A stretch of 17,673 nt of DNA, taken from positions 1 to 17,673 of the forward strand of contig JBBSVU010000021.1 of NCBI GenBank assembly GCA_038046645.1, written 5' to 3'. Within the stretch, counting starts at the first letter, position 1; every line of letters begins with the position of its first letter. The position numbers were made by a program, and so were the translations under genes. Below the pieces are notes generated by a model. It worked only from the letters and a program-made list of their open reading frames with translations, searched no databases and was not told the origin of the DNA. Positions 1 through 17,673 of the stretch are shown in pieces. The stretch is from an archaeon. Lineage in GTDB: Archaea > Iainarchaeota > Iainarchaeia > Iainarchaeales > 0-14-0-20-34-12.

Positions 1-459
1 GAGATTGCTAGAAGAAGAGCACTTGCAAAGACTCCTGAGGAGAGGAGTGAGATTGGAAGGAAAGGATGGGAAAAGAGGTTTTCAAAGGTTTCTTATGTTA
101 ATGATTTGCCTAAAAGAAATTTGTTACGCAAAGCTGAAGTGAAACAGCATTTGGATAATTATATGAAGTATTTTTGGGGCAATGATGCGGTTAATAAAGA
201 GGCTAAGTTAAGGGCTTATTCTTTGAAGTCTTTTAGAACAAGGGCTGATTTTGAGGATATCAGGATGCAGTTTCAGCTCGGGGTACTGCATGCATTGAAT
301 AGGTGGGATGGAACTGTTGATTTGGATAGGCTTGTTGCTGATTCAGTGATATTTCATTTGATAGATTATTTCGGCAGTGAGAGGAAGTATCACGGGCTGT
401 TGGTGAATATGGATATTGAGACTGCTGAGAGGGTAAGGGAAAGGAAGAAAAGGCTTTAA
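1..459 (+). CDS. 5'-truncated hypothetical protein with an N-terminal TPEERSEI(A/G)R(R/K) repeat-like motif and a C-terminal segment resembling a degenerate sigma-70 region 2
   Basis: Frame 1 is open from base 1 (EIARRRALAKTPEERSEIGRKGWEKRFSKVSYVND...) straight into the listed ORF 106..459, with the stop at 457-459. The TTG at 106 is therefore probably internal and the true start lies outside the window. Confidence 0.7.
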   Translation, partial: EIARRRALAKTPEERSEIGRKGWEKRFSKVSYVNDLPKRNLLRKAEVKQHLDNYMKYFWGNDAVNKEAKLRAYSLKSFRTRADFEDIRMQFQLGVLHALNRWDGTVDLDRLVADSVIFHLIDYFGSERKYHGLLVNMDIETAERVRERKKRL

Positions 460-517
460 GCAGTTTAAGGTTTGCTATAACTTTAATAGTTTCCACAAAG
501 CATGAATTTTATTTTTA

Positions 518-1249
518 TTATTCTAGATATACCTTGAACAGAATAAGCAGTATTAGCCCAAATAAGAAACTTAAAAATACTGCAGTTGATTTTTTTAATG
601 ACACTTCCTTGTGCAACTCAGGAATTAAATCCGAAGCTGCAATGTAAATAAAGCCGCCGGCAGCAAATGGCAATAATATATTTGAAAATTCTATTGCAAA
701 GAAGAATCCGACTAAGCCTCCAAGAATGCAGGTCATCTGTGATAACAGGCTAAACAATAATGCCTTTGTTTTTGTAAAGCCGCCATATACCAATGTCGCA
801 AAATTCCCTAATTCTTGTGGTATCTCATGTGAAATAATTGCTATTGTGGTTATGATTCCAGTTGGAACCCCTGCAATAAATCCGGCAGCTATAACCAAAC
901 CATCAATAAAGTTATGAATTCCATCCCCAATTAATATCAAATAGGTAAATTCATGCGTTTCACATTTGCCATTATGGCAATGATGCCAGTGCAAAAACCT
1001 TTCAATAAAGAAAAATAGGCAAAATCCAATTAACAAATAAACAAAAACTTCAAATGCCGGCATTTCTTCAAGGGATTCAAGCAACAGATGGAAGAATGCC
1101 GCGCCAATTAAAGCGCCGGCAGAGAAAGCAACAAGGAATAATAATATTTTCTGGAATTTTTTGTCATTCATCCATAAGGTGAATATCCCAACAAGCGCTA
1201 GCAAGCTGTCAATTATTGTTGCAAGTAATATATACAGCAGGGTATCCAT
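518..1249 (-). CDS. ZIP family (ZupT-like) divalent metal/zinc transporter
   Basis: 243 aa, multi-pass hydrophobic. Has a His-rich loop HWHHCH, TM4 motif GDGIHNFIDG, TM5 motif HEIPQELG and the C-terminal AAGGFIYIAASDLIPEL typical of ZIP transporters. Confidence 0.95.
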   Translation of the reverse strand: MDTLLYILLATIIDSLLALVGIFTLWMNDKKFQKILLFLVAFSAGALIGAAFFHLLLESLEEMPAFEVFVYLLIGFCLFFFIERFLHWHHCHNGKCETHEFTYLILIGDGIHNFIDGLVIAAGFIAGVPTGIITTIAIISHEIPQELGNFATLVYGGFTKTKALLFSLLSQMTCILGGLVGFFFAIEFSNILLPFAAGGFIYIAASDLIPELHKEVSLKKSTAVFLSFLFGLILLILFKVYLE

Positions 1250-1276
1250 AAAAATCCAAAAAATTATTTATTATAA

Positions 1277-3691
1277 TTACATCTTCATTGTGGATGTCAT
1301 TAAATGGTAATATGGAGGGTGTGTTTTATACCTTTTTATTGCATTTTTAATTATCAGTTCCAAGAAATCCTTGTATTTGAATCCGACAGTTTCTGCACAA
1401 GCCGGGACACAATCACCAATATTAATTGAAGGATTCGGATTTAATTCGAGAACATAAGGATTGTTGTCCTTGTCAGTCCTTATCTCTACCCTGCCATAAT
1501 CATGGCAATCAAGTATATTGTAAGTATCTATGGCCATTTCAGTTATTAGGGCAGTCAATCTTTTAGGAATGTTTGCAGGCCTTTCAGTTCTGATTTTATT
1601 ATATACTGATTTTTTTAATCCCCATTTCGCATCATATGGATAAATATGCCAATAACCCTCAGGCATATCCTCAAACATTGACCTTGATAAAGGCAATACC
1701 TTCAAATCATCTTCATTTCCGACGATGGTAATGTCATACTCATCCCCTTCAATATATTCTTCAATCAGTGCAGGCCTTCCAATCTCGCAAATTACCTTTT
1801 CAAGCTGCCCGTATAATTCTTTTTTATCCTGGACAACAGAATCATTCGTAATCCCTATTGAATTATCAGTGTTTGCAGGCTTTACAATTAAAGGATATTC
1901 CAAATCCTGGTCGATTGAATCTTCCATGGTAAAAACATAATCCCATTTTGGTGTCGGTATTTTATTTAAGGAAAGCAATTCCTTTACCCTTATCTTGTCA
2001 ATGCACAAGGAAAGCGTGTGCGGATTAGAGCCAGTGTATGGAATCTGCAGCATGTCCAAAAGAGCGGCTGAATGCGGCTCAAGCAAGCTTGAATTATTTA
2101 TCCGTTCACATACATTGAACATTACATCCACTTTTGCAGTAACTATATCATCTACTATATCTGGGAATTTGTTCATATCAAAGAACGTTACTTTATACCC
2201 AGTTTTTTCCAAAGTTTTCTGGATATTTTTCCCAACACTTGTCAAATCTTTTTCAACAGGATTATCGCTGTCCCCTTCATAATCATTGCATAACACCCCG
2301 ATGTGCAATTTCAAAAGGTCTTCAGCCCTAAACAGCCTAATCTTCTCAATCTTTTGCTGCCCTAAAATATTATTTCTTAAAACATGCGCAGATGAAAATT
2401 TATCCTTCCTCCTGCTTTGCCCAATGCTTGAATAAGGGGCAAATTCAATTACAAGGTAATCAAATTTCATCAAAGCTTCCATCAAAATAGTTTCAGATTC
2501 TTCTTCTGTCTTTCCCTTTGTAACTACCCAGCCTAATGTTTCAAATCCTTCTGGCGGAACCAAGATAGCTTCACCAACATTTTGGAATATCTTTAGTTCA
2601 TAAACGCCTGGCATTTCAGTGATCTCTTTTATTCCTTGGATCCCTGAAACAATCCCAGAACTTTGGGGTATGATATATTTCCCGGCCATGTAACACCTTG
2701 GCTTTGTAGCTTTCTTTGCAGTAATCTTTTTCCCCAATGCAATTAGCACTGATTGCTCAACCAAATCAACGTTCCAAACATTCCTTACCCAATCCCAAAG
2801 ATAATCCCCGCCCATTCTTGCAGCGATTTCAATTACCACAGGCTTATTATCCACAAGCTTTACTTCAGTATGTGTAATGCCATTCCTTAGCCCTATCGCC
2901 CTTATTGCTTTGCATACCTCTTTCTCAACCCTTTCCCTTGTCTTAGTATCTAAGCGAGTAGGCATTACATCACCAGTTTCCATAAAATAAGGCGCTTTCA
3001 TTCTCATTTTGTCTGAAATGGCAATTACCCTTGGAATGCCTTGCTGCACAAGCGTTTCAATGGCATATTCTGACCCGCTTAAATATTCCTCAAGAATAAA
3101 TTGTGAATTATTGTAATTGAAAATAGGGTTAAATTTCGGGGTGGCATTCCTTACAACATATTCATAAGTATTGACTGCGTCTTCTTTTTCTTCAATCTTA
3201 ATTACGAATTCGCTGTCTGCACCCCAGCAAGGCTTTATCACTGCCGGAAATTTAATCTTATCCATCACCCTTTCCAAATCCTGCCTGCTTGAGATAAGGA
3301 AAAATTTAGGTGTGTTCATATTTTTCTTTTTGAAAGCAGCCCTCATCTCAAATTTATTCCTTGCTTTCAGCGCAGTATCTATGCTTGGGCCGACAAAATC
3401 AAATTTCTCGCAGATTTTTGCAAGAAGAGGCACATCATCCTCCCAAAAAGTTATTGCGCCGTCAATTGAATGCCTTTTCATGAACCCATCAAGCTTATCC
3501 AGGCATTCCTGGTGGTTGTATGTGTTTGCTTTTATGAAATAGTCAGCATATTTTTTCTGCCAGCTTAAGCTAGAATTTAATAATACTATCTTTAAGCCGA
3601 GCTTTTTTGCGGCCTTTAATGTAAATTCCTTTTTTTCTGAACCGGAACCTACAAATAAAATTGTGTACCCTTCCAATTTGTTATCAGTCAT
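1277..3691 (-). CDS. Tandem double ATP-grasp amide ligase: N-terminal carnosine-synthase/L-amino-acid-ligase-like module plus C-terminal D-Ala-D-Ala-ligase-like module
   Basis: 804 aa, one uninterrupted frame. Module 1 (aa ~1-415): NKFEMR, FPAVIKP, ILEEYLSGSE, HTEVKL, EIAARMGG and a LAL-type C-terminal subdomain. Module 2 (aa ~462-790): FNVCE, IPYTGS, DKIRVK, YPLIVKP..SIGI, LIEEYIEG, YDAKW, YGRVE, LELNPNP. Confidence 0.9.
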   Translation of the reverse strand: MTDNKLEGYTILFVGSGSEKKEFTLKAAKKLGLKIVLLNSSLSWQKKYADYFIKANTYNHQECLDKLDGFMKRHSIDGAITFWEDDVPLLAKICEKFDFVGPSIDTALKARNKFEMRAAFKKKNMNTPKFFLISSRQDLERVMDKIKFPAVIKPCWGADSEFVIKIEEKEDAVNTYEYVVRNATPKFNPIFNYNNSQFILEEYLSGSEYAIETLVQQGIPRVIAISDKMRMKAPYFMETGDVMPTRLDTKTRERVEKEVCKAIRAIGLRNGITHTEVKLVDNKPVVIEIAARMGGDYLWDWVRNVWNVDLVEQSVLIALGKKITAKKATKPRCYMAGKYIIPQSSGIVSGIQGIKEITEMPGVYELKIFQNVGEAILVPPEGFETLGWVVTKGKTEEESETILMEALMKFDYLVIEFAPYSSIGQSRRKDKFSSAHVLRNNILGQQKIEKIRLFRAEDLLKLHIGVLCNDYEGDSDNPVEKDLTSVGKNIQKTLEKTGYKVTFFDMNKFPDIVDDIVTAKVDVMFNVCERINNSSLLEPHSAALLDMLQIPYTGSNPHTLSLCIDKIRVKELLSLNKIPTPKWDYVFTMEDSIDQDLEYPLIVKPANTDNSIGITNDSVVQDKKELYGQLEKVICEIGRPALIEEYIEGDEYDITIVGNEDDLKVLPLSRSMFEDMPEGYWHIYPYDAKWGLKKSVYNKIRTERPANIPKRLTALITEMAIDTYNILDCHDYGRVEIRTDKDNNPYVLELNPNPSINIGDCVPACAETVGFKYKDFLELIIKNAIKRYKTHPPYYHLMTSTMKM

Positions 3692-4035
3692 AATTTTTCT
3701 TTTTTCAAAATGAGTGCCGGAGTTTTGAAATTATTTTGTTTTGCTTAAATTATTCCAGATTATTTATCCAAAATTATTTTTTTAGTTTATTTTTATTTTA
3801 TATTTTTTTAATTATACTATTATTTAATGCAATAAACTATTTAAATGTTGATATAAAAAATGCAAAATCCAGGAAAATTTCGGCAAAAAAATAATTTTTT
3901 CCTTGAAAATTTAATTTTTGCACCAGAAAAAAATCTTTTATTCCTTTTTTGCCAATTGTTTTTGATAATATCCAAAATTTTACTGCATTTTGCCAAAAGC
4001 CAATATTTATAAAACAAATATCGCTTATCCTTACT

Positions 4036-4425
4036 ATGCCTGCAATTGATGCATATTTGTTTAACAAGAAAGGGGAGAAGAAAATCCTTCGTGTAATCCT
4101 TGATGAGGATGACGCAATCCTTACCTGCATAAAAAGGGCAATGAAGGAAAACAATGTTGAGGACTGCAAGGTTGAAAATGCAGAAGGATTTGTCAAGGAA
4201 GCAACAGTAAATTACATGGAAGGCTCTACTTACAAGTCAAAGGTTTTCAAGGATACTAAGGTATTTATGGCTTCAGGGCATTTTAAATTAAATTTTGATG
4301 AACTATTCGGTGTTTTGCACATGAGTTTAGGGGATAAAAGGCCAGTAACAACAACCTTTGTAAAAGGCACAGCAAAGCAAGGCCTTGAAATTAAACTTTC
4401 CTATGTTTTTATCCCAACAAATTAA
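4036..4425 (+). CDS. PPC/DUF296-like domain protein (divergent)
   Basis: 129 aa from ATG 4036; the listed TTG at 3949 lies in AT-rich intergenic-like DNA. LRVILDEDDAILTCIKRAMKENNV, EGFVKEATVNY and LHMSLGD follow the PPC/DUF296 pattern. Confidence 0.65.
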   Translation: MPAIDAYLFNKKGEKKILRVILDEDDAILTCIKRAMKENNVEDCKVENAEGFVKEATVNYMEGSTYKSKVFKDTKVFMASGHFKLNFDELFGVLHMSLGDKRPVTTTFVKGTAKQGLEIKLSYVFIPTN

Positions 4426-4490
4426 AAAATAACTAATTAGTTTCTAATTTTTTAAACATTCAAATTTATTTTATTTACCTAATTTGGATT

Positions 4491-6449
4491 CTATCCAGCT
4501 CCGCCACCGCCTCCTCCTCCACCCCCTCCGCCACCGCCTCCAAATCCACCAGACCCTGATGTTGCGGTTGCGGATGAGAATGCAGAGCTGAATGATTGGG
4601 TAATGCTTCCAATATTCATACTTGACATGCTTGCGTATGTGCCAATAAATATTGAGGAGTGATATGGTCCAGAATAATCCTTGAAAACAATATCCATTGA
4701 TTTCTGCACTTCTTCAGCTATCCCTAAAGGTATGGAATACACCAAATATTTTTCCCATAATGGCAGATATTCAGGAGAAACATTCTTCAGGTTGCTGAAA
4801 TCCTTGAGGAATTTCTTCAGGTTCATCCATTTAGCATAATGTATTGCTCCCTCCTTTGTCCTATTAGGCAAAGCATTTGGGAAAATGAATAAAGGCAGGA
4901 TTGCCAATGATACTGAAAGCAAGATCATTGCGAAGCCTATTATGGCTGCGGTTATTACCAAAATTGCTGAACCTATCAAGTAGGGTAAATAGCCAGACAT
5001 CTTTGAGAAGAATCCCCTTTTTTCTGCATCCAAACTGGCAGTTTTCATCCAATCTTTCAAGAATGCTTGGGATTCAATCCTATGGTGCATTAAATATTCC
5101 TCTAACTCACTCAATAACAGTTCATTCGGTGTTTCATCCTTTTTCTTTTGCTTGAATATTTTCCCTTCATAGCCATATTCTGCAGCTTGGCATATAAATG
5201 CAAGCAATTTTTTCTCACTTTCCGGTAGTTTGCTTTTATCTTTGCTTTTAATCAGTATTTTGAAATCATCTTTTGAAAGAAATCCTTTTTTTGGGATTCT
5301 CTCCAGCTTGAGGTTTCCTTTCAGGCACATATTAAGTATTTCAGCAACAATCGTATCGCTTTTTGGGTTTTTATTTTCCTGATTTATCAATGCGCTTACA
5401 GTAGCAGGGCTGTAATCATAAGGAATTTCCCTTTCATATATCGCATCATATTCAATTTTAGGCTCCCTTCCGAACAAATGCCAACAGATAGCAAATAAGG
5501 CAATCTGAAGTAGGCTTAGTATTGTCACAATTAAAGGATTAATTTCCATTACCGCAACAATAATGACCATTAAAAGGAAAAAGCCCAAGCATATGGAAAC
5601 CCATATCTTTACTGCTTTTTGCAAAAGCTTCGGTTTTTTAGTGCTAACAAATAGAATGCTTAGTATAATCAGAAGCCAAATCGAAGGAAGCAGCAGGAAT
5701 ACTGCGAATAAACCCAATAAACCTTGCAAACTGTTAACAAATTCATCAGCCTTTGCAAAATTCTTCTCTTCTTCGATTATTTTCTGCAACCCATTTTCAT
5801 TCTTCACAATTGCATTTTCTTTTGATGAAAGCATTGTTGCGGGGAAAGCAGTTCTTATTTCAACCCATTGTTCTTTTGGAATGTTAAATGCCTGAAATAA
5901 AATCTTTTTGCCCTCAATCATCCCAATTTTTCCATTTAATTTGGGATGGCCCCACACATAGATATCCTTCGGATTTTCTATATCTGAAGGCAATTCAATA
6001 AAGCCAGTGAGTTCAGATAATTTCGCAGCCCAGCTGTCTCCCCATACTTTCCAGTTTAATTCAGCTACATCATTGTAAGCAGTAATTGCATTTTTTAGTT
6101 TGTAAGTTATTTCAAATGTTCTTTCCTCATCCTCTGCCGAATAATACCAGGTTATTTTTGTTTTGTCAAACAAATCTTCTATTTTTGCCTGAAGTGGATT
6201 TCCATTCTCTTCAACCTTTAAATCACTTAAATCCCAATACCCCTTTGGTATCTCCCTATATGCATAGCTATAACTTCCATGGAAATCAAAGTTTATCTTT
6301 TCTGTCACATAAACTGTTGCATCTTCCTGAATTTGCATTTCCACTTCAGCTTTGCTTAAAGTATAATATTTTTTTGCAGAAACATTTGGCAGAAAAACAA
6401 GCAGCAGGATAAAAACCAGCGCCAACAAGCCCAAAAATCTTTTTTGCAT
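4491..6449 (-). CDS. DUF2207 family membrane protein
   Basis: 652 aa from ATG 6449. Signal-peptide-like N-terminus, extracellular beta domain (VTEKINFDF, ELNWKVWG, WVEIR), TM segments, LKKFLKDFS..WEKYLVYSIPLG and the Gly-rich tail GGFGGGGGGGGGGGGGGAG. Confidence 0.9.
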   Translation of the reverse strand: MQKRFLGLLALVFILLLVFLPNVSAKKYYTLSKAEVEMQIQEDATVYVTEKINFDFHGSYSYAYREIPKGYWDLSDLKVEENGNPLQAKIEDLFDKTKITWYYSAEDEERTFEITYKLKNAITAYNDVAELNWKVWGDSWAAKLSELTGFIELPSDIENPKDIYVWGHPKLNGKIGMIEGKKILFQAFNIPKEQWVEIRTAFPATMLSSKENAIVKNENGLQKIIEEEKNFAKADEFVNSLQGLLGLFAVFLLLPSIWLLIILSILFVSTKKPKLLQKAVKIWVSICLGFFLLMVIIVAVMEINPLIVTILSLLQIALFAICWHLFGREPKIEYDAIYEREIPYDYSPATVSALINQENKNPKSDTIVAEILNMCLKGNLKLERIPKKGFLSKDDFKILIKSKDKSKLPESEKKLLAFICQAAEYGYEGKIFKQKKKDETPNELLLSELEEYLMHHRIESQAFLKDWMKTASLDAEKRGFFSKMSGYLPYLIGSAILVITAAIIGFAMILLSVSLAILPLFIFPNALPNRTKEGAIHYAKWMNLKKFLKDFSNLKNVSPEYLPLWEKYLVYSIPLGIAEEVQKSMDIVFKDYSGPYHSSIFIGTYASMSSMNIGSITQSFSSAFSSATATSGSGGFGGGGGGGGGGGGGGAG

Positions 6450-6514
6450 ACTTTTTTTATGTTTAAACCTATTTATATTATTTGTTTTTGGCAATTCTTC
6501 ATTTTTGGAAAAAA

Positions 6515-6559
6515 CAAAAATAAAAACAATTTTTGGCAAAGGCAAAAATAAAAACAATT
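6515..6559. repeat. 17-bp exact direct repeat CAAAAATAAAAACAATT in a divergent intergenic region
   Basis: Copies at 6515-6531 and 6543-6559, between the divergent DUF2207 and antiporter starts. Low complexity. Confidence 0.5.
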
Positions 6560-6591
6560 GATTTTTATTCTAGTTACCCGTAAATTATAAT

Positions 6592-7536
6592 ATGGTCCTG
6601 TTAGATATTGTAATTTTTATCTTGGCAATGGCAGTCCTTTTATTCAGCTCAAAGAAGGTAATTGATGCCTGCATAAAAATATCTGAATATTCAGGCATTT
6701 CCCATTTAGCCATTGGCTTTATTGTTATTGCAATAGCTGTTTCCCTGCCTGATTTTATGGTTTCCTTTATTGCTACCCTAAATAATAAGCCTGCTTTAGC
6801 AATCGGTGATGCTTTAGGCTCAAGCATTGCCAACATTTGCCTAGTTTTAGGGATAGTGACAATGATAAGGCATGTTTCGGTTGAAAGAAAACACACTTTG
6901 GAAAGTGCAGAATTGCTTTTGTTAATCAGTTTAGTGCCTGCGATTATCCTTTCAAGAGGGATTGTTGGGGCATTTGAAGGAACAATCCTTTTGATAATCT
7001 TTGTACTTTATGCCTTTTTCACAATTAAGGAAAGATTTGATTTGCATATTAAAGATGGAGTAACAAAAAAAGAATGGCATCATTCAGCAGGGATTCTTTT
7101 TGCCGGCTTATTGCTTGTAATCGCAAGCTCACATTTTGTTGTTTTAACTGCTTCAAATATTGCCCGTTTTTTAGGAATTCCAGAAGCAGTAATAGGCTTA
7201 ACCTTAGTTTCCTTCGGCACTACCTTGCCTGAATTAGTTATAGATTTCACAGCTATACGCTTCGGCCATTATGCTTTAGCTATTGGGGATATTTTAGGAA
7301 GCACAGTTGTAAACCTTACTTTAATTTTAGGAATGACTCTTACACTTTCGCCCACCATGGTTGACCTAAGTGTTTATACTATTCCTTTAGCCTTTGTAAT
7401 AATTGCAAATTCCTATTTGTTTTACAGTCTGGTAAAGCATGAAGGCATCGGTTACAGGCAAGGAGTGATATTCATTTTGATGTATGTTTCCTTTATCTTT
7501 GCAATGATACTCACAAAAGGGCTTTATGCTGCTTAA
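6592..7536 (+). CDS. Calcium/sodium antiporter (CaCA superfamily, YrbG-like)
   Basis: 314 aa, about 10 TMs. Alpha-repeats AVSLPD...AIGDALGSSIANI and GTTLPE...AIGDILGSTVVN. Confidence 0.93.
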   Translation: MVLLDIVIFILAMAVLLFSSKKVIDACIKISEYSGISHLAIGFIVIAIAVSLPDFMVSFIATLNNKPALAIGDALGSSIANICLVLGIVTMIRHVSVERKHTLESAELLLLISLVPAIILSRGIVGAFEGTILLIIFVLYAFFTIKERFDLHIKDGVTKKEWHHSAGILFAGLLLVIASSHFVVLTASNIARFLGIPEAVIGLTLVSFGTTLPELVIDFTAIRFGHYALAIGDILGSTVVNLTLILGMTLTLSPTMVDLSVYTIPLAFVIIANSYLFYSLVKHEGIGYRQGVIFILMYVSFIFAMILTKGLYAA

Positions 7537-7583
7537 CCTTGAATCGAATTGTTTATTAAGAATTCAATAGATTATTATTGTGC

Positions 7584-7655
7584 CAGTACATTGAAATTCA
7601 TCGATGAATTATTTCAGGTTTTGAAATTGATTTATTAATTTAATTCAATGCACTG
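7584..7655. promoter_or_regulatory. Putative promoter of the C/D box sRNA within nested inverted repeats
   Basis: TATA-like TTTATTAA at 7631-7638, starting 27 nt upstream of the sRNA 5' stem. Perfect 16-bp palindrome AATTCATCGATGAATT at 7595-7610. 11/12 inverted repeat CAGTACATTGAA (7584-7595) / TTCAATGCACTG (7644-7655). Confidence 0.5.
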
Positions 7656-7657
7656 TA

Positions 7658-7718
7658 GCCCGATGATGATTTAACTCAACACTGATAAAATATGAGGAGG
7701 TTAACACCTGCTGAGGGC
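7658..7718 (+). ncRNA. Archaeal C/D box 2'-O-methylation guide sRNA
   Basis: Stem GCCC 7658-7661; C box ATGATGA 7663-7669; 12-nt guide TTTAACTCAACA; D' box CTGA 7682-7685; C' box ATGAGGA 7692-7698; 12-nt guide GGTTAACACCTG; D box CTGA 7711-7714; stem GGGC 7715-7718. Box order and 12-nt spacing are canonical, and the element is intergenic. Confidence 0.88.
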
Positions 7719-7721
7719 AAA

Positions 7722-7796
7722 CGTTACATAAATGTTACAAAAATATGCCTTTTCGTTACACAAACGTAACGCTTATAAAGTTTCCTCTAAGGCATA
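7722..7796. promoter_or_regulatory. Paired operator-like sites CGTTAC-N6-GT(A/T)AC next to a TATA-like box
   Basis: CGTTACATAAATGTTACA (7722-7739) and the palindrome CGTTACACAAACGTAACG (7754-7771) are 14/18 identical. CTTATAAAG follows at 7772-7780. 8-bp IR TATGCCTT (7744-7751) / AAGGCATA (7789-7796). Confidence 0.5.
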
Positions 7797-7875
7797 ATGG
7801 TTTTACCCCTTATTTATTTACTTTTTAAAATTAAGGGGCAAGTTTAATAATCAGCCCTTCGAGGCAATAATTCTA

Positions 7876-9105
7876 TTACTCCCCATAGTCTATTCTCTTT
7901 CTGGCCTGTTTAATACTCTCAATAGTAATCTGCTTAATCAATAGGGCAAATTTCGCATCATCCCTTTTTTTCGATAATTTAGTCAATTTCATATACTGTT
8001 CAGAAAAGCCTATCGGTATTTTAACAAGCGGAAATCCATTGCTAATTAGGATTTTACTGAAAATTGCCCGTGCGGTTCTGCTATTCCCATCTATAAAAGG
8101 ATGGATACGCTGGAACTCATTATGCAAAAAAGCTGCATTATCAACCCATTGTATGGCTGATTGTTTTTTCACCTGTTGTATTTGCCTGACTTTTTCAATG
8201 AAATCATCCAAAATGGCAGGCAGCTGGTGCCAATTAGGTGTTTTAAAATCTGGATTTCCCTTAATCTTAACATTTTGCTTTCTGATTTGCCCTGCCCCAT
8301 AAGGCATAGAATTCATTGCAGTTCTGTGGAATTCCAAAATCATATCTAAATCAAGCGCCTTATTGGAATAAATGAAAAAATCCAATGCTTTCTTATAATC
8401 TAAAACCTCCTGTGCTTCCTTAAAAGGTTTATTTGTTGGGGCAATATTCTGCTTAATGAGCCTTTCAGTTTCTGGCAATGTCAGAGTGTTTCCTTCCAAA
8501 TGCAAGCTTGAATAAATAAAACCAATTTCATCAAAGGTGATTTTCTTTTTAACCAGCTTTTTATACTCAGAAAACTCCTTCTCCAGCCTCTTTTCTACAC
8601 TTTCCTTATCTAAACAATCAGCTAAGTTTTGGCAGGCAACTAATGGTTTTAGCAAGAATTGTTCGACAAGGCACTCTAAAAATCTAGAGTGAACAATTTT
8701 GCAGGCAAATGGTTTTTTGGATTCCACAATGGCAAATCCATGTTTTGTCAATAAATCAGAAATCTTCCGAACTGTTTTGTTGTCAAAAGGCATTCTTGAG
8801 ATATGCCCTTTTTCCAGCCCAAGCCTAACAAACGCGGCAGTTTTCTCCGAAACCATTCGGTTATAATCAATGTTATTACTGAAGCAAAAATTTACCAACC
8901 AAAATAGCCTATGCGCTTTTTCACTATCCCCTATGAAAAATGCCCCATTCTCTTCCCTTATTAAATTCTCGTGTTTTAATTTTTTAACCAGCTTGTAAAT
9001 AGATGCATATGCTACTGGTTTTTTGCCAATTTTCTTGACAATCTCATTGCAGGATAATCCTGGGAATAATCCTATTGCCAAAAGAACATCTAATCTAGAA
9101 ACCAT
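7876..9105 (-). CDS. Fic/DOC family protein with N-terminal winged-helix region
   Basis: 409 aa. Fic motif HPFIDGNSRTAR, inhibitory-helix motif SSLHLEGN, and an N-terminal wHTH-like segment (GLSCNEIVKKIGK..YASIYKLVKKLKHENLI). Confidence 0.93.
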   Translation of the reverse strand: MVSRLDVLLAIGLFPGLSCNEIVKKIGKKPVAYASIYKLVKKLKHENLIREENGAFFIGDSEKAHRLFWLVNFCFSNNIDYNRMVSEKTAAFVRLGLEKGHISRMPFDNKTVRKISDLLTKHGFAIVESKKPFACKIVHSRFLECLVEQFLLKPLVACQNLADCLDKESVEKRLEKEFSEYKKLVKKKITFDEIGFIYSSLHLEGNTLTLPETERLIKQNIAPTNKPFKEAQEVLDYKKALDFFIYSNKALDLDMILEFHRTAMNSMPYGAGQIRKQNVKIKGNPDFKTPNWHQLPAILDDFIEKVRQIQQVKKQSAIQWVDNAAFLHNEFQRIHPFIDGNSRTARAIFSKILISNGFPLVKIPIGFSEQYMKLTKLSKKRDDAKFALLIKQITIESIKQARKRIDYGE

Positions 9106-9125
9106 ACATTATTTATGCTCAGCAC

Positions 9126-9180
9126 TAAATAAAAACCTTACTATAACGGATTAAAAGTACATAAAAAGTATACTTTTAAT
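9126..9180 (-). promoter_or_regulatory. Putative Fic promoter with palindromic operator
   Basis: Minus-strand TTTTTATTTA at 9135-9126, 21-30 nt before the ATG at 9105. Perfect 10-bp IR ATTAAAAGTA (9150-9159) / TACTTTTAAT (9171-9180), overlapping the 14-bp palindrome AAAAGTATACTTTT (9164-9177). Confidence 0.55.
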
Positions 9181-9368
9181 ACTAAATAGCAATAGGGCTC
9201 CGTCCCCATGAAATACTCATGAGTGAAAAAGTTGGCCTAAGAAGCAAACATATTTTTGTTATTTTAACATTCATGAGACGGTTTAAACTGAATTTTAGCT
9301 AACTTTTAGCGTATTGGGTCTAAAATTGCAAAAGTTTCCTAAATAAGAAACTTTGGGGGGTAAAGTAA

Positions 9369-9415
9369 TATCGGTTTTTACTGAAAGTATCGGTTTTTAC
9401 CGATATCATTAAAAA
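9369..9415 (+). promoter_or_regulatory. Tandem palindromic operators of the TA operon
   Basis: TATCGGTTTTTACTGAAA (9369-9386) and the perfect IR TATCGGT-TTTT-ACCGATA (9388-9405) are 16/18 identical with a 19-bp period. TATA-like ATTAAAAA at 9408-9415 precedes the ATG at 9438. Confidence 0.7.
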
Positions 9416-9437
9416 CAGGTTGACATATAGTAACTGT

Positions 9438-10034
9438 ATGAAACTGACATCAAGGCAAACATATAAGATTGTAACTTATGTACTTGCAACCCCCAAGTTT
9501 ACGCAAACAAAGCTAGCTGAAAAAACAGGGGTTTCATGGGGCAGGATGAATGAGATAGTGCAATGGCTCGTAAGCAAGGGTTTTGTCGAAAAAAGAATAG
9601 GCAATTATGAACTTATTGACCCTGCCAATCTGGTTTCATTATTCCCAATTTATAGGGATATGACTTCGCTACTTCTGGAAAAGCTGCCATTAAGGCTTAC
9701 AAAAAAGCAGGTATTGGAAATGCTGCCAAAAAAGGCAGTGCTTTGCCTGGACTCTGCACTTGAATTTTATTCAGGCTACTGGAATTCAGGAAGCGTTTAT
9801 GCCTATGCTGATAATAAGCAGCTTAAGGAAATTGAAAATAAATTCAAGCCTTGGGTCGGCGGCAATACAAACCTTTTTGTATTCAAGCCAGATATGCCCC
9901 TGGAAACAAAAAAAGTAAAGGGTTTTATTGCAACAAGCAGGCTAAGGACACTTATAGATATGCTCTGTGACAAAAAGAGCCATTCTGCTAAGGATTTATA
10001 CAAGCAGTTGTGGGGTCTGAAGTTTGAAGAGTAA
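9438..10034 (+). CDS. Winged-HTH transcriptional regulator / AbiEi-like type IV antitoxin
   Basis: 198 aa from ATG 9438. HTH TQTKLAEKTGVSWGRMNEIVQWLVSKGFVEK. C-terminal VYAY...GFIATSRLRTLIDML resembles AbiEi C-terminal domains. Overlaps the downstream nucleotidyltransferase gene by 11 bp. Confidence 0.75.
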   Translation: MKLTSRQTYKIVTYVLATPKFTQTKLAEKTGVSWGRMNEIVQWLVSKGFVEKRIGNYELIDPANLVSLFPIYRDMTSLLLEKLPLRLTKKQVLEMLPKKAVLCLDSALEFYSGYWNSGSVYAYADNKQLKEIENKFKPWVGGNTNLFVFKPDMPLETKKVKGFIATSRLRTLIDMLCDKKSHSAKDLYKQLWGLKFEE

Positions 10035-10689
10035 ATATGCTGAAAATAAGCTGACTAAGGCATCATACAATGAACTTTTAAAACTTGCCTGCATCTTCAA
10101 TAGGCATGGCTTAAGCCCAATTATAATAGGCGGCTGGGCCGTTTATTTCTATACAAAGGGGGCAAAATCAATTGACATTGATATGATTCTGCCGTCAAAA
10201 TATGCGGTGAAAATCTTTGAAAAACACTGTAGGCAGTATGGCTTCATTAAAAGCAAATCAAAAATAAGGGCTTTATTTAGGAAGGAAATCAGTACTGGAA
10301 GTGGCAGAAAAGAGGAGATTCAGCTTGACATATTTACGCTGGCAGATAAAAATATTCTTGCATCAGACAATTCGATTGAAATACCCTGGAAGCTTGCTGA
10401 GATGCATAGTTTGGAATGGCCTATTGGAAATAATGCTGTTATCCGGCTTCCAGCAAAAGAAGTCCTTCTACTTTATAAAGTTGCGGCATTGATTGACAGG
10501 GAATACAAACTGAGAACTTGGGTGATGCCGATGGTAACAAAAGAAAGGTTAAGGTCAAAAATTGAAAAAGATAAGGCAGATATTTTGGGATTAATTGGCA
10601 CAGGCATTGACAAAATAGAACTAAATAAGCTTCTTAAAAAAACTGGTTTTTTGAAATATTTTGAGCTAAAGGTAGGTGAATTGAAATGA
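10024..10689 (+). CDS. Pol-beta superfamily nucleotidyltransferase, AbiEii-like type IV toxin
   Basis: 221 aa, TTG start with GGGGT RBS-like sequence upstream. Motifs IIIGGWAV, SIDID, QLDIF, LYKVAALIDR and KDKADI match the AbiEii pattern (GG, DxD, K..A..R, (R/K)D..D). Confidence 0.8.
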   Translation: MKSKYAENKLTKASYNELLKLACIFNRHGLSPIIIGGWAVYFYTKGAKSIDIDMILPSKYAVKIFEKHCRQYGFIKSKSKIRALFRKEISTGSGRKEEIQLDIFTLADKNILASDNSIEIPWKLAEMHSLEWPIGNNAVIRLPAKEVLLLYKVAALIDREYKLRTWVMPMVTKERLRSKIEKDKADILGLIGTGIDKIELNKLLKKTGFLKYFELKVGELK

Positions 10690-10919
10690 GAAAACATAAA
10701 AATACTGGGAACGAATCAACTGATTTTTGGGCAGAAGGCTTTTTTGCACAAACAATTAGTGCCAAAGACCTAAAAGAAAAAGTAAAAACTATTGATGAAA
10801 AACACAGCAAAGAATTGAAGTTTAATTGCAGAAAATGTAATGCAAAAATATCTGCCCATAACAAGGATTGGCATGATGGCATGTGCGATGGCTGCTTCAA
10901 TAAAAAATATTTTTCATAA
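10686..10919 (+). CDS. Small putative zinc-finger protein
   Basis: 77 aa. ATGA overlap with the toxin stop, RBS-like GGTAGGTGA at 10671-10679, and motif CRKC-x6-H-x4-H-x3-CDGC. Confidence 0.7.
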   Translation: MRKHKNTGNESTDFWAEGFFAQTISAKDLKEKVKTIDEKHSKELKFNCRKCNAKISAHNKDWHDGMCDGCFNKKYFS

Positions 10920-11074
10920 TAAATCTCAGCTGACCGCAATTCTTTTAACAACTTAGGGCATTATAGAAATAAAGAGGCGTAGATGGCACTATTTTTAGCT
11001 CGGGTGTTGAATCGGACAGAAAGCGCCTGCTGAGGGCGTTCTTATTTACTTTAATCCAAAATTAAGGCAAGCCG

Positions 11075-11138
11075 TTAGGCTAACAATTACTCTGCTTTTT
11101 GTTAGCCTAAAAACCAGAAATAACGAATTTAGGCTAAC
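11075..11138. repeat. Three copies of TTAGGCTAAC (+,-,+), including a perfect 12-bp inverted repeat
   Basis: TTAGGCTAACAA (11075-11086) / TTGTTAGCCTAA (11099-11110) with a 12-nt spacer. Third copy at 11129-11138. Confidence 0.75.
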
Positions 11139-11308
11139 TATTAAAATGGCAGAATTCACATTGGAAGAATATTTTAGGCAAGTGAAAGAATTTTTGAAAA
11201 AATGAGTTAAATTGATTTTCCCAGTAATTCCGCGGTGAAAACCAATTTGAGGGCTTTTCAAATACTTTTATATAGTACTATTTTCTTATTCTACTTGGTG
11301 ACCCGTAA

Positions 11309-11749
11309 ATGTTTGGTTTAGGAAAAGGTTCTATTGATATTCTTGTCGATAAAAGGGTTTTTTCCCAAGGTGAATCAATACAAGGCAAACTTGTTTTGAA
11401 ATTGCACCAGCCAACACCGGCAAAGGAATTAAGGATAGCGCTTATTGGTGAAAGAAAGCAAAGCAGGTTTGATGGAAAAACACACCATACTGAAATTATT
11501 CATGTGTATGATTTCAAATTGCCGCTTGATGGCGAGAAAACATACAGCAACGCAGAATATTCATTTGAATTAAAAGCTCCGGTTCTTTCTGGCACCCAAT
11601 CTGTGGCAGTAGACGGGGCTGTTGGTGCTGTGCTTGATATGTTAAACAATTTAAGTACATCAGGTCCAATTAATTGGCATCTTGATGCAGCTTTAGATAT
11701 TCAAGGAAGCTTTGATGTCAATAAAAAAGTAGCCATAAACATAGGGTAA
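11309..11749 (+). CDS. Spo0M/arrestin N-terminal-like beta-sandwich protein
   Basis: 146 aa with GGTGA RBS upstream. FGLGKGSIDILVDKRVFSQGESIQGKLVL..LRIALIG, YSFELKAP and INWHLDAALDI fit the arrestin-N/Spo0M pattern. Confidence 0.7.
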   Translation: MFGLGKGSIDILVDKRVFSQGESIQGKLVLKLHQPTPAKELRIALIGERKQSRFDGKTHHTEIIHVYDFKLPLDGEKTYSNAEYSFELKAPVLSGTQSVAVDGAVGAVLDMLNNLSTSGPINWHLDAALDIQGSFDVNKKVAINIG

Positions 11750-11798
11750 TGCCTTAATTGCCTTATTTTTCTTCTTTATTCCAATTTTATTATCTGCC

Positions 11799-12191
11799 TT
11801 AATTCTGTTCCTGTTCTTTATTTGCATTTAAGTAATTCCTGGTAAAATTTCCGATTAGTTCAGGATTATCTGTTTCAATCAGCACAACATCAAAATTCTT
11901 GCCTTGATGCATTACCTTAAAGAATTTCCCGGCCACAGTATGCAGCTTTTCAGAGAAGGATTCCCAGCTGTTTGAATTTAACTGATTCAATGAAGTTACT
12001 AAAACAGTTCCTTTCGGCCTTTTGAATCCCAAGATTTCACTTTCTTCTGTCAGCAATTTGTTGAAAATTTTCAAAATCCGGTTTCTGAATCTTTTTTCTT
12101 CCTTTGATGTGAAGCTTAACCTTAAAGAAGGCTTTTTATTTTTCACTTTTTTTGGTTTCTCAAATAGTTTCAGGATTTTTCTGCTGACCAT
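11799..12191 (-). CDS. Hypothetical protein, Lys/Arg-rich N-terminus
   Basis: 130-aa ATG ORF that fills the gap between its neighbours without overlap. No family recognised. Confidence 0.65.
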   Translation of the reverse strand: MVSRKILKLFEKPKKVKNKKPSLRLSFTSKEEKRFRNRILKIFNKLLTEESEILGFKRPKGTVLVTSLNQLNSNSWESFSEKLHTVAGKFFKVMHQGKNFDVVLIETDNPELIGNFTRNYLNANKEQEQN

Positions 12192-12256
12192 ATTACCTAA
12201 TTAAATCAATTTAGAAATGATTATAAACATTAAAGGGCTAACTTTTACTGAATTAT

Positions 12257-13540
12257 ATGGATCTTGTTAGTTTTTTGTTTTTGTCTGCAGCAATAATTTT
12301 TGTTGGAGTGCTTGGTGAATTGATATTTGCAAGGACAAACATACCTGATGTTTTGCTTCTGATGCTTTTAGGAATTGTGATAGGTCCTTTTTTGCTCCTT
12401 GTGGATCCTTCATTGCTTTGGAAAATTGCCCCATTCTTTTCAGCAATTGCTTTAACTGTAATTCTTTTTGAAGGCGGTTTGCATTTGAATATTTATGAAG
12501 TGATAAAGAATATGCCAGCATCCTTTTCCTTATCCCTGCTTTCTTTCATAATTATTGGCTTGTTTGTTTCTGTAGCATATTATTCATTAGGTTTTTTTGG
12601 AATTATTCAAAATGTTACATTAATTAATTCATTAATACTTGGTGCAACGCTAGCTGGTACAAGTTCAATATTGCTTATTCCATTAATGCTAAAATCAAAA
12701 GTAAACAGGAAAATTTTGGATATATTAGGTTTGGAATCTACATATAATGATGTTTTTGTTATTGTTGCAGTTGTTGCTTTGATTAAATTTGCAATTGGTT
12801 CTTCTGCTGGAACATACGGGATAGATAGTGTTCTGAAAGAGGTTGCTGCTAATTTTGCTGTTGGTTTGGTTATAGGGGCATTGTTAGGGCTTTTGTGGCT
12901 ATATGTGTTGAAATTTTTCAAGAAAAAAAGCGATGAGTTAATACATCATTACATGTTGACATTCGCATGCCTGCTTATTGTTTATGTGGTTTCTGAATAT
13001 TTAGGAGGGAGCTCTGCCCTTGCAGTATTAATGTTTGGCTTGGTTTTAGGCAATGCCCACCAAATAGGCCTAATACTCAGGCTTTCTGACAATTTTACTG
13101 TAGATACTGAAGTAAGGCGTTTTAATTCACAGGTTTCATTTTTTGTCAAGACGTTTTTCTTTGCATTTATTGGCATGTTATTTGTCCTAGATTTCCAATT
13201 AGTATTAATTGGAATAGTTATAACTGCAATCATATTTGCCGCAAGATTTGTTTCAGTAAAAATATTTTCAGTGAAATATTCTTTGTCCAAAAATGATTTC
13301 TTTGCCCTTTCGACATTAATTCCTAAAGGTTTAGCAGCAGCAGTTGTTTCAATAATGCCGATGCAGTATGGAATTGCTGGTACAGAAAATTTTATAGCTT
13401 ATACCTTTTCAGTAATTTTGGCAACTACCATTATTGCAACAATTAGCTTCTATATTGTCCAAAAAAAAGCAATTGAGAACAAAGATCAGCAACAAGAAGC
13501 AGTAACTGAGATTAATGTGCCGGAAATCGATCAGATTTAA
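12257..13540 (+). CDS. Cation:proton antiporter (CPA1, NhaP-like)
   Basis: 427 aa, about 12-13 TMs. IPDVLLLMLLGIVIGP, ILFEGGL, LESTYND, FFFAFIG and PKGLAAAV. Confidence 0.93.
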   Translation: MDLVSFLFLSAAIIFVGVLGELIFARTNIPDVLLLMLLGIVIGPFLLLVDPSLLWKIAPFFSAIALTVILFEGGLHLNIYEVIKNMPASFSLSLLSFIIIGLFVSVAYYSLGFFGIIQNVTLINSLILGATLAGTSSILLIPLMLKSKVNRKILDILGLESTYNDVFVIVAVVALIKFAIGSSAGTYGIDSVLKEVAANFAVGLVIGALLGLLWLYVLKFFKKKSDELIHHYMLTFACLLIVYVVSEYLGGSSALAVLMFGLVLGNAHQIGLILRLSDNFTVDTEVRRFNSQVSFFVKTFFFAFIGMLFVLDFQLVLIGIVITAIIFAARFVSVKIFSVKYSLSKNDFFALSTLIPKGLAAAVVSIMPMQYGIAGTENFIAYTFSVILATTIIATISFYIVQKKAIENKDQQQEAVTEINVPEIDQI

Positions 13541-13541
13541 A

Positions 13542-14888
13542 TTATTTCAACACTAAGGCTATTTCTTTCAAGTCTTTTATTTCAATGTTTGCTGATTTTC
13601 TAGCATGGGAGTCTGCATTAACTGCTATTCCCAATCCAGCATTTTTCAGCATACATGCATCTCCCTTTGAATCACCAACTGCAACAATCTTGCCCAGTTT
13701 TATGTGTTTATCCTTGGCTAAATGCTCTAATACATTCGTTTTGCATATCCTGTGTTTTCTGCAGAAACCAATAAACTCCTTAGGCATAATTACCTTTCCA
13801 GTTATTCTGCTTTTTTTCACTTCAAGCATAGGGCAAAAATATTTTAATTTTAGTTTATCTGCGAAATATTTACAAACCGGTTTATAACTCATTGAAATAA
13901 TTATTATTTTATATGTTTTCTTTAACCTTCTTATTGTTTCGACAGCATTTTTCGCGAATTTTATTTTTTTGGCAGCATTTAGGATATCCTTCTCATTCCT
14001 TCCTTTCAGCAATTTTGCAATTTTTTCAGAAATTTGTTCATCAGTTATTCTCCCTTTTTTAAACTTGTCTCTTAATTTTTTTATTTCTTTCTTAAAACCA
14101 AACTTTTCAGCAATTAAATCAATAGTTCTGCCTTTCAGCAAAGTATTATCCATATCAAATGCAATAATCTGGTATTTTCTGGCTTTTTCATATTTTTTTA
14201 GTATGGTTTTTGCAACATGCTCTGCCATAGGCTTTAGTTCATGCAGTGCTCTTTGAATATGTTCTATTTCACCTATATTGACCTGTTTTATCCTATATTT
14301 TTTATGTATTACATCTATCAAAATTTCAATATCAACACCCCATTTTGGACTTATTTTTAGTTTCTTCAATAGTTCTTTTCTTGCGCAAAATTGCCCGCTT
14401 AATGGCTGTTCCATATTAATGCGTGGAAATAGTTCTTTCAATAAGGGTTTAGCAGTTAGTTCAGTTACCCTTCCACTGCTTCTGCCAAATGATGCTTTTA
14501 CAAAATCCGCTTCATTATTCAAAACAGGCTCAATTATATTTACTATTTTTTGCTTTGTGATATTTTTTAAGTCTGCATCAAGAAACAAAATTACTTCTTC
14601 TCTTGCATTTCTAATGCCTGTTTTTATTGCTCTCCCTTTCCCAAAGTTTTTATGATGTTTTATTACGGTTGCGCCATTCTTTGTAGCTATTTTAACCGTG
14701 TTATCTGTTGAACCATCGTCAACAACAATAATTTCGCTTATTTCAAATACTTTCTTGGCCTCTTTTATCACATGAGCAATTGTTTCTTCTTCATTGTATG
14801 CTGGAATAACTAAGGATACTTTCTTTTTGAAGAGCCAAGAAAATGTTTCAGATAAAAATGCTCTAATCGCTTTGTTATTTTTTTTCAT
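13542..14888 (-). CDS. Bifunctional GT-A glycosyltransferase (glucosyl-3-phosphoglycerate synthase-like) / HAD-IB phosphatase (SerB-like) fusion
   Basis: 448 aa from ATG 14888; alternative TTG start at 14936. GT part: VIPAYNEE, VDDGSTD, GKG, FLDADL, GRVTELTAKPLL, QPLSGQ, WGVDIEILID. HAD part: FDMDNTL, IISMSY, K, VGDSKGD. Confidence 0.85.
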   Translation of the reverse strand: MKKNNKAIRAFLSETFSWLFKKKVSLVIPAYNEEETIAHVIKEAKKVFEISEIIVVDDGSTDNTVKIATKNGATVIKHHKNFGKGRAIKTGIRNAREEVILFLDADLKNITKQKIVNIIEPVLNNEADFVKASFGRSSGRVTELTAKPLLKELFPRINMEQPLSGQFCARKELLKKLKISPKWGVDIEILIDVIHKKYRIKQVNIGEIEHIQRALHELKPMAEHVAKTILKKYEKARKYQIIAFDMDNTLLKGRTIDLIAEKFGFKKEIKKLRDKFKKGRITDEQISEKIAKLLKGRNEKDILNAAKKIKFAKNAVETIRRLKKTYKIIIISMSYKPVCKYFADKLKLKYFCPMLEVKKSRITGKVIMPKEFIGFCRKHRICKTNVLEHLAKDKHIKLGKIVAVGDSKGDACMLKNAGLGIAVNADSHARKSANIEIKDLKEIALVLK

Positions 14889-14922
14889 GAGCACAAATAA
14901 TAAGCCAATACTCTTTATATTT

Positions 14923-15885
14923 TTAGCTTCCGCCAATGATCTGCAAGAAAATAATTGTAATAATATAAATCAAATAGATTGCTAAGAACAACCCGCCACC
15001 TTTTTTATCTAATTGTTTGTCGACGGCAGAAGCATAAAATAATATTATGTTTGCAATGATCGCAAAAAGCAATGCTGCTATGAATACTGGCAAAGTTACT
15101 GTAATGTTATTTATCACTGATGCAGTACCTAAAACCAGTGTCATGTTTGTCATGTTACTTCCTATGGCATCCCCCAAAGCTAATCCATAATGCTTTTTCC
15201 TTATTGCCTGCAAATCTATGGATAATTCAGGCAATGATGTTCCTAGAGCTATAATAGTTGCACCTATAACACTTTTTGCTAAATGTAATGTTTCCGCTAT
15301 CTTTACTGCTGAACTTACAACAAAACCTGAGCTAATAAGAACAAGTATCATTGAACCAGTAAAAAATAAAAATGCTGGCATTGCTTCTTTTTTTGAAACA
15401 GTTTTTGTGCTGTTTAATTCAATGCTCTTTTTTCTGGAAATATAAAAAGCATATGCCCCGAACATGAGCAATAATACAATGCCTTCAAATAATCCTAATG
15501 CCCTGTTAGTTATTATGCTGTTAAATATGATATAAACCGAGATGATTGTTGTTAGCACCAATATTATGGCAATATCCTTTAACTCAGTTTTCCTTATTTT
15601 TAAGCCATAAAAGAATGCACCTATTCCTAAAATTAACAGTATGTTTGCAATATTTGAGCCAAATACATTTCCTGCAGATATTGCCCCTTCCCCTAATGAA
15701 GAAGATATTACTGATACAGATAGTTCAGGCAAGGAGGTTGATACTGAAATAAGGAGAAACCCTACCGCAATCTGGCTTATTCCAAAGAATCTTGAAAGTT
15801 TTTCTGCATTTTTTATTACAACACTTGCAGATTTTGCTAAGATAACTAATGAAATTATCAAAGTAGCTATTTCGACAAATACCAT
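14923..15885 (-). CDS. Calcium/sodium antiporter (CaCA superfamily, YrbG-like), second paralogue
   Basis: 320 aa. Alpha-repeats STSLPE...GNVFGSNIANI and GTSLPE...ALGDAIGSNMTN. Confidence 0.93.
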   Translation of the reverse strand: MVFVEIATLIISLVILAKSASVVIKNAEKLSRFFGISQIAVGFLLISVSTSLPELSVSVISSSLGEGAISAGNVFGSNIANILLILGIGAFFYGLKIRKTELKDIAIILVLTTIISVYIIFNSIITNRALGLFEGIVLLLMFGAYAFYISRKKSIELNSTKTVSKKEAMPAFLFFTGSMILVLISSGFVVSSAVKIAETLHLAKSVIGATIIALGTSLPELSIDLQAIRKKHYGLALGDAIGSNMTNMTLVLGTASVINNITVTLPVFIAALLFAIIANIILFYASAVDKQLDKKGGGLFLAIYLIYIITIIFLQIIGGS

Positions 15886-15894
15886 TTTTGTTCA

Positions 15895-16986
15895 CTAACC
15901 ATAAACAATTTTTTCAGCAGTTTTCTGCTTCTTTTCAGCTTCCTTCTGGTGCTTTTCCAAAAATTTCAGGACAAAATTAGCGCAGAATTTTTTGCAATCC
16001 CCACATAGCCATTTTCCTTGCCTGCATTCAGTAAATATTCTTTCAACTTCCTTGTCATCTTCATAATGGAACTTTAACATTTCATGCACTTTGCAAATAT
16101 CTGGATTGCCGCCTAATTTCCTTTGCTCTTCAATTGTATTCCTGCCGCCTGTGAATGCGCCCATCAGCTTTTTCTCAGCATCTTTCAGGTTATCGTCCAA
16201 GAAAATGGCAGTATTCGGCTCTGATGAGGACATTTTTTTGCCTTCCCGCAACCCTGATTGGTGTTTAAAATAAATGAAACTCGGAACTTCAAGGTCATAG
16301 CCCAATCTTTGCGCTATATCCCTTGTCACACGGGCATGCGGATCCTGGTCCAAGCCAATGCCTGTGATGGAAGGCATTTTTCCTTCATACTCTGAAAGCT
16401 GCGGATGCAAAATATCCCCATACTGAAGAATAGCGGCAGATATTTTCCCCAAATTTACATGGCCATAAACAGCCTCAAATTCATTATTCGTAATCTTTTT
16501 GCTTAATTCAAATGCAAATTCATAATATCTTTGCTCTTTCCTGCTCTGCACATACACATCCTTTTCGCTTAACCCCAAAGAAAGCACATGTTTCAGGTTA
16601 TTTACTGCTAATTCCTTTGCCTGCTTCATTGCCGTTATTTTATCCCTTGAACAATAAGCATCAATGTCAGAAACAGCAAAATAATTCCTTGCGCCTTTCT
16701 CCTTGAAGAACCTGAAAAGGTCAATATCAACTTTATGCCCGAAGTGCAATGGGCCTGATGAAGCTATCCCAGTAATATTCACAAATGGTTTTTTTGCTTT
16801 TATCCTTGCAATTACCTTTGCAAAATCCCTTTCAGCTATAACTAAATTTCTTCTAAACAATAAATGATCCAAGTCCTTTTTCCATTCATCATTAAAGGCT
16901 TTTAACCCAAATTCTTTGAATACATGTTCATAGTCAGTTATGTTATTTGAGGACCATGGGTCAATCAAAGGCTTGTTTTCAGTCAT
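15895..16986 (-). CDS. trpS: Tryptophan--tRNA ligase, archaeal type
   Basis: 363 aa from ATG 16986. IDPWS N-terminus, HIGH-like SGPLHFGH, GLDQDPH, KMSSS, AFTGGR..EEQRKLGG and C-terminal CGDCK. Confidence 0.96.
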   Translation of the reverse strand: MTENKPLIDPWSSNNITDYEHVFKEFGLKAFNDEWKKDLDHLLFRRNLVIAERDFAKVIARIKAKKPFVNITGIASSGPLHFGHKVDIDLFRFFKEKGARNYFAVSDIDAYCSRDKITAMKQAKELAVNNLKHVLSLGLSEKDVYVQSRKEQRYYEFAFELSKKITNNEFEAVYGHVNLGKISAAILQYGDILHPQLSEYEGKMPSITGIGLDQDPHARVTRDIAQRLGYDLEVPSFIYFKHQSGLREGKKMSSSEPNTAIFLDDNLKDAEKKLMGAFTGGRNTIEEQRKLGGNPDICKVHEMLKFHYEDDKEVERIFTECRQGKWLCGDCKKFCANFVLKFLEKHQKEAEKKQKTAEKIVYG

Positions 16987-17109
16987 AAAAACCAACAAAT
17001 TTAGTCAAATATAGTATTTGTTTATTGTTTAACTATTATTAAATTAATCCCTTCTATTATATTAATAAATATTAAACAAATCTAAAGATAAACACAAATA
17101 GTGTTACTT

Positions 17110-17625
17110 ATGGAAGATTTTGCAACATTGATTGAGAATAAAATAATAGTGGACGACAAAAGAACTATTGATCGCCTGATTCAAAAAGGATTCGGCGAAA
17201 GGCAGGAAAAAGACCTTGTGCTTGACCTGAAAGAAGCAATTTATCTAATTGATAAAGGCGATTTGGAAGTAAAAAAATCCAATAAAAAAGTTACCTACAA
17301 AAAATTGTTTGAATTAGGCGAATCTTTGGATAAAAAATTCTATTCCACTTATTTGGTTTTCAAGGATTTAAGGGACAGAGGCTTTGTTGTAAAAACAGGC
17401 CTGAAATTCGGCTTCCCTTTAAGGGTTTATCCAAGAGGAAAGAAACCAGGGGAAGAACACACACAATGGGTCATAAATGTTTCAACACAAGAAGAGATTT
17501 ATTCAATGCCTGAATTAAGCAGGATGGTTAGATTGGCAAGAAATTTGAATACTATTTTATTGCAAGCTATTGTTGATTCAGAGAATGACATAAATTATTA
17601 CGAAACAAAAAGGATTACTCCCTGA
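17110..17625 (+). CDS. endA: tRNA-intron lyase (tRNA splicing endonuclease) subunit
   Basis: 171 aa from ATG 17110. LDLKEAIYL, YLVFKDLRDRGFVVKTGLKFG, RVY..H, AIVDSENDINYY and C-terminal RITP. Confidence 0.92.
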   Translation: MEDFATLIENKIIVDDKRTIDRLIQKGFGERQEKDLVLDLKEAIYLIDKGDLEVKKSNKKVTYKKLFELGESLDKKFYSTYLVFKDLRDRGFVVKTGLKFGFPLRVYPRGKKPGEEHTQWVINVSTQEEIYSMPELSRMVRLARNLNTILLQAIVDSENDINYYETKRITP

Positions 17626-17673
17626 TTGCCCCTTATGCCTATTGTGCATTGAGCTGTTTTTTTGATAGCTAGC

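Follow-up and report, generated by a model that had tools for sequence, protein, structure and literature searches.

One reading frame encodes two ATP-grasp ligase modules

The locus described here raises the question of what a protein with two ATP-grasp ligases in a single chain would make, and whether the two ligases belong to one gene at all. The gene occupies positions 1277 to 3691 (minus strand, stop codon within this range) of a 17,673-nt stretch of DNA, which is called the window below. Its frame is open and uninterrupted in translation and encodes a protein of 804 amino acids (P0001). The host is a tiny archaeon from groundwater; the window also encodes a TrpRS of archaeal type and a tRNA-splicing endonuclease. 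A reading of this DNA made without database searches (the sequence-only reading) had proposed two ATP-grasp ligase modules in one frame, and the 804-aa open reading frame, with Pfam domain matches far beyond chance, bears this out. The two modules are distinct and apparently active. The residues that it named for ATP binding, the EEY motif and metal binding are present in both modules (K153, E201-E202-Y203, E276 and E288 in module 1; K604, E644-E645-Y646 and E749 in module 2), and all of the motifs that it quoted were found in the translation. In the AlphaFold model each module is well folded (mean pLDDT of 89.1 for the protein); the pTM is only 0.60, and the placement of one module relative to the other is therefore without confidence. 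Both modules score below the curated cut-offs of all named families.

Contigs from the Logan collection bridge the junction between the modules (positions 2312 to 2443) in four runs from three studies. One long contig each was found in runs X1, X5, and X6, the first of which may be the source sample, and a 151-nt contig (positions 2322 to 2472) was found in run X8; no gap or change appears at the junction in these contigs. The sequence is listed in 14 runs, none of which is an RNA run. A contig joint linking position 1354 to position 3690 also appeared in two runs. We rejected it as a chance match because its AT-rich sides are short (21 letters, below the guide of 30) and the contig elsewhere is unlike the window.

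The fused architecture is shared by a large family

Among the best 120 of 818 matches, every protein is collinear with P0001 (47 to 92% identity, 97 to 100% coverage), is about 800 aa long (793 to 947 aa), and contains both PF13535 and PF07478 in one order. At least 11 full-length representatives remain among the best 150 matches at 50% clustering. The fusion of an L-amino-acid ligase (LAL) with a Ddl-like ligase is widespread, occurring in the ultra-small archaea of DPANN, the ultra-small bacteria of CPR, and Elusimicrobia, and P0001 itself has both modules in order, full-length collinearity, and the linker motif of the family. The sequence-only reading had drawn attention to this architecture in an archaeon; the host assignment stands, while the architecture survey, which places it in other DPANN, in CPR, and in Elusimicrobia, shows that it is not special to that archaeon. 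A family tree was built with FastTree, and the residue counts given below come from an alignment of 121 family members. Pfam also identifies other fusions (LAL with LAL, Ddl-like with Ddl-like, and LAL with a FemAB-like domain), and tandem pairs of Ddl-like ligases are found as well. Our literature searches found no paper describing a fusion of LAL and Ddl-like modules. P0001 belongs to a large, highly conserved, unstudied family.

Conservation in this family extends beyond the two catalytic modules. The linker between them, delimited by the family alignment and the AlphaFold model (residues 417 to 460; positions 2312 to 2443, minus strand), begins with the motif F417..S421-S422-x-G424-(K/Q/R)-T-x-R428-K..F-S-x-A435, after which come two short helices. 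All 121 members have S421 and G424, and at least 118 of them have R428 and A435; the pLDDT at residues 423 to 437 is below 50. The alignment also delimits a conserved C-terminal tail (residues 791 to 804; positions 1280 to 1321, minus strand) with the consensus (R/K)PPYYHLQ(T/S), in which P792 (118/121), P793 (110/121), H796 (119/121), and L797 (116/121) are conserved; its pLDDT is 59 at residues 791 to 800 and 37 for the final four residues.

Module 1 is of the L-amino-acid ligase type

Module 1 (residues 1 to 416; positions 2444 to 3691, minus strand) was assigned from Pfam, PDB, and Foldseek matches. It comprises an ATPgrasp_N domain at residues 26 to 97 (31.5 bits against a cut-off of 27), an ATP-grasp core at residues 110 to 296, where ATP-grasp_4 matches residues 146 to 296 (E 1.9e-30), and a LAL_C2 domain at residues 339 to 407 (E 8.7e-12); all three Pfam models score above their gathering thresholds. 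In a PDB sequence search, its best solved relative was the B. licheniformis LAL 3vot (E 1.4e-39), and BacD was matched with an E value of 3e-21. Foldseek likewise aligned the module 1 fold with 3vot (TMt of 0.89, E 3.9e-32), in agreement with the LAL-type assignment of the sequence-only reading. Of the motifs quoted for this module, ILFVGSGSEKKEF lies at residues 11 to 23 and DGAITFWEDD at residues 77 to 86, and the translation also contains SDKMRMKAPYFMETGDVMPTRL and IEIAARMGGDYLWDWVRNVWNVDL.

The catalytic core of module 1 is strongly conserved. R111, K113, K153, and R292 are invariant, H274 is nearly so, E276 is found in 120 of the 121 members, and E288 is found in 113, with Asp elsewhere. 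This set takes in the ATP-binding Lys (K153), the two Mg-binding Glu residues (E276 and E288), and the catalytic Arg (R292). The hinge E201-E202-Y203 varies conservatively: position 201 is Glu in 74 members and Gln in 47, position 202 is Glu in 92, and position 203 is Tyr in 83 and Phe in 37. The segment HTE(276)...IE(288)IAAR(292)MGG matches the motifs of characterized LALs, which read IESAARFAG in BacD and IEVGARIGG in BL00235. Two Asp residues stand out in pairwise alignments with these enzymes: D85 (106/121) falls in the column of P85 of BL00235, and D296 (110/121) falls in that of W332 of BacD. An excerpt from PMC6920838 describes P85 of BL00235 as a residue of the substrate pocket and, for carnosine synthase, His, Lys, Orn, and Arg as accepted C-terminal substrates.

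Models of individual ligase families were not reached: the BacD model NF053745 gave 94.6 to 103 bits against a cut-off of 850, and the DdaF model NF041595 gave 46.6 bits against a cut-off of 840. An ESM Atlas search with module 1 as the query returned solely clusters with the generic name "ATP-grasp domain-containing protein." Stand-alone proteins resembling module 1, of about 400 to 450 aa, exist. Judged from its sequence and predicted fold, module 1 is a LAL-type ligase, yet it is no named LAL.

Module 2 is derived from D-Ala-D-Ala ligase and has a changed substrate site

Module 2 (residues 461 to 790; positions 1322 to 2311, minus strand) was assigned by the same three kinds of match as a Ddl-derived ATP-grasp ligase with an N-terminal domain of its own. 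Dala_Dala_lig_C covers residues 591 to 781 (E 4.4e-31), the PDB Ddl entry 3r23 is matched with an E value of 6e-26, and Foldseek TMt values against the Ddl chains listed range from 0.77 to 0.85. The quoted motifs FNVCE (residues 525 to 529), DNSIG (609 to 613), RVE (734 to 736), and ELNPNP (749 to 754) are all present, and the hinge reads E644-E645-Y646. Ten residues are invariant in the 121 members (K566, K570, K604, S611, E644, E645, E736, R738, E749, and N751). The Ddl residues K144, S150, E180, K215, R255, E270, and N272 are kept as K604, S611, E644/E645, K689, R734, E749, and N751, respectively, and all of these are invariant or nearly so.

In E. coli DdlB, the substrate residues are Glu15, Ser150, Tyr216, and Ser281. 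Tyr216 corresponds to W690 (112/121) and Ser281 to D760 (112/121) in module 2, and Ddl D257 has become E736 in all 121 members. E480, which we took by eye as the equivalent of Glu15 given that the alignments stop short of residue 15, is Glu in just 77 members. Every NCBIfam Ddl model scores below its cut-off on P0001, including PRK01372 (199.2 bits for the whole protein and 157.9 for module 2 alone, against 243) and TIGR01205 (153.4 and 127.7 bits, against 245.65). The view that module 2 is Ddl-like without being a Ddl, also put forward from the sequence alone, thus agrees both with the model scores and with the changed substrate positions. We conclude from these comparisons that module 2 descends from D-Ala-D-Ala ligase but is not a Ddl.

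Module 2 is also the better conserved half of the protein. Compared with the other family members, it averages 65% identity, versus 42% for module 1, and across archaea and bacteria the values range from 55 to 71% for module 2 versus 35 to 54% for module 1; its identity is equally high to archaea and to bacteria. Stand-alone proteins resembling module 2 (335 to 416 aa) are present in the order of the host, and its nearest relatives lie almost all within fused proteins or fragments of them.

The ligase stands alone in its genome

Downstream of the ligase, a ZIP-family metal transporter (positions 518 to 1249, minus strand; Pfam Zip, E 3.2e-38) starts 27 nt past the ligase stop codon on the same strand, after a T-rich spacer. 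It scores 49.7 bits with the ZupT model, below the cut-off of 252, and among the fused loci examined a ZIP neighbor was found only beside the window's own gene and in this genus. The other neighbor of the ligase is a PCC-domain gene. These neighbors give no pathway clue, and no conserved adjacent candidate for a target gene was found among the fused loci examined. The 257-nt upstream spacer held no supported leader, only short low-complexity open reading frames of 20 to 119 aa, and scans for promoter-like and terminator-like signals gave results at the level of shuffled sequence. Rfam identified no element near the ligase in 18 sources (the window and 17 loci). None of the metagenome loci compared for context lies in the archaeal clade, the archaeal contexts being those of this genus only; a related-locus search with the ligase protein alone gave 2 loci.

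Within the host genome, tblastn found no match to any of 12 accessory proteins taken from other loci, and the PF13480 profile had none either, so the ligase stands alone there. The only other ATP-grasp match is a CarB-like open reading frame of 1,072 aa. The genome is 89% complete, which qualifies every genome-wide absence reported here.

A proposed two-step synthesis of a small peptide-like compound

ATP-grasp enzymes use ATP to convert a carboxylate to an acyl phosphate, which is then attacked by an amine. We consider it reasonably likely that P0001 is a self-contained bifunctional amide-bond synthetase whose two ATP-dependent ligations yield a short peptide or pseudopeptide. Module 1, of the BL00235/BacD and possibly carnosine synthase type, would activate the carboxylate of the first substrate as an acyl phosphate with ATP, and the amine of the second substrate would attack it. 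Module 2, with its rebuilt substrate site, would then use ATP for another ligation. Its substrate would most likely be the compound made by module 1, in the way that glutathione synthetase lengthens a dipeptide, and a tripeptide-like or peptide-amine compound would result. We infer the coupling of both steps on one molecule because the modules are fused; the order of the steps, the substrates, and the product are likewise inferred. At the level of the family, the proteins probably make a short, peptide-like molecule independently of the ribosome.

Some properties of the building blocks can be suggested. By pairwise alignment, conserved Asp residues (D85, D296, and D760) occupy positions that shape the pocket in characterized relatives, a pattern that suggests a basic or amine-rich compound among the building blocks. 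The sequence-only reading had allowed for a D- or beta-amino acid, which the genome does not support: neither a KamA-type aminomutase nor an Asp/Glu racemase (Asp_Glu_race) was found in it at 89% completeness, and its sole Ala_racemase_N match is YggS. More tentatively, and as a version that we ourselves regard as somewhat doubtful, the family may be a two-step line, independent of both ribosome and NRPS, to a new and probably cationic tripeptide-like metabolite needed by the ultra-small symbiotic DPANN and CPR and by Elusimicrobia alike, in which module 2 would recognize an invariant portion of the metabolite and the linker and tail would help to pass the intermediate between the active sites.

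Alternative explanations

One alternative is that the protein modifies or extends a macromolecule, for example through RimK-like or tubulin-ligase-like addition of peptide tails to a conserved protein or through synthesis of a cyanophycin-like polymer, and that no free small molecule is made. The unusually strong conservation of module 2 relative to module 1 would fit a universally conserved target, and the linker motif and the PPYYHL tail, which are conserved though predicted to be disordered, could be docking elements. In a CPR subclade, moreover, two kinds of gene adjoin the ligase: a FemAB-like gene (7 of 17 loci) and a SET-domain gene of the protein lysine methyltransferase type (4 of 17). 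The host, however, has neither a SET nor a Fem-like gene by tblastn of its 89%-complete genome, and no conserved candidate target lies beside the ligase in the loci examined. The nearest counterparts of both modules, by sequence as well as by fold, are small-molecule ligases (3vot, BacD, RizA, and Ddl), whereas scores with the RimK and LysX models are much lower, at 39 to 67 bits, below their cut-offs. We therefore regard a macromolecular substrate as unlikely.

It also seems improbable to us that the modules are independent ligases, each with a dipeptide-like product of its own, whose fusion serves co-expression alone. Stand-alone relatives are known for each module, and the flexible linker and the low pTM leave the modules structurally independent. 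The fusion, the module order, and the linker motif nevertheless do not vary among the best 120 relatives, which come from two domains of life; the closest relatives of module 2 are almost all fused or fragments of fusions, and ATP-grasp ligases repeatedly occur in pairs, both in operons and in fusions.

A cell wall role, with module 2 as a genuine D-Ala-D-Ala (or D-Ala-D-X) ligase, has in its favor that the top family matches are Ddl models and Ddl structures, but all of those models remain below cut-off, Y216 and S281 are replaced by Trp and Asp, and position 480 is not conserved. As the sequence-only reading had stated, the window contains no Mur-ligase gene; in the genome, the sole Mur-ligase-family gene (Mur_ligase_M) is FolC (340 bits against 162.65), and the only racemase-type match is the YggS gene mentioned above. 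With the Mur pathway and a recognized racemase absent from the 89%-complete genome, D-Ala-D-Ala synthesis is very unlikely. Finally, an assembly or gene-calling artefact is scarcely credible: nothing was found in its favor, the frame is uninterrupted, Logan contigs span the junction, and all of the best 120 relatives, from many sources, share the length and domain order.

Significance of the proposed bifunctional synthetase

Minimal DPANN and CPR genomes have few biosynthetic pathways and still keep this ligase of 800 residues, whose module 2 retains about 65% identity between archaea and bacteria. The product of an enzyme kept this strictly should matter to these organisms. It might be a new small peptide that serves, for example, as an osmolyte, to buffer metals or redox state, or in building the cell surface. 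P0001 is soluble and in this genome lacks the partner genes that adjoin it elsewhere, so that expressing it and screening substrates should be simple, and the pairing of LAL and Ddl-like modules would add a natural two-step catalyst to the few ATP-grasp enzymes for peptide synthesis.

Comparison with known systems

The LALs BL00235 (3vot), BacD/YwfE, and RizA have the same ATPgrasp_N, ATP-grasp_4, and LAL_C2 domains as module 1 and share its catalytic motif H-x-E ... E-x-[AG]-A-R-x-G-G. Their identity to module 1 is just 20 to 25% or so in Foldseek alignments, their pocket positions P85 and W332 are Asp in module 1, and, unlike them, module 1 shares its chain with a second ligase. Module 1 also matches, over its full length, a protein labeled carnosine synthase automatically by JGI (P0384), whose C-terminal 430 residues align with residues 4 to 414 of module 1 (30% identity, E 4e-59), and the motifs TFWEDDV and ARMGG.Y..DWV.NVW.VD.VE are common to both. 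An N-terminal extension of 640 residues precedes the aligned part of P0384, which has no Ddl-like module, whereas module 1 begins at residue 1 of P0001.

Module 2 keeps the fold and the ATP, Mg, and catalytic residues of DdlA/B and VanA. It differs from the Ddl family in having Trp, Asp, and Glu for Y216, S281, and D257, in carrying FNVCERINNSSLLEPH where that family has an N-terminal loop of the HG..GEDG type, and in lacking a cell wall context around it. The nearest stand-alone relatives of module 2 (30 to 40% identity) are the ligases of an uncharacterized cassette that combines tandem Ddl-like ligases with a lysine 2,3-aminomutase and a small GNAT protein. These ligases share with module 2 an A-K-W motif in place of K-Y but are without its D760, E736, and N-x-C-E-R motif, and the aminomutase of the cassette has no KamA-family counterpart in the host genome.

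Small molecules are made by successive ATP-dependent ligations in several known systems. The bifunctional glutathione synthetase GshF performs two such ligations with a non-ATP-grasp domain fused to an ATP-grasp domain, and RhiM/RhiC (rhizocticin) and MysC/MysD (mycosporine-like amino acids) also act in succession; none of the pathway genes of these three systems is present here. RhiC ligates the product of RhiM, as an excerpt from PMC13579937 describes, and the portion of PMC10666671 consulted presents MysD as a Ddl homologue that acts after the ATP-grasp enzyme MysC. In both of these pathways, unlike in P0001, the ligases are separate proteins.

The fused ligase is a genuine two-module protein

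The product of window positions 1277 to 3691 (minus strand) is an 804-amino-acid (aa) ligase, P0001. The sequence-only reading had described it as two ATP-grasp modules in one protein, which is borne out by one unbroken 804-aa open reading frame (ORF) and by its Pfam domains. Module 1 (residues 1 to 416), of the L-amino-acid ligase (LAL) type, contains ATPgrasp_N (residues 26 to 97), ATP-grasp_4 and ATP-grasp_3 (110 to 296; E = 1.9e-30), and LAL_C2 (339 to 407), while module 2 (residues 461 to 790), derived from D-Ala-D-Ala ligase (Ddl), contains the D-Ala-D-Ala-ligase C-terminal domain (591 to 781; E = 4.4e-31). All of the motifs quoted in that reading were located in the translation where it had placed them. 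An AlphaFold2 model, for which the 121 family members (P0001 and its 120 best database relatives) served as input alignment, gave high-confidence folds for both halves (mean pLDDT of 89.1, falling below 50 at residues 423 to 437 and 799 to 804); because the pTM was 0.60, the relative placement of the two modules is undefined. The top Foldseek match in the PDB was the Bacillus licheniformis L-amino-acid ligase 3vot (E = 3.9e-32; TMt, 0.89), followed by BacD and RizA, and the second half matched DdlA/DdlB structures at TMt values of 0.77 to 0.85. Sequence searches of the PDB paired module 1 with 3vot (E = 1.4e-39) and module 2 with Ddl 3r23 (E = 6e-26).

The fusion of LAL and Ddl-like modules is genuine. 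A search of a 90%-clustered protein collection returned 818 relatives at E ≤ 1e-3 out of 7786 candidates; the best 120 of these were 793 to 947 aa long, covered 97 to 100% of the query at 47 to 92% identity, and in every case (120/120) carried both PF13535 and PF07478. When 1.84 billion 50%-cluster representatives were searched exhaustively with HMMER, 1097 proteins reached E ≤ 1e-30, and the best 150 of them include at least 11 full-length matches in one stretch (781 to 814 aa). We also compared window positions 1000 to 4000 with Logan contigs from four sequencing runs of three studies, one of which (X1) is possibly the source sample, while X5, X6, and X8 carry no source flag. The intermodule region (2312 to 2443) was bridged by one long contig each of X1, X5, and X6 and also by a 151-nucleotide (nt) contig of X8 (2322 to 2472), all of them gap-free and identical there. 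With its 120 best relatives collinear and contigs of four runs bridging the junction, the one-frame fusion is not an assembly artefact. Small contigs (297 to 325 nt) in two runs matched 21-mers at 1334 to 1354 and 3690 to 3711, with 125 other letters between them; as both 21-mers are AT rich, the contig match joining these positions was judged to be chance.

Distribution and conservation

The window also encodes a tRNA-splicing endonuclease, an archaeal-type TrpRS, and TrmB-type regulators, and belongs to a 1.17-Mb genome in 25 contigs that is 89% complete; the closest genome record encodes a protein 92% identical to P0001. The fusion family is widespread and strongly conserved, with named sources among the 120 best relatives that include Woesearchaeota, Nanoarchaeota, Micrarchaeota, Elusimicrobia, and several lineages of ultra-small (CPR) bacteria. 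In a FastTree phylogeny of the 121 sequences (7 labelled archaeal, 15 bacterial, and 99 unlabelled), archaeal- and bacterial-labelled rows part with one change (support, 71), and P0001 and its 92% relative form a long branch within a 22-row clade (support, 95) with Woesearchaeota and Nanoarchaeota rows. Within the window's phylum the fused gene is rare: 7 of 201 sampled genomes gave a match at E ≤ 1e-20, and only 2 of these, both of the window's genus, encode the full-length fusion. The other five encode stand-alone relatives of a single module: four have module-2-like genes, arranged as tandem pairs in two of the genomes, and G146 has a gene like module 1. To our searches of the literature, as far as these reach, no description of a LAL plus Ddl-like fusion family was apparent.

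The mean identity of module 2 to the remaining 119 family members is 65% (range, 55 to 71%), with CPR and archaeal sequences equally similar, whereas module 1 averages 42% (range, 35 to 54%) and separates archaea from bacteria. The intermodule linker (residues 417 to 460; window 2312 to 2443, minus strand; motif F..SSxG[KQR]TxRKxRFSxA) is strongly conserved yet predicted by AlphaFold to be disordered; S421 and G424 occur in 121/121 sequences, and R428 and A435 each occur in 118 or more. The C-terminal PPYYHL tail is likewise conserved yet predicted to be disordered. Either segment might serve as a mobile lid, as a hand-over element, or as a docking site.

Both modules retain catalytic residues

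In module 1, the family alignment showed R111, K113, K153, and R292 kept in all 121 sequences, H274 in 119, E276 in 120, and E288 in 113 (Asp in the remainder). Position 290 is Ala in 82 sequences, Asn in 36, and Gly in 3; the loss of a metal ligand there is only apparent, since the aligned stretches of characterized LALs (IESAARFAG in BacD and IEVGARIGG in BL00235) indicate that Ala or Gly is normal at this position. A module-1-like representative, P0291, pointed to P0384, a 1076-aa protein named carnosine synthase by JGI. Residues 4 to 414 of module 1 align with P0384 residues 642 to 1070 at 30% identity (E = 4e-59), sharing TFWEDDV, FPAVIKP, and ARMGG.Y..DWV.NVW.VD.VE, and this alignment lends support to the resemblance of module 1 to carnosine synthase that the sequence-only reading had proposed, the label of P0384 being automatic and the comparison being with this protein alone. 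Further module 1 relatives form the C-terminal part of 1100- to 1600-aa proteins (Pfam). Module 1 has the appearance of an active LAL or carnosine-synthase-like ligase.

Module 2 positions were assigned by alignment with the 306-residue Yersinia pestis Ddl, whose numbering we take to equal that of Escherichia coli DdlB. Equivalents of the Ddl catalytic set are kept (K604, S611, E644/E645, K689, R734, E749, and N751). The altered positions are Tyr216, replaced by Trp690 (112/121), Ser281, replaced by Asp760 (112/121), and Asp257, replaced by Glu736 (121/121); the aligned DdlB residues presumably hold the two D-alanines. Position 480 is Glu in just 77/121 sequences, and its equivalence to Glu15 comes from a reading of the sequence, as the alignment does not reach Ddl residue 15. 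No NCBIfam model placed P0001 in a named family, all scoring under their curated cut-offs, including the Ddl models PRK01372 (199 bits for the whole protein and 158 for the module alone; cut-off, 243) and TIGR01205 (153 and 128 bits; cut-off, 245.65) and PRK02186 (129 to 169 bits; cut-off, 625).

A cell-wall context is absent from the window's genome. In this 89%-complete assembly, the Mur-ligase family is represented by FolC alone (340 bits versus a cut-off of 162.65) and Ala_racemase_N by YggS alone (173.5 versus 106.25), and neither an Asp/Glu racemase nor a KamA-family aminomutase was found. The proposal that module 2 is Ddl-like yet not a Ddl therefore held, given the sub-cut-off Ddl scores, the three altered positions, and this genomic background, and module 2 has the appearance of an active ATP-grasp ligase. 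The same gene content leaves the earlier suggestion of a D- or beta-amino-acid unit in the product unsupported here.

Gene context of the fused ligase

We compared 17 fused loci (the window, L002, L013, L014, L016 to L026, L028, and L030), leaving out three loci from the window's genus (L001, L003, and L005), the fragmentary L027, and L015, which nearly duplicates L014. Downstream of the ligase and on the same strand, 7 of the 17 have a 300-aa Acetyltransf_6/FemAB-like gene, separated from it by 4 to 15 nt in six loci and, in L028, by 463 nt, past a SET gene; SET-domain genes also occur in 4 of these 7 loci. All seven lie nearest one CPR subclade, that with the Roizmanbacteria-labelled row. 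In the bacterial locus L018 (6559 to 14944), the fused ligase is flanked on one side by a 478-aa gene that weakly matches MurL (E = 3.6e-8) and on the other by an ATP-grasp_3 gene, an unassigned 620-aa gene, and a PLP decarboxylase gene, an arrangement that looks like a larger biosynthetic cassette. These partner genes are absent from the window's genome, in which 12 accessory proteins of other loci gave no tblastn matches, PF13480 gave none, and the only other ATP-grasp match was a 1072-aa CarB-like ORF. In the window, the gene 27 nt downstream of the ligase encodes a ZIP transporter and a divergently oriented neighbour encodes a PCC-domain protein; neither offers a pathway clue.

The 17.7-kb window encodes four cation transporters (518 to 1249, 6592 to 7536, 12257 to 13540, and 14923 to 15885): one ZIP, two Na/Ca exchangers, and one Na/H exchanger. 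Positions 13542 to 14936 (minus strand) encode a 464-aa protein in which a GT2 glycosyltransferase resembling glucosyl-3-phosphoglycerate synthase (NF010496, 179 bits; cut-off, 262) is fused to a SerB-like HAD-IB phosphatase (107 bits; cut-off, 144); this protein might act as both synthase and phosphatase in making a compatible solute of the glycosyl-glycerate type. A 409-aa protein (7876 to 9105, minus strand) combines a winged-helix-like N-terminal region with a Fic/DOC domain at its C terminus (Pfam E = 6.4e-17). Next, at 9420 to 10689 (plus strand), comes a TrmB-like HTH gene that shares 11 nt with a 221-aa gene fitting no known family. A 688-aa DUF2207 membrane protein (4491 to 6557, minus strand) has about 20 consecutive glycines at its C terminus.

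Paired ATP-grasp ligases and comparison with known systems

The pairing of ATP-grasp amide ligases is a recurring design. Stand-alone relatives of module 2 are frequently tandem pairs, and in 12 loci (L006/L012, L007/L011, L034, L035, L039, L040, L042, L044, L049, L052, L060, and L062) a KamA-family gene lies near them. Of these 12 KamA-family genes, four were scanned; lysine 2,3-aminomutase AblA was the best fit for each, and one scored above the cut-off. A small GNAT gene follows in 8 loci (2 scanned). Stand-alone module 2 relatives grouped in this way constitute an uncharacterized cassette, which also occurs in G125 and G134, genomes of the window's order. In a second group of 20 loci (L064 to L091), a 340-aa Peptidase_Mx-like gene lies upstream of stand-alone Ddl-like genes, the match being weak (2/20 scanned, about 32 bits versus a cut-off of 27). 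Other fusions among the representatives, by Pfam, are LAL plus LAL (about 820 to 860 aa), Ddl-like plus Ddl-like (644 to 697 aa), and LAL plus FemAB-like GNAT (P0264, 778 aa); the proteins with these alternative fusions are P0264, P0299, P0376, P0359, P0306, and P0309. This recurrent pairing is the main argument for both modules acting on one product, and we infer that they act in sequence on one molecule.

Pocket positions offer hints about the substrate. A review (PMC6920838) names P85 of BL00235 and W332 of BacD as key pocket residues and states that, at the C-terminal substrate position, carnosine synthase takes His, Lys, Orn, or Arg. BL00235 P85 corresponds to D85 (Asp in 106/121), part of a conserved W83-E84-D85-D86 motif, and BacD W332, a position seen directly through the W332A mutant entry 3wo1, corresponds to D296 (Asp in 110/121). 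Together with D760 of module 2, D85 and D296 would place three conserved acidic side chains where relatives contact substrates, a pattern suggesting that a building block is basic or rich in amines.

Compared with known LALs, P0001 scores 95 to 103 bits with the NCBIfam model of BacD (cut-off, 850) and 47 bits with that of DdaF (cut-off, 840). Stand-alone relatives of module 2 lack its D760, E736, and N-x-C-E-R but share its A-K-W motif.

Follow-up and report, generated by a model that had tools for sequence, protein, structure and literature searches.

A box C/D sRNA gene as the probable landing site of an integrase-less islet in an archaeal genome

A 3.3-kb islet in the genome of a tiny groundwater archaeon lies between two copies of a 12-bp word, CCTGCTGAGGGC, the first of which forms the end of a box C/D sRNA gene (Table 1); we wondered how it came to be there. 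Tyrosine-integrase elements leave an intact gene and a 3′ fragment at tRNA and tmRNA genes, and a gene 3′ end replaced by an element-borne copy is their classic signature. Our reading of the DNA analysed (the window, 17,673 nt, the entire contig C21 of its assembly) is that the islet is probably what is left, in decayed or cis-mobilizable form, of a tRNA-type integrative element for which the C/D sRNA gene served as attB. This would be a variant of a known mechanism, with a C/D sRNA gene and not a tRNA gene as landing site; relatives indicate that an integrase normally targeting tRNA genes has used a guide-RNA gene.

Table 1. Features of the islet and its two junctions, in window coordinates
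Feature	Position	Strand	Remarks
Box C/D sRNA gene, intact, at left junction	7658..7718	+	Boxes read from sequence; Rfam sR1
sRNA terminal stem	7658-7661, 7715-7718	+	GCCC, GGGC
sRNA C box	7663-7669	+	
sRNA first 12-nt guide	7670-7681	+	
sRNA D′ box	7682-7685	+	CTGA
sRNA C′ box	7693-7698	+	TGAGGA
sRNA second 12-nt guide	7699-7710	+	
Left 12-bp repeat copy (attL-type core)	7707..7718	+	Last 4 nt of D guide, D box, terminal stem
sRNA D box	7711-7714	+	CTGA
Islet body	7719..11025	.	3307 bp, no integrase; three-block non-coding backbone and two cargo modules
Orphan promoter/operator	7722..7779	+	GTTAC repeats, hairpin CGTTAC-N6-GTAACG, TATA-like CTTATAAAG
Backbone block a, hairpin-forming	7791..7852	+	84% over 63 nt to G001:C41 7771-7831
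Fic-family protein, 409 aa	7876..9105	-	Pfam Fic 6.4e-17, 62.6 bits (cut-off 24)
Backbone block b, near-palindrome AGTTTCCTAAATAAGAAACT	9320..9352	+	94% over 33 nt to G001:C41 7845-7877
Winged-helix protein, first gene of conserved pair	9420..10034	+	Pfam HTH_24 4.4e-06, TrmB 2.4e-05
Predicted nucleotidyltransferase-fold protein, 221 aa	10024..10689	+	Overlaps winged-helix stop codon
Zn-ribbon protein, 77 aa	10686..10919	+	Overlaps nucleotidyltransferase stop codon
Backbone block c	10955..10992	+	92% over 38 nt to G001:C41 9337-9374
Right 12-bp copy (11026-11037) and 10 nt GTTCTTATTT, attR-type junction	11026..11047	+	

The two copies of the word are exact, in direct orientation and on the + strand, confirming the recurrence of the last 12 bp of the sRNA reported in a first-pass annotation; the last base of the sRNA is the exact end of the left copy. 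The C, D′ and C′ boxes are missing from the second copy, as that annotation also stated, and an Rfam search of the window gave no other C/D match. Across the assembly (1,169,422 bases, 25 contigs) the word occurs twice in forward and never in reverse orientation, both times within the window, and is thus not the common dispersed motif it might have been; its reversed form, used as a control, has no match assembly-wide. Under a first-order Markov model the expected number of copies is 0.039 for each genome strand and 5.8e-4 for the window, and in 200 dinucleotide-preserving shuffles the word never matched twice or more, even with one mismatch allowed. Exact 12-mer repeats are frequent per se, with 76 repeated 12-mers in this AT-rich window; among the 3180 direct 12-mer pairs spaced 200-5000 nt apart genome-wide, ten contain at least nine G+C, and these lie at five loci, the islet among them. 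Both junctions are spanned by contigs that come from runs of three other studies (7589-7833, 7394-7743, 10687-11087 and 10864-11091), and so are not an assembly artefact.

The gene at the left junction is genuine: it encodes a conserved box C/D sRNA, a guide for the methylation of ribosomal RNA. Its match to Rfam sR1 (27.4 bits, E 0.0016) falls below the gathering score of 45; a pattern search of species-representative genomes gave 58 loci, at 35 of which both guides recur in C/D arrangement, and the guides pair at 11 of 12 positions with two sites 29 nt apart, about 2.6 kb into the located 23S rRNA gene of this genome. None of those 58 loci has an integrase within 2.5 kb of the sRNA, and neither an sRNA copy nor the right flank was detectable in the genomes G001 and G002.

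The same sRNA, with 57 of 61 bases identical, is present on a metagenome contig, L096, where it runs directly into GTTCTTATTT, the ten bases downstream of the second copy in our window; L096 and the window thus share 22 nt (11026-11047) at 100% identity. A gene for a 415-aa tyrosine integrase (Pfam Phage_integrase, 1.2e-23) begins 57 nt past this sRNA on the same strand. The expectation that a relative would show the sRNA joined to the sequence beyond the right-hand copy is therefore borne out in part: the join exists and does not fall elsewhere, but only 10 nt are shared before L096 continues into an element of its own, so it is no clean empty site, and we saw no relative with an empty site beyond those bases. 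GTTCTTATTT is missing from the left junction of the islet: the core may span just 12 nt, or this junction may have been remodelled. An unrelated 12-nt chance match also links a coding sequence of L096 to window positions 7709-7720.

Of 196 genomes of the order, 87 contain homologues of the L096 integrase (E ≤ 1e-30), and the neighbourhoods of these genes suggest a family that targets the ends of RNA genes. By a strict script, 23 of the 30 best loci have a tRNA T-arm and acceptor end 18-119 nt upstream of the integrase gene, and four more look tRNA-adjacent by eye. Two members with both ends on one contig are bounded by 14-bp direct repeats of a tRNA 3′ end, spaced 10.1 kb in one case and 3.6 kb in the other. 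A member in G001 lies 45 nt after a protein-coding gene, so the ends of protein genes may be targets as well.

The sister genome G001 offers a parallel on its contig C41: an element of 1.8 kb, again without an integrase, that lies immediately downstream of tRNA-His and is closed off by a repeat of the last 13 nt of that tRNA. G001 has two copies of this 13-nt word and our genome has one. Three blocks (a, b and c) are common to this element and the islet, in the same order and the same orientation relative to the repeats, and the left arms of the two begin alike (AAACGTTA and AAAAGTTA). Contig C1 of our genome is colinear with G001 to the last base of tRNA-His and continues without the element; the site is empty here.

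The first-pass annotation proposed a non-autonomous or decayed tyrosine-integrase element with a C/D sRNA as its attB, and this proposal is supported by three independent lines: the sRNA-integrase junction of L096, the tRNA adjacency of the integrase family, and the G001 tRNA-His element with its empty site here. An element would have entered the 3′ end of the sRNA gene by tyrosine-integrase recombination, as related archaeal elements enter tRNA genes, within a short core identical in element and chromosome and reaching at least 12 nt back from the sRNA end. Recombination within this shared core would have rebuilt the sRNA intact at the left junction and left the displaced 3′ fragment, with its native downstream flank, at the right one. 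The integrase would have been lost later, making the islet equivalent to a cis-mobilizable element (CIME), with both att-type repeats kept and the recombination genes gone; it could then move only by the integrase of another element, for instance one of the L096 type landing in the still-intact right-hand site. Against this reading, the same backbone stands at two cores (sRNA and tRNA-His), which a single core-specific integrase does not easily explain. The missing integrase, the left junction without GTTCTTATTT, the want of a clean empty site or of any sign of mobility, the flank-like G+C content and the lack of an integrase near the sRNA at the 58 pattern-found loci also count against it.

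We found no integrase gene or remnant in the islet, the best hit of a 35-integrase family profile against its six frames having an E value of 1.2. The search for an integrase acting in trans, suggested by the first-pass annotation, gave one PF00589 gene in the 89%-complete assembly, which is Xer-like, and no other integrase. No deletion or circle joint appeared in the contigs of four runs, in which rare forms are invisible.

The islet might instead have entered without a tyrosine integrase, by a process that also duplicates gene ends in these genomes, for example homologous or microhomology-mediated replacement of variable cassettes beside conserved genes, with the repeat as a by-product. We regard such an entry as rather unlikely, although it has a possible parallel on contig C13 of G001, where a 1.37-kb AAA_14/DUF4143 ATPase cassette, again without an integrase, sits inside the 3′ end of the Na/Ca exchanger gene, bounded by an 18-bp exact repeat and a diverged replacement gene end; it would also accommodate the a/b/c backbone at two different repeats and the similar starts of the two left arms. 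Yet a 3′ end replaced from within the element is itself the mark of integrase elements, and protein-gene ends are possible targets of the family, as its G001 member suggests. Moreover, the mature 3′ end is exactly where both RNA-gene repeats stop, as do the 14-bp repeats of members that carry an integrase, the L096 integrase adjoins the same sRNA, and the islet has no terminal inverted repeats.

There is a slimmer chance that the sRNA gene was once duplicated, in tandem or nearby, and that the second copy is all that survives of the duplicate after decay of its 5′ part, the accessory genes having accumulated in between later. Several genomes have more than one copy of the sRNA family, and in contig L097 the last 21 nt of an intact homologue recur 166 nt further on, preceded by a stretch that opens with a degenerate sRNA 5′ end (GCCCTGT...). 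In the islet, by contrast, there are no box remnants, and block c, to the left of the second copy, is common to the G001 tRNA-His element, which has no sRNA, so it is element DNA and not decayed sRNA; identity ends sharply at 12 nt leftward, and runs 10 nt rightward into the L096-type flank. That the match is a coincidence in an ordinary variable stretch is very unlikely, close to negligible: repeated 12-mers are plentiful in the window and one stretch of L096 coding sequence does match it by chance, but the Markov expectation per window is minute, such G+C-rich repeats at this spacing occupy only five loci in the genome, the match to L096 reaches 22 nt, and tRNA-His provides a parallel case.

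Integrase-mediated entry would place the islet beside known archaeal integrase elements, with which it shares a short direct repeat that equals a stable-RNA gene's 3′ end and, at one junction, the restored intact gene; the integrase gene of L096 and of its relatives, moreover, adjoins the target gene. It differs in having a box C/D methylation-guide sRNA, not a tRNA, as target and in carrying no integrase. The passages on target choice in a review of archaeal integrases describe a preference for tRNA 3′ ends, with cores as short as the acceptor end, and the targets they list are tRNA genes, intergenic regions and protein-coding genes; nowhere does the main text of the review use the terms sRNA, snoRNA or non-coding RNA. 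Bacterial prophages likewise integrate at the ends of small RNA genes, carrying a replacement end and leaving a fragment at the far junction, although theirs are Hfq-type regulatory RNAs whose terminator hairpin is the att core, whereas the archaeal RNA is an RNP guide with a core that takes in the D box and the terminal (k-turn) stem; they are also complete or defective phages, in contrast to a 3.3-kb islet without an integrase. P2 reportedly attaches at cyaR and Wphi at cpxQ. An attachment site at the 3′ end of a small regulatory RNA has been described at the sdsR/ryeB locus (PMC3333887). CIMEs, as defined together with an accretion model for streptococcal ICE/IME families in PMC5704250, come from bacteria with conjugative partners; for the islet, neither accretion nor mobilisation was seen.

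The G+C content of the islet (0.357) is close to that of its left (0.356) and right (0.336) flanks, and it therefore shows no compositional anomaly. To its left lies a Na/Ca exchanger gene, and to its right two small ORFs and a Na/H exchanger. Ten genomes of the order have, at 11 places in all, sequence 78-86% identical to the promoter/operator near the left end, and at 4 or more of the 11 a 393-395-aa ATPase ORF lies downstream. In other genomes it drives an AAA_14/DUF4143 ATPase gene; in the islet no ATPase comes after it. The ATPase on G001 contig C13 is preceded by a similar hairpin and TATA. Block a may encode a 16-codon hydrophobic mini-ORF, and its stem differs between the islet and G001:C41 by one compensatory change.

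The cargo occupies two slots of this small conserved non-coding backbone, one taken by Fic and the other by the winged-helix, nucleotidyltransferase and Zn-ribbon genes. It is accessory, as the first-pass annotation had it, and modular, because the winged-helix/nucleotidyltransferase pair occurs in six other genomes (66-79% amino acid identity) and Fic homologues in many, in differing contexts. Relatives carrying the same genes at this locus without the repeat were not found; elsewhere, the pair and Fic are separate modules. The winged-helix ORF opens at TTG 9420, but its start is likely ATG 9438, where homologue alignments begin. The 221-aa protein has invariant residues (G36, G37, D51 and D53, forming GG and DxD) and no Pfam match at E ≤ 1, so the AbiEi and AbiEii models are unmatched; PADLOC and NCBIfam give no match at E ≤ 0.01. 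Its AlphaFold2 model (pLDDT 83.5) retrieved 5uvd (1.4e-07), MenT1 8an4 (2.2e-06) and TglT/MenT3 6j7p (2.3e-04) from the PDB with Foldseek, at TM scores of about 0.4-0.54, suggesting a resemblance to MenT/AbiEii-type nucleotidyltransferase toxins. The three-gene operon resembles AbiE/MenAT toxin-antitoxin systems, with two overlapping genes, the upstream one for a winged-helix protein and the downstream one for a minimal nucleotidyltransferase fold, and differs from them by the attached Zn-ribbon gene. The Zn-ribbon protein matches DUF7129 weakly (0.0069, below the cut-off), and DNA homologous to its gene adjoins the pair on contig C28 of genome G048.

The G001:C41 element has no Fic gene between blocks a and b. 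The islet's Fic protein matches PADLOC PDC-S04 (2.2e-26) and SoFic (1.4e-20) and, in the PDB, a FICD homologue (4.8e-18); its N-terminal region of about 180 aa looks winged-helix-like by eye. It carries the core motif HPFIDGNSR and an inhibitory-type SxxxEG motif, and would be of the self-inhibited type.

The 12-bp direct repeat that the first-pass annotation had placed at the 3′ end of the sRNA is exact, lies on the plus strand at both sites and ends on the final base of the sRNA; on either strand of the whole assembly (1.17 Mb, 25 contigs, 89% complete) only these two copies of CCTGCTGAGGGC exist, and the dispersed motif that the annotation had allowed for was not found. The window, whose DNA is 35% G+C, contains 76 repeated 12-mers, and direct 12-mer pairs spaced 200–5000 nt apart number 3180 genome-wide, of which 10 have at least nine G+C, at five loci that include the islet; a first-order Markov model gives an expectation of 5.8e-4 copies of the 12-mer per window. 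The uniqueness of the pair, the rarity of G+C-rich repeats and this expectation together indicate that the repeat is genuine and not a dispersed motif.

The left junction consists of the complete sRNA, the right one of its 3′ fragment only. No C/D boxes lie upstream of the right copy and Rfam returns a single C/D match in the window, bearing out the earlier description of a second copy devoid of boxes, and the 10 nt that follow the right copy, GTTCTTATTT, are absent from the left junction of the islet. Fifteen public runs contain part of the stretch as Logan contigs; in the four examined (X7, X8, X10 and X11, from four studies) both junctions are identical to the window, which rules out an assembly artefact. 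The Logan contigs of these four runs, which drop rare variants and so leave rare excision undetectable, contain neither a deletion nor a circle joint. The islet has the G+C content of its flanks; the right flank also contains a TTAGGCTAAC-type half-site in triplicate, with a hairpin formed by two of the copies, and a 19-codon ORF whose DNA is ~79–82% conserved at two other loci (L160 and L194).

The sRNA is genuine. Its layout is that of an archaeal box C/D RNA, with C, D′, C′ and D boxes, two 12-nt guides and a GCCC/GGGC terminal stem, and the Rfam sR1 model spans it end to end at 27.4 bits (E 0.0016); that this lies below the gathering score of 45 counts little, because C/D families are lineage-specific. 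Each guide pairs at 11 of 12 positions (G–U allowed) with a site some 2.6 kb into the 23S rRNA gene of G000, the genome of the window, the spacing of the two sites being 29 nt; no 12/12 rRNA complement of either guide occurs outside the sRNA itself. Scanning one genome for each species with an sRNA pattern gave 58 loci, mostly in records titled Candidatus Iainarchaeum or other DPANN archaea: 35 have both guides in a C/D arrangement, and in the remaining 23 the second guide is missing or the match is due to chance, some of these in bacterial records. The D′ and D guide positions are swapped relative to the window in 32 of the 35 homologues and kept in three, so that a guide RNA is circularly permuted within a single phylum; in some copies the halves are separated by a structured insert of ~70–100 nt.

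Scanning metagenomes with the last 20 nt of the sRNA yielded two contigs, one of which (L096) links this gene to an integrase. Its sRNA homologue is 57/61 identical to that of the window. Directly downstream come GTTCTTATTT and a TATA-like box, and at a distance of 57 nt from the sRNA begins the gene for a 415-aa tyrosine integrase that has a zinc ribbon at its C terminus (Pfam Phage_integrase, 1.2e-23). In the window, GTTCTTATTT comes directly after the right repeat copy, so that BLAST matches L096 to window 11026–11047 at 100% over 22 nt, made up of the sRNA end and GTTCTTATTT. The sRNA joined to sequence beyond the right repeat, anticipated as the mark of an empty site, is thus present on L096 for 10 nt, but beyond GTTCTTATTT the contig continues into its own integrase element. 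On the other contig (L097), the last 21 nt of the sRNA recur 166 nt apart. We first took this for a second att scar and then dropped it as a clear case, because the sequence leading up to the second copy opens with what looks like a degenerate form of the sRNA 5′ end, making a duplicated or long-form sRNA possible; the repeat could be any of the three.

Of 196 genomes of the order, 87 encode homologues of the L096 integrase (E<=1e-30), frequently several each; G000 encodes none. The closest relative of the L096 integrase (L098) has a tRNA-Asn site. Long introns cause ARAGORN and Rfam to miss most of the tRNAs adjacent to these integrases (the Rfam tRNA model at its gathering score placed one beside the integrase in 6 of 20 loci), so we used our own strict script, which required a T-arm and matching acceptor stem upstream of the integrase. 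Among the 30 best loci it recognised both in 23, 18–119 nt upstream; four more show a tRNA end by eye (L103, L104, L106 and L111, whose T-loops are unusual or whose contigs are truncated), a fragment is all that L108 shows, L118 has no upstream sequence and L120 nothing recognisable. Two integrase elements, each with both ends on a single contig, are bounded by 14-bp repeats of a tRNA 3′ end, 10.1 kb apart on G148:C1 and 3.6 kb apart on G014:C1. This family geometry fits both L096 (RNA gene, ~57 nt, integrase) and the 12–13-bp repeats of two integrase-less elements, the islet and a counterpart in the sister genome G001. The G014:C1 element is a minimal member of the family, with its intact tRNA at the far end and in the orientation opposite to the integrase. 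The only family integrase found in G001 (contig C8) begins 45 nt downstream of a gene that encodes a 627-aa protein, and because it follows such a gene and not a tRNA, the family may also target the ends of protein genes.

The last ~25 nt of the sRNA, a quasi-palindromic guide and then 8 nt to the 3′ end, may resemble a T-arm and acceptor end. Right-aligned with the 23 targeted tRNA ends, they reach a mean identity of 9.37/25 against 7.0 +/- 1.25 for shuffles. Of 2000 shuffles, 65 equal or exceed this mean and 225 do so for the maximum, 13; the comparison gives a weak hint of T-arm mimicry.

G001, of the same genus and 74% complete, is colinear with window 506–7554 and has a copy neither of the sRNA nor of the right flank of the islet. 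Three non-coding pieces of the islet (blocks a, b and c) do have counterparts on its contig C41, in unchanged order, between an intron-containing tRNA-His and a second copy of the last 13 nt of that tRNA, CTCGGCCGCGGCC, which has two occurrences in G001 and a single one in G000. One AAA_14/DUF4143 ATPase gene and no integrase lie in the 1.8 kb that separate the copies. One backbone therefore sits at the exact 3′ ends of two stable-RNA genes, closed in each case by a 12–13-bp repeat of that end; the Fic gene lies between blocks a and b in the islet only, and the space between blocks b and c is taken by the NTase operon in the islet and by the ATPase gene in G001. The empty tRNA-His site for the G001 element is present in G000, whose contig C1 is colinear with G001:C41 through the last base of tRNA-His. 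Directly next to that base comes the end of a minus-strand gene, and nothing of the element is present; the genes downstream of tRNA-His are weakly alike in the two genomes (37% over 41 aa, 30% over 50 aa). The tRNA-His exons are nearly identical, with an intron of ~80 nt in G001 and none in G000. A dispersed cassette of ~150 nt with three or four hairpins, present in at least five copies in G000 (80–92% identical), has one copy just within the right end of the G001 element.

Coordinates of the islet, its flanks and related features in other contigs
Feature	Location	Location in G001:C41	Remarks
Box C/D sRNA	window 7658-7718 (+)		GCCC / ATGATGA (C) / 12 nt / CTGA (D') / 7 nt / TGAGGA (C') / 12 nt / CTGA (D) / GGGC
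Left repeat	window 7707-7718 (+)		CCTGCTGAGGGC
Islet	window 7719-11025
Promoter/operator	window 7722-7779		~58 nt
Block a	window 7791-7852	7771-7831	84%
Mini-ORF in block a	window 7797-7847	7777-7848 (L044)
Fic gene	window 7876-9105 (-)
Block b	window 9320-9352	7845-7877	94%
wHTH gene	window 9420-10034 (+)
NTase gene	window 10024-10689 (+)
Zn-ribbon gene	window 10686-10919 (+)
Block c	window 10955-10992	9337-9374	92%
Right repeat	window 11026-11037 (+)		CCTGCTGAGGGC
Half-sites	window 11075-11200		three copies
19-codon ORF	window 11147-11206
tRNA-His	G000:C1 74242-74316	~7600-7754 (L044)	3' end at 7754 in G001:C41
tRNA-His end repeat		9546-9558	CTCGGCCGCGGCC
Dispersed hairpin cassette	G000 C22:4387-4504; C14:44307-44385; C10:49012-49090; C1:33191-33269; C6:155587-155695	9376-9514 (L044)
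ATPase cassette of G001:C13	L036 8095-9481; window 7430-7554		18-bp repeats TTGGTAAAGCATGAGGGC
Locus of the family integrase of G001:C8	L130 1062-4202
Minimal integrase element of G014:C1	L194, 32687-36281
sRNA-end copies in L097	233-253; 399-419
Loci with a wHTH/NTase pair near tRNA-Ile	L057 547-623; L058 356-432

As to the trans-acting integrase that the first-pass annotation had proposed to search for, the sole PF00589 gene of the G000 assembly is Xer-like. Pfam finds no integrase or other recombinase in the islet ORFs, a profile of 35 family integrases run against the six frames of the islet gives a best E of 1.2, and no integrase remnant was found in any of the three integrase-less elements. 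None of the 58 species-genome loci has an integrase within 2.5 kb of the sRNA, and the viral contigs contain 0 matches to an 18-nt sRNA-end word and no relative of the L096 integrase.

Several other candidates were tried and rejected. Block c contains an ATG GCA CT start resembling those of family integrases, as in a split (SSV-type) gene; when the frame is followed past the circular junction, it is stopped by the D-box TGA in the window and by a TAA in G001. For a transposon or casposon, no inverted repeat pairs the ends (25 longest of 189 pairs) and the ORFs include no transposase or Cas1-type gene. A synteny-based empty site was sought in G001, which is colinear up to window 7554 only and then different, and in G002 and G033, where the flanking genes are on other contigs or 15 kb apart; a weak G002 match was dismissed as lying inside a coding gene, and the islet locus is absent from G001 and G002.

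Taken together, these comparisons suggest that the islet probably derives from a tRNA-type integrative element, as a relic or in cis-mobilizable form, with the 3′ end of the C/D sRNA as its attB. An element would have entered this end by means of an integrase of the tRNA-targeting type and would have left the islet behind, its integrase gone and both repeats kept. Elements that have lost their integration genes and retained attL and attR are described as CIMEs in streptococci (PMC5704250), and the islet is like them in keeping att-type repeats without a recombinase: both 12-bp copies are intact. The first-pass proposal of a C/D sRNA serving as attB for a non-autonomous or decayed element gains support from L096, the integrase family and G001:C41, in a purely comparative case built from a single decayed islet, a single 1.8-kb contig and a single parallel in the sister genome.

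The main rival, a cassette-insertion process that needs no integrase, draws on a third case, on G001 contig C13, where a 1.37-kb cassette inside the 3′ end of a Na/Ca exchanger gene comprises a GTTAC hairpin/TATA promoter and a 397-aa AAA_14/DUF4143 ATPase (PADLOC PDC-S01), is bounded by exact 18-bp repeats, TTGGTAAAGCATGAGGGC, and brings with it a diverged substitute for the gene end; the corresponding empty site is the window. Repeats and a replacement gene end are, however, equally the signature of an integrase product, and a family integrase does lie close behind a protein-coding gene in G001; we regard insertion without an integrase as unlikely to have made the islet. Integration at the sRNA end can also be extended into a joint reading, which we put forward tentatively and hold to be possible at best: a single tRNA-targeting DPANN integrase lineage would have switched its target to a box C/D guide RNA, and integrase-less mini-islands with a three-block backbone and two cargo slots (one for Fic, one for the NTase pair or an ATPase) would move like satellites between stable-RNA 3′ ends by means of integrases acting in trans.

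tRNA, tmRNA and bacterial regulatory sRNA genes are textbook integration sites. Bacterial phages, for instance, integrate at the ends of regulatory sRNA genes, the sdsR locus being one attachment site (PMC3333887). For archaeal integrases, a 2021 review of tyrosine recombinases gives tRNA genes (3′ end preferred), intergenic regions and protein-coding genes as targets, and its main text makes no mention of sRNA, snoRNA or non-coding RNA (PMC8371274). A literature search, with subscription journals and supplements outside its range, turned up no published case in which the gene of a box C/D (snoRNA-like) guide RNA serves as an attachment site. The mechanism is familiar, unlike the class of target, the group of hosts and the backbone that carries swappable cargo but no integrase. 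If correct, integration here would broaden the range of stable-RNA genes open to integrases, provide a natural target switch from tRNA to guide RNA within one integrase family, and illustrate how tiny, symbiont-type archaeal genomes acquire and shuffle Fic, toxin–antitoxin-like and ATPase genes on kilobase islets; island delimitation in archaea should then check for repeats of sRNA ends as well as of tRNA ends. Were the satellite reading also true, such islets would form a compact defence-gene shuttle for genomes of ~1 Mb.

As to cargo, the minus-strand gene encodes a 409-aa Fic protein (Pfam Fic, 62.6 bits against a cut-off of 24; PADLOC PDC-S04 and SoFic), with an SxxxEG motif of the self-inhibitory type upstream of its core. 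The Fic core consensus is HxFx(D/E)GN(G/K)R, from which HPFIDGNSR departs once (S for G/K). The other three genes form an operon with overlapping stops and starts, encoding a wHTH protein matched only by generic HTH families of Pfam, a 221-aa NTase and a 77-aa Zn-ribbon protein. The NTase has no Pfam match at E<=1 and none in PADLOC or NCBIfam; its structural model (pLDDT 83.5) has a minimal nucleotidyltransferase fold, matched by Foldseek in the PDB to an NTase-like protein (1.4e-07), MenT1 (2.2e-06) and TglT/MenT3 (2.3e-04), and the G36, G37, D51 and D53 of its GG...DxD centre are invariant in 7 sequences. The first-pass label 'AbiE-like' stands for architecture, namely this fold and centre, an upstream wHTH gene and their pairing, which is kept in six other genomes; it does not extend to membership, since neither AbiEi nor AbiEii models match. 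No integrase lies near the cargo homologues in 29 loci. In two genomes of different families, the pair lies 0.2–0.9 kb from an opposite-strand tRNA-Ile.

Two small features were noted at the left end of the islet. In block a, a mini-ORF can be discerned (MVLPLIYLLFKIKGQV in the islet, MIFSLYFLFFKIKGKF... in G001) that would encode a small hydrophobic peptide, and the same bases also fold as a hairpin, with one compensatory change between islet and G001. Just after the sRNA lies a promoter/operator with two GTTAC-N5-GTTAC/GTAAC sites and a TATA box, with 78–86% conservation across 11 sites (L085-L095) in 10 genomes of the order; in at least four of the 11 it precedes a 393–395-aa ATPase by ~25–30 nt, suggesting a dedicated regulator for these mobile ATPase genes.
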